Made by a program: the position numbers and the translations under genes. Of a stretch of 64,000 nt of DNA, positions 1 through 64,000 are shown piece after piece. The first letter of the stretch is position 1; each line of letters begins with the position of its first letter. The stretch covers positions 53,230 through 117,229 of the forward strand of contig NZFO01000012.1 of NCBI GenBank assembly GCA_002690705.1, written 5' to 3'. The notes beneath the pieces are model-generated. The model searched no databases. It was not told where the DNA came from and saw only the letters and a program-made list of their open reading frames with translations. The DNA is from Magnetovibrio sp. (GTDB taxonomy: Bacteria > Pseudomonadota > Alphaproteobacteria > Rhodospirillales > Casp-alpha2).

Positions 1-494
1 ATCAGCACACGCAGACCGTAGGGATCATGCCTAGCCATCCGCGGCGCCGGCAGAAAGAACTTCAACTGCCTAAGTAGTGGTTGCGTTCGGGCGACATGCG
101 CTGCCCACAAAAACCTACTTGCTGAATTTTTAACGCCTAGCACCGGTCGATCATTAAATGCAGTTAAAGGTTGATGTTTGACTCCGCTGTCTCGCTCCAA
201 TCGCTTACGTCCCGTCTCGACTGAAACCTTAAAGTCACCCTTTAAGAAGTATATGGTAGCCCAGATCAAAAGCCCAGCCAGCGCGGCTAAAATAGAAAAA
301 TGCAGCCAACTCGGAAGGGTCGGTAATACATCAAAGAGCGTAATGACGGAAAAAAGACAAAATATTGCAGTTATGGGAAAAGAGCGGAGCCATACACGCT
401 CCCATAATATTGCCGCTCGCGACCACCATATAAGCAGTGTGAGACGGAGACTACCTCGCTTTTTTAAATTTTTATCTTCATGCGCCCCCATCAT
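1..494 (-). CDS. TIGR02302/DUF4175-family membrane protein, N-terminal ~164 codons (gene continues past the left window edge)
   Basis: Absent from the ORF track because it has no stop inside the window. Hand translation of the minus strand from ATG at 494 (second ATG at 491): MMGAHEDKNLKKRGSLRLTLLIWWSRAAILWERVWLRSFPITAIFCLFSVITLFDVLPTLPSWLHFSILAALAGLLIWATIYFLKG...RLERDSGVKHQPLTAFND...FLWAAHVARTQ, open to position 1. ATGA overlap with the lysA stop (491-493). LWERxW plus two TM helices fits the N-terminus of the family that follows lysA in many alphaproteobacteria (from memory). Confidence 0.6.
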   Translation of the reverse strand, partial: MMGAHEDKNLKKRGSLRLTLLIWWSRAAILWERVWLRSFPITAIFCLFSVITLFDVLPTLPSWLHFSILAALAGLLIWATIYFLKGDFKVSVETGRKRLERDSGVKHQPLTAFNDRPVLGVKNSASRFLWAAHVARTQPLLRQLKFFLPAPRMARHDPYGLRVL

Positions 495-1789
495 TTACCG
501 ACCACATTAGCCGCGGAAATTCGACTCCCTGATAGCCATGGTGGCAACCTCTCCAAAGCCAACATATCAGCCACCTCAAAGCGTCGTCGAATAACAGCAT
601 ACTCATCGCCTTCGACCAAGACTTCGGGTATTAGAGGACGAGTGTTATAGGTCGAGGACATTACAGCACCGTAAGCACCAGCTGATCGAATGGCTAATAG
701 GTCACCCGACGTAACTGACGGCATACCACGGTTTTTAGCGATGTAATCACCAGACTCACAGATAGGCCCAACGATATCCATAACTTTTAAAGATTCGTGA
801 TCCATCGCTTCCGCGACACGAACTATATCATGGTGGGCGTTGTACAAAGTAGGGCGGATCAAATCGTTCATCGCTGCATCAACTATGCAAAATGTTTTAG
901 CGGTACCTTCCTTCATGAAATTTACTCGGGTCAATAATATCCCGGCATTTCCAGCAATCACACGTCCGGGTTCAAAGGTGAGCTTGCAGCCAAGACCGCC
1001 AATCGTCTCAGCTACCATAGCGCCGTAAGCTTCGGGTGTCGGTACTTTTTCATCTTTGTAGGTAATACCGAGGCCACCACCCAGATCAAGGTGCCGAATC
1101 GTGTGACCGTCCTCGCGCAGAACCCCCACAAAATCCGCCATCCGTGAATAAGCTATACGAAAGGGGTCGAGTTCAGTCAATTGAGACCCAATATGCATAG
1201 CTACGCCAGAAACGTCTATACCGGGCAAAGCTCTAGCACGCCTGTAAGCACCTCGTGCCAAGGACAGATCGATCCCAAATTTGTCTTCCTGACGGCCCGT
1301 AGCAATTTTTTCATGCGTTCGCGCATCAACATCGGGATTGACGCGGAGTGACACCTCGGCCATCTGTCCGTGTGTATCGGCCACAGCACTCAAAACTTCG
1401 AGTTCAGACAATGATTCTACATTGAAACGAGTGACACCAGCAACGAGTGCAGCTTGGAGTTCCTGACGGGATTTACCAACCCCTGAAAAAATTATCTTTT
1501 TTGGGTCAATTCCTGCTTCCAAAGCACGCTGCATCTCGCCTTGAGAAACCACATCAGCACCCGCACCTAGTCTTTCCAAAGTCGCTAAAACAGCGATATT
1601 TGAATTAGCTTTGATGGCAAAACAAATAGTGGCGTCAAGTGCGGAGACTGCATCGGCAAAAACCTTAAAATAGTGGACCAACGCCGCGCTTGAATAACAA
1701 TAAAATGGAGTCCCAATCACGTCAGCTAGTGCCGAAAGTTGAACTCCCTCAGCGTGTAATTCACCCTTATGGTAATTAAAATAATCCAT
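491..1789 (-). CDS. lysA: diaminopimelate decarboxylase
   Basis: 432-aa ORF with PLP-dependent group IV decarboxylase motifs (CFAIKANSN PLP-Lys region, GGGLGI, EPGR, CESGD). The argH-lipoprotein-lysA order is present. Confidence 0.95.
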   Translation of the reverse strand: MDYFNYHKGELHAEGVQLSALADVIGTPFYCYSSAALVHYFKVFADAVSALDATICFAIKANSNIAVLATLERLGAGADVVSQGEMQRALEAGIDPKKIIFSGVGKSRQELQAALVAGVTRFNVESLSELEVLSAVADTHGQMAEVSLRVNPDVDARTHEKIATGRQEDKFGIDLSLARGAYRRARALPGIDVSGVAMHIGSQLTELDPFRIAYSRMADFVGVLREDGHTIRHLDLGGGLGITYKDEKVPTPEAYGAMVAETIGGLGCKLTFEPGRVIAGNAGILLTRVNFMKEGTAKTFCIVDAAMNDLIRPTLYNAHHDIVRVAEAMDHESLKVMDIVGPICESGDYIAKNRGMPSVTSGDLLAIRSAGAYGAVMSSTYNTRPLIPEVLVEGDEYAVIRRRFEVADMLALERLPPWLSGSRISAANVVGK

Positions 1790-1914
1790 GGTCCTCCCCT
1801 GCCGTGAACTGTGTTTTCATTTTGGCACCCCAAACTCTCTCTACCAGACAAGTGCGCGTCTAAGAACAGCTTGCCATGGATAGCAGACATTCAAAATGCT
1901 TTTCGGACAAACTT

Positions 1915-2283
1915 TTAACGCGATAACTTTCTACCAAATAACGGACCAGCGAGAGGAGCGACGTATCCGGCAGGGTTAGGGTAGACATATGGACTATCTG
2001 ATTGAGATGGCGCGGGAAAGTAATCCTCTTGGGACGGCGAAATGACCCGTATTGTCTCCGTCTCAAGTTCAGGTTTTGATAGCTTAAGTTTTGTAACGGA
2101 CGATGATGCTGGATAAAAAAACGGGTAGATGGAGTCATCAGGAGGCTGCGGGGATGATTTTACCCCACAACCCGCAATTACAACGCTTGTAATGAGCACT
2201 GCAATTGAGGGGGCCGTGATCTTCTCAAGATTTTTCACACAAACAACCTCCATAGTTTTCAAAGCGTCTGGCATTTTTTTCAA
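1915..2283 (-). CDS. small lipoprotein between argH and lysA (LptM/YifL-like position)
   Basis: Signal peptide plus lipobox (SVVIAG|CG) and a Pro/Ser-rich mature part. The true start is probably an internal Met (M4 or M11). Confidence 0.55.
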   Translation of the reverse strand: MKKMPDALKTMEVVCVKNLEKITAPSIAVLITSVVIAGCGVKSSPQPPDDSIYPFFYPASSSVTKLKLSKPELETETIRVISPSQEDYFPAPSQSDSPYVYPNPAGYVAPLAGPLFGRKLSR

Positions 2284-2313
2284 ACTGGTAAATAGTTTAT
2301 CATTGACCCACTG

Positions 2314-3735
2314 CTAAAGGAACCGAAGTCGAGCATCTTTGACGGCTTGGCTAACATTGTGAGGCGCAGCGCCACCATATGATTTTCGGCTGGCCAATGC
2401 GTTGTCCACACTCAAAACCGAATAGATATCATCAGTTATACCAGCTTCAACCGTTTGCATTTCTTCGAGGCTGAGATTTTCTAGGCCACAGTTTTTTTCT
2501 TCTGCCATTTTCACAAGACCGCCCGTCACTTTATGAGCCTCACGAAACGGCATAGCAAGCGACCGGACAAGCCAATCTGCAAGGTCCGTTGCAGTTGCAA
2601 ATCCACGACCCGCATCCGTTGCCATCCGCTCAATATTGAAAGTGCTATCTCCAAGGATGCCAGTCATTGCGAGAAGGCTTAGCTTGAGTGTGTCAAAGAC
2701 TTCAAAAACGGGCTCTTTATCTTCCTGCATGTCTTTACCATAGGTCATTGGCAAGCCTTTCATGACAATAAGAAGGCCGTTGAGTGCACCAATCACCCGA
2801 CCCGCCTTGGCGCGTATTAATTCAGCAGCATCAGGGTTTCGCTTCTGTGGCATTATCGAACTACCTGTTGAAAACGCGTCGCCGAGTGCCACGTATGCAA
2901 ATTGCTGCGAGCACCAAATCACATATTCCTCTGCAAGACGTGAGAGGTGTGTGGACAAAATTGCCCCAAAACTCAAAAACTCAAGTGCAAAATCCCGATC
3001 CGATACTGCATCCATAGAATTTACCGCAGGTCGATCAAAATCCAATTCTTTTGTTGTCATATCCCGGTCAATGGGAAAAGAAGTCCCCGCCAAGGCAGCT
3101 GCTCCGAGCGGATTTTCATTTAATCGCTTACGGCAATCCATAGCCCGCCCACGATCACGCCCAATCATTTCCGTGTAAGCCAGCATATGATGTCCCAAGG
3201 TTACCGGCTGGGCTGACTGCATATGCGTGAATCCGGGCATCACTGATTCCGCATGAACCTCTGCAACATCGATAAGGGCACATTGTAACTCTCTCATATT
3301 TTCATCCAAGGCGTCCAAGGCGTCGCGAACCCAAAGCTTAAAATCAGTGGCGACTTGATCGTTCCGCGACCGCCCCGTATGCAACCGCCCTGCCGGCTCA
3401 CCTATCAGCTCAGCCAAACGTGCTTCGACATTCATGTGAATATCTTCCAGAGCGCTGGAGAGAGAAAAATCACCTTTTTCTATTTCCTTTTTTACCAAAT
3501 TAAGCCCATCCACAATTGCGTTTGCATCTTCTGATTTAATGATACCCTGTGCACCTAACATCCGGGCGTGTACTTGAGACGCACGGATATCTTGCGCGTA
3601 CATCCGCTTGTCAAAGTCAACAGAGGCATTGATCGCTTCCATTACCGAGTTCTGACCCCTGGAAAATCGACCGCCCCACATTAAACTGGGTTCATCACTA
3701 GATTTTAATTTGTCGTTAGCCATTGTTTCGTCCAC
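2314..3735 (-). CDS. argH: argininosuccinate lyase
   Basis: 473 aa with the fumarate-lyase signature [12 protein letters not shown] and the N-terminal LMWGGRF typical of ArgH. Confidence 0.95.
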
Positions 3736-3791
3736 TGTTGCTTTAGTATCGACCGCCTATCAAAAGGTAGCATGAAGGAGGGCCAACCTAT

Positions 3792-4418
3792 ATGTCTGAA
3801 ATGTCTATACGTACAGGAAAAATGTCATTTTTTTTCGGTCTCCTTAGTTTTGCACTAAGCATATGTCCACCGGCTCAGGATGCCCTGAGCTCCGATTTCA
3901 GTCGTAACAAAGAGAGCCGTGTAAGCACTAGAGTAAATCTTAACAAAATCATACACCTTCTTCCTTCATTTCGAGAAGCAAAAGAGCCCACACTTGTTCC
4001 AAATCTTCCCTTTATCGACAACGGTGGCCAGGAAAGGAGACTTGCCAGTTATCGAGGCAGAGTGGTTGTTCTCAATTTCTGGGCGACTTGGTGTGCGCCT
4101 TGCGTCCAAGAAATGCCACAGTTCGATAGATTAAACGCCATAGTTAAACCTATCGGCGTTGATGTTTTGGCTATTTCAGAGGATCGTAATCCCCTGCCAC
4201 TGATCCGTAAATTTTATAAAACTAATAATCTGAAAAATCTCGAAATATTTGCCGACATTAAGGGTAAATTGCTCAGGGCTTTCAAAGGTCGTGGCCTACC
4301 AACAACTATAATTATCAGCCGCAAAGGTCACGAAATTGGTCGGGTAATCGGCCTCGAAGAATGGGACAAACCTGAGACAGTAAAGTTTCTCAAGAATATC
4401 GCCATGCACTATGACTGA
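3792..4418 (+). CDS. TlpA-like periplasmic thiol:disulfide oxidoreductase (thioredoxin fold)
   Basis: 208 aa with an N-terminal signal/anchor and the redox motif FWATWCAPC. Divergent from argH, as in many alphaproteobacteria. Confidence 0.8.
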   Translation: MSEMSIRTGKMSFFFGLLSFALSICPPAQDALSSDFSRNKESRVSTRVNLNKIIHLLPSFREAKEPTLVPNLPFIDNGGQERRLASYRGRVVVLNFWATWCAPCVQEMPQFDRLNAIVKPIGVDVLAISEDRNPLPLIRKFYKTNNLKNLEIFADIKGKLLRAFKGRGLPTTIIISRKGHEIGRVIGLEEWDKPETVKFLKNIAMHYD

Positions 4419-4455
4419 AAAACTCTCGCATCGATATCAGAGGCCCAGTCAAGGG

Positions 4456-5265
4456 TCATGTGCGTGGTGGCACTTCTGCCTGCTCCCGCACCATTAGGCG
4501 CAATTCCTCCAACTCGCGCTGCAACAAGTCAAGCTTACATTCAATAATTGTGGCATCCCCATGCATATCTTCCACGACTTCTCGGTGCTGTGATTGCATT
4601 GAGTCGACAATAACGCCGATAAACAAGTTGATCACAGCAAAGCTAGTCACAAGAATAAAGGGCACGAAAAAAGCCCAAGCATAGGGAAATTTCTCCATAA
4701 CAGGACGCACAATCCCCATCGACCAGCTTTCTAGCGTCATAATCTGAAAAAGGGAATACATCGAACGACCAATTGAACCAAACCAGGCATCAAAATCGTT
4801 TCCAAACAGATTTGTCGTCAATACTGCGCTTACATAGAAAATCAGAGAGATCAGCGCGATGATGGATGTCATAGCAGGCATAGCACTCAGTAAAGCTTGG
4901 ATTACAACGCGCATTTGCGGGACCACAGAAAGAAGTCGAAGCGTGCGTAAAATCCGAAGCGCGCGCAGGACAGAAAATGGTCCGGATGCTGGGACTAAGG
5001 CGACACATACAACTATGAAATCGAAGACGTTCCAACCACTCTTAAAAAAATGCCATCCGCGATAAAATAATTTAGCCGTGATTTCAGCAACGAAAACAGT
5101 CAGCACAAATGTATCCGCTATGTTTAGGAATAATCCGTAATCCTCACGGATGACTGGAGAGGTGTCCAGACCCAACGTAATCGCGTTGAATACAATTAGT
5201 GCGGTAATCACATTTTGAACTTTATTCGCGTGAACAAAAGCGCCGACGCGCTCACGGATGCTCAT
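4456..5265 (-). CDS. bacterial voltage-gated sodium channel (NaChBac/NavAb family), single 6-TM domain
   Basis: S4 has Arg every third residue (LRALRILRTLRLLSVVPQMR). Pore helix/selectivity filter is FQIMTLESWSMGIVRP (TLESW filter). C-terminal coiled-coil-like tail (LDLLQRELEELRLMV). Confidence 0.85.
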   Translation of the reverse strand: MSIRERVGAFVHANKVQNVITALIVFNAITLGLDTSPVIREDYGLFLNIADTFVLTVFVAEITAKLFYRGWHFFKSGWNVFDFIVVCVALVPASGPFSVLRALRILRTLRLLSVVPQMRVVIQALLSAMPAMTSIIALISLIFYVSAVLTTNLFGNDFDAWFGSIGRSMYSLFQIMTLESWSMGIVRPVMEKFPYAWAFFVPFILVTSFAVINLFIGVIVDSMQSQHREVVEDMHGDATIIECKLDLLQRELEELRLMVREQAEVPPRT

Positions 5266-5329
5266 TATATTAGCCTCTCTCTCTTCAATCCCTCACAGTT
5301 CAAAATCAGATGGTTACTACACACTCGGT

Positions 5330-5935
5330 TTACCCGGTCTTTCTCCGGGTTCCAAGTGCATAAAACGCAATTCCATCATCGATGTCATTTAGCTCAGTCA
5401 CGGCTTCAAATCTCCAGTGCTCCGGTAGATTTAGCCGGGTATCGGAGAGTGTATGCGGACTCGACCAGCGCACTTTTTGGAAAACATCTATAGGACCACG
5501 ACGACGTTGCAATCCGAAAAGCCAATAACCACCGTCAGGTGTTGGACCAAATACAGCTTCCGATCTATCAAGCACCCGAAATGCAGACCAAATGTGAATG
5601 GGGCAAACCTCCGGAATATCAGCACCAATCAAGACTGTCGGTCCTCTCGGAACATCTGTAATGAGCTTTGTCATACGTTTTCCCAAATCTCCCATCCCCT
5701 GGTTAACATGCGGGTTTAATCCTGGCCACAATGACAACTTTCTAAAGGCGCGTTTCGGTGTAACGCCAAGCCACGTAGTCCAACGGGCGTCTGCACTCAA
5801 TCGCCGACTAACATCCGTTAAGGTTTGGCGGTAGAACTTCCATGCGTCCACTGATCCAATATCACAAGCCAAACGTGTCTTAACGCGGCCTAAGCGAGGC
5901 TCCTTAGCAACAATTATGAGTTGACGACGAATCAT
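5330..5935 (-). CDS. DUF2064 / TIGR04282-like nucleotidyl/glycosyl-transferase-fold protein
   Basis: The track ORF 5330..6103 has an implausible N-terminal extension. The start is reassigned to ATG at 5935 (MIRRQLIIVAKEPRLGRVKTRL, the usual family N-terminus). It overlaps the upstream GT2 gene by 32 nt. Confidence 0.7.
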   Translation of the reverse strand: MIRRQLIIVAKEPRLGRVKTRLACDIGSVDAWKFYRQTLTDVSRRLSADARWTTWLGVTPKRAFRKLSLWPGLNPHVNQGMGDLGKRMTKLITDVPRGPTVLIGADIPEVCPIHIWSAFRVLDRSEAVFGPTPDGGYWLFGLQRRRGPIDVFQKVRWSSPHTLSDTRLNLPEHWRFEAVTELNDIDDGIAFYALGTRRKTG

Positions 5936-6614
5936 AAAAACTGCCCTCATAGAGGTCCACAAGGTAATGCGGTGGCACACCCACAAAATACATACCCAAA
6001 CAAAAAAGGTTTCGAATGGTGCGTAAAAAATAGCCGTCCTGCTTATACCGCTTTGCCGAAGACGTAGCGAGAGCAGGTAGTGCCTCGAGCCGATGCCGCG
6101 CAATTTTCCGGATCAAGGCAACATCTTCCATGAGAGGGAGAGAGGGGAACCCCCCCAATTTCTCATAAAAGTCCGCGTGGATTAATAGACCTTGGTCTCC
6201 ATATGGCAAACCAAACCAACTGCACCGCCATGCGACAACTTTTTCAACGCGGCGCGCGGCAGGCTCAAAATCATCGAGAGCAAAGGAAAAGTAGCCTGCT
6301 CGGAAATGGTTACCCGGGTCAGAAATGAAGCGGCGAGTTACCGTTTCCCAACCGGGGCCAGTCCGGGTATCCGCGTGCATAAATAACAACCAATCACCTG
6401 ATGCTCTATCAGAGCCAGCAGCTAATTGAATGCCACGTCCTTTGGGCGCAGTGACTACGCGAGCTCCTGCTAACTGAGCTAGTTCAGGCGTGGCGTCCGC
6501 GGAACCACCATCAACAATAATTATTTCCCCGACAACATCACTATCTAGCCAAAAGTGAGTCGTATCTGTAATTGTCGTGGCCGCATCAATAACTGGAATA
6601 ATAACGCTAAGCAT
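5904..6614 (-). CDS. family 2 glycosyltransferase (TIGR04283-like partner of DUF2064)
   Basis: 236 aa with the GT-A N-terminus MLSVIIPVID...IIIVDGGSADAT and an acidic motif (FMHADT). Confidence 0.8.
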   Translation of the reverse strand: MLSVIIPVIDAATTITDTTHFWLDSDVVGEIIIVDGGSADATPELAQLAGARVVTAPKGRGIQLAAGSDRASGDWLLFMHADTRTGPGWETVTRRFISDPGNHFRAGYFSFALDDFEPAARRVEKVVAWRCSWFGLPYGDQGLLIHADFYEKLGGFPSLPLMEDVALIRKIARHRLEALPALATSSAKRYKQDGYFLRTIRNLFCLGMYFVGVPPHYLVDLYEGSFYDSSSTHNCC

Positions 6615-6775
6615 CTGTGCAGTCCTTCTACGGGCCGTTTTTTACCACAAGGTGTAATAAAAATCAGTGATAGAAACGGCAAATATTTTAAACATTTTTC
6701 AAGACCAAATTACAGAGTGGGCGAATGCTGAAATAAACTGCGACGATATGGCAAACGAGTTCCATATTGGGGATA

Positions 6776-6934
6776 GGCCTGCATCAACCCCTAAAATAAT
6801 GTATTACTCTAATTACTCTAAGTTATGTTGAAACTAGGTTACAATGTTCTCAGCATCTAGTCACCATGCTAAGTACTACCACTTCTAATTGAGCCATTTG
6901 GTAACTGGGTTTTATAGTGGCCTGCATCAACCCC
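6776..6934. repeat. 16-bp exact direct repeat GGCCTGCATCAACCCC (6776-6791 and 6919-6934)
   Basis: Read directly. Both copies are preceded by ATAG. They lie in the 330-bp AT-rich region upstream of the TPR/OGT-like gene. Confidence 0.85.
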
Positions 6935-6944
6935 CGCTAATTCT

Positions 6945-9020
6945 TTGCCCCCCCCAATCTGGGCACGCGAGAATAAATCTGCTGCAGTAAAGGAGAGCCT
7001 TGTGGCTAAAAAGCGAAACCGTAACTTCGGAAAAACGGGCCAAACTAATGGTCCCGATAGCAAAGGCGCAGAGTCAACATTCAATCTTGCTTCGACTTTG
7101 TACGAGAGTGGTGCCATGCAAAATGCTGAAATAGTCTGTCAAAAATTACTCACGGATCACCCAACCCATGTATGGGGGTTAAATTTACTGGGTGTTATCC
7201 ATTGCCAAACTGGTCGAACACCGGGGGGTATTAAATACATTGCTACTGCCCTAAAGCACGCTCCACAAGAGGCGGAGATCTGCAACAATTTGGGTACAGG
7301 CTTATCAGGTCTAGAGCGGCACGCAGATGCAATAACCGCTTTCACACGTGCACTTGAATTAAAGCCAAATTACGCAGCCGCTCATAACAATATCGGTGCA
7401 CCTCTTAAAGCTCTCGGCCGACTAGATGAAGCGGTAACGCATTACAGAGAAGCGGTGCGTTTAGCTCCTACATATGGAAGTGCTTGGGCCAACCTAGCAA
7501 ATGTGGCCCTTGATATTGGCGATATGGATACCGCCTCGACGGCAGCAAATCAAGCGGTCCTGCACGCACCTGATCAGACCAATACGCATAATAATTTAGG
7601 CATAATATTGCATCGCCAAGGTCGTTATCATGACGCCGAATTTGCTTTTCTTAAAGCTCTTGAGTTGGACCCAAATAACACCGACGCCCAAACAAATCTG
7701 GGTGAACTTTTAAAAGAACAAGGCCGCGTGAGCGAAGCCATGTCCCACTACAACCACGCCTCCAATTCACCTAACATAAATGCCTGTAAAAAGTCCAACA
7801 GGCTGTTCGCACTATGCTGTCTTCCGGAGATTTCTCCCAGAGATGTATCCCATGCACATCGGGAATGGGGCGCTACATTCCCGTCAGTAAAGAGAGGGTT
7901 TATAACCCATTCGCGCGACCCGGAGCGGCGTTTACGGGTTGGTTATGTTTCGTCCGATTTTCGACGCCACTCTGTCGCCTATTTTCTAGAACCTATTTTA
8001 GCTAACCATAATACAACGCTTTTCGAGACTATCGCGTATGCCAACATGATTGGACGGGACGAAGTAACCGATAGGCTCGCTGGCCATTTCAGTCGCTGGC
8101 GTGATGTGGTTGGATTAAATGACAATGAGCTAGCAGCACAGATCGTCAAAGATAAAATTGATATATTGGTCGACCTTTCGGGTCATACGCGCGGCAATCG
8201 CTTAGAGGCTTTCGCACTCAAACCCGCACCTGTTCAAATGACCTATCTTGGATACCCTGCAACTAGTGGTCTAACACAAATTGATTGGCGAATTACCGAC
8301 CCAATCGCTGACCCAAATGGAGTAACCGACGAGTATCACTCCGAGCGGTTGCTTAGACTTAAAAAAGGTTTTTTATGTTACCTCCCACCTCGAGACGCAC
8401 CAGAGATCAGACCCACGCCGGCGCTGAAAAACGGGCATATTACGTTCGGATCATTTAACAATCTTGCCAAGTTAAATGAAAAGACCATCGCCTTGTGGGC
8501 AAAAATTCTATACACAATTCCACGATCGCGGCTTCGCTTGAAAGCGAGAGCTTTGTGCGATATGAATGTCCGATTACGGATACAAGCTCGTTTTGCCACT
8601 TATGGTATCGCAGAAAATCAGCTCGATCTTTTGGATTGGATCACGCGAACAAGCCCCCTTACAGCATATCAAGACATCGACATCGCGCTTGATACATATC
8701 CTTATCACGGCACAACTACGACCCTAGAGTCCCTTTGGATGGGCGTGCCTGTTATTACCCGCGTTGGCGATTGGCACGCATCAAGAGTAGGCGCGTCAAT
8801 ACTGACGCATACCGGATTGAGTGATCTCATTACCACTGATAATCAAGAATACATCCAATCTGCCAAACAATTGGCATCGAATCTAAATTTACTAAATAAT
8901 ATTCGCCAGACCATGCGAGAAAGATTAAGAGTTGGCGCTTTGACAGATGGGGCCAAATTTACCAAAGCACTTGAGGCAGGATATCGTAGCGCTTGGCAGG
9001 AATGGCTTGAAAATGCCTAG
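6945..9020 (+). CDS. TPR-repeat protein with C-terminal SPINDLY/OGT-like (GT41-like) glycosyltransferase domain
   Basis: 691 aa with about 6 TPR units (ALELKPNYAAAHNNIG, AVRLAPTYGSAWANLA, ALELDPNNTDAQTNLG). The C-terminal half has RVGYVSSDFRRHSV...FGSFNNLAKL...YPYHGTTTT, as in COG3914-type proteins. The exact start is uncertain. Confidence 0.8.
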   Translation: MPPPIWARENKSAAVKESLVAKKRNRNFGKTGQTNGPDSKGAESTFNLASTLYESGAMQNAEIVCQKLLTDHPTHVWGLNLLGVIHCQTGRTPGGIKYIATALKHAPQEAEICNNLGTGLSGLERHADAITAFTRALELKPNYAAAHNNIGAPLKALGRLDEAVTHYREAVRLAPTYGSAWANLANVALDIGDMDTASTAANQAVLHAPDQTNTHNNLGIILHRQGRYHDAEFAFLKALELDPNNTDAQTNLGELLKEQGRVSEAMSHYNHASNSPNINACKKSNRLFALCCLPEISPRDVSHAHREWGATFPSVKRGFITHSRDPERRLRVGYVSSDFRRHSVAYFLEPILANHNTTLFETIAYANMIGRDEVTDRLAGHFSRWRDVVGLNDNELAAQIVKDKIDILVDLSGHTRGNRLEAFALKPAPVQMTYLGYPATSGLTQIDWRITDPIADPNGVTDEYHSERLLRLKKGFLCYLPPRDAPEIRPTPALKNGHITFGSFNNLAKLNEKTIALWAKILYTIPRSRLRLKARALCDMNVRLRIQARFATYGIAENQLDLLDWITRTSPLTAYQDIDIALDTYPYHGTTTTLESLWMGVPVITRVGDWHASRVGASILTHTGLSDLITTDNQEYIQSAKQLASNLNLLNNIRQTMRERLRVGALTDGAKFTKALEAGYRSAWQEWLENA

Positions 9021-9105
9021 TAGCAGGCTCATATGAATATCGGAAAGTCAAAAGGCACAACCTACACAGTGACTTTAGTAAAAACTCTCGTCAGTTGGAT
9101 CGGAC

Positions 9106-9303
9106 ATGGAAACTACTATCCCCATCCTAATGATCAGTGCGATGTTCGTAACTCTTGCAGTTGTTGTAATTGGTATAATAGCATTTGGCGTTAATGGGAA
9201 TTTCTACAGGCGCAACGCTAACATGTTGATGCGGCTTAGGATCCTTTTCCAAGCAATTGCACTAGTATTTTTCGCTGCACTTATGTTCATGGTCACCAAT
9301 TAA
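9106..9303 (+). CDS. HIG1-domain / twin-transmembrane-helix small protein
   Basis: 65 aa with two TM helices joined by a basic loop (FYRRNANMLMRLRILFQ). It sits in the conserved position next to the adenosyltransferase and etfBA. Confidence 0.65.
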   Translation: METTIPILMISAMFVTLAVVVIGIIAFGVNGNFYRRNANMLMRLRILFQAIALVFFAALMFMVTN

Positions 9304-9340
9304 ATCACCTTCATTGCTCTAAGGATTAGGTTATATACTC

Positions 9341-9904
9341 ATGGTCAGTTTAGATAAAATTTACACACGGGGTGGTGACAAAGGGAAAACGTCTCTAGGC
9401 TCTGGCAGCCGTGTAGCCAAGCACGATATTAGAGTTGAAGCATATGGTACGTCTGATGAAGCCAACTCAATAATTGGTATCGTCCGCTTACATTCAAGCG
9501 GCGAGGCGGATACGATGTTGGCGCGCATTCAAAACGATCTTTTCGATCTAGGTGCTGACCTTTGCACACCAACAGGAACAGAGCGACGTTCTGGCGCCCT
9601 TAGAATTACGGAGAAGCAGGTTTTACGGCTCGAACACGAAATCGATCTGATGAACGAAAAGCTGGCTCCCTTGACATCATTTATTTTACCAGGTGGGACT
9701 CCCGCAGGGGCACATCTGCATCTCGCGAGAACGGTTGTGCGGCGTTGCGAGCGCCTTCTAACTGAATTAGCAGAACGTGACGAGCTCAATCCTGAAGCCC
9801 TTAAATACATCAATAGATTATCCGACCATCTCTTTCAGCTATCGCGTCACGTGAATGGCGATGGCCAATCAGATATTTTATGGAAACCGGGGCAAACGCA
9901 ATGA
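9341..9904 (+). CDS. ATP:cob(I)alamin adenosyltransferase, PduO/MMAB type
   Basis: 187 aa with the N-terminal IYTRGGDKGKTSL motif and the helical-bundle pattern (IQNDLFDLGADL, ARTVVRRCER). Confidence 0.9.
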   Translation: MVSLDKIYTRGGDKGKTSLGSGSRVAKHDIRVEAYGTSDEANSIIGIVRLHSSGEADTMLARIQNDLFDLGADLCTPTGTERRSGALRITEKQVLRLEHEIDLMNEKLAPLTSFILPGGTPAGAHLHLARTVVRRCERLLTELAERDELNPEALKYINRLSDHLFQLSRHVNGDGQSDILWKPGQTQ

Positions 9905-10223
9905 TATGATTATAACCCCATTGCATCATTTTCCACACCCCGTTTCTAAAATTTTTTACCATATAATTTTAAGGGTTCCTCTTCAATTGACACACCATCC
10001 AGCCTAAATACCGTGATATTTCCTGTGCCACACCGCAACGCATGGTTCCATGACGCTCATAAAACGCTGATACATAGCTTGACCGGTGTTTTACCCAGTC
10101 TTATTGTGCAGCGCGGTAATGATATGACTAAGATTCTGCTTAAGTCGACTAGGGGGTAAAAAACCCACAATGTTGGTTAGGCCAAATCGAATTAGTCAAA
10201 TGATCGAGTTTTAAGGTGGGCCG

Positions 10224-10973
10224 ATGAAAGTTATAGTCGCCGTCAAGCGTGTTGTTGATTACAACGTAAAGATTCGCGTTAAACCGGACCATACCGGAGT
10301 TGAGACAACCAATGTAAAAATGTCTATGAACCCATTTGATGAAATCGCAGTTGAGGAGGCAATCCGCCTCCAAGAATCTGGTAAAGTTGAAGAGGTGATC
10401 GCAGTATCCTGTGGCATATCACAATGCCAAGAAACAATTCGAACTGCGTTAGCCATGGGTGCTGACAGGGGCATATTAGTCGAGTGTGACGTCGAACTCC
10501 AACCACTGGCGGTTGCAAAGCTGCTAAAGGCCATTGTACAAAATGAAAATCCGGAGATAGTAATCGTCGGCAAACAAGCGATTGACGACGACTCCAATCA
10601 AACTGGCCAAATGCTCGCAGCTCTTCTTGGTTGGTCGCAAGGCACTTTCGCGTCACAAATTGTTCTTGGTGAGGACTCAGCAAAAGTCACCCGCGAGGTA
10701 GATGGTGGACTAGAGACCGTTAATCTCAATATACCTGCAGTATTCACGACTGACCTGCGCCTAAACGAGCCGCGTTACGCCAGCCTGCCGAACATCATGA
10801 AGGCGAAGAAAAAACCAATAGATATTTTGACCCCAGAACAGTTAGGCGTTGATATAACACCCAGACTAACAACGTTACGAGTAAACGAGCCTCCCGTGCG
10901 CCAAGCTGGTGTTATGGTCGAAAGTGTAACCGAATTAGTCGACAAACTGAAAAACGAAGCAAAGGTAATTTAA
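10224..10973 (+). CDS. etfB: electron transfer flavoprotein beta subunit
   Basis: 249 aa. [19 protein letters not shown] and [18 protein letters not shown] are typical of EtfB. Its stop overlaps the etfA start. Confidence 0.95.
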
Positions 10974-11911
10974 TGAGCATTCTGGTTCTTGCTGAACATG
11001 ACAATTCAGAATTAAAACCCGCAACTTTGAATACTGTCTCGGCTGCAAAAGAACTCGGGGACGTTACTATTTTAGTTGCTGGGAGCCTTTGTGGAGAGGT
11101 TGGCGAAGCAGCAGCAAGGGTAGAGGGTGTTGAAAAAGTTCTTGTTGCTGATGCTGAATTTTATGCTCATGCGTTAGCAGAAAACGTATCAGCGCTAATG
11201 GTTAGCCTTGGCGATAAGTATACGCATATGCTCGCCCCTGCAATGACATCCGGTAAAAATATCATGCCACGAGTTGCTGCTTTATTAGACGTGGCTCAGA
11301 TTTCTGATATTACCGCTATCAATGATTCTGCGACGTTTGAGCGCTCGATATACGCCGGTAACGCTATTGCAACTGTGCGGTCTGACGACCATATAAAAAT
11401 TATCACGGTCAGGACTACAGCCTTTGAACCAAGCAAAGCGGAGGGCGGAGGCGCTGCCATAGAAGTCATTTCTGCAATTGATGATGTTGGACTGTCAAGC
11501 TTTGTTGGGCAGGAACTCACCAAATCGGAACGACCAGAACTAACTAGTGCACCGATTATTATTTCGGGGGGCCGGGGAATGCAGTCCGGGGAAAACTTTC
11601 CCATGTTAGAAGAAATCGCCGATAAATTAGGCGCGGCTGTCGGTGCCAGTCGCGCAGCCGTAGACGCAGGCTTTGTTCCAAATGACTACCAAGTAGGCCA
11701 AACCGGTAAAGTAGTTGCACCTGATCTTTACATTGCGATAGGGATTTCTGGTGCAATCCAACATTTAGCCGGCATGAAAGACTCCAAGGTTATCGTAGCA
11801 ATCAATAAAGACGAAGAGGCCCCAATCTTTCAAGTAGCTGACTATGGTCTGGTCGATGATCTGTTCAATGCCGTACCTGAACTTTCAGCTGAACTTGAGA
11901 AGAGCCAATAA
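10973..11911 (+). CDS. etfA: electron transfer flavoprotein alpha subunit
   Basis: 312 aa with the FAD-binding C-terminus ([47 protein letters not shown]). Confidence 0.95.
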
Positions 11912-11936
11912 AAAATAAAAACTAGGAATGTAATTT

Positions 11937-12812
11937 ATGAACATCCAAAACATAGGTGTTATTGGCAGCGGACAAATGGGCGGAGGGATCGCTCAGGTTT
12001 TCGCAGCAAAGGGTTTTCACGTATCCGTTTTGGATATTAATGATGAGGCCGTAGCTAAGGGTAAAATCCAGGTTGAAAAGAACCTAGCAAGAGACGTTGA
12101 GCGCGGCCGGCTCACGGCAGAAGGGCTTAAAGAGACTATGGCTCGGATATCTTGGAGTTCGGAATATTCGATTTTTTCCGGCAGTGATTTAGTCATAGAA
12201 GCCGCAACCGAGGACGAAGATATCAAAAAATCAATTTTACGTGAACTCTGCTCAGTTCTGCCCGATCACACATTGATTGCGTCAAACACATCTTCAATAT
12301 CCATTACTAGGCTAGCCGCACAGACGGACCGACCCGGCAAGTTCTGTGGAATGCACTTCATGAACCCGGTACCTCGCATGCAGCTTGTGGAGCTTATCCG
12401 AGGAATTGCAACGGATGAAACTACCTATCAGATCGTCCGAGAATTAACCGACAAGCTCAATAAAACCGCAGTTAATGCTGAAGACTTTCCAGCCTTTATC
12501 GTCAACCGTATTTTACTTCCAATGATCAATGAAGCCGTTTACACTCTTTATGAGGGTGTTGGGTCCGTTTCCGCAATAGATACAGCCATGAAACTAGGAA
12601 CCAACCACCCTATGGGCCCCCTCGAGCTTGCTGACTTTATTGGACTAGACACATGCTTAGCGGTAATGCATGTCTTGCACGAGGGACTGGCAGATACTAA
12701 ATATCGCCCGTGCCCACTTCTGGTAAAATATGTGGAAGCAGGTTGGTTAGGCCGCAAGACTAAGCGGGGCTTTTATGACTATTCTACCAATGAACCGGTT
12801 CCTACCCGTTAA
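11937..12812 (+). CDS. hbd: 3-hydroxybutyryl-CoA (3-hydroxyacyl-CoA) dehydrogenase
   Basis: 291 aa with the Rossmann motif IGVIGSGQMGGGIA, plus NTSSISIT, GMHFMNPVP and PMGPLELADFIGLD. Confidence 0.9.
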   Translation: MNIQNIGVIGSGQMGGGIAQVFAAKGFHVSVLDINDEAVAKGKIQVEKNLARDVERGRLTAEGLKETMARISWSSEYSIFSGSDLVIEAATEDEDIKKSILRELCSVLPDHTLIASNTSSISITRLAAQTDRPGKFCGMHFMNPVPRMQLVELIRGIATDETTYQIVRELTDKLNKTAVNAEDFPAFIVNRILLPMINEAVYTLYEGVGSVSAIDTAMKLGTNHPMGPLELADFIGLDTCLAVMHVLHEGLADTKYRPCPLLVKYVEAGWLGRKTKRGFYDYSTNEPVPTR

Positions 12813-13180
12813 ATTGACCCTGCCTTTATCAGTGCTAATAACCAGCCTTCACTGACACTCTGGTTCAGCGATTGCGGTAACTGAAAAGGAGTGTCACGTC
12901 AACAGTCAAGCCATGCTCTCAGCCATAGCAGAAAATCGGGTTCGTAGCCTTAAAGAAATACGTCGTCAATTGACAGGGGCTAGCCAAGTTCAACAAACGT
13001 CGTTGCAGGAGTTATAGGAACAAACATGGAGTTGGGAGGAACAAGAGCGCCGTCAAGCCAGTTTTTTCTTCCGAGACAGCATGCAATTCGTAAAAAAATA
13101 AAGATATCATTTTAGCCAATTTGCGCCTAACAGAATTTCAGCCTTCCTGAACCAACTGCGCTTTTTTATCAGTTTGCTCA

Positions 13181-14356
<1,176 letters not shown>

Positions 14357-14416
14357 TCAAGACTTATTTAGAATCAATAACTTAGGTGGGCCTATGAGGC
14401 TATATATTGAGATTAA

Positions 14417-15043
14417 TTAACTAATCGGACTCAATATCTTGCGGATTGGGGCAAATGATTTCCGATGCTCCGGCGTCGGACCAAGTGTTGACAAGGCATC
14501 GCGATGATAGGCTGTCCCATAGCCCGCATTGTGCGCCCATCCATACCCAGGATAAAGCTGATCGAGCTCGACCATACGCCGATCCCGTATTACTTTTGCA
14601 ACTATCGAAGCAGCCGCGATAGACAGGCTTAAGGAATCACCTCTAACTATCGCTTGAGCTTCGCAACTTAGGGGGGGCACTCGGTTCCCGTCAATTAATG
14701 CAAGATCAGGTGCAGGTTGATCCAGATTAAAAATCGCACCTTTCATTGCATTCATCGTTGCTTCCAAGATGTTGATCTTATCAATTTCATATACCTCGGC
14801 AATACCAACCCCAATCCGAGCACAGGACACTAAGCCCAAGAATAGTTCTTCACGTACTATGGTAGACAGTTTCTTGGAATCATCCAATTGGGCCCGCAAA
14901 CAATCTGGCAAAATTTTTGGGTTTATGACTACGGCACTCGCTACTACTGGTCCAGCCCATGGGCCACGCCCAGCCTCATCAACCCCGCATACGCACTGGC
15001 TCCCGTTTGCCAAAGCCTTTGCCTCAATCTCAAAATCAGGCAT
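14417..15043 (-). CDS. rnhB: ribonuclease HII
   Basis: Start reassigned to ATG at 15043 (MPDFEIEAKAL), 4 nt after the ptrB stop. Motifs: GVDEAGRGPWAGPV and DSKKL. Confidence 0.9.
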   Translation of the reverse strand: MPDFEIEAKALANGSQCVCGVDEAGRGPWAGPVVASAVVINPKILPDCLRAQLDDSKKLSTIVREELFLGLVSCARIGVGIAEVYEIDKINILEATMNAMKGAIFNLDQPAPDLALIDGNRVPPLSCEAQAIVRGDSLSLSIAAASIVAKVIRDRRMVELDQLYPGYGWAHNAGYGTAYHRDALSTLGPTPEHRKSFAPIRKILSPIS

Positions 15044-17135
15044 CACCGAACAACTGAAATGTATAACACAGGAAGGAGTACATTTCGGCTGTTTCATAAA
15101 GCCGTTTATAACGACCAGAAGCTCCACCATGGCCGGCCCCCATATGAGTTTTGAGACAAAGTATGTTTTTATCTATCTTTAATGCGCGTAACTTCGCCAC
15201 CCATTTTGCAGGCTCCCAATAAGTTACACGTGGGTCAGTCAATCCAGCAGTCACATAAATGTGCGGGTAAGCCTGCGCCGAAATATTGTCATAAGGCGAA
15301 TATCCTGCAATCCGTATGTACGATTCGGGATCCTCAATAGGGTTTCCCCATTCGGGCCATTCTGGTGGCGTCAATGGCAAGGTATCATCCAGCATCGTCG
15401 TCAATACGTCGACGAACGGTACATCAGCAATAATGGTGTTAAAAAGATCAGGTTTCATATTTGCAACAGCCCCCATAAGCATGCCGCCCGCGCTTCCTCC
15501 ATGTGCAGCAATACGACCACGACCCGTAAATTTCCTTGATATTAGAAATTCTGCAACTGTAATGAAATCTTTGAATGTATTTATCTTATTGACACCCCGA
15601 CCCCCCTGATACCAACTATAACCTCTCTCCATGCCGCCACGGATATGCGCAATAGCGTAAATAAAACCCCGATCAACTAGGCTTAAACGCGTCGTCGAAA
15701 ACCCTGCGGGCATGGATAAACCATAAGCGCCGTAACCATACAGTAACAATGGTGCACTGCCGTCAAGGACTGTATCTTTGTGATAGAGCAGACTTATCGG
15801 GACCCTAGCGCCATCCGAGGCAACTGCTTCAATTCGGCGAACAACATATTTTGACGGATCATGGCCAGATGGCACCGTTTGTTCTTTGCAAAGCACCCTC
15901 TCGCGACTATCCATGTTGTAATCAAAGGTCTGCTCCGGCGTTTTCATTGATGAGTAAATAAACCGCAGCATATTTGTGTCATATTCATAACACTTATCAA
16001 AACCCAAAGCATATGCTTCTTCATCAAAGGTAACGCTATGCTCTTCACCACTGAGCGTTTGAATGATTAAACGCGGACAGGCATCTCGGTGTTCTAATCG
16101 AACCCAATGTTTGGCAAAAACTTGGGTGTTTAAAATCAATCGACCAGGCTCATGGCTAACGAGGTCACGCCAATTCTCTCGATCGGGTGAGTGAAAGGGC
16201 GCTGAGACCACCTTGAAGTCTGCGGCACCTCCAATATTTGTGCGGATTAAAAACGCTCCATTCCAATCTGTTATGTCATATTCGATTCCAGTATCGCGGG
16301 GTTCAACACAACGCCAATTCCCGGCTGGGTTAGTTGCTTCAAGAATCCAAGCCTCTGACGTCTGGTGATCATGAGCCTTGATGACGAGGAATTTTTGACT
16401 CTCAGTTTTTGAAATTGTAATAAAAAATCCCGGGTCGCTCTCTTTATAGATTTCCACATCATCGGTCTCGTCGGTACCAAGTTCATGAAGTCGCACAGCG
16501 TACGGTCGATTATTTTTATCTAGGACCGTGTATAAAATCGTCAAACTATCTGCAGCCCACACTACCTCACCATGGACGTTACTAATGATGTCAGGCAGGT
16601 CCTCGCCTGTATCCATATCCCGGATCTTAAGAGTAAAAATTTCAGATCCATTACAATCCGCAGCATAAGCAAAATAACGATGGTCTGGACTATGCTTGCA
16701 GGCGACTAGCTTAAAATAAAAATTTCCCTCAGCTTCCCTATCACCATCTAATATCAAATGGTCTATTCCGCCCTCACGGAGACAGCGGTAGAACAACGGA
16801 TATTCCCCACCCATTCGAAAACGACGGGAGTATAACCATATACCGTCAGGTATTGGTACGGATGAGTCATTTGCTTTAATTCTCGTTTTCATCTCAGTAT
16901 AAAGAGCCTCTATTTGACTTTTTAGAGGTTTAAGAATTGCTGCGGTGTATTGGTTTTCCGCCTGCAGGTGCTCAATAATATCGGCGGTAAGTGTCTCAGG
17001 TTTCCGAATCACACGCTGCCAATTGGAATCACGAATCCACGCATAGTTGTCTGAGCGGGTAATCCCATGGTGAGTATCACTGATTGGTCGCTTTTCCGCC
17101 CACGGCGGAGTGGGACGCGAAATTTGATCAGACAT
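15036..17135 (-). CDS. ptrB: oligopeptidase B / S9A prolyl-oligopeptidase family serine protease
   Basis: 699 aa with an N-terminal propeller region, the catalytic Ser context AAHGGSAGGMLMGAV, and a C-terminal GLTDPRV...GHGG. Confidence 0.85.
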   Translation of the reverse strand: MSDQISRPTPPWAEKRPISDTHHGITRSDNYAWIRDSNWQRVIRKPETLTADIIEHLQAENQYTAAILKPLKSQIEALYTEMKTRIKANDSSVPIPDGIWLYSRRFRMGGEYPLFYRCLREGGIDHLILDGDREAEGNFYFKLVACKHSPDHRYFAYAADCNGSEIFTLKIRDMDTGEDLPDIISNVHGEVVWAADSLTILYTVLDKNNRPYAVRLHELGTDETDDVEIYKESDPGFFITISKTESQKFLVIKAHDHQTSEAWILEATNPAGNWRCVEPRDTGIEYDITDWNGAFLIRTNIGGAADFKVVSAPFHSPDRENWRDLVSHEPGRLILNTQVFAKHWVRLEHRDACPRLIIQTLSGEEHSVTFDEEAYALGFDKCYEYDTNMLRFIYSSMKTPEQTFDYNMDSRERVLCKEQTVPSGHDPSKYVVRRIEAVASDGARVPISLLYHKDTVLDGSAPLLLYGYGAYGLSMPAGFSTTRLSLVDRGFIYAIAHIRGGMERGYSWYQGGRGVNKINTFKDFITVAEFLISRKFTGRGRIAAHGGSAGGMLMGAVANMKPDLFNTIIADVPFVDVLTTMLDDTLPLTPPEWPEWGNPIEDPESYIRIAGYSPYDNISAQAYPHIYVTAGLTDPRVTYWEPAKWVAKLRALKIDKNILCLKTHMGAGHGGASGRYKRLYETAEMYSFLCYTFQLFGDA

Positions 17136-17138
17136 TTT

Positions 17139-18350
17139 TCAAGGCTCCAAAACGCAACGCACCAAATATTTTATCTCGGACCGCACCGGTCCATTGTTTG
17201 GCGGATCTGCAAGCGTGGTTAGCCATTTAACCGAGACATGCCTTCCAAGACGGTGGTCCCACACAACATGCCGAAGACATGCCTCAGCCGCAATGGGTAA
17301 GCGAGCAGGAATATTAAAATCGTTAAGGACTGCCCAAATTCCAGCCCAACAACGACCGACAGCATAGGGATTATAACCGCCACCACCAGTCACAATCAAT
17401 TTAGGTGCAACCAATCGCATCTTATCAATCGCCGACCATAGCGCCCGATTGCTTAAGGATAATTTACTCTGTGGATCATCAGCTAGTGCGTCACATCCTG
17501 CTTGAACATAAACAGCGTCACAACTGAACTGATGAGCCAGGGGCAGGACAGCGTTTTCCATAATATAGGTGAGCTCCATGTCATTGAAGCCCGCAGGGAC
17601 AGGCAGGTTACGTGCCCAACCACCCGCGCGATCCTCTACTCCACCTGGACCTCGCACGAGCTTAATATCATTGTAATGACGTTTCATTGGCCACCGCCCC
17701 CCTTCATGAATTGAAACAGTCATCACGCGCTCATCATTAGCGAAAGCAGCTTGGACCCCATCTCCATGATGGGCGTCAAGATCGAGATAGAACACCCGTT
17801 TTGCGCCAAGGTCTAATAAGTTTAGGATCGTAAGCACGGGCTCGTTAAAATAACAAAACCCACTTGCGCGGCCTGCAAAAGCGTGGTGTTGCCCCCCACC
17901 TGGCGAGTAAATTACTCTCGTCATATTCTTCGCTAAAAGCTGGGCAGCCAGCATCCCGCCGCCACAGGCGGTCGCTGAACGCCAGAACATACCGTCGAAC
18001 AATGGATTGCCATTAACTCCAAGATGGTGTCGCCACTTTACATCCTCCGGCACCTTTCCAGTTTTTTCCGCAGCCTCAACAGCAGCCACGTAAGCCGGTT
18101 CATGAAAACGTGTCAATTGGCTCTTTGTCGCGCATGGACTATCAATAAAATTTCCGTTATTCAACCAACCGTTAGCTTGACAAATATCCATCGCCAACGC
18201 GACGCGAGGGATTGCCAACGGGTGGCGGGACCCATGAGAAGTCGCTCTATAGGCCTCACTACAGATAAATCGGGGCTTGAGATTCGTTCTATTACCTCGT
18301 GCACCGTTTTCAGCAGATGCGATTTCCCTATGTGACAAGGACTGCGGCAT
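17139..18350 (-). CDS. histone deacetylase-family amidohydrolase (AcuC/acetoin-utilisation type)
   Basis: 403 aa with GGGQHHA, the metal site DLDAHHGDG, and GGGGYNP. Confidence 0.85.
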   Translation of the reverse strand: MPQSLSHREIASAENGARGNRTNLKPRFICSEAYRATSHGSRHPLAIPRVALAMDICQANGWLNNGNFIDSPCATKSQLTRFHEPAYVAAVEAAEKTGKVPEDVKWRHHLGVNGNPLFDGMFWRSATACGGGMLAAQLLAKNMTRVIYSPGGGQHHAFAGRASGFCYFNEPVLTILNLLDLGAKRVFYLDLDAHHGDGVQAAFANDERVMTVSIHEGGRWPMKRHYNDIKLVRGPGGVEDRAGGWARNLPVPAGFNDMELTYIMENAVLPLAHQFSCDAVYVQAGCDALADDPQSKLSLSNRALWSAIDKMRLVAPKLIVTGGGGYNPYAVGRCWAGIWAVLNDFNIPARLPIAAEACLRHVVWDHRLGRHVSVKWLTTLADPPNNGPVRSEIKYLVRCVLEP

Positions 18351-18446
18351 AATTTAAACTTAGGGTCCCTAAGGCGTTTGGCCAAGTCAATTAAATGCGG
18401 TCGATAATCACCGCCGAGTTTTTTCTGATTAAAGGTCGATATCTTC

Positions 18447-19355
18447 GTGTTTGAAATCTGGATTCCAATTACAATCGCTGGTGCATTTTTCCAAAACCTG
18501 CGCTCTGTATTACAAAAATATTTAAAGGACCGACTATCAACTGGCGGAGCGACCTACGTTCGCTTCATTTACGCTTTGCCACTAGCACTCGCTTACTGCT
18601 GGGGGCTTAAACTTCTGGGCGGATACGAGTGGCCTCAATGGAATTGGGTCTTTTTACTGTATTGTTTACTTGGTGGCACCGCGCAAATTCTATTTACTTT
18701 TTTTCTCATCTATCTGTTTTCATTTAAGAATTTTGCCGTTGGAACAACTTTGTCGAAAACTGAGATCATTCAAATCGCACTTTTGGGCCTCATCTTACTT
18801 GGCGACACTCTATCCCTCTGGGCATCAATCGCCATCGGCTTTAGTTTAATAGGGGTCATGGCCTTATCATTGGTCCAAAGTCAAATTACATTGGCTAATT
18901 TGGTCAAAGGCCTAAAAGAAAGATCAACTTTGATTGGATTGATTTGTGGTGCATTTTTAGGCGCATCAGTAGTATTTTTCAGAGGGGCGGGCCTCTCCTT
19001 GGGTGAAGGACCCGCAGAGATGCGTGCAGCTTTTGCGTTAGCGGTCTCATTGGTCATGCAGACGTTGATAATGGGACTCTATTTGAGGCTGTGCGAGCCA
19101 GGTGAATTGAGCAAATGTGCGCGTAATTGGGCGCCCGCACTATCTGTGGGCGTTTCGGGTGTGCTAGCTTCTATTTGTTGGTTCACAGCTTTTACCATGC
19201 AAAATGCTTCTTACGTGCGTGCCCTAGGTCAGATCGAACTGGTTTTTACTTTTATCGCTTCGGTTTTGTTTTTTAAGGAAAAAACATCGCCCATGGAATA
19301 CCTCGGGATTGCGCTAATTGTATCGGGGATCCTAATATTAATATTACTTAGGTAA
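18447..19355 (+). CDS. DMT-superfamily (EamA-like) membrane protein
   Basis: 302 aa with about 10 predicted TM helices in a two-fold repeat architecture. Functional assignment is weak. Confidence 0.55.
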   Translation: MFEIWIPITIAGAFFQNLRSVLQKYLKDRLSTGGATYVRFIYALPLALAYCWGLKLLGGYEWPQWNWVFLLYCLLGGTAQILFTFFLIYLFSFKNFAVGTTLSKTEIIQIALLGLILLGDTLSLWASIAIGFSLIGVMALSLVQSQITLANLVKGLKERSTLIGLICGAFLGASVVFFRGAGLSLGEGPAEMRAAFALAVSLVMQTLIMGLYLRLCEPGELSKCARNWAPALSVGVSGVLASICWFTAFTMQNASYVRALGQIELVFTFIASVLFFKEKTSPMEYLGIALIVSGILILILLR

Positions 19356-19424
19356 GAACCAATTGGGCTTCCATTCTGATTGGAAATATCCGAAAGCTAA
19401 AATGTACTTAATGAAAATGAGATC

Positions 19425-20405
19425 ATGATCAACACGAAGACTGCTATTAGCAACTGCTTAACCGATGCAATATTCGATGAATTGCCGGGGCATTTTACTG
19501 GCAAAGTTCGCGAATCATATAATTTAAGAGATGGGCGCCGGGTCATGATTGCAACAGATCGTCAATCCGCCTTCGACTATGTGTTGGCCGCGGTGCCACA
19601 TAAAGGACAAGTGCTCAATCAAACAGCAACGTTCTGGTTTGAAAAAACCTCTGATATCTGTGCTAACCATTTACTGGAAATCCCAGACCCCAACGTGGTT
19701 ATCGTAAAAAATTTAAATATGTTACCTCTAGAAATGGTCGTACGGGCCTACATGACGGGTTCTACAGAAACGTCAATCTGGCAAATGTATAATCGTGGGA
19801 ACCGAGAAATGTACGGACTTAATTTTCCAGATGGGATGGTTAAAAACCAAAAGCTAACAAAGACTATTCTTACTCCGACGACTAAAGGTGATGCCGGGAA
19901 CCATGATACTCCTATAACGCCGACTGAAATAATTAAGCGTGAAATACTTACGCCAGCTCAATGGGATGAATTAGTGGAGCTATCCCTTGCTCTCTTTGCT
20001 CGCGGTCAAGATATTGCAAAAGCTAATGGCTTAATCCTTGTGGACACAAAGTATGAGTTTGGATTGGATACTAATGGTCGTTTTACACTGGCAGATGAGA
20101 TTCATACACCTGACTCAAGCAGGTATTGGATAGCTGACACCTATGAGCGCAACCTAAAAGCCAGAGCGAACCCAGACAGCCTAGACAAGGAATTCCTTAG
20201 ATTATGGATTACTTCGCGCTGTGATCCATATAATGAACCAATCCCAGATATTCCTGATGATACGATAATGACATTCGCGCATAAATATATCCAACTCTAT
20301 GAACGGGTGACGGGGGAACAATTTCTACGTGCACCAATGGACCGACCCGTGAAGGAGCGGATTCGTGAAAACCTTGCAAAAACATTAACTGAATATTTTT
20401 TCTAA
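19425..20405 (+). CDS. purC: phosphoribosylaminoimidazole-succinocarboxamide (SAICAR) synthase, long form
   Basis: 326 aa with GKVRESY, ATDRQSAFD and LILVDTKYEFG. Confidence 0.9.
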   Translation: MINTKTAISNCLTDAIFDELPGHFTGKVRESYNLRDGRRVMIATDRQSAFDYVLAAVPHKGQVLNQTATFWFEKTSDICANHLLEIPDPNVVIVKNLNMLPLEMVVRAYMTGSTETSIWQMYNRGNREMYGLNFPDGMVKNQKLTKTILTPTTKGDAGNHDTPITPTEIIKREILTPAQWDELVELSLALFARGQDIAKANGLILVDTKYEFGLDTNGRFTLADEIHTPDSSRYWIADTYERNLKARANPDSLDKEFLRLWITSRCDPYNEPIPDIPDDTIMTFAHKYIQLYERVTGEQFLRAPMDRPVKERIRENLAKTLTEYFF

Positions 20406-20466
20406 ACACCACTTTCTTACATCGAGATCCAGTGTGATTAAGTGGGATTTAACTACCCCAGACCGT

Positions 20467-22104
20467 TCATAAATCAAAGGAAGTGCGCTCATCCGCATCT
20501 AGCTGAGAAACAAGACCGATTTCCCATTCCAAGTACTGTCGCATATGTTTCTTGTTACCCATATGCCGCTGCCCAGTAAAGAAGAGATAATCTTTACATT
20601 CGCGGTCAGCGGGTTCATCAGGGGACCGCTGTATATCACTCTGCGCGCTCACCCATGCATTTAGGCCACCAGAAAGAAGACACACAGAGCGACAACCCAA
20701 GCTATCAGCTTCTCGGGCGAATAGCCGTGCCGCCAGATTATTATCACTTACAACCACAAGATCTTTATCTTTTATAATTGCTACTTGATGAGGTAAGTTT
20801 GCCCGAAGCACCCAATACGCATCGGGAATATGCCCTTCCCGGTATGATTGGAAAGACCGAATATCGATAACTACAACATCTTTATTCTTTAAACTTAGGG
20901 CTAGTTGCTTCTCTGAAATCTCAGGTAAGTTCGGCGCAATATCAGCACTAAGGTACGGGTTAACGGAACCCATTTCTGTCGCGTCCGCCCCCACACCACC
21001 CCTTAAAACGTGGGCATCGCGACCCATTCGGCGCAACCAATGCGCTACCATTATGGCACGAACTTCGTTATCATCACAAACAACGATGCGCGCGCCATGG
21101 ACCCCAACATAGATATCTGTTGCCTGAACCAACTGCCCTCCTGGCGCATGAACTGCGCCCGGCAGATGACCTGACTCAAATTCTATGCTGGACCGCACAT
21201 CAATCACGTAGGTAGTGCGTCTCAAATCTAACTGCCATTTACGAACAGACTCTATATTCACAAATGGGATGGACCGCTTCTCTGCAAGAACTCTAGCACG
21301 CAACTTCGCGCTGGCTAGACTATCATCATTTATAATATTCGGTGCAAATCGATCCGCCCCTCGTTCCAATTCAAGATCAAACAACGCCCAGCCTTGGGTG
21401 CCATTCTCAAGAGCTACTACTTTATTTTTGATACCAAAATCGATTAGAGTTTGCGCGCCTATAATAGACCGCGTTCGACCCGCACAATTTATTACCACCG
21501 TTTTATTCGGATCATCGACTATTGCATCAAACCTGAGAGGTAATTCTGCATTAGGACACGAAATACCACCCGGGATATTAAAATTTTGAAACTCCTCGGG
21601 TGTCCGTCCGTCAAGAATTATAACATTATCCCCACGGTCCTGCATGACCTTTAAATCACCTGCAGTGATAGTGGGAGTGTTGTATACAAGCTCCACTAAT
21701 TCGCCAAATGTTTTAGATGGCAAATTAACGCCTTGATAAAGTGTAAAACCAGCTGCTTCCCAAGCTGGTGCACCACCATCAAGGATCTGCAAATTTGTAT
21801 ATCCTAGCTGCTTCAAGGCTTGGGCAGCCCGTTCAGAGAGACCGTCATCATCATCAATAAAAACAACCGGCACACTATTTTGAGGAACCAACCGCGGAGC
21901 AATAGCTTCTAAGAGACTGTAGGGGCAAGAAACCGCAAAAAACGGGTGTCCCATTCCGTATTGGCCATGCTCACGAATATCTAGGAGTGCTAATTCCCTT
22001 TGACCACGCTGCGCATCGTAAATGTTCCTCTTGAGGGTTCCCGCGTTAATCTTAGTTGTCATGATCTTTCTAAATTCCCCCATGGTTTGAAAATTTGCTA
22101 TCAC
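20467..22104 (-). CDS. multi-rhodanese-domain sulfurtransferase-like protein
   Basis: 545 aa with four rhodanese-like repeats and candidate active-site loops (INCAGRTRS, CDDNEVRA). GTG start overlaps the stop of the upstream pseudogene (GTGA). Confidence 0.75.
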   Translation of the reverse strand: MIANFQTMGEFRKIMTTKINAGTLKRNIYDAQRGQRELALLDIREHGQYGMGHPFFAVSCPYSLLEAIAPRLVPQNSVPVVFIDDDDGLSERAAQALKQLGYTNLQILDGGAPAWEAAGFTLYQGVNLPSKTFGELVELVYNTPTITAGDLKVMQDRGDNVIILDGRTPEEFQNFNIPGGISCPNAELPLRFDAIVDDPNKTVVINCAGRTRSIIGAQTLIDFGIKNKVVALENGTQGWALFDLELERGADRFAPNIINDDSLASAKLRARVLAEKRSIPFVNIESVRKWQLDLRRTTYVIDVRSSIEFESGHLPGAVHAPGGQLVQATDIYVGVHGARIVVCDDNEVRAIMVAHWLRRMGRDAHVLRGGVGADATEMGSVNPYLSADIAPNLPEISEKQLALSLKNKDVVVIDIRSFQSYREGHIPDAYWVLRANLPHQVAIIKDKDLVVVSDNNLAARLFAREADSLGCRSVCLLSGGLNAWVSAQSDIQRSPDEPADRECKDYLFFTGQRHMGNKKHMRQYLEWEIGLVSQLDADERTSFDL

Positions 22105-22600
22105 TTCACCTGAAAGCCATACGCGTAAGGATCCCGGCTATCAATTAAAATTTTCTCCCTACCTTCAATATAGGGCCAGCCCTCCGTGAACGGAACAATC
22201 GCGTTAAAATTACCAACCATAGCAGTCTGCTCTACCCGTCCTTTGAATAAGCGTGAGACGATACTTTCGTGTATAAAATTATCGCCAACCCGTAACTCTC
22301 CCCCAGCACCTAATTGTGCCATTCGCGCCAAGGTGCCAGTGCCACAGGGGGATCGGTCGATTACTTTATCACCATATAGAACAGCTTTATAATATGAGAC
22401 AAACCCCGGATATCAGGTTTTTCAGGATGTTCTAATGTGTGCGCGGCGTTGAGGCTTTCGCGAATAACCGGAGACCGTATCTGATTTTGTTGAGCGCTCA
22501 AATAAGCCATATCGCGAAAATACTCTTGAGGTTCAATGACGGTTGCAAACCACAACACCAATCCGCCATGAAATAATTCCTCTGGGGAGATCAAATGCTG
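22101..22600 (-). pseudogene. proline racemase / hydroxyproline epimerase-family gene, frameshifted and N-terminally decayed
   Basis: Two track ORFs (22361..22594, 22101..22331) plus hand translation give ...HPEKPDIRGLSHII | frameshift near 22385-22395 | AVLYGDKVIDRSPCGTGTLARMAQLGAGGEL...DPYAYGFQVK. Only about 165 of the ~330 codons expected are recognisable. Upstream 22600-23050 has no long ORF. Confidence 0.7.
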
Positions 22601-23052
22601 TTTTGGAGGTCCCCGCTGGTATGGGACTGCCCTAAAACCAATCTACACGAAATTGTGTGGGGTCAACATTTATAGGATATTAAGCAACAACCTAGCAATT
22701 ATTAGCCTTTTTGTCGCACTCCCAATCAACCTTAAATGCCCGTGAACAAATGCGCAAAAATAATTGAATGACTAGGCTATTGACCAATAACTGATAGTGA
22801 GCCCGGGGTCGCAGCAATTACCCCGTCCACATTTGTTCTGCAGGTTTTCTTAAGTCGTTTCAGTAATGCCTCGCCAAATTTACCAAAATTTAATTACGTT
22901 TAAGGTTGATAGGCGCTTCAAGGCCTTCCAACCGAGGGCAGTTTTAACATACAAATTCAATTTGCCTCTATTGGAATTAATTACCAATAAGGTATGAGAT
23001 ATCATCGGTGCAGAACTCAACCTTTTATTATGCAGTTTAAGTCAAAAACGCT

Positions 23053-23900
23053 TTAAAGTTTATCTGTTGTTTGCGTGGCCTTGGAGTACAGCACATCCCG
23101 GATAGCAGCAGTTGCCCGGCTGTGGAACGCCACATAAGCCGGATCAAAATCAGTTCTGGTAACCGGCGTCAGTTCAAAATTATCGTAAATATCCTCACCT
23201 TGAACCAAGGCTGCACTATCCTATTTTCCAACGCTTTGAGCTGTGGCAGTAGGCATGAAGTGCATGGATACACCAATACGGCGATCACTTGATTTATTCG
23301 GCCCAGATGCGTGGGCTAACCGATAATTATGAATAGACATCTTTCCCGGCTGTAACGGCATATAAGCGGCTTTGTCTTCGTCAAGGTCGACTGATATCTC
23401 TCGGCCTCGGGTCAACATGTTATGCTCATCATAACGGTCTTAGTCGGCAAGGATATCGCCAATATGTGTCCCGGGCATCACATGCATACAGCCGCTCTCA
23501 ATTGTATCCGGCGATAATGCGAGCCAAGTAATGACTACTTGGTCACTGGAAAGCCCCCCAGTAGCGCGTATCTTGATGCCATGAGACGAAAGTTTCTGAC
23601 CCCGCCTCCTTAATCCAGAAAAGTGTATTCCAACAGAGCAGATTTTTACCTATCAGCCGCGACACAGGAGCAAGAATCCTTGGGTCGCGAATTACATCAT
23701 CCAGCCATTTGAATAAGAGATGAGACTTATTGCGCTGGCAGGGCTCTAAATACCCACCTTGAGTGATCTCAAAAGCCTCAAGATTGGTCCGAAAATGAGT
23801 AACCTCGTTAGTATTCAAAACCGGAATCGGAAAACAATAACCGTCCTGATTATACTGGGAGACCTAGGCTGTCCGAAGTATTACCATTAGCAATCATTTT
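23053..23900 (-). pseudogene. phytanoyl-CoA dioxygenase (PhyH)-family gene with multiple inactivating lesions
   Basis: Hand translation: YNQDGYCFPIPVLNTNEV...WHQDTRYWG (frame change near 23540-23560 beside a C6 run at 23554-23559) ...VITWLALSPDTIESGCMHVMPGTH...LAD-TAA(23440-23442)-DRYDEHNMLTRG...MHFMP...SVGK-TAG(23221-23223)-DSAALVQGEDIY...TDKL-stop(23053-23055). The length is preserved but the frame is broken at 3 or more places. Confidence 0.75.
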
Positions 23901-23931
23901 ATTCTGCATTTTATAAAAAAAAGACATGTTT

Positions 23932-26337
23932 TTAAAAATCCGAGTGGGTGGCTTCACCAATCCTTTGACCTGCCGGCAATCGACAGATTACCGTCGTACC
24001 ACGGCCTGGTTGCGACCTTATTTCGACTTTACCTTGATGGCGTTCAACGAAACTTTTAACGATTGTCAGTCCAAGACCCACACCGCTGTCAGCTGCATCC
24101 GTAACTTTGGGGTTTCCAACTTTCTCAAAGGCCAGAAAAACACGCTCTCGACTCTCCGTTGGTATGCCCGCGCCTGTATCAGTGATAGAAATACTAATCT
24201 GCTCAGAGTATCTCTCGGCACTTAGACGGACATCACCTCGCTCAGGTGTGAAAGTGATAGCGTTCGACAAGAGGTTGAAGATAACTTGTTTCAATCGCCG
24301 CTCATCCCCCACCATCCAACCGATATCTGGAGGACAATCAAACGTGACGCTAAGCTCCCTCCGTCGAGCACGATCTTGTACAAGGTTTAATGCCCCGACT
24401 AACATCGCATGGATGTCAAACGTATCGCGTTGTAGCTCTAGTTGCCCTGCCTCAATGGAGGCTAAATCCAGAATATCACCTATGATTGACACCAAACCTT
24501 GAGACGTCATAAGAATACCGTCAGCGTATTCCTGTTGGCGTGAATTTAATCCGCCAAAATAGTCTTGCCGCAACATATCCGCAAAACCGATGATTGTGTT
24601 CATTGGCGTGCGAACTTCGTGGGATACGTTTGCAATAAAGCCTGACTTCATTTTATCAGCTTCGCGGTAAGCCACCGCCTGCTGGCGCAGCGAATCTTCA
24701 ACGCGGGCACTATCCGTGACGTCAAGATATGATAAAAGCACTGCCCCATCGGGGAGAGGCACGGTCGTGTAATCAATTACAGTATCATTTGTTAGCAGGC
24801 ACTTTCCTCGACTCGTGTTGCGAGCCATTAGGCTCGTCTTGGTAAGATCAAGATACGCTTGCCACGCCTCATCCGTCCAACTCTTTTGGCCCGAGGCTGC
24901 CGGCACAAGGTTACGGGTCTGATCTAAAACTTCATGGATATGGGGGCCTTGTAAAAGAACCTCCCCATCTAAATCCCATAACCGTACAAATGCTGGATTA
25001 AATAATTTAAGTTTACCATCGCTCCCATAAACTGCCACACCCTCATGCAAGTTATCCAGAGTCTCTTTTTGTACGGCGTTCAATTCATTAATTGCACGCT
25101 CCAATTTAAGTTGGTCACTCATGTTCTCAAATGAGAATGCTAGCCCACCACCCCCAATCGGGGTCGTGATGCGGCTAATAGTCCTTCCATCAGGAAGGTG
25201 CAGAACGTCTTTGATCGCCTTATCCACCGTATCAAACACCGCAAGGCTCTCAGACTTATATACTCGAAAATCAGGCACTTCGGGTAAGTTCCGGTTTTCG
25301 CGGAGTTTCTCTAAAATCTCTCCGTAACCCGGGCAATCCCGGAGCCAGTCCGTATCCAATTCCCAAAGTTCAGCATAGGCGTGAGTAAAAAATTCCAAGC
25401 GTTTATCACTGGAGAAAATCGCTGCTGCTGAACCCAAGGCCTCAAGTATATCGTGTCGGTAATGCGGATGTGGTTTGCGATCTCCCTCCACATCATCATT
25501 TGCAGTCCGGGGAACGCCGTAGCCAACTGTGCCGCCGGTCACCTTATTAAGGGCCCCAGCATTACCCAGAGGGACTTCAGTAATATCCATAGAGCTTACT
25601 ACACCGTCTCGGTCAATCAAACGCCGCTCGGAAAGCATCGTACCCTGACCTCGTGCCCGCTCAGCCATAGATGGATCAACGTCAACAATCCCATCCCCAG
25701 CCAGATTAACGAACGCTAATTCAAGGGTCGAGTCCCGCAGCCAGATGGGGAACGGCAACGCGTCCAACAATGCGGTTAGATGACGATCGTCTAAGCCCGA
25801 TTTATTGCTCTCGAGCATTGCAGAATGCATATTTTCATGTTCAGCATGTATCAGCGTTACATCCCTCATCCAAACAATATCAGCGACCGATTGCCCCTCG
25901 TCCGTCTCCGCACGAGCGCCAACCGCCTGCAAAACGCGCTCATCCATTTTAACCAAGATATCGAAAGGCGAACCATTTCCGCGTAATGCAGAGACGTGGC
26001 GTTCAAGCCGCATTAACGAGTCGTTTTTGAACTTCTCACGAATATCATCATAACGTGACTTTGTACCTGCTTCTAAGGACAAAAGAACCGCGAGCCGACT
26101 AGAGCAAGTGATCCCTCCTAAAATGTGATCCCAGAGAAAGATACCATCCGGTGCAGTTGCTATAATTTCACGTGCGCGCGTTGCCACACCCTTCAACCGA
26201 TCACGCTCTCTTTTTAGTCTTCTAAAGCCAGTGCGCTGGACTAACCATGAAATAAAAAAAACCAAAGCAAGGCACGTTGAACCCGCCGCCGTTATTTGGG
26301 CGGGATCCAAATCAAATATTGCGGATGGCAGGTCCAT
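23932..26337 (-). CDS. membrane-anchored PAS-domain sensor histidine kinase
   Basis: 801 aa with an N-terminal TM, PAS-like repeats, the H-box SHEVRTPMNTI, an N-box (LLSNAITF) and G-boxes (DTGAGI, GVGLGLTIV). It is adjacent to ahcY. Confidence 0.9.
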   Translation of the reverse strand: MDLPSAIFDLDPAQITAAGSTCLALVFFISWLVQRTGFRRLKRERDRLKGVATRAREIIATAPDGIFLWDHILGGITCSSRLAVLLSLEAGTKSRYDDIREKFKNDSLMRLERHVSALRGNGSPFDILVKMDERVLQAVGARAETDEGQSVADIVWMRDVTLIHAEHENMHSAMLESNKSGLDDRHLTALLDALPFPIWLRDSTLELAFVNLAGDGIVDVDPSMAERARGQGTMLSERRLIDRDGVVSSMDITEVPLGNAGALNKVTGGTVGYGVPRTANDDVEGDRKPHPHYRHDILEALGSAAAIFSSDKRLEFFTHAYAELWELDTDWLRDCPGYGEILEKLRENRNLPEVPDFRVYKSESLAVFDTVDKAIKDVLHLPDGRTISRITTPIGGGGLAFSFENMSDQLKLERAINELNAVQKETLDNLHEGVAVYGSDGKLKLFNPAFVRLWDLDGEVLLQGPHIHEVLDQTRNLVPAASGQKSWTDEAWQAYLDLTKTSLMARNTSRGKCLLTNDTVIDYTTVPLPDGAVLLSYLDVTDSARVEDSLRQQAVAYREADKMKSGFIANVSHEVRTPMNTIIGFADMLRQDYFGGLNSRQQEYADGILMTSQGLVSIIGDILDLASIEAGQLELQRDTFDIHAMLVGALNLVQDRARRRELSVTFDCPPDIGWMVGDERRLKQVIFNLLSNAITFTPERGDVRLSAERYSEQISISITDTGAGIPTESRERVFLAFEKVGNPKVTDAADSGVGLGLTIVKSFVERHQGKVEIRSQPGRGTTVICRLPAGQRIGEATHSDF

Positions 26338-26430
26338 ACACGTTATTTAGCCATTGACTGACGTTATGGGCAAGGAAGTAAAATATGTGCTCCATGAAAG
26401 CTGAAAAACTTCATGATAAATCATACCGAC

Positions 26431-27828
26431 TTAATATCTATAAGCCTCAGGCTTAAATGGGCCGTGGACGTCAATACCAATGTATTCCGCTTGATCTTGG
26501 CGCAGCCGACTCAACTTCGCGCCCAACTTATCAAGATGGAGTTGCGCCACTTTTTCATCTAAGTGTTTTGGCAATACATAAACTTGATTTTCATACTTTG
26601 ATGGGTCTTGCCAGATATCCATTTGGGCTAAGACCTGATTAGTAAAGCTGGCCGACATTACGAAGCTGGGATGTCCTGTTGCGCAACCTAGATTGACTAA
26701 GCGACCTTCAGCCAAGAGAATAATTCGCTTTCCGTCTGGAAACTCAATTTCATCAACCTGGCCTTTGATATTATTCCATTTAAAATTTTTGAGGCTTGCT
26801 ACCTGAATTTCATTATCAAAGTGGCCAATATTGCAAACAATGGCACGGTCTTTCATAGCCCGCATGTCATCCAAGGTAATTACGTCAATATTACCGGTCG
26901 TGGTGACAAAAATATCACCGCGCGTCGCCGCATCTTCCATAGTTACGACCTCAAATCCCTCCATGCAAGCCTGTAGAGCACAGATCGGATCGATTTCAGT
27001 GACCATAACCCGGCATCCAGCACTTCGCAGGCTCTCTGCCGATCCTTTACCAACATCGCCATATCCAGCAACGACTGCCACCTTCCCCGCCAACATCACA
27101 TCGGTCGCTCGCCGAATACCGTCCACTAAACTCTCTCGGCACCCATACTTGTTGTCAAACTTCGACTTCGTTACCGAGTCGTTTACATTAATAGCAGGAA
27201 ATAGAAGCGCACCCTCCTTTGCCATCTCAAGTAAACGGTGCACGCCCGTAGTTGTCTCCTCCGTCACTCCCATTATGTTTTTACCAAGCTTTTTATACCA
27301 ACCCGGCTGTTCAGCAACTCGCTTTTTTACGCTAGCAAATAATGCCTCCTCCTCCTCACTGCCGGGATGGTCGAGCACAGAGATATCCTGCTCTGCCTTA
27401 ATCCCTAAGTGTACAAGTAAAGTGGCATCGCCCCCATCATCCAAGATCATATTCGGAGTTCCGCCATCCGACCATTCAAAAATTTTATGAGCGTATTCCC
27501 AATAGTCTTCTAAGCTCTCGCCTTTAACAGCGAATACCGGGATTTCTTCTGTTGCAATCGCCGCGGCTGCGTGATCTTGAGTTGAAAAGATATTGCAGGA
27601 GGCCCAGCGGATATCCGCGCCCAAAGCCCGTAAAGTTCGAATAAGAACGGCCGTCTGAATTGTCATGTGAAGGGAGCCCGCAATCCGAGCCCCTTTAAGT
27701 GGCTGAGTGCTATGGTATTCTTCACGAATAGCAACGAGGCCAGGCATTTCCGTTTCAGCTAAATCAATCTCTTTTTTGCCCCATTCTGCTAGATTTATGT
27801 CTGCTATGGTATAATCATTAAAAGGCAT
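26431..27828 (-). CDS. ahcY: S-adenosyl-L-homocysteine hydrolase (adenosylhomocysteinase)
   Basis: 465 aa with DDGGDAT, the NAD motif [10 protein letters not shown], and GHFDNEI. Confidence 0.97.
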
Positions 27829-28591
27829 CGTCGACTCCTTTATTATTTTCTTGCGATAAAATACTCCCTCGTCTTCGGCGGTTTAAACCAGGTCACGGGG
27901 TGGAGCAAGTTTTCTTGATTAAGCTTGCTAGATTAGTTGGATTTAATCTCGATTAACGCTTTTTAAGCCACACTTAATCTGCCAGAAAATCAACGCCTTA
28001 ACGACATGCAATTTAAGCCGTTCGCAGAGCCCGGCAGCCCAAAATAAATTTTAAACAAGATTTACGTATTCAAATAATCTACCCGTAAAATAGCCCCGCG
28101 GTAATTCCACCGCGGCGCCTCAGCCGACCATCAAGTAATCTATTGCAAAGTCTGCTTTTCTCCACATCACTTATTCAATGGTCTGATAAGGAGTGTAGAC
28201 ACCATTTTTATAGCTCAAGACGACTCGCATAAATTACTCCGGTTTCTTAACCCGTAAAAAATTAACTTGGGGCCTTTAGCACCGGCACTATGCTGGCATC
28301 TACACAGCCTAGGCAAAATAACCATGATAATTTTTGAGGCGTATGCGAGTACTACGCCTTGAGCAGAGTTAGAAACCAAATTTTTAGTGATCCTAGATCA
28401 TACGATTGGTCACGATATTTTAAAAATAGGATTACAATTGAATGGACGGGCGAAATACGTTTCGAGACAGACCGCATTTCAACATTAGGTCATGATTACA
28501 TAAGCCAAAGAGCCCACGGAGATGAAAATTTTTCAGCTTTGTGTAAATTCATTATTGGCAGACAGATAAACAAAGTAGTACCGTCAAATTC

Positions 28592-28942
28592 ATGCGAAAG
28601 GCTTATTATTCAATCTCATGTAGCGTTAGTGCAATCGTTATTCTCATAATACTGAGTGGATGCACACCCGCAAAAAAAATTTGGTTCAAGACAGGAATAA
28701 CGAGAAACGAGTGGATAAACGATAGGATAATATGTGGAAGTCAAGCCGATAAATTGGTCCATGACCAAGATCTGCAGCCTAATCCTCAACACCAAGCCGG
28801 ATTAAACACAGGCATGGGTTATGAAAAACTGATCCGCAGCCACAACGCGAGGAAAACCTACCAAAAAATCTACAGCGATTGCTTAAAACGGCGTGGATAT
28901 CGGCTTGTCATTCCAACCTCGGCAAAAAGTAAATCAACTTGA
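28592..28942 (+). CDS. putative lipoprotein
   Basis: 116 aa with a signal peptide and lipobox ILSG|C. No recognisable domain. Confidence 0.45.
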   Translation: MRKAYYSISCSVSAIVILIILSGCTPAKKIWFKTGITRNEWINDRIICGSQADKLVHDQDLQPNPQHQAGLNTGMGYEKLIRSHNARKTYQKIYSDCLKRRGYRLVIPTSAKSKST

Positions 28943-28996
28943 TTGCCCATAGATAGTCTTGTTGAATGGCGACCTTATTCTTAAATTCTTAAAACT

Positions 28997-30793
28997 ATGA
29001 TCAAAAAAACACTTTCACCAGCAGCCCGCCTCCAAGCATTTCGAGCGGAGCTTGGCGCCCAAAACTTCGACGGGTTTCTTGTACCGCGGAGCGATGAACA
29101 TCAGGGGGAATATGTCTCAGCTCGCTCAGAACGGCTAGCATGGCTCACAGGATTTACAGGCTCCGCTGGACTTGCCGTCATCAGTCAGAGCCACGCCGCT
29201 ATTTTTACCGATGGCCGCTACACGTTGCAGGTTGAAACGGAGGTGGACGCAAATTTGTATGAGTGCCTCCACCTCAGTGATCAACCTGCGACAAGGTGGA
29301 TATGCGAGCACATGTCTGACGGCCAAACATTAGGGTACGACCCATGGTTATTCACGCCTAAGCAAGTCAAAATCTATCGAGATATTTGCCAAGAGATCGG
29401 CATTCACCTCCAAAGGTGTAATAATAACCCTATTGACGCTGTATGGCTAAACCAGCCAATGGCTCCGGAAGAGTCCGTAATGTATCTTGATTTAAAATTT
29501 ACTGGCGAGACATCCGCTGAAAAAAGGCTCCGTATAAGCAGTGTCCTCATGCGTGATGGGGCCGACGCAGTAATTTTGACAGCTCCAGACTCCATAGCAT
29601 GGCTATTTAATATTCGAGGCGGCGATGTGCCATTTGCCCCGTTTGCACTCTCATTTGCAATCCTGTATTCGGATGGAAGTGCGGATTGGTTTATTGACGC
29701 AATGAAAATACCAGCCAACCTGCGAGATGAGCTAGATAGCGATATTAAAGTACATCCACCTAGCGCATTGAGCAAAACAATCGACCATCTGGGAGAATGC
29801 AAGAAGGTAGTGCGTGCGGACCCGGCTTCTGCAGCAGAGTGGATACATGAGCGGTTACACACGGCGGGGGCCACATTATCGCAACTTGTTGATCCCTGCC
29901 AGTTAGCCAAAGCACGGAAGAATTCCACTCAAATTTCCGGCATGAGAAACGCTCACCTCCGCGACGGAATCGCTCTAACGCGCTTTCTATTCTGGTTGGA
30001 ACATACGATAAAAATTAGTCCTATTACCGAAATTTCAGCAGCAAACCAATTAGAATATTTTAGACGGGAGAGCCGAATGTTTAGGGGCTCAAGTTTTCCA
30101 ACAATTTCCGGAGCGGGACCAAACGGAGCGATCGTCCATTATCGAGCTACCGGGGCGACGGACCGTATATTAACGCAGAATAGTCTATACTTGGTTGACT
30201 CAGGTGCACAATACCCCGACGGAACAACTGACATTACTCGGACTATCGCCATTGGCACTCCAAGCGAGAACATGCGACGACATTTCACATTAGTGCTTAA
30301 AGGGCATATTGCTATAGCTCGTGCAGTATTTCCCGCGGGAACAAGTGGAAGCCAGTTGGACGTTTTGGCCAGATTAGCGCTGTGGCGGGAAGGCCTCGAT
30401 TATGATCATGGAACGGGTCATGGCGTTGGTAGCTTTTTAAGCGTTCATGAGGGACCTCAAAGGATTACAAAAACGCCCGATAAGATTGCGCTAGAGGTTG
30501 GAATGGTTGTTTCGAATGAGCCTGGTTTTTATTTGACAGGTAAGTACGGCATTCGTATTGAGAACTTGGTTGCCGTAAAGGAGTCACAGTGTGGCAGCCA
30601 ACCGAGTAATTTTCTTGATTTTGAAACGCTAACCATCGCACCAATTGACCGTCACCTGATTCAAAACTCTCTAATGAATAACGATGAGATAGAGTGGCTG
30701 AACGAATATCATGGTCGTGTACGTAGAGAAATTTCACCTCATGTCGACAATGATGTATTGGTTTGGCTAAATTCTGCTACGGCCCCACTTTAA
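28997..30793 (+). CDS. pepP: Xaa-Pro aminopeptidase (M24B, aminopeptidase P type, long form)
   Basis: 598 aa with a pita-bread-fold C-terminus and metal-ligand contexts (VDSGAQYPDGTTDITRT, HGTGHGVG, SNEPGFY, IRIENL). Confidence 0.88.
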   Translation: MIKKTLSPAARLQAFRAELGAQNFDGFLVPRSDEHQGEYVSARSERLAWLTGFTGSAGLAVISQSHAAIFTDGRYTLQVETEVDANLYECLHLSDQPATRWICEHMSDGQTLGYDPWLFTPKQVKIYRDICQEIGIHLQRCNNNPIDAVWLNQPMAPEESVMYLDLKFTGETSAEKRLRISSVLMRDGADAVILTAPDSIAWLFNIRGGDVPFAPFALSFAILYSDGSADWFIDAMKIPANLRDELDSDIKVHPPSALSKTIDHLGECKKVVRADPASAAEWIHERLHTAGATLSQLVDPCQLAKARKNSTQISGMRNAHLRDGIALTRFLFWLEHTIKISPITEISAANQLEYFRRESRMFRGSSFPTISGAGPNGAIVHYRATGATDRILTQNSLYLVDSGAQYPDGTTDITRTIAIGTPSENMRRHFTLVLKGHIAIARAVFPAGTSGSQLDVLARLALWREGLDYDHGTGHGVGSFLSVHEGPQRITKTPDKIALEVGMVVSNEPGFYLTGKYGIRIENLVAVKESQCGSQPSNFLDFETLTIAPIDRHLIQNSLMNNDEIEWLNEYHGRVRREISPHVDNDVLVWLNSATAPL

Positions 30794-31404
30794 ACCTTAA
30801 AATTCGGTGTTTTATACAAATAGACAGGACTTTTATAGAGATCGTCAGCATATACCGTGGCAATGGGTTGCCAGTTGGGCATCGCAAATGTATGGCAGAC
30901 CACCAATGTACCAGGTACCATTTCACGTTCTAATTTTTTTTCCAATACTTCCATCTGCCGAGCCGAGAGATAACACGAGACCAATGCGGCATCACAAAGA
31001 TTGTATTGACTGAAATCATTGAGGTGGATTTCTAAGTTTTTGGGACCTCCCGTGGCCAAGCGGATCCATGTAAATACCCATGGTAATGGTGAACGTTCGA
31101 TTGCGATCACGCGATGGCTTGAAAACATACGAGCAAAAACTAACGCATTTCCTCCCCAACCAGCCCCAAGCTCGTATACGCGTCCCTTGTCCTCAAACAC
31201 CTCTGGAAGGCGCTTTGGTAACAATGCCAACATAGCGTTCCGTACTTTGGGGGAAGTTGGCGTTGGTGGACTGCCAGTTAGCAGCGTGTAACAGAAAATC
31301 ATCGCGATCGCGACAAGGCTTAGCCCAAGGATAATTAAGTCCACAGTAATCCTATTAAAAGCAATATTGCCATTTGGCGTGTTCAAGATAAAATAAAATT
31401 GCAA
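30790..31404 (-). CDS. class I SAM-dependent methyltransferase with N-terminal TM helix
   Basis: 204 aa with motif I VYELGAGWGGNA. It overlaps the pepP stop by 4 nt (convergent). Confidence 0.65.
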   Translation of the reverse strand: MQFYFILNTPNGNIAFNRITVDLIILGLSLVAIAMIFCYTLLTGSPPTPTSPKVRNAMLALLPKRLPEVFEDKGRVYELGAGWGGNALVFARMFSSHRVIAIERSPLPWVFTWIRLATGGPKNLEIHLNDFSQYNLCDAALVSCYLSARQMEVLEKKLEREMVPGTLVVCHTFAMPNWQPIATVYADDLYKSPVYLYKTPNFKV

Positions 31405-31429
31405 TTGGGTCCATAAGCGTACTTATAAC

Positions 31430-31864
31430 ATGGGATTATTTGAAAATATAATCAGTAGCTCTGAAACGGCCAAGACACCTCTTGATCCGGGGTGGGTGCG
31501 TGACAAAGGTGGTCATTTTATGAGATTACTTAGCTTAGACCCCGAGGAGGCTGGATTATCTGGGAAATCAGGTGTCTTTGTAATCTGGCATACCGGCGTA
31601 AAGCCGGGGTGGGTTTACGTCGGCCATAGCGAGGACTTGGCTCACACATTTTTTATATTGGGAAAAAATAAAGAGGTGATTAGTTTTGATAATCGCGGAT
31701 CCTTATATGTAACTTGGTGCTTCGTTCGCGACAAATTCGCGGATGGCGTAGTGGCTTACCTGACACAAAAGTTGAATCCACAGGTAGCCAATCCTCAGAT
31801 GGTAGAGATGAAAACCAGTGATATGATCGCTGTTTACCCACCCGGTAAAGCTCCAAAAGGCTAA
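31430..31864 (+). CDS. hypothetical protein
   Basis: 144-aa ORF with coding-like composition and no domain I can recognise. Confidence 0.4.
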   Translation: MGLFENIISSSETAKTPLDPGWVRDKGGHFMRLLSLDPEEAGLSGKSGVFVIWHTGVKPGWVYVGHSEDLAHTFFILGKNKEVISFDNRGSLYVTWCFVRDKFADGVVAYLTQKLNPQVANPQMVEMKTSDMIAVYPPGKAPKG

Positions 31865-32513
31865 AATAAAATGTGGGGGATCAAACAGACAACGAACTCC
31901 AATTAAAGTTCTTTGTGCTACAGTACAAGACAGACTTTGCTGTGAGCCTGAGCGCAAAAGCGGTTCCAAACCAAAAAATTATCATCGTTAGGGCTAAATT
32001 CTAGAGGCGAGTGCTAAGACGTTAAATGATTACGTGGGAGAAATCCTCAGTTTCGGTAAAGCCATCTGGGGTATCACAGGGAAAGGTAACGATATCGACT
32101 TCGCATTCTTACATCCGAATGAATCAGCTCTCAGTTAGTTATAAAGTGGTCAAACGAGGCGGGCTGGTAATGTTTTGTGCTTAAACCATGGGTTACGATT
32201 TGACAAAGGGTGCTTGTTTTATATGGATGCACCAAAAGCGCATTCAGGGCAGTCACTTCGCCCATTTATGGCAATTATCTCAAGCTATTCAATTAGTTGT
32301 TGAGCGGCGTGTGGAGCCATGAATGTCTGAGGTATTCTCATGGGGTGATATTCTAGGAGCACATATGCAGATGATGCGCAATCAGCACAAACCGCGTAAT
32401 ATATGTGTATTAGTTCAAGCGGCTAAACCTTGCAGGAAATCCATTGAGGATTACCTCGAAGGCTAATTCTTATCTTTTTACTGATCGTTTGATGAAAATT
32501 CAGGAGCCTAAAA

Positions 32514-34193
32514 ATGGATGGTGCTTATTCTAGTAATGACATAGTGATCGAGAATTTACTCGGCAAATGTGGCGCTGCGCTAAGAGAGACCGAAAATCTA
32601 CTGACAGCAGCACACCAAAAGTTGGGTAAGCGGGTATTCAGAGATGGATGTGTCAATAGCGATTTACTGGAAGCAAATCAATTTGCGGCGCATGGCTATG
32701 CTTGGTTGGCTACCTATGTAGAGGGTTTACGTCAAATGCTCAAATGGGCTAGGCGGATTGAAAGCAAGGGTAAGCTCAGTGAATTGGAAATTTTGATTAC
32801 CCAAGCCGCGTTTGGCGAGTACCTAAATCAAATGATAAGCGGGATTGCGATGTCCCAAGTTGAGGTCGTTCGTGCCCGTGATATCGGCTTGACAGACCAT
32901 GATTTGCAAAAATTTTATTCAGACGCGGTAACCTCACTCATCCAAAACGGAAATACAAATGCAGTGCGGATGCGTATTGCTGATCTAATGAAATATGGCA
33001 ATTACGGTGAAATCGGGTTAGGCGATGAAACTCTGGAGTTAATCCGGGATCAGTTTCGCCGCTTTGTCGACAAAGAGGTCATGCCAAACGCCCATAAATG
33101 GCATCTCAATGATGATTTAATACCGATGGATATAATTAAAAAAATGGCAGAGTTAGGTGTATTCGGGCTCACAGTCCCTGAGCAATGGGGCGGTCTTGGT
33201 TTAGGTAAAATATCCATGTGCCTCGTCACCGAGGAACTCAGTCGCGGCTATATAGGAGTTGGCTCTCTGAGCACACGTTCAGAAATTGCCGCCGAGCTTA
33301 TTCGCCTAGGTGGCACCGATGCACAAAAAAACTTTTACTTGCCAAAAATTGCCTCTGGGGAAATCCTGCCTGCGGCAGTTTTCACTGAACCAAACACTGG
33401 TTCGGACCTGGCAAATCTTCAAACTCGCGCAGAGAAATATGGCGCCTTTTATCGCATTACAGGAAATAAGACATGGATTACGCATGCCGCGCGGACGGAT
33501 ATAATGACACTTTTGGCTCGGACGGATGGTGATCAGCTAGGCTACAAGGGTTTATCAATGTTCTTGGCTGAGAAGCCCCGATCGGCTGATCCCGAAACCC
33601 CATTCCCTGCTCCTGGAATGTTTGGTGGAGAGATCGAGGTGCTCGGCTACCGAGGAATGAAAGAATATGAAATCAGCTTCGACAATTTCGAAGTCCCAGC
33701 CTCTCAGCTACTTGGCAGTGCAGAAGGCCAAGGCTTTAAGCAACTTATGGCCACTTTCGAATCGGCACGTATTCAAACCGCCGCTCGTGCAGTTGGCGTC
33801 GGCCAGAACGCTCTGGAGCTCGGCGTCAACTACGCGCAACAACGCATTCAATTCACCAAGCCAATTGCGGCCTTCCCGAGGGTGGCTGGAAAATTAGCTT
33901 GGATGGCGGTTGAGTTAATGGTCTCGCGCCAGCTTACGCATTACGCAGCTCGTCAGAAAGACTTAGACTGCCGTTGTGATATTGAAGCCGGGATGGCTAA
34001 GTTACTGGCGGCTCGCGTTGCTTGGGCAAATGCTGATAACGCTTTGCAGATTCATGGTGGGAATGGGTATGCTCTGGAATATCCCATATCTCGCGTTCTT
34101 TGTGATGCCCGTATTTTGAATATATTTGAGGGCGCTGCGGAGATACAAAGTCACGTTATTGCACGTGGCCTTCTTGACAGAAACAGCCAATAG
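32514..34193 (+). CDS. acyl-CoA dehydrogenase-family protein with ~170-aa N-terminal extension
   Basis: 559 aa. The ACAD core is visible from about residue 175 (AVFTEPNTGSDL, QIHGGNGY, IFEGAAEIQ). Confidence 0.85.
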   Translation: MDGAYSSNDIVIENLLGKCGAALRETENLLTAAHQKLGKRVFRDGCVNSDLLEANQFAAHGYAWLATYVEGLRQMLKWARRIESKGKLSELEILITQAAFGEYLNQMISGIAMSQVEVVRARDIGLTDHDLQKFYSDAVTSLIQNGNTNAVRMRIADLMKYGNYGEIGLGDETLELIRDQFRRFVDKEVMPNAHKWHLNDDLIPMDIIKKMAELGVFGLTVPEQWGGLGLGKISMCLVTEELSRGYIGVGSLSTRSEIAAELIRLGGTDAQKNFYLPKIASGEILPAAVFTEPNTGSDLANLQTRAEKYGAFYRITGNKTWITHAARTDIMTLLARTDGDQLGYKGLSMFLAEKPRSADPETPFPAPGMFGGEIEVLGYRGMKEYEISFDNFEVPASQLLGSAEGQGFKQLMATFESARIQTAARAVGVGQNALELGVNYAQQRIQFTKPIAAFPRVAGKLAWMAVELMVSRQLTHYAARQKDLDCRCDIEAGMAKLLAARVAWANADNALQIHGGNGYALEYPISRVLCDARILNIFEGAAEIQSHVIARGLLDRNSQ

Positions 34194-34592
34194 GCTCCCA
34201 GCAATGACAGGTAAATTACAAGAAAAGTTTGGGTGTCTTATTGTTCGATGGAAAATCCTCAACCCAATCAGGTTTAGGCGATTAAACTTAGCAAAGTAAA
34301 ACAAAAGCCCAGAAAAAGAGACTTTAAACGTCGCTTCAAATAGCGAGGACTTACCGCAACTTCTTATCCTAGTTATTGAGCTTACCTAACCTAAAATCGC
34401 CTATTAAGTGAGTAATTTCACCTACTACTTTTCTCATCCTGCTTTTTCTTAGTCTGTTCACAACTGCCTGTTTATGTATCTTTTTACTGATATTATTCGC
34501 TGAATGATTGACCTGAAACCATATGCGACGCAGTGTGGATATCTAAACTAGAATTAACAAGAAGGGCCCGCCATAAGCGGGCAACATAGCTT

Positions 34593-35753
34593 ATGACGAT
34601 GGATTCAGATACATTCCAAAATTTACTGACCTCCGTTAGAAAGTATGTGAATGAACGTCTTATCCCTCTGGAAAAAGAAGTTGCAGAAAATGATGAGGTG
34701 CCCGAAGACATAAAACATGAAATGGCAGAAATGGGACTGTTTGGCCTGACAGTTCCGGAAGAATATGGTGGAATAGGCTTAACAACAGAGGAAGAAGTCT
34801 GCGTTAGCATGGAGTTGGGTCGTGCGTCACCGGCTTTTCGCTCCGTATTCGGTACAAATGTTGGCATAGGGTCACAAGCTATAGTTATTGATGGCACGAA
34901 GGAGCAAAAACTAAGATATTTGCCTAAAATTGCATCTGGTGAATATGTCACATCTTTTGCCTTAACTGAACCCGAAGCTGGTTCCGATGCTGCGAATCTT
35001 CAAAGCACCGCCCGCCTAGAAGGTAACGAATATGTTTTAAACGGCAGAAAGCGTTATATCACCAACGCGCCTTGGGCTGATGTGCTGACTGTAATGGCTA
35101 GAACCAATCCAGACATAAGCGGTCACGGCGGAATATCCTCATTTATTGTAGAACGAACGTCAGCGGGATTATCTTTTGGCAAGCCCGAAAAAAAAATGGG
35201 GCAACACGGAGCGCATGTTTGTGATGTGATTTTTGAGAATTGCCGAGTTCCAGCGAAAAATTTGATTGGGGGTATCGAGGGCCAAGGCTTCAAAACAGCC
35301 ATGAAAACACTAGATCGGGGCCGGCTGCATCTCGCTGGTGTTTGCGTTGGATTCGCCGACCGTGCCTTAGAAGTAGCACTTGGATATGCTTGTGAGAGAA
35401 AACAATTCAAAAAACCCATTTCAGAGTTTCAATTAGTGCAAGGAATGTTAGCTGAGTCAAAAGCGGAGATTTATGCTGGACGCTGCATGACTATTGACGC
35501 CGCAAAAAAAAGAGACTCCGGCCAAGTCGTGGCAACAGAGGCCGCATGCGCAAAAATGTTTACTTCCGAAATGTGCGGTCGTGTTGTGGATAGAGCTGTT
35601 CAAATATTTGGCGGTAGTGGTTACATCGCTGACTATGGAGTGGAGAGAATGTACCGCGATGCGCGATTATTTAGAATTTATGAGGGGACAACACAAATAC
35701 AGCAAATCGTTATTGCCAGAAATATGATTCGAGAATTATTGGATATTCAGTAA
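34593..35753 (+). CDS. acyl-CoA dehydrogenase
   Basis: 386 aa with FALTEPEAGSDA, QIFGGSGY and IYEGTTQIQ. Confidence 0.9.
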   Translation: MTMDSDTFQNLLTSVRKYVNERLIPLEKEVAENDEVPEDIKHEMAEMGLFGLTVPEEYGGIGLTTEEEVCVSMELGRASPAFRSVFGTNVGIGSQAIVIDGTKEQKLRYLPKIASGEYVTSFALTEPEAGSDAANLQSTARLEGNEYVLNGRKRYITNAPWADVLTVMARTNPDISGHGGISSFIVERTSAGLSFGKPEKKMGQHGAHVCDVIFENCRVPAKNLIGGIEGQGFKTAMKTLDRGRLHLAGVCVGFADRALEVALGYACERKQFKKPISEFQLVQGMLAESKAEIYAGRCMTIDAAKKRDSGQVVATEAACAKMFTSEMCGRVVDRAVQIFGGSGYIADYGVERMYRDARLFRIYEGTTQIQQIVIARNMIRELLDIQ

Positions 35754-35828
35754 AGGAGATGCGCAATTAAAAGTTGCACAAGTAATGTGAGGGGACAGAA
35801 TCATCACGATTGGTGGGTTAAATAAATT

Positions 35829-36632
35829 ATGAATTATCAGGATATTTTGTATTCCGACGAAAACGGCGTGGCCACAATTACAATTAATCGACCCGAGAGA
35901 TATAACGCCTTTCGCGAAAAGACCTGTGTAGAGCTTATAGACGGTATAGCTCGAGCTGGCTGGGATAGAGAAGTTGGCGTCATCGTTTTAACCGGTAGCG
36001 GTGATAAAGCATTTTGTACTGGAGGCGATCAATCAGCTCATGGTGATACAAAGATCGGTAGCGGTTACGGCGGACGAGGGACGCTAGGGCTTCCTATCGA
36101 GGACCTGCAAACGATCATCCGTGATGTCCCCAAACCAATTATTGCCAAAGTACAAGGTTTTGCTATCGGAGGTGGAAATGTTTTGGCGATGCTTTGCGAT
36201 CTTACGATCGCCTCCGAACACGCACAATTTGGACAAGTGGGACCAAAAGTTGGTTCTGTAGATCCAGGTTTTGGCACAGCGTTATTAGCAGCCACAGTGG
36301 GTGAGAAGAAAGCACGAGAAATCTGGTACTTGTGTCGTAGGTATTCCGCGGAAGAAGCACTGGCGATCGGACTCATTAATCATGTCGTACCGCATGATCA
36401 GTTAGATGCGGAGGTCGACGCATGGTGTGCAGAAATTATAGAGCGAAGTCCAACGGCGTTGGCAATCGCAAAACGTTCTTTCAATGCGGCGACAGAACAT
36501 ATACGAGGCATAAGCTCCATGGGCATGCAGAGTGTCGCGCTGTATTATGATAGCGAGGAGTCTAAGGAGGGCGTTCGGGCATTCCTTGAGAAGCGCAAAC
36601 CCGAGTTTAGAAAATACGTAAAAAAATTATAA
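35829..36632 (+). CDS. crotonase-superfamily enzyme of the MenB/BadI branch (possible 2-ketocyclohexanecarboxyl-CoA hydrolase-like)
   Basis: 267 aa with near-colinear resemblance to the MenB pattern (ITINRPERYNAF, KAFCTGGDQ, AIGGGNVLAMLCDLTIA, FGQVGPKVGSVDPGFG, KKAREIWYLCRRY, EKRKPEF). No other men genes are nearby, so BadI-like is an inference. Confidence 0.8.
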   Translation: MNYQDILYSDENGVATITINRPERYNAFREKTCVELIDGIARAGWDREVGVIVLTGSGDKAFCTGGDQSAHGDTKIGSGYGGRGTLGLPIEDLQTIIRDVPKPIIAKVQGFAIGGGNVLAMLCDLTIASEHAQFGQVGPKVGSVDPGFGTALLAATVGEKKAREIWYLCRRYSAEEALAIGLINHVVPHDQLDAEVDAWCAEIIERSPTALAIAKRSFNAATEHIRGISSMGMQSVALYYDSEESKEGVRAFLEKRKPEFRKYVKKL

Positions 36633-36839
36633 TGCGAAGTAGTCTCAGCCCCCTCCTTGGCTATTTATTTCGGAAGTGAAATAGACGCCTAAAAGTTAAA
36701 AAATCTATTATTACCTCTATCGAACTGTTAAGGGTTAAGTCTCTTTTGCTTTGCACAAATTCCACCCCTCTAGCATTGTAATAACACTAGACTTTGTTTC
36801 ACCAAACGAGAAACCTTGGGCCAATCATTTACAAAGACC

Positions 36840-37397
36840 TCAGGCGGCGGAAATAAATTGATTAGCCTCCGCAAAAAGCTCCATATTTCTCTCTACGTCG
36901 TATGGCTGCTCCAGCAGATCCTCTGGGTTCCACTCGCTCCGTGGCTCCTCAAAAAAATTACCGCCATAGACATGAAGTGCGCCCGTACATCGACTTAACG
37001 GGTTAGTGACAGAATGAACAACATCCTTACCTAAAGGCGCCACCTCCCCTTCACCCAACGTTTTTGCACCAGCAGCTTCAATAAGACCAAGTGTATCCCC
37101 TTTAGCTCGCTTCCAGAAAATATTGTCTTCTCGTCCGCTATAGAGTCCTATTACTGCCCACATGTTATGGTTATGGGGATGAAGGGTCATTCGTGGAGCC
37201 CACACAATATTAAGAATAGTTAGATCATCGGAAACATAAAGTTTGTGGACGCCACCCTCATTCGGATTGCCAAGCGCAAGCATTAAGTCAGATCGATCGG
37301 AAACCGCCTCACTAACTAATTCTTTAATTGCTAAATGACTGTCAGAGGCAAGAACTGCATTTCTACAATCAATAATAAATTTTTCTAAATCAAACAT
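36840..37397 (-). CDS. cupin-fold protein (cysteine-dioxygenase-like / COG5553-like)
   Basis: 185 aa with a His-rich metal motif (TLHPHNHNMWAVIGLYSG...HSV). Confidence 0.5.
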   Translation of the reverse strand: MFDLEKFIIDCRNAVLASDSHLAIKELVSEAVSDRSDLMLALGNPNEGGVHKLYVSDDLTILNIVWAPRMTLHPHNHNMWAVIGLYSGREDNIFWKRAKGDTLGLIEAAGAKTLGEGEVAPLGKDVVHSVTNPLSRCTGALHVYGGNFFEEPRSEWNPEDLLEQPYDVERNMELFAEANQFISAA

Positions 37398-37645
37398 CTT
37401 ATTCCCTCGGTCCAGTTAAAACCTCGACACTAAAAACTTAGAATATCCGTGAACCCTAGCAATGGTCAAATGCTTGAAATGAAAGCCCTCGGGTGAACTT
37501 CATTATAACAGTTTTAGAACCTTGCAGGTGCCGTGCCCACAAATAAGTGATAAATTAATGAACTTTTACCTCGCAGGCCTCAATCGGACCCCCAACGTCA
37601 AATTAAAATTTACTGGTCAAATTACCACTTTTTGACGGCAAATAT

Positions 37646-38941
37646 TCAAGAGTTTCTGGCGAGTATAGTGCCAGCTAGATAAAGGGATCCACAAATGAGA
37701 ATTCGACTTAACTCTGTTGAATTTTTGTGAATTTCAGCGAACGCGTCGGTTATACTATCTGATGATTGGATATTATTCATTCCAACACCTTTAGCAATTT
37801 CAGCCAAAGTATTTGCCGAAAAACTATTTTTTTCACCCGGGATTGAGACAGTATAAACCGCTTTAGTTTCGGAGCTCAATGGCCGCAAAAAATCTGCCGC
37901 CTCCTTACTACTCATCATTCCCGATACTAAATACAGAGGCCTATCACGCCATTGGGCTTTAGCATGACTACTCAGCATTGCTCCAGCCGCCGCATTATGT
38001 CCACCGTCCAACCATATTTCCCAGTCTGGATGAACCATGTCTATTAATTTACCCCGTGATAACTTTTGTAACCGCGCTGGCCATTGGACCTTTTGAAGGC
38101 CAGTAGATATACTCTGTGCTCGGGGAGCCAAATCCCCCAGAGCCATAAGCGCCGAAATTGCCGTTCCGGAATTTGATATTTGGTGGGAACCTGCCAGTGT
38201 GGGTAGCGGAAAATACTTGGTCTCGCCCTGCAAACTAAATGCGAGACGACCCTCTTGACGATTGATAGTCCAGTCATGGTCCTGCTGAAACACTGGGACG
38301 CTTAATTCTTTGGCTCGGGTTAAGATAACATCTCTAACCTCACTAAATTGCTGTGATGAAAAGCATGGCACACCAAATTTCAAAATACCGGCTTTTTCAT
38401 AAGCAATGGCCGTTAAAGTATCACCAAGAAATTGTTGATGATCCATCGAGATCGGTGTCAGAACGGTTAGGCGGGGCTTTGCAATTAGGTTTGTTGCGTC
38501 TAGTCGTCCACCAAGACCAGTCTCCAAAAGTAGGATATCCGCCGGTGTTCTGGAGAAGGCCAAAAATGCAGCCACAGTTGTAATCTCAAAAAAAGTTATC
38601 GGAGCACCATCGTTAACTGCCTCACATTCTTCGAGCAATTGGACCAAATTATCTTCAGTAATATGCGTGCCACACAGGCTAATTCGTTCATGGAAATGCA
38701 CCAAATGGGGGGATGTATAAACATGGACACGCCTCCCGTCCGCTTCTAGGCAAGCCTTCATGGTAGCTATCACTGAACCCTTGCCATTCGTTCCCGCAAC
38801 ATGGACGACTGGCGGTAACCGCTGATGTGGTTGATTTAATTTACCAAGCAAATGGATTACTCGCCCGAGAGACAGGTCAATTAACTTCGGATGTAATGCA
38901 ATTAGCCGGGAGAAGACAGCGTCTCTGGATTCAAATGCCAC
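37646..38941 (-). CDS. folC: bifunctional folylpolyglutamate synthase / dihydrofolate synthase
   Basis: 431 aa with the P-loop VAGTNGKGS and Mur-ligase-type domains. It follows accD as in the trp-accD-folC operon. Confidence 0.9.
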   Translation of the reverse strand: MAFESRDAVFSRLIALHPKLIDLSLGRVIHLLGKLNQPHQRLPPVVHVAGTNGKGSVIATMKACLEADGRRVHVYTSPHLVHFHERISLCGTHITEDNLVQLLEECEAVNDGAPITFFEITTVAAFLAFSRTPADILLLETGLGGRLDATNLIAKPRLTVLTPISMDHQQFLGDTLTAIAYEKAGILKFGVPCFSSQQFSEVRDVILTRAKELSVPVFQQDHDWTINRQEGRLAFSLQGETKYFPLPTLAGSHQISNSGTAISALMALGDLAPRAQSISTGLQKVQWPARLQKLSRGKLIDMVHPDWEIWLDGGHNAAAGAMLSSHAKAQWRDRPLYLVSGMMSSKEAADFLRPLSSETKAVYTVSIPGEKNSFSANTLAEIAKGVGMNNIQSSDSITDAFAEIHKNSTELSRILICGSLYLAGTILARNS

Positions 38942-38977
38942 TTTTATTAATCACCAAAGTTTTGCTTGTATTAGTCG

Positions 38978-39997
38978 TCAGGATCCGTGCCCTATAACAC
39001 CGGTGCTAATGTTATCCAATTCAATATCAGGCGGCAACGGCTTATCTGCTTTATCCGTATGCGCGTCCAGGGGCAGGGCATCACCTGCGCTCTCCTCCCT
39101 AATTAAATCCGGCTCAATCCCTTTCAGAACTTGACTTGGATCCCGTGTCTTGTTCATGAGCAAATCGATGACCCGAGCCAACGTTTTACGTAATTGGGCT
39201 CGGGGCACAACCATATCAATCATGCCGTGGTCAAGCAGGTATTCCGCCCTTTGGAAACCATCGGGTAAAGTCTCTCTAATCGTTTGTTCTATAACTCTTA
39301 GGCCCGCAAATCCGATAACTGAACCAGGTTCCGCGATTGCAATATCGCCAAGCATCGCAAATGACGCTGTTACACCCCCAGTCGTTGGGTCAGTAAGCAC
39401 CACGATATATGGTAAGCCTGCCTGCTTCACTTCATCCACAGCAATTGTTGTCCGCGCCAATTGCATTAATGAGTGAATACCTTCTTGCATGCGAGCCCCA
39501 CCGGAAGATGGCACCACAACTAATGGCGCATGGCGACTAACAGCTTCACGAGCAGCGATCAGCAAACCTTCGCCTACGGCAAGTCCCATGGAGCCCCCCA
39601 TAAAAGAAAAATCTAATGCGGCAATAACCACATTGTTTCCTTTAATCTTTCCAAAGCCAACTTTCAGGGCATCATCATCGCCCGTTTTTGCTCGGGCATC
39701 CTTTAATCTGTCCGAATAACGCCTCAAATCCCTGAATTTCAATGGATCGATAATAGCTTTGGGCAACATAATTATCTCAAAGCCATCCTCATCAAATAGT
39801 AAATTAAGTCGCCCAGTCGCGCCAAGCCGCATATGATGACCACAATGGTGACAGACATGCAGGTATTTTTCTAAATCACGGTGAAAAATCATCTGGCCGC
39901 AAGAGCCACATTTGTGCCAAAGATTCTCCGGCACTTCCTTTTGCCCACCAACTAATTCCCGCAGTTTCGGACGGACGAAGTTTTTAAGCCAGTTCAT
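38978..39997 (-). CDS. accD: acetyl-CoA carboxylase carboxyltransferase beta subunit
   Basis: 339 aa with the N-terminal Zn ribbon CGSCGQ...CHHCGHH and the carboxyltransferase core GGSMG...GGARMQEG. It has an unusually long, low-complexity C-terminal tail. Confidence 0.95.
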
Positions 39998-40009
39998 CAG
40001 ATTATTCTC

Positions 40010-40843
40010 CTAGCTTAAACTGTGCACACCCTTAACAGCGCCAGATAACTCACTGACGAGCTGAAAAACTTTCTCAGTTGTGCCCGATACCGGATCCCCA
40101 TTTGAGTTGAGATTTTCACTAATTATGTCCACTAAGGCCGATCCGACGACAACACCGTCTGCAAATTGCGCAATCTCAGCTGCCTGTTTCGGTGTGCGAA
40201 TACCAAAACCCACAGCCACCGGTAAATTAGAGTGCGATTTGATACGTCTAACATGTGACGCAACGTCCGTTTTGTTCGCAGATTTTGTACCCGTTATACC
40301 CGCTATCGATACGAAATAAATAAAGCCTGACGCATTTTGAATAACTCTTGGTAAACGCACATCATCGGTTGTAGGGGCGATCAGGTATATAAAATTTAAC
40401 CCTGCCTCAATAGCGGGTATACATAGTTCGCCCTCTTCCTCCGGTGGCAAATCGACAACTATTAATCCATCCACTCCTGCCTCTTTAGCATCAGACAAAA
40501 ATTGTTTAGTACCACGAGAGTAAATCGGATTGTAATACCCCATTAGCACGATCGGCGTATCATCATCATGTTTACGAAACGCTTGAACTGCATCGAGGGT
40601 CTTGGATAGCGTCATTCCTTTTCTTATTGCACGCAGCGAGCTTGCCTGTATGGACGGTCCGTCCGCCATTGGATCCGAAAAAGGAACACCGATTTCAATT
40701 ATATCAGCTCCTGCGTCAGGCAGCCCCATTAAAATGTCAAGAGCCGTATTTAAATCTGGATCACCAGCCGTCAAAAAGGTCACTAACGCGGCGCGCCCTT
40801 GTTTGCTCAGAGCCTCAAATCTGCGCTCAATTCGCGTGCTCAT
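40010..40843 (-). CDS. trpA: tryptophan synthase alpha chain
   Basis: 277 aa with [15 protein letters not shown] and GFGI. It overlaps the trpB stop by 4 nt. Confidence 0.95.
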
Positions 40844-42060
40844 CCGTTATCTATCTCTACACCCAAATGTTTAGCCACGGTAAAAATATCTTTGTCTCCA
40901 CGTCCACATAAATTCATGACCAGTAATGTATCGGCAGATAAGTGTGGTGCAATTTTAGCTACATGGGCGAGTGCATGACTGGGCTCCAAGGCAGGAATGA
41001 TACCCTCCATGCGTGTGCATAATTGAAATGCCTCAAGAGCCTCATTATCTGTTACCGAAACGTATTCTACGCGTCCCATATCTTTCAACCAAGAGTGTTC
41101 TGGCCCGATACCGGGGTAATCAAGGCCAGCTGAAATGGAGTGCCCGTCTAGGATTTGTCCTCCCTCAGTCTGAAGTAAATATGTCCGATTACCATGCAAT
41201 ACGCCGGGACGACCTCCCGTCAGTGACGCGCAGTGCTCTCCGGTTTCAATCCCATGTCCAGCAGCCTCAACCCCAATAATCCGGACGTTCTCATCATCCA
41301 AGAACGGGTGAAACAAGCCCATCGCATTTGAGCCCCCACCTAAACATGCGACTAGCACGTCAGGTAGCCTGCCCTCTGCTGCTTGCATTTGTTGACGAGT
41401 CTCCTCACCGATGATGCATTGGAAATCCCGAACAAGTGTCGGATAAGGATGTGGACCAGCAACGGTGCCGATTATATAAAAAGTATCCTCAACATTTGAC
41501 ACCCAATCACGAAGTGCCTCATTCATTGCATCTTTTAGTGTCCCGGTTCCGGATGTTACGGGGCGAATTTCAGCTCCGAGCAGCTTCATTCGAAAAACAT
41601 TAGGTGCCTGACGCTCAATGTCTGTCTCACCCATGTAAACAATACACGGCAATCCAAATAACGCGCACACCGTTGCTGTCGCGACGCCATGCTGTCCAGC
41701 TCCTGTCTCCGCTATAATTCGGGTCTTGCCCATACGCTTGGCTAATAAAATCTGACCGATGGTATTATTAATTTTATGCGCACCGGTATGATTTAATTCG
41801 TCTCGTTTAAAATAAATTTTTGCGCCGCCAAATTCATCAGTCAATCGTTTTGCAAAATAAAGCGGACTTGGCCGCCCCACATAATGTTCCATAAGATAGT
41901 GGAATTCCGACCAAAACTTGTCATCATCCCTCGCAGTAAGGTAAGCTTTTTCAACATTTAGAATGAGCGGCATTAAAGTTTCGGCTACATATCGGCCTCC
42001 AAAGATACCAAAATGTCCATCGTCATCAACACCAGTTCGATAGCTGTTGAGTTTATTCAT
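40840..42060 (-). CDS. trpB: tryptophan synthase beta chain
   Basis: 406 aa with the PLP-Lys motif [11 protein letters not shown] and GGGSNAMG. Confidence 0.97.
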
Positions 42061-42127
42061 TACAACTCCTCCTTCGAGTTCGATATGAATCTTTACACAC
42101 GGCTGAATTGCAAGCTTTTTTGAAATT

Positions 42128-42766
42128 TTATGAGCGAGCCGCAGTGATAAAATCCTGTATTTTTTTTACGCTTTTAATGCCGGGCCTATTTTCAACACCA
42201 GAAGACACATCAACCGCGACCGCGCCACTTTTTGAAATCGCTTCGCCGACGTTTTCAGCTGTTAAACCGCCAGCCAGGATCCACGGTTTTGACCAGTCTT
42301 TTCCAAAAACCAAGCTCCAATCAAAAGACAGTGCATTCCCACCCGGTCGGGTTGCACCAACGGGTGCTTTTGCATCAAACATCAATGTATCAACGTAGGG
42401 CTCAAATAAGCGCGCGCGAGAAACATCTTTTGGAACAGCTATTGCCAAAGCTTTCATTACGGGAACCCCGCTTAAGGATTGAATCTCCTGACAGCGCTCT
42501 GGTGTCTCACCACCATGCAATTGAATCATATCGATATCCACTCCCCTTACAATTTCGCTCAAAAAGCTGTTACTCGCATCTACACTAAGTGCTATTTTTT
42601 GCACATGTGGTGGAACCCGCTTAACAAGTGATTTCGCACGCTCGATATCAACCGACCTCGGAGATGGCGGGAAAAATACAAACCCTAACATGTTAGCACC
42701 GTTCGCCACGGCTGCATCGACATCTTTTTCACGGGTAATACCACAGATTTTTACACGTACGGACAT
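42128..42766 (-). CDS. trpF: phosphoribosylanthranilate isomerase
   Basis: Start reassigned to ATG at 42766 ([11 protein letters not shown]). 212 aa, in the trpF-trpB-trpA order. Confidence 0.9.
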
Positions 42767-43134
42767 CCTACAACTCTCTGACCTAACTGCACATACTGGA
42801 GAGCGCTTTTTTAAAATAACTCTCAAGGGTCATATGCCGCCGCTGACTGGCGTTCGTCAAGTTATAGCAAAGCTTGAGTGAATAATTTACGAGTACATGG
42901 TAGCATTAACAAATTAACTAGGCGTGTTAACAGTTGTATTTAGATATTCAAGCAAGAGCCTCCCATCAAAGTTTACAAAAATTACCCGCTAATCGGCACC
43001 ACGCCGTTACTTTACTTAATAATCCATTCGAATTTACTGCATGCGGCGAACGTCTATTCATTCTGAAATCAACACGAGTTTAAAAATGACATAATTTTTC
43101 CACCGCTCTAATTAATAGCCGAATAGTGGGGTTT

Positions 43135-43836
43135 TTATGCTAAGGCAATCTCTTCACAGATCTTACGAGCAGCAGCTACCGGATCCTCATCTCCAGTTAT
43201 CGGGCGTCCAATAACCAGATAATCCGCACCTCGTGAAACAGCCTGTTTTGGCGTCAACACCCGCTTTTGATCACTCTTTAAGGCCCAGCTCGGTCGGACA
43301 CCCGGAACAATCAATTTAAAATCCGGCCCACAAGCCTCCCGGATAGCAGATATTTCTAAGGGGGAGCAAACCACACCACCCAAACCACTTTCCTGGGCTA
43401 GTTTCGCGAGCGTTAAAACGTACTCAGCCGCAGTCACGTTTATTCCCAACTCAACGAGATCATCATCTGCAAGCGAAGTTAGCACCGTGACCGCAACCAG
43501 TAGAGGCTTATTCTCCATTTCTGCCACGACTTTTGCAGCAGCACGCATCATTACCGCGCCACCCGAAGCGTGGACATTCAGGATCTTTGGGTTTATGGAC
43601 GCGACCGCCTGAAGGGCTCCAGCAACTGTATTTGGTATGTCATGAAATTTAAGATCAAGAAATAACGGTTGGCCTTCATGAACTACCTCGTGGACCCCCG
43701 CTGGTCCATTTGCAGTAAAGAACTCTTTTCCGATCTTAATTCCACCAACATGGCCAAAAAGTGAGCGTGAGAGTGCCGTAGCACGATCGATATCAGTGGT
43801 GTCAAGGGCGACAAATATACGTTCCAAAGGATTCAT
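43135..43836 (-). CDS. pyrF: orotidine-5'-phosphate decarboxylase
   Basis: 233 aa with VALD and DLKFHDIPNT. Confidence 0.93.
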   Translation of the reverse strand: MNPLERIFVALDTTDIDRATALSRSLFGHVGGIKIGKEFFTANGPAGVHEVVHEGQPLFLDLKFHDIPNTVAGALQAVASINPKILNVHASGGAVMMRAAAKVVAEMENKPLLVAVTVLTSLADDDLVELGINVTAAEYVLTLAKLAQESGLGGVVCSPLEISAIREACGPDFKLIVPGVRPSWALKSDQKRVLTPKQAVSRGADYLVIGRPITGDEDPVAAARKICEEIALA

Positions 43837-44551
43837 ACCTTAAGATTATATCCTCAAACGCAAAGATATACCAGTTCTGTAGCCACCAGATTCTCAATAG
43901 CCATTACCCCCGATTTAAATAGCAAGATCAGCTCAATGTTGCTGGCTTTTACCGCCGGGAAGCCCTTGATAGGCGAGAAAAGGTTCCCTTTGATATCGTC
44001 GATAGAAATAAAGCCACGCAATATTGGCCCATAGATTTCTCCTACCGAATGAGTCGCATCCGTTGTACCGACACGAATCTATGCCCGCATTAGCGTTGCT
44101 TTATCTACCTCACACATTTCATTAGAAAACGCCCTTATTAGATCAAGGTTTTGCCCCAGCTGGAGCCAATCTCCTCTAATCAACGGTTCACAGCTAAGCG
44201 TTGCACAAGAAGATGATGTCTGGTGTCGCAACTGCAACCCGAATATCGGCCTCAGCCTCGGCAAAGAACCTTTGGATGCTCAATTCATGTGCAAGCGCTA
44301 TTGCTTTGGTTGGATCACTGCCCCGTAACGTCCGCTTCTGCATCGGCCCCTGCGATAGATGCGCGTGAACAAGGTGGGGGTAAAAACCATCGTTCCGAGA
44401 TTGGTGAGGTTTCTTGAATCCGTCCAAGACAAGTACCGCGATGCCAGACCTTAGGCTGAAATGATACGTTGGGAGGTCAGTTCACCACTATCAAATAAGG
44501 ATGAGTGATCGAGCAAGGCAGCAACACAATCGGCGTCGGTGACTTAAGGTT

Positions 44552-44950
44552 TCACGCAGCATCTGCTGGTGATAAATAATTTTGTGTTTTTACTTGCGAG
44601 TCCCGGAGCTTAGCCTTCAATTGTGTTGCCTCTGATTGTGCAACTCGTAGTTCATTTTTCAAATCAGCAGCCTGCTTAACTGCTTCTCGGGCCTTACGTC
44701 TAGCATCCCCGTTTGCAATCCAGCCAGCAAGCCCTCCCCATAAAACGCCAACAGTTAAAGAGCCCAGTACAACTATAAAAAATCGTACTTCGAGTGATTG
44801 TGCAAACGGCCAAAAATCAATGGACACCCCTTGTCGATTGATTACAGAGAAATGAATCAATAATCCCGCTACTGCAAGCCAGAAAAAATATGTGAGTATT
44901 TTTTTAAGAAAGATATGTGCACTCCCACGCCTTCCAGTCCCGCGCCGCAT
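44552..44950 (-). CDS. LapA-domain (DUF1049) inner-membrane protein
   Basis: 132 aa with two TM helices and a C-terminal coiled coil. It lies directly downstream of ihfB, as is usual. Confidence 0.65.
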   Translation of the reverse strand: MRRGTGRRGSAHIFLKKILTYFFWLAVAGLLIHFSVINRQGVSIDFWPFAQSLEVRFFIVVLGSLTVGVLWGGLAGWIANGDARRKAREAVKQAADLKNELRVAQSEATQLKAKLRDSQVKTQNYLSPADAA

Positions 44951-44970
44951 ATCTGCGGTCCCTTGCGTTT

Positions 44971-45255
44971 TTACCGGTTAGGGTTAAGCTTTTCACGGAG
45001 TTGTTTGCCAGTTTTAAAAAATGGAATGTATTTTTCCTCGACCTCCACGGCCTCACCAGTCCGTGGGTTACGGCCCGTACGAGCCCCCCGCGCTTTAACG
45101 GAAAATGCGCCAAATCCGCGCAACTCAACCCTGTCTCCACGGGATAAGGCGGACGTAATTTCTTCAAAAATCGTAGCAACAATCCGCTCTACATCACGCT
45201 GGTAAAGATGCGGATGTGCCTCCGCGAGGCACGCTATGAGCTCCGATTTGGTCAT
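44971..45255 (-). CDS. ihfB: integration host factor beta subunit
   Basis: Start reassigned to ATG at 45255 (MTKSELIA...). HU/IHF fold motifs RGFGAFSVK and GRNPRTGE. Confidence 0.93.
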
Positions 45256-45262
45256 ACCTTTG

Positions 45263-45271
45263 CCCCCCCCC
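45263..45271. repeat. C9 (G9 on the coding strand) homopolymer 8 nt upstream of the ihfB ATG
   Basis: Read directly: tgccccccccc. On the minus strand this is TTGGGGGGGGGCAAAGGTATG. Confidence 0.9.
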
Positions 45272-45363
45272 AAGGCACCACATGTGACAAAGTCACATCT
45301 TACTCTCGACGCGAATGTGCTTTATATGAGCCGTGCCTATATCTCGCCACAGACTCTCTAGGC

Positions 45364-46266
45364 TTAAGGGTGCCAGAGAGAAATCACTCCGTCAAGTTTA
45401 AGTCTATCAGAAAACAGAGTGGTTCCAAAAGCCAACGATAGAATTTCTCTCCATATCTCACCCTCTCTACTGTCTAAAATAGGTCGAATTTCTGTGCCTT
45501 CCTTGATTGCGTGATTTTTTTCTAACCAGTTCAGGGCATCTTTCTCGTGGCCTACTGCATCAATGAGCCCCACTGCCAGGGCTTGACGTCCACTAAATAT
45601 CCGGCCGTCTGCGAGAGAGCGAGCTTTGATATCATCCATACCGCGACGCGCTTTAACAATATCGACAAACATGGAATGCAGATCACGGACCACCTCTTGT
45701 GTCATTTCTCGTGCATCAGAGGTCAGTGTTTCCATTGGATTGGGTTGTGCTTTTAATGGACTACTTTTAATTATCTCAGGTTTTATCCCAATATTTTCCA
45801 TAAGCCCGGTAACGTCAGCAGACTGCAACAATACCCCTATTGACCCCGTTACCGTTCCAGCATGAGCAATAATATGGTCAGCACCTAAGGCAGCCATGTA
45901 TGCTGCAGAAGTTGCGGTGTTTTCCATTACAGCAACAACCGGCTTTTTGGCCGAAACCTCTCGTAAAGATTTAAATAAAACCTCGCCACCGACTACCGTT
46001 CCGCCCGGGCTATCGATTGATAAAATCAATGCTTTAGCATTTTCTGCATTTGCGACCTCAGCCAAGGCTTGCAAGGTTTCTTGATCCGCTGTAATTATTC
46101 CATTGATCTTCATTCGACCAATATAGTCGCCAAAATTTACTGGCTGAGTGCTATTCAATCCAATGCCTAACGCCACGAACAGCGCCAAAACGGTGGCTAT
46201 TCTCCAAAAATTCAGGCGCCGCTTTAAGCGGCGCCTGTCGATAATTGAATCAATGTCTCGATACAT
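45364..46266 (-). CDS. sppA: signal peptide peptidase SppA, 36K type (S49)
   Basis: 300 aa with an N-terminal TM, DSPGGTVVGGE, and an AASGGY-equivalent region (TSAAYMAA). Confidence 0.85.
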   Translation of the reverse strand: MYRDIDSIIDRRRLKRRLNFWRIATVLALFVALGIGLNSTQPVNFGDYIGRMKINGIITADQETLQALAEVANAENAKALILSIDSPGGTVVGGEVLFKSLREVSAKKPVVAVMENTATSAAYMAALGADHIIAHAGTVTGSIGVLLQSADVTGLMENIGIKPEIIKSSPLKAQPNPMETLTSDAREMTQEVVRDLHSMFVDIVKARRGMDDIKARSLADGRIFSGRQALAVGLIDAVGHEKDALNWLEKNHAIKEGTEIRPILDSREGEIWREILSLAFGTTLFSDRLKLDGVISLWHP

Positions 46267-46346
46267 GGGTAGCTTCCTCGATCAAAATAATCATACCTGA
46301 CCTACACATTAACCATGCTTTTCCACGACCTTACGTTGCTTACTCT

Positions 46347-48227
46347 TTACTCTTCCGGTGTGACTTCTGGATCTCCCGTCTCTTCACCAGAAACCTTATG
46401 CTCTTCCTTACCTTCTGAGGTAACGGCTGAGGTGACGGCTGAAACATCGTCTTTTTTTGTCACTCGTTTTTTTACAGCTTCTTCTCTGATCGGCTCCTGA
46501 CCGTTTTCCCCCTCAGTCGCCTGTTGTTTTTCGGCAATAGCCGCACCCAGAATATCCCCGAGTGACGCTCCTGCATCAGTGGAACCGTATGTGGCCATCG
46601 CCTCTTTCTCTTCTCTCACCTCTCGCGCTTTAATTGACAGTGTCACCCTGCGAGCGACCTTATCCAATTGTGTTATTTTGGCATCAACTTTTTCGCCGGG
46701 AGCGAACCGGTCGGGGCGCTGTTCTGACCGATCGCGGCTAAGTTCCGACTTACGGATAAAACCCGGCACACTGTCATTTACCCGAACCTCGATGCCGTTA
46801 TCGACGATTTCATAGACAGTGCAGGTGACGACCAAGCCTTTACTCAGCCCATCCAAAGCCCCGCCGACACGATCCTCAGAAAGCTGCTTTACACCTAAAG
46901 AAATTCGTTCTTTCTCAACGTCAACATCAAGGACTTTGGCTTTCACCATTTGGCCTTTTGTGAAATCGACCAAGGCGTCTTCACCAGTCTTTTCCCAACT
47001 AAGATCGGATAAGTGTGCCATGCCATCAATTTCACCATCGAGTCCAATAAACAGACCAAATTCGGTAATGTTCTTTATTTCTCCCTCAACAATACTCTCG
47101 ATGGGAAAGCGTGTAACGAAGGACTCCCAGGGATTATCCATGCATTGCTTTAATCCGAGAGAAATACGCCTCTTATCAGAATCAGTATCCAAAACAACAA
47201 CTTCAACTTCTTGCGATGTCGAGACAATTTTCCCCGGATGCACATTTTTCTTAGTCCAGCTCATTTCAGACACATGCACCAGCCCCTCAACACCTGCCTC
47301 CAGCTCAACAAACGCTCCGTAGTCAGTAATGTTGGTTACGCGACCTGAATACTTAGAACCGATCGGGTATTTTGCAGCAACGCCATCCCAAGGGTCGGCC
47401 TCAAGCTGTTTTACACCAAGCGAAATACGCTGTGTTTCGGCGTTGAAGCGAATGACTTGGACTTTAATAGTTTCACCGATCTGCAGAGCTTCCGATGGAT
47501 GATTGATCCGTTTCCATGCAATATCTGTCACATGCAATAAACCATCAACACCACCCAAATCTATGAATGCGCCATAGTCAGTAATATTCTTGACAACACC
47601 CTCAAGAACTTGGCCTTCAGATAGGTTTGACATCAACTCGGACCGAGCTTCAGTCCGTGTTTCCTCGAGAACAGCCCGTCGAGAGACGACAATATTATTC
47701 CTCTGAGCATCCATTTTAAGAATTTGGAATGGTTGGGGGGATCCCATTAAAGGTGCGACGTCTCGTACGGGACGTATGTCCACCTGACTACCCGGCAAGA
47801 ACGCCACTGCGCCGGAGAGATCAACGATAAAGCCTCCCTTTACTCGACCAAAAATTACACCGTTCACGCGCTCAGTGGCTTTGAAAGATTTCTCTAAATC
47901 GGTCCAAGCTTCTTCCCGACGAGCTTTCTCACGGCTAAGGCGGATAACTCCATCGCGATCTTCGAAGCGCTCAACAAAAACATCAACGGTATCACCTATA
48001 CTAATGTCTTGGTCACGGCCAGGCGCACCAAACTCTTTAAGCGGTACGCGACCCTCGGACTTCAAGCCCACATCGATGGTTACAACATCACTATCGACGG
48101 CTAAGACAGTGCCTTTGAGAACTTTTCCCTCAAAACCGTCCTCACCAAACGTCTCATTAAGAAGGTCAGCAAAATTTTCTTTTGGAGTGGTTTCTACATC
48201 TGCGGTTGTATCAGTGGCAGGATTCAT
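46347..48227 (-). CDS. rpsA: 30S ribosomal protein S1 with ~55-aa acidic C-terminal extension
   Basis: 626 aa with six S1 motifs (repeated GxV..I.dfGaFv.l pattern). The tail contains AVTSAVTS, encoded by a 12-nt tandem repeat (46417-46440). Confidence 0.96.
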   Translation of the reverse strand: MNPATDTTADVETTPKENFADLLNETFGEDGFEGKVLKGTVLAVDSDVVTIDVGLKSEGRVPLKEFGAPGRDQDISIGDTVDVFVERFEDRDGVIRLSREKARREEAWTDLEKSFKATERVNGVIFGRVKGGFIVDLSGAVAFLPGSQVDIRPVRDVAPLMGSPQPFQILKMDAQRNNIVVSRRAVLEETRTEARSELMSNLSEGQVLEGVVKNITDYGAFIDLGGVDGLLHVTDIAWKRINHPSEALQIGETIKVQVIRFNAETQRISLGVKQLEADPWDGVAAKYPIGSKYSGRVTNITDYGAFVELEAGVEGLVHVSEMSWTKKNVHPGKIVSTSQEVEVVVLDTDSDKRRISLGLKQCMDNPWESFVTRFPIESIVEGEIKNITEFGLFIGLDGEIDGMAHLSDLSWEKTGEDALVDFTKGQMVKAKVLDVDVEKERISLGVKQLSEDRVGGALDGLSKGLVVTCTVYEIVDNGIEVRVNDSVPGFIRKSELSRDRSEQRPDRFAPGEKVDAKITQLDKVARRVTLSIKAREVREEKEAMATYGSTDAGASLGDILGAAIAEKQQATEGENGQEPIREEAVKKRVTKKDDVSAVTSAVTSEGKEEHKVSGEETGDPEVTPEE

Positions 48228-48376
48228 AATCTCAGTTCCTTACGTTTGATAATATTCATGCCGACCGGTTGGATCCGGTGGTCTGTCAAAATGGGCCAAT
48301 CCATAAAGACGCATAGGGAATTGCCCAACGCCATTATGGTGTGAATAGCAAGCGCGGTCTTTTGCGCGTTACAAGT

Positions 48377-49027
48377 TCAAAAAACATTCACTTCGGGAGC
48401 GGCAGCCAAAATTATACCCATCGCCGTCTCAAATACCGCCTCGGCATCCATTACGCTAGTATCAATTTTCACGGCGTCTTCAGCCTGCTCCAGAGGTGCC
48501 ACAGAGCGTGAGCTATCTCGAGCATCTCGCTCGTTCATGTCCTCAAGAACGCGCGCATATATAACTGTGCTACCCCGATCCTGCAACTCCTTAAAACGCC
48601 GTTGAGCACGGACCTCTGTACTAGCGGTTACAAAGAGCTTTACTGGCGCATCTGGACAAACAACCGTTCCAATGTCACGGCCGTCAAGAATCGAGCCTTT
48701 TTTCCCCTTCAATGGCGATTTAGCAAAACTCCGCTGGAACTCCAAGAGAGCCGCACGAACGCCTGGAATAGCTGAAACCTTGGAAGCAGCTTGAGCGACG
48801 TCATCAGCGCGCAAACCGTCAATCTCAAGATCTGCCGGCTTGAGAGCTTTAGAGATGGACTCAGCGCGGGCGATGTCCTCAAGATCCACCCCAAGGCTGA
48901 GCACTTTCTTGCCAACCGCCCTGTAAAGGAGGCCTGTATCCAAGTACGCAAGCCGCAGTTCAACTGCGAGATGGCGGGCCAAGGTTCCTTTTCCAGCCGC
49001 GGCCGGACCGTCTATCGCTATTATCAT
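48377..49027 (-). CDS. cmk: cytidylate kinase
   Basis: Start reassigned to ATG at 49027 ([15 protein letters not shown]), with an ATGA overlap with the aroA stop. Confidence 0.93.
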
Positions 49028-50370
49028 TTGGCGACACACTCTGTTTTCGGAGTCCTTATTTCTGCACCTAGCGCACACATTAAATCGACAAATCTAGGGA
49101 AGCTCGAATTAATTGTTGATGCTCCAGTAATCGTAATTGGTTCGCGCGTGACAAGACCAAGCACAGCGAAACTCATGGCAATCCGATGATCAAGGCCAGA
49201 ATTGATAGTCACACCTCCAACAGGAGCTCTTCCTTGGCCGTAGACAATTAAATAATCCTCTCCCTCTTCTATCTTGACACCACAGGCGCTCAATCCTGAC
49301 GCTACCGCAGCGAGCCGGTCGCTCTCTTTAAATCGAAGTTCCCTGAGTCCCCGCATCACAGTCGGACCCTCTGCCATGGCTGCAGCAACTGCAAGCACCG
49401 GATACTCATCAATCATGGAGGGTGCCCGGGTCGAAGGGACCTCAATACCTCGGAGGTCCGATGCAGTTACCAAAAGGTCTGCCGTTGGTTCTCCGCCATC
49501 ATTTGTCTCATTCTCAATGCCAATCTTTGCACCCATCTCAAGCAACGTTGAAATAAGCCCAGTGCGCAAGGGATTGATACCTACGCCGTTAAGGCGCACG
49601 GACGACCCGTGCACTAAGGTTGCCGCGACAATTGGAAAGGCCGCGGAGGAAATGTCCGATGGCACTCGAATATACTGCGGTGTTAATTCCAACTGACCGG
49701 TGATTTTGATGGTGCGTCCCGCCGGATTTGCATCGTAAATATTGAGCTCTGCTCCAAAATATTTCAGCATTCGCTCTGTGTGATCGCGAGTTGGGGTTGG
49801 CTCAACTACCGTTGTCTCGCCGGGTGTGTTCAAGCCCGCTATGAGGATAGCAGATTTAACTTGAGCGGAAGCAACGGGCAAAACGTAGTGAATAGGAACA
49901 GGGTCGGCGGTGCCGAAAACAGTTATTGGCAACTTACCATCTTCATTCCCTCTTAATTCAGCTCCAAACTTATGAAGCGGCGTTGTTACCCGGTCCATAG
50001 GGCGAGATCGCAGGGAAGCGTCGCCCGTAACAACGCTAGTCATAGGGTGTGTCGCGAGTAACCCCAACATGAGTCTAGCGGCAGTTCCCGAATTACCCAT
50101 ATCAATAACATCATTAGGCTCATTCAAACCACCAAGTCCACAGCCATGGACAGCCCAACATTGCTCACCTTTATTTTCAACGATGCTCCCTATGGCCCGT
50201 ATTGCGCCCGCTGTCGCGAGCACATCCTCTCCCTCGAGAAGGCCCTCTATCCGTGTTTCACCGACCGCCAACGCACCTAAAATCAGAGCCCGATGAGAAA
50301 TTGATTTATCTCCCGGCACTCGAGCTTGGCCACTGAGGGCACTGGAACAATGAGAGATAAGGGTTTTCAA
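49024..50370 (-). CDS. aroA: 3-phosphoshikimate 1-carboxyvinyltransferase (EPSP synthase)
   Basis: 448 aa with [20 protein letters not shown] and RPMDRV. Confidence 0.95.
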
Positions 50371-50570
50371 AAACTAAAGTGCCTCGAAAAGAACAAAAAG
50401 AAACTAGATCATGCTTTTTCGTTTTGACAGATGGCGCGTAAAATGGCAATTGAAGTTCGTCAAAGTGAAAATAAATGATTCAGTTTGTTATGATATATGA
50501 TAAACACCTGCAAAATCGTTCGTTAATTATCGTTTTTAATTAACTATTAATCAAATGAATAGGTTTATCC

Positions 50571-50918
50571 GTGGCAAAACCTGATAGAGGCAAAAAGCAT
50601 ACCTGCCAAAACTGTGGCACTATATTTTATGACTTCAGACGCACGCCCGTTGACTGTCCCAAATGTGGTAGCCGGGTCGAAGTACAGTTGTTGCTAAAAC
50701 CCCGCCGTCCAGGCCCTCAATCCAAGTCATCTTCCCGAAAAATAGGGGTTCCAGAACCTGCTCATGTGGAAGAACCAGATAATTTGGAGGTCGAGATCGA
50801 CGAGGTCGAGGAGGAGGAAGATGATCTTATGGAGGACATGTCTGACATCGGCGACGATGATTCGGATATGTCGGAAGTAAAAGAACACATCTCCTCACCC
50901 AGCGGTGAAAAAGAGTAA
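50571..50918 (+). CDS. TIGR02300-family (FYDLN_acid) zinc-ribbon protein with acidic tail
   Basis: 115 aa with a GTG start, CQNCGTIFYDF...CPKCG, and a Glu/Asp-rich C-terminus. Confidence 0.85.
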   Translation: MAKPDRGKKHTCQNCGTIFYDFRRTPVDCPKCGSRVEVQLLLKPRRPGPQSKSSSRKIGVPEPAHVEEPDNLEVEIDEVEEEEDDLMEDMSDIGDDDSDMSEVKEHISSPSGEKE

Positions 50919-50954
50919 CATTTCGACAACGTGACAGACTATTTAGCAATTTCT

Positions 50955-50980
50955 GAACGCTAGCATCCTTGGCAGCGTTC
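50955..50980. terminator. hairpin between convergent genes (possible bidirectional terminator)
   Basis: GAACGCT (50955-50961) pairs with AGCGTTC (50974-50980) across a 12-nt loop. There is no clear T tract, so it is weak. Confidence 0.3.
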
Positions 50981-50996
50981 TCCCACGGTGGCAATT

Positions 50997-52010
50997 TTAG
51001 AACTGCATAACATCTTCTATACTTGAGTTAGCCGTCCATTTAAGAGTTAGGTCGGAGAGGCGGCTCACCATTTCGACACATTTTTCAGGGTACCGACCTA
51101 TTGCAGTTTCAGCCGCAAGCACTAACCCGTCTGCTCCCATAAGTAATGAACTCACTATATCGTTTGCTTCAGCCCGTGTGGGGGTTTCGGCCGTTACCAT
51201 AGACTCTAAGAGGTTCGTAGCAATATAGACAGGTACTCCTTGAGCTTTGGCCATGGATACTATCCGCCGCTGCAAAAAAGGGATTTTTTCAATTGGAAGT
51301 TGCCTTGAGAGATCCCCGCGGTCTATCAAAATTTCATCAGTTTCAGATAAGATTGCAGGTAAGTTAGCCAATGCTTTACGGGTTTCGATCTTAGAGATTA
51401 TCTTGGCATCTGGTCCACATAATCTCCGCATCCGCGCAACGTCATTGGCACTGCTTGCAAATGAGAGAGCAAAATGCTCTACGCCGTTCTTCAAGCCGAT
51501 ATCTATCGCCATCCTATCTTTTTTGGTAATTGCCGGCATTGTAATGTGTCGGTTTAAGCTAGCTGCTTTGTTACTGCCGACATGCCCGGCCTTTATTATC
51601 TTTGCAATACAATTATTTTTTTCACATTTCAGCACACGCAGAGCCGCCCCATTAAAGTCCAAATTAATCTCGTCCTCTACCTTGAATTTTTTAGCAATTC
51701 CAGTTGGATTAAATGAGATATTAGACGCGTCTCCAATCGTCTTGCAGAAATGGATAGTTACTTGGTCACCAGCTTTAAAATTTACGCCGTTTTTTTTCAT
51801 TTCTTGGTTACGTAGCTGCGCTCCCTCGCTATCCAAACATATGGGTACACTTGTCCAAGCCCTCAGTTTGTCAATATTATCTGCCACGTTTTCGATGGGT
51901 GTGTGTGAGAGATTTAATCGAAACAAAAAGACTCCGATATCAGCGCATTTTTGAATAACACGGGGATTTAGGGAATTCGGTCCGACAGTTACAAGAATCT
52001 TAGGGGTCAT
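50997..52010 (-). CDS. pyruvate-kinase-like protein, A/B (barrel) domains only, no C-terminal regulatory domain
   Basis: 337 aa (typical PK is ~470-480). PK-like motifs: ILVTVGP, RLNLSHT, SKIETRKA, LIDRGDLS, IATNLLESM, PTRAEANDI, ETAIGRYP. The LDTKGPEIR site is replaced by LDSEGAQLR. Confidence 0.75.
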   Translation of the reverse strand: MTPKILVTVGPNSLNPRVIQKCADIGVFLFRLNLSHTPIENVADNIDKLRAWTSVPICLDSEGAQLRNQEMKKNGVNFKAGDQVTIHFCKTIGDASNISFNPTGIAKKFKVEDEINLDFNGAALRVLKCEKNNCIAKIIKAGHVGSNKAASLNRHITMPAITKKDRMAIDIGLKNGVEHFALSFASSANDVARMRRLCGPDAKIISKIETRKALANLPAILSETDEILIDRGDLSRQLPIEKIPFLQRRIVSMAKAQGVPVYIATNLLESMVTAETPTRAEANDIVSSLLMGADGLVLAAETAIGRYPEKCVEMVSRLSDLTLKWTANSSIEDVMQF

Positions 52011-52260
52011 TCTAAATACTATCCTAATACTAATACTCTATTTTGAGCTATAAGAACGCGTCTACACTGGTATAAAGGCGCCAATACAGCAATGAGTAAA
52101 TATCGGCTTCATTTTAGTGTCAAAAACTTCAAATTTGAGTAATTAAATTGTTTTTGGGTAATTAAACTCTTAATGAGCGGCGGAACAGATTAGCCCATTT
52201 GAAATTTAGCACTCCGCTTATCAAGAACTAAAATATTTGGCCTGCAATCGTGATTTAGTC

Positions 52261-52271
52261 GGGGGGGGGGG
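52261..52271. repeat. G11 homopolymeric tract in the divergent intergenic region
   Basis: Read directly (c gggggggggggg a context: 10 G at 52261-52270 plus G at 52271). It lies 251 nt from the PK-like start and 212 nt upstream of the TTL-like start. Confidence 0.9.
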
Positions 52272-52482
52272 ACTATTGAGAGATTTTCCTTCCCGCATTT
52301 ATCGATGTGTTATAAAAAAGGGAAGAAACGGATGGGAAAGACGAGGCTTATACAGGAGCAATGCTACCGAGGACCCTCTGAAAGTTTTTAAAATCTCCAC
52401 AAGTCATTGAACTAAGATTTAAAGGGCGTAGTAACGTCTGGCAATTCCAAAGAAGACCCTAGGTAAGAAATGATCCAAGTCT

Positions 52483-53355
52483 ATGTCCACAATATACGTT
52501 TATCGCGCTCTTTTTAATCAAATATCCCAAATTCATACTTTTAAGGGTATTCCGATGCCCGGGCGTTATGTAACTGGAAATAAGGATTTTTCTGATCTGT
52601 TCATTGAATATTCTAGCGAGGGCGACATCCACAATAAAAAGTTTCTACAAAATTTTACAGGAGACTCATTTTTTCCTGAAACTTATTTTGAACTCGAAAC
52701 AACGCCAGTCGGAAGAAACTCTGAAACTTTCTTTTTAAAGAATTATCGATCAGATAATAGCGAGGATATAATAATTCTTAATGGCAGTCAGTTACCCCCC
52801 TTGGTTCCAAAATCTCATCTTTTGCAGTTAGAAATATTACCAAAACTCTACAGAGGAAAAAAATTTGATATCCGAGTATACGTTTGTGTGAGTAGAACCG
52901 GTGCCATCATGATTTATAAAAATATTTTTTACAGGATAAATCCCAACCTTTATCAGGAAGGAGAACATAAAGATCCTGAGCAATATCAATTTACAACGCC
53001 GATGGCGACAGGAGGAACTGGTAGCTTTTTCCAAAAAACTCGGCCTGGGCAATTTCCTATATCTGATTATTTAGCACAGTTAGAGATAATTATTCCAAAA
53101 ATATATAAGCGGCTGAGCCCTTTAGCTAATAGAGGGATTGCAGAGGATCTTGATTCCTCGTTCATGATAGGAGGGCTTGATTTCATTCCGTCTCGGGAAG
53201 GTGACAAACTTGTGTTCCTAGAGGTTAATGTTACGCCAGGGTGGCATATAAACTACGGACTAAAATACTATCAGGAGTTTTATCAACTCTCGACAGAGTT
53301 TATTCTTGGGCATGACAGAAATTCAGATGAATGCTTATATGCACAAGTATCCTAA
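52483..53355 (+). CDS. tubulin-tyrosine-ligase-like (TTL-family) ATP-grasp protein
   Basis: 290 aa. GKKFDIRVYVCVSRTGAIMIYKNIFYRI matches the TTL pattern (g.KFDlRiYVlvts..pl.iY.y.eG..R). FMIGGLDFIPSREGDKLVFLEVNVTPGW matches (FellGfDfliD....vWLiEVN.sPsl). Confidence 0.7.
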   Translation: MSTIYVYRALFNQISQIHTFKGIPMPGRYVTGNKDFSDLFIEYSSEGDIHNKKFLQNFTGDSFFPETYFELETTPVGRNSETFFLKNYRSDNSEDIIILNGSQLPPLVPKSHLLQLEILPKLYRGKKFDIRVYVCVSRTGAIMIYKNIFYRINPNLYQEGEHKDPEQYQFTTPMATGGTGSFFQKTRPGQFPISDYLAQLEIIIPKIYKRLSPLANRGIAEDLDSSFMIGGLDFIPSREGDKLVFLEVNVTPGWHINYGLKYYQEFYQLSTEFILGHDRNSDECLYAQVS

Positions 53356-53573
53356 TGCTAACACGTTTCTTAGACGTTCCTCGGAACATTATGCTGCTAA
53401 ATCTCATGTCAAAGAATAGCAGAATTATGCGCTAAAAACTGAAATTAAAATAACCACGGCGAAGGCCTAAAATATTGGACAGCGCCGATGTAGGAGAGGT
53501 ACATGTGGAGAATGCATGTGCATTTAGGCTTATGCCATTTGGTAATAAACATTAATCCTTTTATGCTCGTTAA

Positions 53574-53660
53574 TGGCAACTTGTTACCCAAATTGATTTT
53601 CCATCAGTATTTTTAATATCATGAGACAATTTTAAACCAAAAAAAAAGTCGCTTTTTGTT
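53574..53660 (+). repeat. 87-bp direct-repeat copy of the upstream region plus first 13 codons of the transglutaminase-fold gene (partner 58554-58640)
   Basis: Base-by-base comparison at a constant offset of 4980 bp gives 78/87 identical with no indels. The copy here has TTA->TAA in codon 5 (ATGAGACAATTTTAA). Confidence 0.85.
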
Positions 53661-53718
53661 AGACTTGCGAAAACGCCAAAATCACAGAGATGTTTGCAGA
53701 GCCTTTAGACAGAAATTC

Positions 53719-54498
53719 TCAGATGTCGCCTAACTCTCGTTCAAGCTGAAGTCGCTCATAGAAATATCGGTTATCGTCCCAGCTTTCGTTAGCTGGTGGC
53801 AATTTATCGTCCATCAGGGTTTCTTTTATGCGTAACAGGGTGTCAGAAACCCAGTCAGAGTTCCCAATGTAAGGGATGAGGGTTGTCTTGAACTCCATAA
53901 AGCCAACGTCCTCATAGCCTTGATGGTCAGAATAGAAGTCGTTATCGCCCTTGATACCGTTCACATAGAGAAAATATCCCAAATCAGAGACGGGAAATTC
54001 TCTCTTACGGAATAGCCATTGGTAGACTTCCATCTGTCGCTTGTATCCAGAACCCCAACCGCTCTCGATATCTGGGTCACCTTGTTTCGAGGTCGACTTG
54101 TAATCAACGATATAGAGTTCTTTGGAGTTGATATCTTCCCATACGTCATCGACAGCCCCAAACACCTCAAGGTTGGTTGCCTCGTCTAAATAACGGATAC
54201 CTTTGAAGTTGTTTCTCCAATCCTCAATTTCGGGATGTTGATATGGGATAACCTCAAGATTGAATTTCTCAAAGATTGGGTGTTCTGAGGATTGCTTCTC
54301 TCGGTAGCCATCAAACTCATTCTTGAGGAGATGGTCAGTAGCCACAGCAAGGGTAAGAGGAACCATTGATGGGGGTTTGAGACCGAACTTTCTCTGAAGG
54401 ACAAAGGTCCTTGGGCAGCGAAGGAACTGGTCTATCCCTGAACGGGATATGGGAAACGGGTCATCCCTATTTTTATCGAATTTATTATATCTCGCCAT
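53719..54498 (-). CDS. Cas4/RecB-like PD-(D/E)XK nuclease (no C-terminal Cys cluster)
   Basis: 259 aa with N-terminal SGIDQFLRCPRTF, motif II GAVDDV, motif III LYIVDYKS (D-x-K), and the QxxxY motif (RQMEVYQWL). Confidence 0.78.
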   Translation of the reverse strand: MARYNKFDKNRDDPFPISRSGIDQFLRCPRTFVLQRKFGLKPPSMVPLTLAVATDHLLKNEFDGYREKQSSEHPIFEKFNLEVIPYQHPEIEDWRNNFKGIRYLDEATNLEVFGAVDDVWEDINSKELYIVDYKSTSKQGDPDIESGWGSGYKRQMEVYQWLFRKREFPVSDLGYFLYVNGIKGDNDFYSDHQGYEDVGFMEFKTTLIPYIGNSDWVSDTLLRIKETLMDDKLPPANESWDDNRYFYERLQLERELGDI

Positions 54499-54515
54499 TC
54501 GTCAAATCCCATCTC

Positions 54516-54674
54516 CTATTGGAACTTATCCTTACAGCCGTACAAACATTGATTAGAATTCTCCGCACAGGTATCTGGTTTAATATTTGTTCCCACCGCA
54601 CAAGTCATATAAAGCTCTGCACAACCCTTCTTACATTTTTTATAATTGGCAGCACTTTTCTGCTTAGCAGGCTG
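54516..54674 (-). other. 52-codon Cys/Lys-rich reading frame continuing in frame after the TAA of the pentapeptide-repeat gene
   Basis: Hand translation: ...SGCKKGEKTS-TAA(54675-54677)-QPAKQKSAANYKKCKKGCAELYMTCAVGTNIKPDTCAENSNQCLYGCKDKFQ-TAG(54516-54518). It has six Cys. The same Cys/Lys-rich style (ENSGCKKG) already starts before the stop. Confidence 0.45.
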
Positions 54675-54968
54675 TTAGCTTGTTTTCTCACCCTTCTTGC
54701 AACCAGAGTTTTCCTCGCCCCATGGCATTTTTGTTTTACAGAGGATAGCTCCATCCAGTTTAGCATCCTTCAAGTTGGCCGTTGAAAGGTCCACTCCACC
54801 TAAGTCCGCCCCAATCAACTTGGCTTCACTCAAATCACGATTCTCACATTTATTTAGCGCCTTAAACTTTTTCAAATGAATTTCATTAAACGTCCACGCG
54901 GGAGCAGAAATACCCATCGCCAAGACAAATAGAATGTTAATTACGAGTAGTTTCTTGGAATTTGCCAT
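54675..54968 (-). CDS. secreted pentapeptide-repeat protein
   Basis: 97 aa with a signal peptide (KKLLVINILFVLAMGISAPA) and pentapeptide units (CENRDLSEAKLIGADLGGVDLSTANLKDAKLDGAIL). Confidence 0.75.
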   Translation of the reverse strand: MANSKKLLVINILFVLAMGISAPAWTFNEIHLKKFKALNKCENRDLSEAKLIGADLGGVDLSTANLKDAKLDGAILCKTKMPWGEENSGCKKGEKTS

Positions 54969-55074
54969 TTGTCAAACCACCAAAGTTGAAATTGCAGGTC
55001 TGATTGCCTCAGCATATGGGTATCAAGGTAACCGCACTCCATGTTATAAGACTTACGGTGATAAATAGGAGAAG

Positions 55075-55308
55075 ATGATGCAACTAACACCTGAACAAAC
55101 TGAGGAATTCGAGCATAAAATGCGTCAGTTATCTGATTTTGCTGAAACTTTGGGTCTGAGTTTAACAATTAACAGCTTACAGAAAACCAAAATACAGAGA
55201 AAAGAAACCTCTCCGGAAGAAGCTAAAATTTCAGGAGTTCGCAATCTCGACAGCAATGTGGCGATCGATAGTATTTGTGACTGCCAAATTACATACCATC
55301 CAAATTAG
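55075..55308 (+). CDS. hypothetical small protein
   Basis: 77-aa ORF with GGAG 3-6 nt upstream of tandem ATGs. No recognisable domain. Confidence 0.4.
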   Translation: MMQLTPEQTEEFEHKMRQLSDFAETLGLSLTINSLQKTKIQRKETSPEEAKISGVRNLDSNVAIDSICDCQITYHPN

Positions 55309-55331
55309 TGATTTAAATTATGCTGAGTAGC

Positions 55332-55385
55332 TTGATTTTAGGAGCGATTGCAAAATCAAAATGAGAACAAACGCTAACAAAATTA
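55332..55385 (+). repeat. partial copy (E) of the recurring intergenic module, 5' block only
   Basis: TTGATTTTA then GGAGCGATTGCAAAATCAAAATGA (55341-55364), compared with module A GGGACGATTGAAAAATCAAAGTGA (59984-60007). Confidence 0.55.
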
Positions 55386-55540
55386 GCAGACACTCATGTT
55401 GGCTCCACTCAACTCACAATTCTCACATTTTTTCGGCGCCCTAAATTTTTTCAGGTGCATGTCATCAAACGACCATGCAGTGTTAGACACCCTAATTGCC
55501 AAGGCAAATAGAATGTTAATTGTGAGTAGTTTAGAGTGGC
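55383..55540 (-). pseudogene. fragment paralogous to the N-terminus of the pentapeptide-repeat gene
   Basis: Hand translation KLLTINILFALAIRVSNTAWSFDDMHLKKFRAPKKCENCELSGANMSVC-stop, compared with KLLVINILFVLAMGISAPAWTFNEIHLKKFKALNKCENRDLSEAKL. There is no ATG and an upstream in-frame stop. Confidence 0.7.
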
Positions 55541-55622
55541 TAAGAAACGATGCTTAACATTTTTTTGCGTCTCTTCCCCGCTTAACTAAGTAGTTTGAGG
55601 GAAATTTAAAAGCTCAAAGAGA

Positions 55623-56930
55623 CTAATGAACTTTTAGCTTTGGCCGCACTATCCGATTAACATGACCAATTAAAATGAGCGTGAGACCCCTTAATAAACC
55701 ATGAATAGCCAGAAGGTGCAGACGATATAGAGACCAATAAGCTACTCTAGCCAATCTGCCCTCTATCGCCATATCACCTCTGATTAGGTTCCCCATAAGA
55801 CTTCCAATTGTGAAAAAACGGCTAAGCGACACAATCGATCCATTATCCTTATAAATAAACTCTTGAAGCGGTTTTTTTTCAATTTTAGCACAAAGGTTTA
55901 CAAACACTGCTTTAGCCATCTGGTGCGCAGCCTGTGCCCGTGGATGCAAGGGACGGTCAGCTGTTTTCGGAATGAATGAAGCACAATCGCCTATTGCAGA
56001 TATTCGCTCATCTAGGCTCGTTTGCAAAAACTCGTCCACCACTAGCCTTGAGAGCTTATCGGTCTCAAGACCATCCAATTCCGAGAGATAATCCGCACCT
56101 TTTACTCCGGCGGCCCATAAGGTGAGGGAAGAGTTAATTTTTCGTCCGTCGCTCGTCGTAATTTGGGTTTTACCAACCTCGGAAACTACTGTTGATGTGT
56201 GAATGGTTACTCCCATCAAGGATAATTCCTTCTTTGCCGTACTTGCCAGTTTCTCGGGGAGCGAGGGAAGTATGCGCTGACCAGCTTCGATCAGACTGAC
56301 CCTCAGGCGGCTTTCGTCAAAATCTTCTAAGCCATAATTTTTTAGACTTTTCGCTGCGTTATAAAGCTCCGCCGCGAGTTCGACCCCTGTAGCTCCACCA
56401 CCAACGATCACCACATCGACGTGAGCATCTTTATGGCCTGAATCAACTTGAAGAGATACCTTAAAACATTCATTCAAAAGTTTGGCTCTAAATTCGTCAG
56501 CATGCGCACGTTGCTCCAAAAAAAGCGCATTCGTCGAAACTCCACGGATGGAAAAATCATTAGAGACACCGCCAGTCGCTATAACCAAGTAATCGTAATA
56601 AATGTCATGAGCTTTGATGATTTCCTCTCCATTCTGATCTTTAAGTGGAGCAATTGTTATCAGCCGCTTGTTTCGATTAATGCTATGAAATGTTCCATAA
56701 AAGAAACGGTATCCCCATTTTACACCGTGACCACCATACCCGACCTCATCCAGATTAGCGTCCAGCGAGCCTGCTGCTACTTCATGAAGAAGAGGTTTCC
56801 AGAGGTGTGTTCGGTTTTTGTCAACTAGCATGATTTCAGTATCTTTAGCGCTAAAATATGTCCCTAGCTTACGCACCAATTCCAGTCCGCCAGCCCCACC
56901 GCCAATCACAACAATCCGTTTCTTATCCAT
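55623..56930 (-). CDS. ndh: type II NADH dehydrogenase (NDH-2)
   Basis: 435 aa with two dinucleotide-binding motifs (IVVIGGGAGG, VVIVGGGATGVE) and a C-terminal membrane-association region. Confidence 0.88.
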   Translation of the reverse strand: MDKKRIVVIGGGAGGLELVRKLGTYFSAKDTEIMLVDKNRTHLWKPLLHEVAAGSLDANLDEVGYGGHGVKWGYRFFYGTFHSINRNKRLITIAPLKDQNGEEIIKAHDIYYDYLVIATGGVSNDFSIRGVSTNALFLEQRAHADEFRAKLLNECFKVSLQVDSGHKDAHVDVVIVGGGATGVELAAELYNAAKSLKNYGLEDFDESRLRVSLIEAGQRILPSLPEKLASTAKKELSLMGVTIHTSTVVSEVGKTQITTSDGRKINSSLTLWAAGVKGADYLSELDGLETDKLSRLVVDEFLQTSLDERISAIGDCASFIPKTADRPLHPRAQAAHQMAKAVFVNLCAKIEKKPLQEFIYKDNGSIVSLSRFFTIGSLMGNLIRGDMAIEGRLARVAYWSLYRLHLLAIHGLLRGLTLILIGHVNRIVRPKLKVH

Positions 56931-57105
56931 TTACGTGTCCACTACTTCTTAATTTAATTACGATTAATAGATGCAACATTTTACTGTTCATAATTTTAAT
57001 AAGAGCTAATCTTGCCAAGATTCCTCCCATTATTCTGAAAAGATCATACATCATTTTAATAATGCAAATTACCGGTTATGTCTTCAGCGATTATTTAATG
57101 ACCAA

Positions 57106-57122
57106 CATGTAAATATTACATG
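57106..57122. promoter_or_regulatory. palindrome CATGTAA-ATA-TTACATG upstream of ndh
   Basis: Read directly: 7-bp perfect arms, 176 nt upstream of the ndh start in an AT-rich spacer. Confidence 0.3.
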
Positions 57123-57264
57123 GGTAAACTTATTCTAACAGCGCTGCGTAAAATAACTCGCAATATAATTATAACCAGTTTTACCCATAAAAAATTCAGT
57201 TGTGCCTAGTTCATACCAGCAAATGGACTACCTATAACTAGGCAGTTGTTCATATAGGTATGCA

Positions 57265-57475
57265 GGGATAACCTCAAGGTTGATTTTCTCAAAGATTGGG
57301 TGTTCTGAGAATTGCTTCTACCGGCAGCCATCAAACTCATTCTTAAAAAGATGGTCAGTAGTCAGGGCAAGTGCAAGAATAACCATCGATGGGGGTGTAA
57401 GGCCGAACTTCCCCCGAAGAATAAAGGCTCTTGGACACTCTCCCAGAGGGAACCGTAAGAGACGGACTATCCAAG
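57265..57475 (-). pseudogene. fragment paralogous to the N-terminus of the PD-(D/E)XK nuclease gene (original 54245-54440)
   Basis: Hand translation CPRAFILRGKFGLTPPSMVILALALTTDHLFKNEFDGCR-TAG-KQFSEHPIFEKINLEVIP, compared with CPRTFVLQRKFGLKPPSMVPLTLAVATDHLLKNEFDGYREKQSSEHPIFEKFNLEVIP. Confidence 0.75.
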
Positions 57476-58132
57476 GTCTTAGCCAAGAGTGAGCCTTTAG
57501 GGAAACTCATAGCCGTCGACACAGCCGAGTTGATTGAGAGAACAACCCACATAGGCAATATCGGACCCAGACAACAGGTAACCGCTTCCCAGATGAGCAA
57601 GTTCGAGAATGCTATCTTGGGCTTTGGGAGACTAAGAATTAAATATCGAACAACAGGTAAGGCAAAAGCGTCGTGGCGAGAGGTTGAACCTCTTGGGCTT
57701 CTATTTGGTCGATTTGGTTATCTCGTGGCGAACCTATCCAAGACCGCAATGAAACCCCTCACCTACCGTCTCGACCTCATCGAGGATGTTGAGGATTTGC
57801 GAGAGATGTTCGAGGAACCCAAAAATTTTGATTTTAAAGAATGGGCAAAAGAGAGTTTTGGAATTTTTCACGGCGATGAATTGCTGGATATAAAACTTCG
57901 TTTTACGGGAGAAGCGGCAAAACGAGCCGAAAAAATCTCGTTTCATCCATCTCAAAAGATGAGCAAGGGACGAGGTGGCTCAACCATCATTGAATTGAGG
58001 TGTAGAGGTCATCGAGAACTCATCCACGAACTTTGCCACCCAGACTGGGTTGGGCAATTAGCTATTGAAAAACCAGACGAATTCCGTGCATCGTATTTCG
58101 AGTATGTAAAAGAGTTGGGAGAACTATCCTGA
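57431..58132 (+). CDS. WYL-domain protein lacking the N-terminal HTH (WYL + WCX domains only; TTG start; possibly a pseudogene)
   Basis: 233 aa with a WYL-type core (GRLRIKYRT...REVEPLGLLFGRFGYLVA...YRLDLIEDVE), then a C-terminal extension (IKLRFTGEAAKRAEKISFHPSQK...IIELRC...). The 5' end abuts and overlaps the nuclease-fragment junction. Confidence 0.7.
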   Translation: MDTLPEGTVRDGLSKVLAKSEPLGKLIAVDTAELIERTTHIGNIGPRQQVTASQMSKFENAILGFGRLRIKYRTTGKAKASWREVEPLGLLFGRFGYLVANLSKTAMKPLTYRLDLIEDVEDLREMFEEPKNFDFKEWAKESFGIFHGDELLDIKLRFTGEAAKRAEKISFHPSQKMSKGRGGSTIIELRCRGHRELIHELCHPDWVGQLAIEKPDEFRASYFEYVKELGELS

Positions 58133-58283
58133 CTTTGCTTTTCCGCAACTTGTCGATATATTGGCGAAATTACGCAAGAAAAAGGGAGAAATTTGCGTTT
58201 ATTGTTGAGAAATTCCCGACAATCTTTTGACAATCTTTTTTTGGTGTTTTCAAGAGTATCGTAAGTCATTGATTTTATTAGTT
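58133..58283 (+). repeat. copy D of the recurring intergenic module (tandem 11-mers GACAATCTTTT x2 at 58218-58239; TTGATTTTATT at 58269-58279)
   Basis: Read directly. It lies immediately after the WYL gene stop, as does copy A. Confidence 0.7.
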
Positions 58284-58321
<38 letters not shown>

Positions 58322-58385
58322 AAGATAGCTCTCCAGCCCTTCATTTGCGTTCAGCCTAATTTAATCAATTAATAGAGTTCTTTAC

Positions 58386-58416
58386 AGTCGCAGAAATCTG
58401 CGACTTCCTTTTTTTA
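58386..58416 (+). terminator. rho-independent terminator
   Basis: The AGTCGCAG-AAAT-CTGCGACT hairpin (58386-58405) is followed by TCCTTTTTTT. Confidence 0.8.
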
Positions 58417-58417
58417 T

Positions 58418-58439
58418 GGACAAGTTTTGGACAAGTTCT
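58418..58439 (+). repeat. tandem 11-mers GGACAAGTTTT / GGACAAGTTCT
   Basis: Read directly. They are related to the GACAATCTTTT pair 200 nt upstream. Confidence 0.8.
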
Positions 58440-58600
58440 GTTTTTATGGTATCTTATCGGTATGGCAAAATGCCGTCCCCTTCTCGATACCTATGAAGCA
58501 GTTGTTGAAAGCAGAGTTTGGTTTCACAAGCAACGGAACAATGGTAAGACCTCTGGCAACTTGTCGCCAAAATTGATTTTCCATCAGTATTTCTAATATC

Positions 58601-59563
58601 ATGAGACAATTTTTAACCAAAAGAAAAGTCGCTTTATTTGCAATTGGTGTAATTGCTATGAGCCTCCATTTTAAGTGGTCATCTTTTGTTAATGTTGTCG
58701 ATTACCTTTTTATGAACGGCCCTTATCTCAGCCGAACGCTTATTTATTCAGCAGAAGTTTTTGGACCCGCGAGCCGAGAACTTGCCGAAATTATTTATAA
58801 AAACCAGTACGAGGATAGGCACTGGTATAGGGTCAACTTGAGGAAAGCTAACGCCGCACTTAGGTCAAAAACAGGAATAGAGGCAAAAGTTATCAAAAAC
58901 TTTCAAATATTCATAAAAGCTTATTTAAAAATAAGAGACTCCTATCAAGGGGCCGACGCAATAACCGAGGATGTGGCAGTCAAAAAAGTAGTCGCTTTAG
59001 TTAATAAGTTCTATCAAAAGCACAAAAGAGCGAGTGTACCGCATGATCCTCAGACCTTTTTGAATTGGCCATTCCATGGTGAGAACCATTTAATTAAAGT
59101 TGCAGCTACCACAACCGCATGCGGCATAACCGCTGAGGCAACGTTAACATTACTGCGTGATCTCGGATTTCAGACTAGATTACTTGGCGTTGCTAATTCG
59201 GCGGAAAAGATTGTCTTCAATCACGTTTTGCTCGAGTACTATTCCAATCAACACAAGAAATGGATCATGCTTGACCCAATGGTGGGCGACATAGCAGGGA
59301 ACTCTGAGGCTTCACTGAGCGCGATTGAGATGATCCAATCTGTGCAAGCTCGTCAGAAGCTAAATGAAAAATGGAGTCAAAACGGGAATAGCCCGCTTGG
59401 CAAGGTTAACTTCAACCCGGTCTATAAATCTGAATCGATTATATTTTTTTCCCGCGATTTAGGGCCATTCAAAGAAACTTTTTATTACGCTAATAGTGAG
59501 CGGATAAGAGAAAGGGTAAAAGAACGAGTGTCCCAGATGCGCTTTCGACCAGAATGGCTATGA
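58601..59563 (+). CDS. transglutaminase-fold (Cys-His-Asp) protein with N-terminal membrane anchor
   Basis: 320 aa with an N-terminal TM (VALFAIGVIAMSL) and a core pattern TTACGITAEATLTLLRDLGFQTRLLGV...NHVLLEYY...KWIMLDP, equivalent to C...H...D of transglutaminase-like cysteine peptidases. Confidence 0.65.
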   Translation: MRQFLTKRKVALFAIGVIAMSLHFKWSSFVNVVDYLFMNGPYLSRTLIYSAEVFGPASRELAEIIYKNQYEDRHWYRVNLRKANAALRSKTGIEAKVIKNFQIFIKAYLKIRDSYQGADAITEDVAVKKVVALVNKFYQKHKRASVPHDPQTFLNWPFHGENHLIKVAATTTACGITAEATLTLLRDLGFQTRLLGVANSAEKIVFNHVLLEYYSNQHKKWIMLDPMVGDIAGNSEASLSAIEMIQSVQARQKLNEKWSQNGNSPLGKVNFNPVYKSESIIFFSRDLGPFKETFYYANSERIRERVKERVSQMRFRPEWL

Positions 59564-59619
59564 TAACGTGCTAAAAAATTAACGACTTTATCATTCTATT
59601 GAAAGAGGTGGCTGCCTCA

Positions 59620-59978
59620 CGTATATCCTCTCGTCTGCTCATCAAATTGAGTTCATGGGGTCGAGAAACTTTAAATTTAAAAAGTGGGCGAAACCGGGTT
59701 TTAGATTTTTTCTCTGGGCCAAGCTATTGGAAATAAAACTTCGTTTTACGGGCGAAGGCTCAAAAAGAGCCAAAAAAATTTCATTTCATCCATCTCAAAA
59801 GATGAGCAAGGGACGAGGTGGCTCAACTATCATTGAATTGAGATGTAGAGGTCATAGAGAACTCATTCACGAACTATGTAGACCAGAGTGGGTCGGGCAG
59901 TTAGTCATTGAGAAACCAGAGGAGTTTCGGACAAAATATTTTGAGTATTTAGATGAATGTGCGAAAGCTATCGCTTAA
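59620..59978 (+). pseudogene. 5'-truncated second copy of the WYL gene (end of WYL domain + WCX domain)
   Basis: Track ORF 59655..59978: ...NFKFKKWAK...IKLRFTGEGSKRAKKISFHPSQKMSKGRGGSTIIELRCRGHRELIHELCRPEWVGQLVIEKPEEFR, compared with copy 1 residues ~135-225. Nucleotide similarity is traceable back to about 59620 (LTYIL vs LTYRL). It starts 57 nt after the upstream gene stop. Confidence 0.75.
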
Positions 59979-60188
59979 TATGAGGGACGATTGAAAAATC
60001 AAAGTGATGACAAGTTCGAACAGGAACGACAGAAAGCCTAGGGCGAGGATACATCCCACAATGCACTCTACGTCAAAGTCACGTCAAAGTAAAACTAAAG
60101 CGTTGATTTTATTTATGAAATCGCTCTGGGACGATTGAGTGGGAGTGATTTATTTATTGTTTAATATCAATAGGTTAGGCGTTTTTTT
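59972..60188 (+). repeat. copy A (full length) of the recurring intergenic module
   Basis: 5' block CTTAATATGAGGGACGATTG (59974-59993); distal site AATCAAAGTGA (59997-60007); tandem ACGTCAAAGTC/ACGTCAAAGTA (60070-60091); TTGATTTTATT (60103-60113); GAGTGGGAG (60137-60145). Confidence 0.85.
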
Positions 60189-61097
60189 ATGAATGATATG
60201 ATCGAATTCAAGAAATGGATGGAGTTAAGTACCGATCTGTCGGAAAAGTCGATGAAGAATTACGCTGGTGGAGTAAAGAAAATTGAGGCAGATCTTCTGG
60301 AACTCGATCTGACTAACCAAAATCTTTTTGAAATAACTAGTCCAGATGATTTGACGCATTTAAAAAGTCAATATTTTCAGATTTCAGAGAATAAGGAATT
60401 AGATGAACGAGGCAAAGGTATGTACAGCGCTGCGTTCAACAAATTAATAGAGTTTAGAACAGACCAAGGTTCAACTCCCCTCTCCGACGAAGGAATTGTT
60501 TACATACTCTCGAACCCTGCAATGCCTGGATTAGTTAAAATTGGCAAAACAAACAATTTACAAAATCGACTCAATAGTCTGTTCAGCACAGGTGTTCCTA
60601 TCCCATTTCGATGTGTATATGCAAAAAGAGTAAAAAATTATTCAAAAGTAGAGTCTAAACTTCATAACGGTTTAAGAAGTATGCGAGAAAATCCAAATCG
60701 TGAATTTTTTCGAATAGCAGAAGATGAAGTAATTAATTTTCTGGAAATGGTTGAAGGGGAAGACATCACCCCAAGAGAAGATCGATTTGAAGATAAAGAG
60801 GACGAAGTTGCTTTCGAGAGAGCAACGAGAATTGGACAGAGATTTAACTTTGAAATGGTGGGCATCAAAATTGGATCAATGCTTCATTTTATTCGCGACG
60901 AAAATATCACCTGTAAAGTCATATCAAAAAATAAGGTTGAATTTGAAGGAAGCGAGCATTCACTCTCGAGCGCCGGTTTGATCGCAACTAATAGATTTGG
61001 TTTCAATTGGAAGAGCGTTGCTGGACCACTTAATTGGAAATTTGAAGGAGAAATATTAGACGAAAGAAGAAAGAGATATGAAAGCGGTGATGAGTAG
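60189..61097 (+). CDS. T5orf172-type GIY-YIG domain protein with extra N- and C-terminal domains
   Basis: 302 aa. The central region GIVYILSNPAMPGLVKIGKTNNLQNRLNSL...PIPF...ESKLHNGL...NREFFRI fits the T5orf172/MUG113 pattern. The C-terminal ~90 aa (SLSSAGLIA...GPLNWKFEGEIL) resemble the small domain capping GIY-YIG proteins in R-M loci (inference). Confidence 0.78.
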   Translation: MNDMIEFKKWMELSTDLSEKSMKNYAGGVKKIEADLLELDLTNQNLFEITSPDDLTHLKSQYFQISENKELDERGKGMYSAAFNKLIEFRTDQGSTPLSDEGIVYILSNPAMPGLVKIGKTNNLQNRLNSLFSTGVPIPFRCVYAKRVKNYSKVESKLHNGLRSMRENPNREFFRIAEDEVINFLEMVEGEDITPREDRFEDKEDEVAFERATRIGQRFNFEMVGIKIGSMLHFIRDENITCKVISKNKVEFEGSEHSLSSAGLIATNRFGFNWKSVAGPLNWKFEGEILDERRKRYESGDE

Positions 61098-61210
61098 TTT
61101 CTTTATTGATTTGCTATAATCCACCAGAGTTTCAAAGCAGTTTCAAAGTAAAACCAAACTATTGATTTTATTGAATAAAATAGGGTATTTTTATTGAGTG
61201 GGAATAATCC
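61098..61210 (+). repeat. copy B (5'-truncated) of the recurring intergenic module
   Basis: Tandem AGTTTCAAAGC/AGTTTCAAAGT (61128-61149); TTGATTTTATT (61162-61172); GAGTGGGAA (61196-61204). Confidence 0.8.
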
Positions 61211-61325
61211 AAAAAATTTTATTAGGGTGATATGCGAAATGCTGAAATTCAATTTTTTTAAAACACTGATGTTCTCATCAATGTTATTAAAAATATGCTG
61301 TGCGCCACAGTTCGGAGAATAACTA

Positions 61326-61922
61326 ATGGCAACAATAAAAGCCACAAATCCAGTAAACGACTACAAACAAGAAATTTCTGAATTGAGTTGGTTGTGGAGT
61401 TTGATTTTTGGCGCATTCTTTTTTGCGTTTAAGGGGGCGTGGAAGCACTTCATTATTGGTATTATTGCGGCCATAGTTACGGTCGGAATTAGCTGGTTAA
61501 TTTATCCATTCTTCGCACGTCAAATAATTATTAACTCCTATCTTGAAAGAGGTTGGTCTATTGATGGCTTGCCTCAAATAGAGATGCCTGACGGTAAGTT
61601 CCAAGCCAGTTCTATAAAAAGCTCAAAAACGGCACCTTTACTTTTTCTCGCATCATTTGCTCTTTGGCTCATGGTCTCTTCTTACTTTGGCTTAATCTTG
61701 CTTTATGCCTTCGAATTGGATTATGAGCAAATAGTCCCAATCCAGGCACTTGCGTGGACGGTACTAGGACCGTTTATAATAATTGTCTTTGATATTTATC
61801 CCTCGATCAAAACTGGAGCTTTTTTAGCCTACACCACTGGAGCCGTCTCGCTGATAGTCCACTCTCTATTGCTTTGGTTCGCATATGGCGTATTCAAAAA
61901 CAGTCGGCAAAATAAAGATTAA
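61326..61922 (+). CDS. DUF2628-like multi-pass membrane protein
   Basis: 198 aa. The N-terminal WLWSLIFGAFFFAFKGAWKHFIIGII...YPFFARQIIINSYLERGW resembles DUF2628. Three further TM helices follow. Confidence 0.6.
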   Translation: MATIKATNPVNDYKQEISELSWLWSLIFGAFFFAFKGAWKHFIIGIIAAIVTVGISWLIYPFFARQIIINSYLERGWSIDGLPQIEMPDGKFQASSIKSSKTAPLLFLASFALWLMVSSYFGLILLYAFELDYEQIVPIQALAWTVLGPFIIIVFDIYPSIKTGAFLAYTTGAVSLIVHSLLLWFAYGVFKNSRQNKD

Positions 61923-62046
61923 TATATAAAGGGTAAATTAGGCACATATACGCTTAACCTCAGTAGCAGAGAAAACTGTATTCTTTGCCGTAGCGTACCA
62001 AGCCTTGAATAACTCCCTCACAACCCGGTCATGGGACTTTTGATTA

Positions 62047-62080
62047 CCAGATACGGATTTTCGTCTACGCAGTCTTCTGG
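62047..62080. repeat. 34-nt repeat, copy 1 (partner 63717-63750)
   Basis: CCAGATACGGATTTTCGTCTACGCAGTCTTCTGG vs CCAGATATGGGTTTTCTTCTGCGCAGACGTCTGG, 28/34 identical. The ends are inverted (CCAGA...TCTGG). Confidence 0.7.
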
Positions 62081-62134
62081 CTTCTCTAACCAGTTGAGAA
62101 CCGAGTTCTAAATAAGATTTTCGCCCCCCCACGT

Positions 62135-63331
62135 TTAAATTGTCCTCGCTGATCGCGCCGCAAGAGTAAGAGCTATGGCCCCTGATAGACCAATAATTGC
62201 AGTGGTGACAATCAATAAATGGTAGCCGCCGATACTCCAGATCATCCCGGCAATCGATGGGGCGATAGCCATCGAAAACAAAAATGGGACGGCAAGAAAT
62301 CCAGCAACGACGCCAAACCGACGACGCCCAAGAAGTTCCGCAATTAAGATTGGACGCACAATGCTCGCAACCCCAAAACCGGCTCCTTGAAACAGCACAA
62401 ATAGGATTAAGAACACCATTCCGGACCCAACGCCGAACAACATTAGCGTGGCAAAAGCCATCGAGAGAAAGGCCGCTGTTGCTACCGCAACAACCTGAAC
62501 CCGCCCTTCAAATGCGATCATTGCCAGTCGCCCAGATACCTGCATTGGCCCAATCATAGCCGCTGCAAAAACTGCCATTTCAGAATGAACGCCTCTCTCG
62601 TCTAACAAAACTAACAAATGTGATAGAATAGCGTTATGATCGAATGCCATCGCAGCGAATGCAAAGCCAAGGAGCACCAAAGTACGCAGGGTTACAGGGT
62701 TTAAATTCTGCCCAGTATTTTGGGCGGGCGGTTCTGGTGGGGCCGGATTTGCAGTCTGTGCTTGGGACACAGCATATAAATTTAAAGGTGCAGAAATCAG
62801 ACCTATTAGAATGGCAAATGTCAAAATAACACCTCTCCAACCAATTTCTTCGATCAGAGCGTGAGCGGTTGGAAAGGCAATAGTACCGGCAAATCCAGCA
62901 AGAAGCGTAACCAGCGTTATTGATTGAGGCGCCCGTTTTCCCATGTGGAGAGTTAAAATTGCAAAGCATGGTTCGTAAAGACTGCCCGCCATAACCACCC
63001 CTAAACTCGCCCAGACGAGATAGAAATGCCAAAGCTCTGTCACAAATGATAAGGCCCCCAATAACACTGCGGTGACTAGTGTTGCTGTTGGAAATAAAAT
63101 TTGGCTGCGACCTTTATCAATCTGTTTGCCTACGAACGGAGCTAAGAACGCCGATAGCAGTAAGGCGGTTGTAAAAGCGCCGGCGGCCTCCGCTTTTGAC
63201 CATCCAAGGTCACGTTCCCATTCGCCTAACAATGATGGGAAAAGGTAAAAAGCCCCGGCCCATAGGAATGTCTGAGCGATGGCTAAGGGCCAAACTATAC
63301 GCTTAAACTTTGTTCGGTGACTAGACACCAT
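62135..63331 (-). CDS. MFS transporter
   Basis: 398 aa with 12 predicted TM helices. It is visibly GC-richer than its flanks. Confidence 0.85.
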   Translation of the reverse strand: MVSSHRTKFKRIVWPLAIAQTFLWAGAFYLFPSLLGEWERDLGWSKAEAAGAFTTALLLSAFLAPFVGKQIDKGRSQILFPTATLVTAVLLGALSFVTELWHFYLVWASLGVVMAGSLYEPCFAILTLHMGKRAPQSITLVTLLAGFAGTIAFPTAHALIEEIGWRGVILTFAILIGLISAPLNLYAVSQAQTANPAPPEPPAQNTGQNLNPVTLRTLVLLGFAFAAMAFDHNAILSHLLVLLDERGVHSEMAVFAAAMIGPMQVSGRLAMIAFEGRVQVVAVATAAFLSMAFATLMLFGVGSGMVFLILFVLFQGAGFGVASIVRPILIAELLGRRRFGVVAGFLAVPFLFSMAIAPSIAGMIWSIGGYHLLIVTTAIIGLSGAIALTLAARSARTI

Positions 63332-63716
63332 AATCAGAGAGCTTTACTACCCTTTAATATCCGCGGTTTTCATACCGAATAATATCGTATGTTCTTTGGT
63401 TATAAATTTAGTTTAGCTTTCTAACGCTAAGATTCTTAGTAAACAGGTGTGGACTACAAACAACGGCTATTTAACCATTTGGAGATACGAAAAATGTCGT
63501 GTTTACAATGACCATGCTGATTTTAAGGTTTAGTTGTGTTCATCTACCTTAATTCAAAAAAAAAATCAATTTTGTCTGTAATCACATGATAACGTTTTAA
63601 CTAAGCTTATTCACTCTCAATAATAAACAGTAAAGATTCGAAACAAGAACAGACGAACACTTAAAATCAAAATTGTACCAGTTTAATGTTCTACCCAATC
63701 AAAGTTATTTTACTCC

Positions 63717-63750
63717 CCAGATATGGGTTTTCTTCTGCGCAGACGTCTGG
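63717..63750. repeat. 34-nt repeat, copy 2
   Basis: See 62047-62080. It lies 53 nt upstream of module copy C. Confidence 0.7.
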
Positions 63751-63803
63751 TTGTCTTTGCCAATCATCGTTTTCAATATCACCTTCCACCATGATCAAAC
63801 CTC

Positions 63804-64000
63804 TCGCTTAATATGAGGAACGATTGTAACGTTGAACTCTTGATAGGGTGTAAGTTAAGCCACACAAAACCAAAGGCAGATTTCCAGCGAAATGGCAGCC
63901 AGCGTCGAAGTAGCGTCGAACTAAAAATACGATATTGAGTCTATTGGTGAATTAGGTCGGGTTTTATCGAGTGGGAGTAAAATATAAAAAATAAAATATT
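63804..64000 (+). repeat. copy C of the recurring intergenic module (cut by the window edge)
   Basis: 5' block CTTAATATGAGGAACGATTG (63807-63826); distal site AACGTTGAACT (63828-63838); tandem AGCGTCGAAGT/AGCGTCGAACT (63901-63922); TTGAGTCTATT (63935-63945); GAGTGGGAG (63969-63977). Confidence 0.85.

What the first reader, a model, noticed from the sequence alone, without database searches (positions are those of the whole stretch)
50997..53355. Divergent pair: C-domain-less pyruvate-kinase-like enzyme and a bacterial TTL-like ATP-grasp (ancestrally with a transglutaminase-fold partner)
The PK-like ORF is only 337 aa. It keeps most catalytic-site motifs (SKIE, DRGDL, ATNLLESM, PTRAE) but lacks the whole C-terminal domain and has LDSEGAQLR where LDTKGPEIR is expected.

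The divergently transcribed 290-aa protein has the two diagnostic TTL-family blocks (KFDIRVYV...IYKN.FYRI and LDFIP....VFLEVNVTPGW).

ATP-grasp amidoligases are known from comparative genomics to pair with transglutaminase-fold peptidases in predicted peptide ligation/removal systems. The duplicated gene start at 53574-53660 ties this TTL-like gene to the transglutaminase-fold gene at 58601. A phosphotransferase + TTL-like ligase + Cys-protease-fold trio is not a system I can name.
Basis: partly seen in the sequence, partly recalled or inferred. Interest (0 to 1): 0.6.

Follow-up and report, generated by a model that had tools for sequence, protein, structure and literature searches.

The report
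Chance neighbours: short kinase, orphan ligase
Two real but unrelated accessory genes sit back to back at the edge of a mosaic island: a short pyruvate-kinase paralogue that elsewhere partners the sulfate-activating enzymes, and a rare, mobile bacterial relative of tubulin-tyrosine ligase. They do not form the proposed three-gene system.

Summary

**Pyruvate-kinase-like gene.** 50997-52010(-) is a 337-aa pyruvate-kinase barrel with no C domain. All PK catalytic residues are present.

**TTL-like gene.** 52483-53355(+) is a 290-aa ATP-grasp enzyme. Its confident model (pLDDT 90.8) matches TTLL6 and TTL best, and its family profile hits only TTL/TTLL chains in the PDB.

**The proposed PK + TTL (+ transglutaminase) system is not supported.**
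- The short PK belongs to a large marine family. In 14 of 16 other contexts it lies beside an APS kinase, or is fused or adjacent to an ATP sulfurylase, often among sulfotransferase and polysaccharide genes. It is never beside a TTL-like gene.
- This scan has already reported the PK/sulfate-activation link on other DNA in at least 61 genomes.
- The TTL-like gene belongs to a very rare family: 30 representatives among 1.8 billion proteins, none in 60 relatives, none in 400 genomes of the class.
- In eight other contexts it is a solitary, usually AT-rich insertion. These include housekeeping loci, an IS-flanked patch, a Rep3 plasmid-type contig and a giant-virus MAG. None has a PK-like or transglutaminase-like neighbour.
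- The 83-bp copy of the transglutaminase-fold gene start after the TTL-like gene is real. It reflects cassette shuffling in this island, not a conserved partnership.

Interest is modest.

The parts
50997..52010 (-). 337-aa pyruvate-kinase paralogue with A and B domains and no C domain. It belongs to the short 'LD[ST]EGAQ[IL]R' subfamily that is normally linked to APS kinase or ATP sulfurylase. Here it is an orphan at the left edge of the island.
   Evidence: Pfam PF00224 scores 3.3e-62. TIGR01064 scores 249.6 bits, below its 306.4 cut-off. The catalytic residues R31, N33, S35, D60, R67, K207, E209, D233, T278 and E301 are invariant with the genome's canonical PK.
52011..52482 (.). 472-nt divergent intergenic region. 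It holds a G11 tract at 52261-52271 whose length differs (10, 11 or 12 G) between otherwise 99.7-99.9% identical metagenome contigs.
   Evidence: Sequence; tract lengths. No Rfam family was found. Promoter-like sites are not above chance.
52483..53355 (+). 290-aa solitary TTL-family ATP-grasp ligase ('mini-TTL'). Its GC is 0.37 in a genome of 0.465.
   Evidence: Pfam TTL scores above its cut-off. The AF2 model has pLDDT 90.8. Foldseek best hits are TTLL6/TTL in the PDB and giant-virus TTL proteins in BFVD. The profile search of the PDB hits only TTL/TTLL. K86, Q115, K127, D129, R131, D233, E247 and N249 are conserved.
53574..53658 (+). Dead copy of the upstream region and first codons of the transglutaminase-fold gene. 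The fifth codon is TAA.
   Evidence: Repeat D4 is 93% identical to 58554-58635. The alignment shows sharp boundaries.
58554..59563 (+). Native upstream region plus a 320-aa membrane-anchored protein with a probable transglutaminase-like Cys-His-Asp core. It is a separate cassette of the island, not a conserved partner of the TTL-like gene.
   Evidence: Transglut_core scores below threshold at E 0.0099. C174, H208 and D225 are invariant. Fold hits are weak but consistent. Homologue P0038 lies in a polysaccharide cluster with no TTL gene.

Best explanation
The two genes are independent accessory genes brought together by the mosaic, low-GC island that starts right after the conserved aroA / FYDLN-acid genes.

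**(1) The 337-aa protein is a catalytically complete, non-allosteric pyruvate-kinase paralogue.** It belongs to a large marine family whose conserved partners are the sulfate-activating enzymes. It most likely uses phosphoenolpyruvate to turn ADP back into ATP for PAPS synthesis that feeds sulfotransferases. This step is inferred. In this genome it has lost that linkage: the partner-type APS kinase lies on another contig.

**(2) The 290-aa protein is a solitary, horizontally mobile member of the TTL family.** By analogy with TTL, TTLL and RimK, it should activate a carboxylate of a protein (a C-terminus or a Glu side chain) as an acyl-phosphate and ligate an amino acid to it. This is inferred, and the target and the amino acid are unknown. 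It needs no conserved neighbour.

**(3) The 83-bp fragment of the transglutaminase-fold gene start downstream of the TTL-like gene is a recombination scar.** It comes from cassette shuffling in the island and is not the trace of an operon.
For: **PK-like gene.**
- In 16 contexts outside the window, an APS kinase (PF01583, 4e-30 for the G003 neighbour) is directly adjacent in 8. A PUA_2 + ATP-sulfurylase is fused in 5 and adjacent in 1. Neither is seen in 2.
- The surroundings hold TPR-Sulfotransfer_3 proteins, a sulfatase, and FkbH, MBOAT, ALGX and sugar-nucleotide genes.
- PK catalytic residues are all kept.
- The family is large. The 120 best hits listed are all 324-356 aa and 52-75% identical, apart from the window's own protein.
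- The window's own genome keeps a partner-type APS kinase, 55% identical to G003's, at C7:148369-148812 among unrelated genes.

**TTL-like gene.**
- The fold and profile assign it to TTL/TTLL.
- Only 30 representatives were found in 1.84 billion proteins. None was found in 60 relatives or in 400 genomes of the class. One locus was found in 185,579 species' genomes.
- Its contexts are all different and lack PK-like and TGase-like genes:
  - a 4-kb AT-rich insert (L001);
  - an IS-flanked patch with an FkbM methyltransferase and a TPR-GT41 protein (L028);
  - a contig with a Rep3 replication protein (L048);
  - between GAPDH/rhodanese and RecJ (L058);
  - beside a Mur ligase (L051);
  - a giant-virus MAG with NAD-ligase and glycosyltransferases (L027).
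- DNA homology to L001 is confined to 52543-53342. No conserved flanking small ORF was found.
- Gene GC is below host GC in the window, L001, L028 and L058.

**Island.** It is mosaic, with repeated cassette boundaries and candidate defence genes (T5orf172/PDC-S57 at 1e-68, WYL, Cas4-like).
Against: - The pair is stably adjacent and divergently arranged in every contig of this population that reaches far enough, from four different samples. They share a 472-nt intergenic region with a variable poly-G tract, so co-regulation in this lineage cannot be excluded.
- Both enzymes handle ATP/ADP, so a helper role of the PK for the ligase is chemically conceivable.
- No biochemical function of either family has been tested. 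I found no paper describing either.
- Most contigs of TTL-like relatives are short, so the context sample is small (8 contexts).
Confidence: 0.8

Rival explanations
1. The PK-like phosphotransferase, the TTL-like ligase and (ancestrally) the transglutaminase-fold peptidase form one peptide ligation/removal system.
For: The arrangement is divergent and stable in this population. The copy of the transglutaminase gene start 219 nt after the TTL stop shows that the two were probably once adjacent on the same strand. From my own knowledge of Iyer et al. 2009 (not in the held library), ATP-grasp plus transglutaminase-fold pairs are known from comparative genomics.
Against: 0 of 8 TTL-like contexts and 0 of 16 PK-like contexts show the pairing. 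The transglutaminase-like homologue sits in a polysaccharide cluster. The PK-like gene has a different, strongly conserved partner set (APS kinase / ATP sulfurylase). The three genes differ in GC: 0.435, 0.371 and 0.413.
Confidence: 0.05
2. This is a lineage-specific new pairing. After losing its APS-kinase neighbour, the ATP-regenerating PK paralogue was captured as a helper that recycles the ADP made by the ATP-grasp ligase. The two are co-regulated from the shared, possibly phase-variable, intergenic region.
For: ATP-grasp ligases release ADP, which is the PK substrate (established enzymology). The two genes share a 472-nt promoter region with a G10-G12 tract that varies between assemblies. 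Both genes are intact and near-identical in several samples.
Against: There is no evolutionary conservation, since only a single population has the pair. The cell has a canonical PK for bulk ATP regeneration. Poly-G variation may be an assembly error. No expression data are available.
Confidence: 0.07
3. The TTL-like gene is a conflict gene. It could be an anti-phage or anti-plasmid defence or counter-defence enzyme. It could instead be an effector that tags a eukaryotic (grazer or algal) protein such as tubulin. In either case it was acquired by exchange with giant viruses. This reading concerns what the ligase does and is compatible with the two genes being unrelated.
For: The gene is solitary, patchy and AT-rich in islands, on a Rep3 contig and in a giant-virus MAG. 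Its best viral structural matches are about 300-aa TTL-family proteins of CroV and Marseillevirus. Giant-virus TTL homologues form deep viral clades (PMC11915834). The island carries candidate defence genes.
Against: There are no PADLOC or PHROG hits for the protein. Nothing marks it as secreted, though no signal-peptide predictor was run. The bacterial copies form their own clade with only moderate support, 87/99. The direction of transfer is unknown.
Confidence: 0.2

Closest known systems
Tubulin-tyrosine ligase and TTLL glutamylases (PDB 3tig/4i4t TTL, 6vzt TTLL6, 4ylr TTLL7)
   Same: It has the same ATP-grasp fold, and these are the best structural and profile matches. The nucleotide/Mg and acyl-phosphate residues are conserved: K86, Q115, K127-F-D129-x-R131, D233, E247-x-N249.
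   Different: It is 290 aa against 377 to over 450 aa. It occurs in bacteria that have no tubulin. Sequence identity is 15-18%. There is no microtubule-binding extension. Substrate and added residue are unknown.
Giant-virus TTL-family proteins of about 300 aa (e.g. CroV E3T579, Marseillevirus LCMAC102 A0A481YUU2)
   Same: They are similar in size and are the best BFVD fold matches (E 2e-14). One relative of the window's family lies on a giant-virus MAG contig.
   Different: The window's protein falls in a small bacterial clade with five other members, among them an Erythrobacter MAG, a Rep3 plasmid-type contig and marine metagenome contigs. The viral proteins are likewise uncharacterised.
RimK (ribosomal protein S6 poly-glutamate ligase) and YheC/D ATP-grasps
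   Same: RimK is a stand-alone bacterial ATP-grasp that tags a protein C-terminus, the nearest bacterial functional analogy. There is a weak YheCD Pfam hit at E 0.002.
   Different: The family profile found no RimK chain in the PDB at E <= 0.01. There is no S6-type context.
Pyruvate-kinase / ATP-sulfurylase (/APS-kinase) fusions and PK-APS kinase operons
   Same: The window's PK-like protein is 45-49% identical to the PK part of five such fusions. It is 51-69% identical to short PKs that sit beside an APS kinase. It shares the LD[ST]EGAQ[IL]R signature. The scan reported the fusions in at least 61 other genomes.
   Different: In the window, neither APS kinase nor ATP sulfurylase is adjacent. 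The genome has no Sat-type sulfurylase, and its partner-type APS kinase is on another contig.
Canonical bacterial pyruvate kinase (TIGR01064) and the short Bacillus-type PK (NCBIfam PRK06739)
   Same: It has the PK barrel with the B domain and all catalytic residues.
   Different: It has no C-terminal allosteric/tetramerisation domain. It scores below the equivalog cut-offs. It has K-to-E, P-to-A and E-to-Q changes in the LDTKGPEIR motif.
ATP-grasp amidoligase + transglutaminase-fold peptidase systems (Iyer, Abhiman, Burroughs & Aravind 2009; cited from my own knowledge, the paper is not in the held library)
   Same: An ATP-grasp gene and a probable transglutaminase-fold gene lie in one island and were probably once adjacent.
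   Different: The pairing is not conserved in any relative of either gene.

Membership tests
TTL family (Pfam PF03133) | Match to the family HMM above the gathering score | tested here: met
   It scores 28.6 bits against a cut-off of 20.1, E 1.1e-6. The match is partial (residues 72-165). The profile of 15 family members hits TTL at 2.2e-14 and only TTL/TTLL/PBY1 chains.
TTL family (Pfam PF03133) | ATP-grasp fold closest to TTL/TTLL | tested here: met
   The AF2 model has pLDDT 90.8. All 50 best PDB matches are TTLL6, TTLL11 or TTL chains, with E from 6e-15 and TMq about 0.64-0.72.
TTL family (Pfam PF03133) | Complete ATP/Mg2+ and acyl-phosphate site (Lys in the central domain, KFDxR, D...ExN) | tested here: met
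   K86, K127, D129, R131, D233, E247 and N249 are invariant or nearly so in the family. They align with the TTL motifs WIAK, KFDIR, GFDFM and IEVN.
TTL family (Pfam PF03133) | Ligation of an amino acid to tubulin or another protein carboxylate | not testable with these tools
   This needs biochemistry. The host has no tubulin other than, presumably, FtsZ.
Pyruvate kinase (TIGR01064 equivalog) | Whole-protein score above the equivalog cut-off | tested here: not met
   It scores 249.6 bits against a cut-off of 306.4. All seven PK models are below their cut-offs.
Pyruvate kinase (TIGR01064 equivalog) | Barrel domain with catalytic Arg, Lys, Glu, Asp and Thr | tested here: met
   PF00224 scores 3.3e-62. 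R31, N33, S35, D60, R67, K207, E209, D233, T278 and E301 are invariant with the genome's canonical PK.
Pyruvate kinase (TIGR01064 equivalog) | C-terminal alpha/beta (allosteric) domain | tested here: not met
   The protein ends 25 residues after the barrel match, and no C-domain hit is found.
PAPS-linked short PK subfamily (undescribed; defined here and in earlier scan reports) | Subfamily signature and 45-75% identity to members | tested here: met
   The LDSEGAQLR motif is shared. Identity is 69% to G003, 64% to L052 and 47% to the G032 fusion.
PAPS-linked short PK subfamily (undescribed; defined here and in earlier scan reports) | Adjacent or fused APS kinase / ATP sulfurylase | tested here: not met
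   Downstream lies only 78 nt and then the convergent FYDLN-acid gene. The partner-type APS kinase is on contig C7. The feature is met in 14 of 16 other contexts.
ATP-grasp + transglutaminase-fold peptide ligation/removal systems | Conserved co-localisation of the two genes | tested here: not met
   None of 8 TTL-like contexts holds a relative of the window's transglutaminase-like protein (tblastn in six loci, gene tables or ORFs in the others). The transglutaminase-like homologue L040 has no TTL gene.
Transglutaminase-like superfamily (PF01841), for 58601-59563 | HMM match above the gathering score | tested here: not met
   It scores 16.6 bits against a cut-off of 23, E 0.0099. Rad4 scores 14.9 against 27.
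Transglutaminase-like superfamily (PF01841), for 58601-59563 | Cys-His-Asp triad on helix start + two strands; fold | tested here: inconclusive
   C174, H208 and D225 are invariant and sit on H173-187, E208-215 and E220-225 of the model. The model has pLDDT 56.7, and the best fold hit is TG2 at E 0.01.

The most novel reading that the evidence does not exclude
The solitary 'mini-TTL' clade is a horizontally mobile protein-tagging enzyme shared between giant viruses and a few marine bacteria and plasmids. It acts in a biological conflict, for example by adding an amino acid to a phage, plasmid or eukaryotic (tubulin-type) target. That would be the first TTL-family enzyme with a function in or from bacteria.
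Probability: 0.15. Interest if true: 0.65.

Novelty: new member of a known kind. Interest (0 to 1): 0.3.

Why it matters
The report removes a false lead. The attractive 'phosphotransferase + ligase + protease' trio is an accident of island assembly.

It adds one more data point for the apparently undescribed family of regulatory-domain-less pyruvate kinases dedicated to sulfate activation. Here the kinase is in an unusual unlinked state, which shows that it can persist apart from its partners.

It also defines a very rare, mobile bacterial clade of the tubulin-tyrosine-ligase family. The clade has a confident model and an intact active site, and it is a small, tractable target. If its substrate were found, it would show what a TTL-type protein tag does outside eukaryotes.

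Tried and rejected
- **Scan of genome contigs with the 15-sequence alignment.** It failed because no stretch was conserved enough. I repeated it with 8 sequences.
- **Conserved small ORF or substrate peptide next to TTL-like genes.** A tblastx of all flanks found none.
- **Shared mobile unit around the TTL-like gene.** DNA homology with L001 ends at the CDS edges.
- **Circularity of the Rep3 contig L048.** It is not shown. L049 runs 222 nt past its end without wrapping.
- **Rfam families in 50400-53800.** Only a chance snoRNA hit at E 0.27.
- **Promoter and terminator scan.** Nothing above the shuffled background.
- **PADLOC and PHROGs for the PK-like, TTL-like and transglutaminase-like proteins.** No meaningful hits.
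- **Structure of the transglutaminase-like protein.** The model was too poor (pLDDT 56.7) for a firm fold assignment. The profile search of the PDB found nothing.
- **Literature on PK-sulfurylase fusions and on bacterial TTL homologues.** No paper on either was found in the held library.
- **dN/dS.** Not computed, because synonymous sites are saturated at 69% nucleotide identity.
Full report
**1. What is there**

The window up to about 50980 is a conserved alphaproteobacterial housekeeping array: rpsA, cmk, aroA and the FYDLN-acid zinc-ribbon gene. After it, GC falls from about 0.465 to 0.41 and the genes become accessory. The first two genes of this island are the finding.

ORF 50997-52010(-) encodes 337 aa.
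- It matches the Pfam pyruvate-kinase barrel over residues 4-312 (3.3e-62), and nothing follows the barrel.
- All NCBIfam PK models score below their cut-offs. They include the 352-position short-PK model PRK06739.
- I aligned it with the genome's own canonical 471-aa PK on contig C8. Every catalytic residue is kept: R31, N33, S35, D60, R67, K207, E209, D233, T278 and E301.
- The LDTKGPEIR motif reads LDSEGAQLR.

ORF 52483-53355(+) encodes 290 aa.
- It passes the Pfam TTL gathering score: 28.6 against 20.1 bits.
- An AlphaFold2 model built on 15 family members is confident, with pLDDT 90.8 and pTM 0.90.
- All 50 best PDB matches are TTLL6, TTL or TTLL11, with E from 6e-15 and TM about 0.7.
- Its best viral matches are about 300-aa TTL-family proteins of CroV and Marseillevirus.
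- A profile of the family finds only TTL, TTLL6/7/11, PBY1 and one further chain (5vlq) in the PDB, best E 2e-14, and no RimK-type chain.
- The ATP-grasp nucleotide/Mg/acyl-phosphate residues (K86, Q115, K127, D129, R131, D233, E247, N249) are conserved across the family.
- The homologues' N-termini align with M1. The 290-aa start is therefore right, and the 266-aa start used by gene callers is probably 24 codons short.

**2. The PK-like gene has a different, strongly conserved partner**

I searched 60 relatives. All but two, incomplete, ones have a canonical PK at 30-35% identity. A dozen also have an orthologue of the short form at 45-69% identity.
- In five genomes this orthologue is the N-terminal part of a 724-776-aa protein. 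In the G032 example, the C-terminal part is PUA_2 + ATP-sulfurylase, with Pfam scores of 2e-39 and 5.5e-64.
- In G005 the sulfurylase is adjacent.
- In G003, G006, G011, G016 and G024 a 170-191-aa APS kinase abuts the short PK (PF01583, 4e-30 for the G003 neighbour).
- Three metagenome contigs carrying 58-64%-identical short PKs show PK -> APS kinase. In two of them a Sulfotransfer_3 gene follows. All three lie inside clusters with cytidylyltransferase and GFO/IDH oxidoreductase genes, plus FkbH, MBOAT and ALGX in two and radical-SAM genes in the third.
- Around the G032 fusion lie several TPR proteins, two of which were confirmed as TPR-sulfotransferases. Beside the G041 fusion lies a sulfatase.

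The tally is 14 of 16 contexts with a sulfate-activating enzyme fused or adjacent. None of the 16 has a TTL-like gene.

The family is large. The 120 best database hits listed are all 324-356 aa and 52-75% identical, apart from the window's own protein.

Earlier reports of this scan described the same PK/sulfurylase/APS-kinase link on other DNA in at least 61 genomes. My results were obtained independently and agree with them.

The most likely role is inferred, not shown: local regeneration of ATP from ADP with PEP, which pulls PAPS synthesis.

In the window the gene is an orphan.
- Only 78 nt separate it from the convergent FYDLN gene.
- The genome has no Sat-type sulfurylase.
- It has five APS-kinase-domain genes. 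The one of the partner type (55% identical to G003's) sits on contig C7 among cobalamin and unrelated genes.

**3. The TTL-like gene is a rare, solitary, mobile gene**
- The word-based search found three relatives in 5.8 billion clusters.
- The exhaustive HMMER search found 30 representatives at E <= 1e-3 in 1.84 billion proteins.
- It was not found in 60 relatives or in 400 genomes drawn across the class.
- Pattern scans found one locus in 185,579 species' genomes, an Erythrobacter MAG. They also found one locus in IMG/VR, a giant-virus MAG, and eight in JGI metagenomes.

The contexts with usable flanks are all different:

| Locus | Identity to the window's protein | Context |
|---|---|---|
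| L001 | 68% | About 4-kb AT-rich insert (gene GC 0.36, flanks 0.54) between a CN-hydrolase gene and thiolase/CoA-transferase genes |
| L028 | 49% | Between IS630, IS605 and relaxase genes, followed by an FkbM methyltransferase and a TPR-GT41 glycosyltransferase |
| L058 | 45% | Alone between GAPDH/rhodanese and RecJ/GlpX; gene GC 0.33 against 0.40 |
| L048 | 36% | Contig with a Rep3 plasmid initiator |
| L051 | 32% | Beside a Mur ligase |
| L047 | 38% | Beside a metallophosphatase; GC 0.26 |
| L056 | 55% | 2.7-kb contig with about 1 kb of flank; tblastn finds no PK-like or transglutaminase-like relative |
| L027 | partial match | Giant-virus MAG contig of GC 0.21, with NAD-dependent DNA ligase and multi-domain glycosyltransferases |

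- tblastn with the window's PK-like and transglutaminase-like proteins finds nothing in any of the six of these loci that were searched: L001, L027, L028, L056, L058 and also L057. The gene tables of L047, L048 and L051 list neither.
- DNA similarity between the window and L001 is confined to 52543-53342, inside the CDS.
- No flanking small ORF is shared between loci.
- In a maximum-likelihood tree the window's protein groups with five others, including the Erythrobacter and Rep3-contig members (support 87/99). The AT-rich, probably viral members lie outside this group.
- Giant-virus TTL homologues are known to form deep viral clades (PMC11915834).

**4. The transglutaminase link**

The 83-85-nt stretch 53574-53658 is a copy of the upstream region and first 12 codons of the gene at 58601. 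It is 93% identical, has sharp edges, and has a stop at codon 5. The TTL-like gene and that gene were therefore probably once neighbours.

The same island has other duplicated cassette edges.
- The 5' part of the PD-(D/E)XK nuclease gene recurs at 57265-57437.
- The 3' end of the WYL gene recurs after the transglutaminase-like gene.
- An earlier follow-up read 57431-64000 as an array of integrase-less cassettes. Adjacency in such an array says little about function.

The transglutaminase-like family itself is small, with five homologues beyond the window's own protein. It has an invariant Cys-His-Asp. The one homologue with context lies in a polysaccharide-biosynthesis cluster with no TTL gene. 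Its fold assignment remains plausible but unproven.

**5. Verdict**

That criterion is met.

The best-supported reading (confidence 0.8) is two unrelated accessory genes:
- a PAPS-type ATP-regenerating PK paralogue that has been separated from its partners;
- a solitary mobile mini-TTL ligase that should tag a protein carboxylate with an amino acid, target unknown.

What cannot be excluded:
- a lineage-specific co-option of the PK as ADP recycler for the ligase (0.07);
- the original trio (0.05);
- for the ligase's role, a conflict or effector function (0.2).

**6. Novelty and interest**

The pair is not a system. The PK-like gene belongs to a family already flagged repeatedly by this scan. 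The TTL-like gene is a new bacterial member of a known enzyme family. It is remarkable mainly for its rarity, its mobility and its kinship with giant-virus proteins. Interest is 0.3.

Noticed in passing
window 52261-52271: There is a poly-G tract (G11) in the divergent intergenic region. In otherwise 99.7-99.9% identical metagenome contigs it is G10 (L006), G11 (L007, L008, L010) or G12 (L009). This may be slipped-strand phase variation, or a homopolymer assembly error.
   Followed up: partly
G000:C16, C4, C7, C5, C17 (loci L041-L045): The window's genome has five APS-kinase-domain genes but no Sat-type ATP sulfurylase. The copy at C7:148369-148812 is the type that normally sits beside the short PK, yet here it lies among cobalamin genes and DUF938.
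   Followed up: partly
L034 (G032:C28:11500-31400): The PK-PUA-ATP-sulfurylase fusion is surrounded by at least six paralogous about 600-790-aa TPR proteins. Two of three tested carry a Sulfotransfer_3 domain. A further TPR protein may carry a methyltransferase, judged by eye only. This looks like a large battery of probable sulfotransferases fed by one PAPS module.
   Followed up: partly
window 60189-61097: The T5orf172/GIY-YIG protein matches the PADLOC candidate defence family PDC-S57 at 1e-68. The WYL and Cas4-like PD-(D/E)XK genes nearby also hit defence-associated models, so the island has a defence-island flavour.
   Followed up: no
window 57265-57437 vs 54245-54417: A 173-nt fragment, 84% identical to the 5' part of the PD-(D/E)XK nuclease gene, lies on the minus strand and abuts the start of the WYL gene. 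It is a second recombination scar in the island.
   Followed up: partly
L048 (Logan SRR4191757 contig, 3816 nt): A 36%-identical TTL-like gene is the largest cargo on a contig with a Rep3 plasmid initiator, an HTH protein and a small PEGA-domain ORF. Circularity could not be shown.
   Followed up: partly
L028:8978-11856 (Erythrobacter MAG): The TTL-like gene is followed by an FkbM-type methyltransferase and a TPR-GT41 (O-GlcNAc-transferase-like) protein. The patch is bounded by IS elements and a relaxase, and may be a protein-modification patch.
   Followed up: no
window 52483 vs 52555: Public gene calls start the TTL-like protein at M25 (266 aa, P0001). All homologues align from M1, and the model's first strand and helix (residues 3-19) are confident, so the 290-aa form is the likely product.
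   Followed up: yes
L012 (G000:C8), canonical PK: The genome's canonical PK reads LDLQGPKIR, with Lys at the position of rabbit-muscle Glu117. From my own knowledge, this marks K+-independent pyruvate kinases. The short paralogue has Gln there.
   Followed up: no

Follow-up and report, generated by a model that had tools for sequence, protein, structure and literature searches.

The genomic island GIsul2 has its integration site in the 3' end of guaA, at the sequence 5'-GAGTGGGA-3' (PMC9376610). Its integrase has been shown experimentally to move in trans CR2-sul2, an integrase-less unit with an internal att site as its boundary (Zhang et al. 2022, PMC9376610). As that paper relates them, the att sites of GIsul2 are designated attL, attLR and attR (Harmer et al. 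2017, as cited in PMC9376610). Tycheposons grow by repeated integration at the same site, which pushes older elements inward, and in their islands fragmentary integrases and partial att copies delimit the cargo modules; guaA occurs nowhere in the paper on tycheposons (Hackl et al., bioRxiv 10.1101/2020.12.28.424599).

Here we analyzed a 64,000-nucleotide stretch of DNA from Magnetovibrio sp. (the window), in which a preliminary description had picked out five copies, A to E, of a non-coding module with tandem 11-bp direct repeats. We conclude that these modules are probably the right-hand att junctions (P arm plus core, of the attR/attLR type) left by a heterobivalent tyrosine integrase that targets the end of guaA, a reading that comes from comparative sequence analysis. 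What the sequences show is that the core matches the end of guaA exactly, that cassettes break at the core, that in related loci integrase genes come after it, and that the repeat motif is found on both arms. The features of the window are collected in the table.

The blocks of the module lie where the preliminary description had placed them. The frame TTGATTTTATT-N23-GAGTGGGAG, with up to three mismatches allowed, has three matches, at 60103, 61162 and 63935 (A, B and C), compared to none in shuffled sequences. The 5' block, CTTAATATGAGGRACGATTG, is matched twice (59974 and 63807) where 0.02 matches are expected. The two tandem 11-mers are identical at 10 of 11 positions inside each of A, B and C. 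When 19 distinct modules from the window and from public contigs are compared, the mean identity is 9.2/11 within a copy and 7.1/11 between copies, the latter scored as the best of 28 registers for each pair; the claim that the repeats are alike within copies and different between them thus stands. Chance matches to the frame in public collections serve as a control; their 11-nt self-matches reach 2-8 at best and occupy no fixed position. A third, distal copy is seen in A (TCAAAGT, 59999-60005) and in C (AACGTTGAACT, 63828-63838).

Features of the window (positions in the 64,000-nt stretch)
Feature	Position	Strand	Remarks
E	55330-55379	+	74%-identical remnant of the 5' block and distal site of a WYL-type P arm; repeat search
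Resident WYL/WCX regulator gene, 5'-truncated	57425-58132	+	Pfam WYL, WCX; tblastn with full-length homologues
Module D, native WYL-tRNA-Ala spacer	58133-58283	+	alignment with orthologous spacers of L083 and L023
tRNA-Ala(GGC), 5' 38 nt	58284-58321	+	broken off where the anticodon loop ends; foreign DNA beyond
D2, tandem pair GGACAAGTTTT/GGACAAGTTCT	58418-58439	+	about 100 nt past the tRNA break
Cargo gene of first cassette	58601-59563	+	320 aa; weak transglutaminase-like match
Second, element-borne WYL gene, 3' fragment	59616-59978	+	residues about 202-326; tblastn
Module A, P arm	59974-60136	+	up to the core
Module A, 5' block	59974-59993		contains GGGACGATTGA
Module A, tandem arm-type sites (predicted) ACGTCAAAGTC/ACGTCAAAGTA	60070-60091		
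Module A, IHF-consensus site TAAAGCGTTGATT	inside 60096-60113		
Core of A, GAGTGGGAG+TGA	60137-60148	+	E-W-E-stop, like the guaA end; left boundary of T5orf172 cassette
T5orf172 cassette	60149-61195	+	short P' remnant, gene and its own P arm (module B); Pfam T5orf172
T5orf172 gene	60189-61097		within the cassette
Module B, tandem AGTTTCAAAGC/AGTTTCAAAGT	61128-61149		inside the T5orf172 cassette
Module B, TTGATTTTATT	61162-61172		
Core of B, GAGTGGGAA+TAA	61196-61207	+	still E-W-E-stop; right boundary of T5orf172 cassette
Next cassette	61208-63806	.	198-aa membrane protein, 64-aa ORF, MFS transporter
198-aa membrane protein	61326-61922	+	
MFS transporter	62135-63331	-	
Module C	63807-63980	+	array continues in L070 and L003 with another cassette and module
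Module C, 5' block with last bases of lost WYL gene	63807-63826		
Module C, tandem AGCGTCGAAGT/AGCGTCGAACT	63901-63922		
Module C, TTGAGTCTATT	63935-63945		
Module C, core GAGTGGGAG+TAA	63969-63980		

The 3' block of the module is explained by guaA. On related marine contigs this gene ends with GGT ACG ATT GAG TGG GAG TGA, encoding G-T-I-E-W-E-stop, and GAGTGGGAG is therefore a copy of the guaA 3' end, that is, an att core. In locus L001, guaA (GMP synthase) has GGTACGATTGAGTGGGAGTGA as its end, and the T5orf172 gene behind it is the one also present in the window; ACGATTGAGTGGGAGTGA in module A equals this guaA end, and the N23 of module A mimics guaA codons as well (…GGGACGATT). On other marine contigs the T5orf172 gene lies 40 nt behind guaA and encodes an identical protein sequence. 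An in-frame E-W-E-stop is retained in 21 of 24 family modules (gathered below) compared to none of 27 chance frame matches; such an in-frame stop after the core is expected if the element must restore the adjacent guaA. Within the window, our search found guaA cores in A, B and C and no further ones.

Comparison of loci shows that the breakpoints of cassettes coincide with this core. The window and L001 differ at only 3 of 1,073 positions (99.7% identity) over 60131-61203 and lose all similarity directly beyond ACGATTGAGTGGGAGTGA (left) and ATTGAGTGGGA (right); the unit that they share is one gene plus module B between two cores. Homology to both L001 and L066 stops at 61203, such that the T5orf172 cassette, which begins with TTTATTTATTGTTTAATATCAATAGG, has three differing right-hand neighbours in the three loci. 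Similarly, a cassette encoding a 403-aa MFS protein occupies the first place behind guaA in L046 and the second place in L058, with 98.9% identity, and the guaA genes of these two loci are 98.2% identical. The finding of identical cassettes in unrelated surroundings, with their breakpoints at the core (the window, L001 and L066; L046 and L058), implies that site-specific excision and integration probably take place there; neither a circular junction nor an empty site was seen. In L019, L046, L058, L060 and L048, a guaA gene ending with KPPGTIEWE lies one cassette upstream of the module. The modules mark the boundaries of cassettes; they are not promoters or operators tied to the starts of genes.

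To define the wider family, we scanned public collections with the pattern TTGAKTYTATT-N23-GAGTGGGA and obtained 16 matches in the genome collection and 44 in the metagenome collection, about half of which are chance matches in coding DNA of unrelated bacteria. The remainder amount to some 24 distinct modules, whose sources are Alphaproteobacteria-like MAGs and metagenomes of marine or Caspian origin; the motif differs between elements with the same core. We searched the viral contigs of IMG/VR with the frame pattern and found no match; a viral origin was rejected on this ground. The distance from the tandem pair to the core is constant in at least 19 distinct modules, and a 7-nt core of the 11-mer unit is conserved across motif classes. 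Among elements with the common core, the arm motifs include GTCAAAGT, TTTCAAAG, GTCGAAGT, GTCAAAC, TTACAAAG, TTACACA and CTTCTAA. The gene that abuts the P arm encodes a WYL protein or, in L037, L069 and L074, a small serine recombinase.

Eleven P arms of the WYL type, ten of them distinct (L059 and L068 are near-duplicates), can be aligned over about 150 nt. They share the order gene end, GAGGGACGATTG, single site, GGAACGNCAGAAARCC block, tandem pair, IHF-like site and core. The stretch of about 75 nt that the preliminary description took to be unrelated between copies is in fact homologous in most members, with the GGAACGNCAGAAARCC block in common; C is the diverged one. The distal site reads TCAAAGT where the pair is GTCAAAGT or GTCAAAC (A, L058, L070b, L067, L059/L068) and TTGAAST where the pair is GTCGAAST (C, L008, L019, L056). 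The idea that the distal copy follows its module's own repeat type thus holds in 10 of the 11 aligned P arms, A and C among them, but in L046 the distal site is of a different class from the tandem pair, which counts against reading these as arm sites. Because the aligned arms fall into about two lineages, this co-variation is weak evidence on its own. Between the tandem pair and the core, we scored the stretch preceding TTGAT against the IHF consensus, WATCAANNNNTTR on one strand and YAANNNNTTGATW on the other; it is present in 20 of 24 family modules compared to 2 of 27 chance frame matches. The sequence YAA-N4-TTGATW inside TTGATTTTATT, 23 bp upstream of the core, is accordingly a predicted IHF-type bending site.

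Relatives of these elements still encode integrases. In L037 and L074, genes for PF00589 tyrosine integrases (443 and 425 aa) lie 150-200 nt past the core, and in L067 an N-terminal integrase remnant follows it. Homologues of the L067 type are found directly behind guaA in L077, L078 and Azospirillum sp. TSH58, the last of full length; an int gene follows guaA in L077, L078 and L079. The best solved relative of the L067/Azospirillum-type integrase is the integrase of HP1. The marine integrases form two distant lineages. The motifs TTCAAAGT in L037 and TTACAAAGT in L074 are those of the module's tandem pair, and each occurs again as tandem pairs between the core and int; the motif is likewise in tandem on both sides of the core in L058 (CGTCAAAGT) and L046 (CGTCAAA). 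In these four loci the pairs lie at -66/-55 and at about +52 to +76 from the core, all in one orientation. The motif is 8-9 nt long and the copies are exact, compared to about zero in mononucleotide shuffles. A repeated motif on both arms that is unlike the core and lies beside an integrase gene is what distinguishes the arm-type sites of a lambda-type attP. We infer that the 11-mers are such arm-type sites, bound by the N-terminal domain of the integrase. The preliminary description had suggested protein-binding sites in general terms; recombinase arm sites are what the tandem pairs on both sides of the core, near tyrosine-integrase genes, support, while operators and iterons are left unsupported. 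Several facts weigh on the other side. A complete integrase together with its own arms is seen in two loci only. In L019 and L067, elements of the WYL type to which A and C belong, arm motifs are seen on the P side alone. The L067-type copies found in marine metagenome and MAG contigs are all truncated, and the sole full-length one is that of Azospirillum TSH58.

The integrase may not be the protein that binds the tandem 11-mers. In the P arm of lambda, Xis binds tandem sites (X1/X2) beside the core-proximal IHF site; in our modules the tandem pair lies immediately upstream of the IHF-like site, just where lambda has X1/X2, and the gene next to the P arm is in every case one for a WYL protein or a resolvase, as resG in GIsul2 lies just upstream of attLR. 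An accessory protein (an excisionase/RDF, a WYL regulator or a small serine recombinase) might therefore occupy the repeats, and the module would still be the arm of an att site. We consider this unlikely, given that tandem pairs of the same motif recur on the P' side beside int, which Xis sites do not, and that the same frame with closely similar motifs stands behind WYL genes and resolvase genes alike. This last finding also makes the WYL/HTH protein named in the preliminary description an improbable binder. Deletion of resG was without effect on GIsul2 recombination (PMC9376610). That the two 11-mers of a copy agree could also reflect neutral replication slippage, with loss and re-duplication of units that carry no information on binding specificity. 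The spacer between the WYL gene and tRNA-Ala provides the evidence for this process: it holds GACAATCTTTT twice in the window, a GCAACCAAGTT/G pair in L083 and a single unit in L023, so that two copies stand against one and the duplicated unit differs by lineage. These orthologous spacers show that units are lost and duplicated anew, and slippage can homogenise pairs, which counts against arm sites. Yet slippage cannot homogenise non-adjacent copies, and copies 120-180 nt away across the core match the pair; the fixed distance of the pair from the core and the conserved 7-nt unit core likewise speak against it, as do the chance frame matches, which show no such pairs. As an account of the within-copy identity, slippage strikes us as very unlikely.

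Even less credible is a promoter or operator (or iteron) that controls the downstream gene and to which a WYL-type or response-regulator-type factor would bind through the 11-mers. The modules do lie upstream of ORFs, TTGATT resembles a -35 hexamer, and direct repeats phased at 11 bp are known in some activator-dependent promoters. However, a sigma-70 scan gave no match in A, B or C (14 sites in the region compared to 14.1 expected), contrary to the suggestion that the module is a promoter, and no conserved -10 stands at the right spacing. The module goes with the cassette that precedes it, and the gene on its other side varies between genomes; the resident WYL gene is without its HTH part, and no replication gene lies near to support an iteron. 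An operator of the WYL gene itself was rejected: the sites are downstream of the gene, the frame also stands behind resolvase genes, the resident WYL protein is without its first 90 residues, there is no promoter consensus, and WYL genes of this family are found widely on chromosomes with no module beside them (L027-L032). The preliminary description was right to set aside an RNA fold and a MITE: Rfam has no match in the window at the gathering threshold, the fold of module A is not better than that of shuffles (z = -0.67), and a repeat search found no TIRs. An integron attC was dismissed as well, on the direct repeats, the lack of any arm-length inverted repeat in the modules, the same fold z-score of -0.67 and the lack of an integrase in the window.

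The five copies proposed in the preliminary description are not equivalent: A, B and C are the same kind of module, but D is the native WYL-tRNA-Ala spacer and E a decayed remnant. D contains GACAATCTTTT twice in tandem (58218-58239) and TAAGTCATTGATTTTATT (58262-58279); what it has in common with A-C is no more than TAAGTCATTGATTTTATT and the presence of a tandem pair, the latter at a different distance, and it lacks the GAGTGGGAG guaA core. The resident WYL gene spans residues 91-325 of the 325-aa homologues, having lost its first 90 codons, the HTH part. It adjoins tRNA-Ala, and its neighbourhood is the same as that of the intact gene in L023, a close relative, where the WYL gene encodes 325 aa and has aroA, FYDLN and a PD-(D/E)XK nuclease as neighbours, and where a spacer of 150 nt separates it from an intact tRNA-Ala(GGC), with a remnant of an integrase beyond. 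The break in tRNA-Ala at 58321 is reproduced in an independent assembly, L052; ARAGORN found no intact tRNA and no tmRNA in the window. The D2 pair is related to that of D, which itself lies about 100 nt before the tRNA break, and by analogy D and D2 may form a P/P'-like arrangement of the same architecture around a tRNA-Ala core. The element-borne WYL fragment, 79% identical in nucleotide sequence to 57808-58107, has its stop codon within the 5' block of module A. The 5' block is thus the end of the WYL-regulator gene, the last gene of one element type.

In the window, the elements have decayed into a tandem row of cassettes without integrase genes; each cassette holds one to three genes and closes with its own P arm and core. 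No integrase or resolvase homologue is present within the 64 kb, which counts against att sites; because of this, any current movement would need an enzyme from elsewhere, and any present-day activity of the array would be a putative mobilisation in trans. The array also adjoins the WYL gene and the half tRNA-Ala, not guaA. This too counts against our main reading, since the position requires an extra rearrangement; recombination between the WYL genes of two element types is one way in which an array of the guaA type may have reached the WYL/tRNA-Ala locus.

With these data in hand, we can place the marine elements among described systems. They resemble GIsul2 in targeting the 3' end of guaA through an identical core of 8 bp, 5'-GAGTGGGA-3', in having the integrase gene adjoin guaA, and in having integrase-less units bounded by an internal att site. 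GIsul2 also has resG, a small serine recombinase gene, just upstream of its right-hand internal att site, as do L037, L069 and L074, where the ResG-like resolvase beside the P arm is about 24-30% identical. In contrast, the P arm of GIsul2 has no TTGATTTTATT-N23 frame and carries its own CATGGTAT-like repeat motif. The GIsul2 integrase (P4-like, 400 aa, from pAB3) has no significant similarity to the L037, L074 and Azospirillum-type integrases, which it matches over short stretches only (blastp, E >= 0.02), and a tblastn search of plasmids with the L074 integrase gave no match. A plasmid match at 28% identity was traced to a lambdoid phage-plasmid integrase and set aside as a link to the GIsul2 integrase. 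None of the GIsul2 backbone genes alpA, repA/C and trb was seen in the marine elements, and the window has a WYL gene at the position of resG. The marine elements differ further in having a WYL or resolvase gene at their end, in belonging to Alphaproteobacteria, and in forming long arrays of very small cassettes. We conclude that they are a new family within a known kind of system and not part of the GIsul2 family proper. The preliminary description recognised no described element in the module; its core had, however, been described before, in GIsul2.

The att sites of lambda and HP1 serve as our mechanistic model. Like them, the marine elements have direct repeats of about 10-11 bp on both arms that are distinct from the core, an IHF-consensus site between arm sites and core, and an integrase with an extra N-terminal region before the core-binding and catalytic domains. 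They differ in that the target is the end of a protein-coding gene and that they are islands or cassettes, not phages (no viral contig matches). Lambda and HK022 share arm sites and differ in the core, whereas here many related elements have one core and varied arm motifs. Integrons and tycheposon islands offer functional analogues. As in integrons, one-gene units stand in tandem, each with a 3' recombination site, and the same cassette appears in varied arrays and orders. But the modules consist of direct repeats and a fixed core, unlike attC, an imperfect inverted repeat that folds as single-stranded DNA; there is no IntI-type integrase, attI or Pc, and the array is anchored at the guaA end. 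As in tycheposons, elements accrete in tandem with att remnants separating the cargo in flexible islands; tycheposons, however, use tRNA and tmRNA genes, and the hosts here are Alphaproteobacteria.

These comparisons suggest how the modules would work. Strand exchange would take place at GAGTGGGAG(+stop), the element's own copy of the guaA end (…ATT GAG TGG GAG stop), and carrying this copy would leave guaA intact upon insertion. The tandem 11-mers, 11-12 bp upstream of the IHF-type site, together with the distal copy, would be the arm-type sites; bending by IHF would bring arm-bound integrase to the core, which other domains of the integrase would bind. A circular element (P arm-core-P') entering the guaA end would leave P' and int beside guaA and the P arm and core at the far end. 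If further elements then entered the regenerated core, and int and other backbone genes were lost afterwards, the outcome would be cassettes split by P arm-core modules. Elements with a common core but differing arm motifs would each need their own integrase, and the repeats would agree within a module and differ between modules because the elements share a core but carry different arm motifs.

If so, a puzzling non-coding repeat is explained as the footprint of site-specific recombination, and integration at the guaA end would be a builder of the flexible island in uncultured marine Alphaproteobacteria. The principle known from GIsul2, att-bounded integrase-less units moved in trans, would extend to very small oceanic cargo cassettes. 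The modules make up a natural series, with one core, one spacing frame and at least seven classes of arm motif, for studying how arm recognition diversifies at a constant target, and this series could be mined for orthogonal recombination tools. A bolder proposal, which we find possible but doubtful, is that the cassettes undergo integron-like exchange built on lambda-type recombination: integrases acting in trans would capture, rearrange and remove single genes, each with a complete P arm and a core of the guaA-end type, at guaA (and at the WYL/tRNA-Ala locus), with the variable 11-mers as an address label for orthogonal integrases that share a core.

Two smaller candidates were discarded along the way. 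ORFs of 107 and 198 aa in L002, whose lengths match ORFs of the window, are unrelated to them on comparison, and a suspected inverted core remnant at 55403-55421 belongs to a decayed duplicate of a pentapeptide-repeat gene. The 5' block contains a motif, GRGACGATTG(A/T)AAA, that is similar to the bases of guaA on the left side of the core; this motif is also present at the outer edge of the P' arms in L046 and L058.

The guaA end is adjoined by three integrase lineages at the same 8-bp core, GAGTGGGA (loci L037, L074, L067 with L079, and L082), and these lineages show little or undetectable similarity to one another. In marine data, all the copies found of the L067-type integrase are truncated, frameshifted or interrupted by an IS (P0121-P0137; L077 10001-10690); the sole full-length enzyme of this type among the copies found is in Azospirillum sp. 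TSH58.

The motif GRGACGATTG(A/T)AAA, which lies in the 5' block (the end of the WYL gene that opens modules A and C), is a repeat of the guaA bases immediately left of the core. The same motif is found at the outer edge of the P' arms at two loci with modules downstream of guaA, at about 7010-7030 in L046 and about 2440-2460 in L058. It may be a fossil core, or else a second site of the core type.

In GIsul2, the island on pAB3 (L082) that integrates at the guaA 3' end, two direct repeats, TCATGGTATTT/TCATGGCACTG, lie as a pair upstream of the internal att site, attLR, at a distance of about 70-80 nt, and int is preceded by several copies resembling CATGGTAT. These repeats near attLR and int could be the arm-type sites of GIsul2; arm sites go unmentioned in the GIsul2 paper (PMC9376610).

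The WYL-tRNA-Ala spacer has tandem 11-mers of its own, and the repeat unit varies among the orthologous loci (the window, L083 and L023). Together with the related pair past the tRNA break, the spacer repeats may represent the same att architecture, with the tRNA as core. The relative L023 has an unbroken tRNA-Ala(GGC) gene at the corresponding locus, with an integrase remnant after it; a search within the window did not find the 3' half that the fragment there lacks. A non-coding gap of about 490 nt separates the resident WYL/WCX gene from a divergent NADH-dehydrogenase-like gene.

Features of the window and of comparison loci
Feature	Locus	Position	Remark
Repeat of guaA bases, GRGACGATTG(A/T)AAA	window	59984-59994 and 60126-60136	
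Spacer 11-mers	window	58218-58239	GACAATCTTTT x2
Spacer 11-mers	L083	about 2070-2095	GCAACCAAGTT/G x2
Spacer 11-mer	L023	about 11050-11075	one unit only
Pair related to spacer 11-mers	window	58418-58439	past tRNA break
tRNA-Ala(GGC) fragment	window	58284-58321	broken at anticodon loop end, then foreign DNA
Resident WYL/WCX regulator gene	window	57425-58132	lacks first ~90 codons (HTH domain)
GIsul2 repeat regions	L082	42790-42900 and 30830-31020	
Tubulin-tyrosine-ligase-like ATP-grasp gene	window	52483-53355	in low-G+C region
PD-(D/E)XK nuclease gene	window	53719-54498	in low-G+C region
Pentapeptide-repeat gene	window	54675-54968	minus strand
Mobile single-gene cassette	window	60189-61097	product with T5orf172/MUG113 (GIY-YIG-like) domain

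From about 52 kb on, the G+C content of the window is 0.37-0.44 (52000-64000), compared to 0.45-0.50 elsewhere. A direct repeat of 142 nt with 77% identity occupies 54812-54953 and 55391-55532; in the latter copy, which adjoins E, the 5' remnant of a module, the 5' part of the pentapeptide-repeat gene is present as a decayed duplicate.
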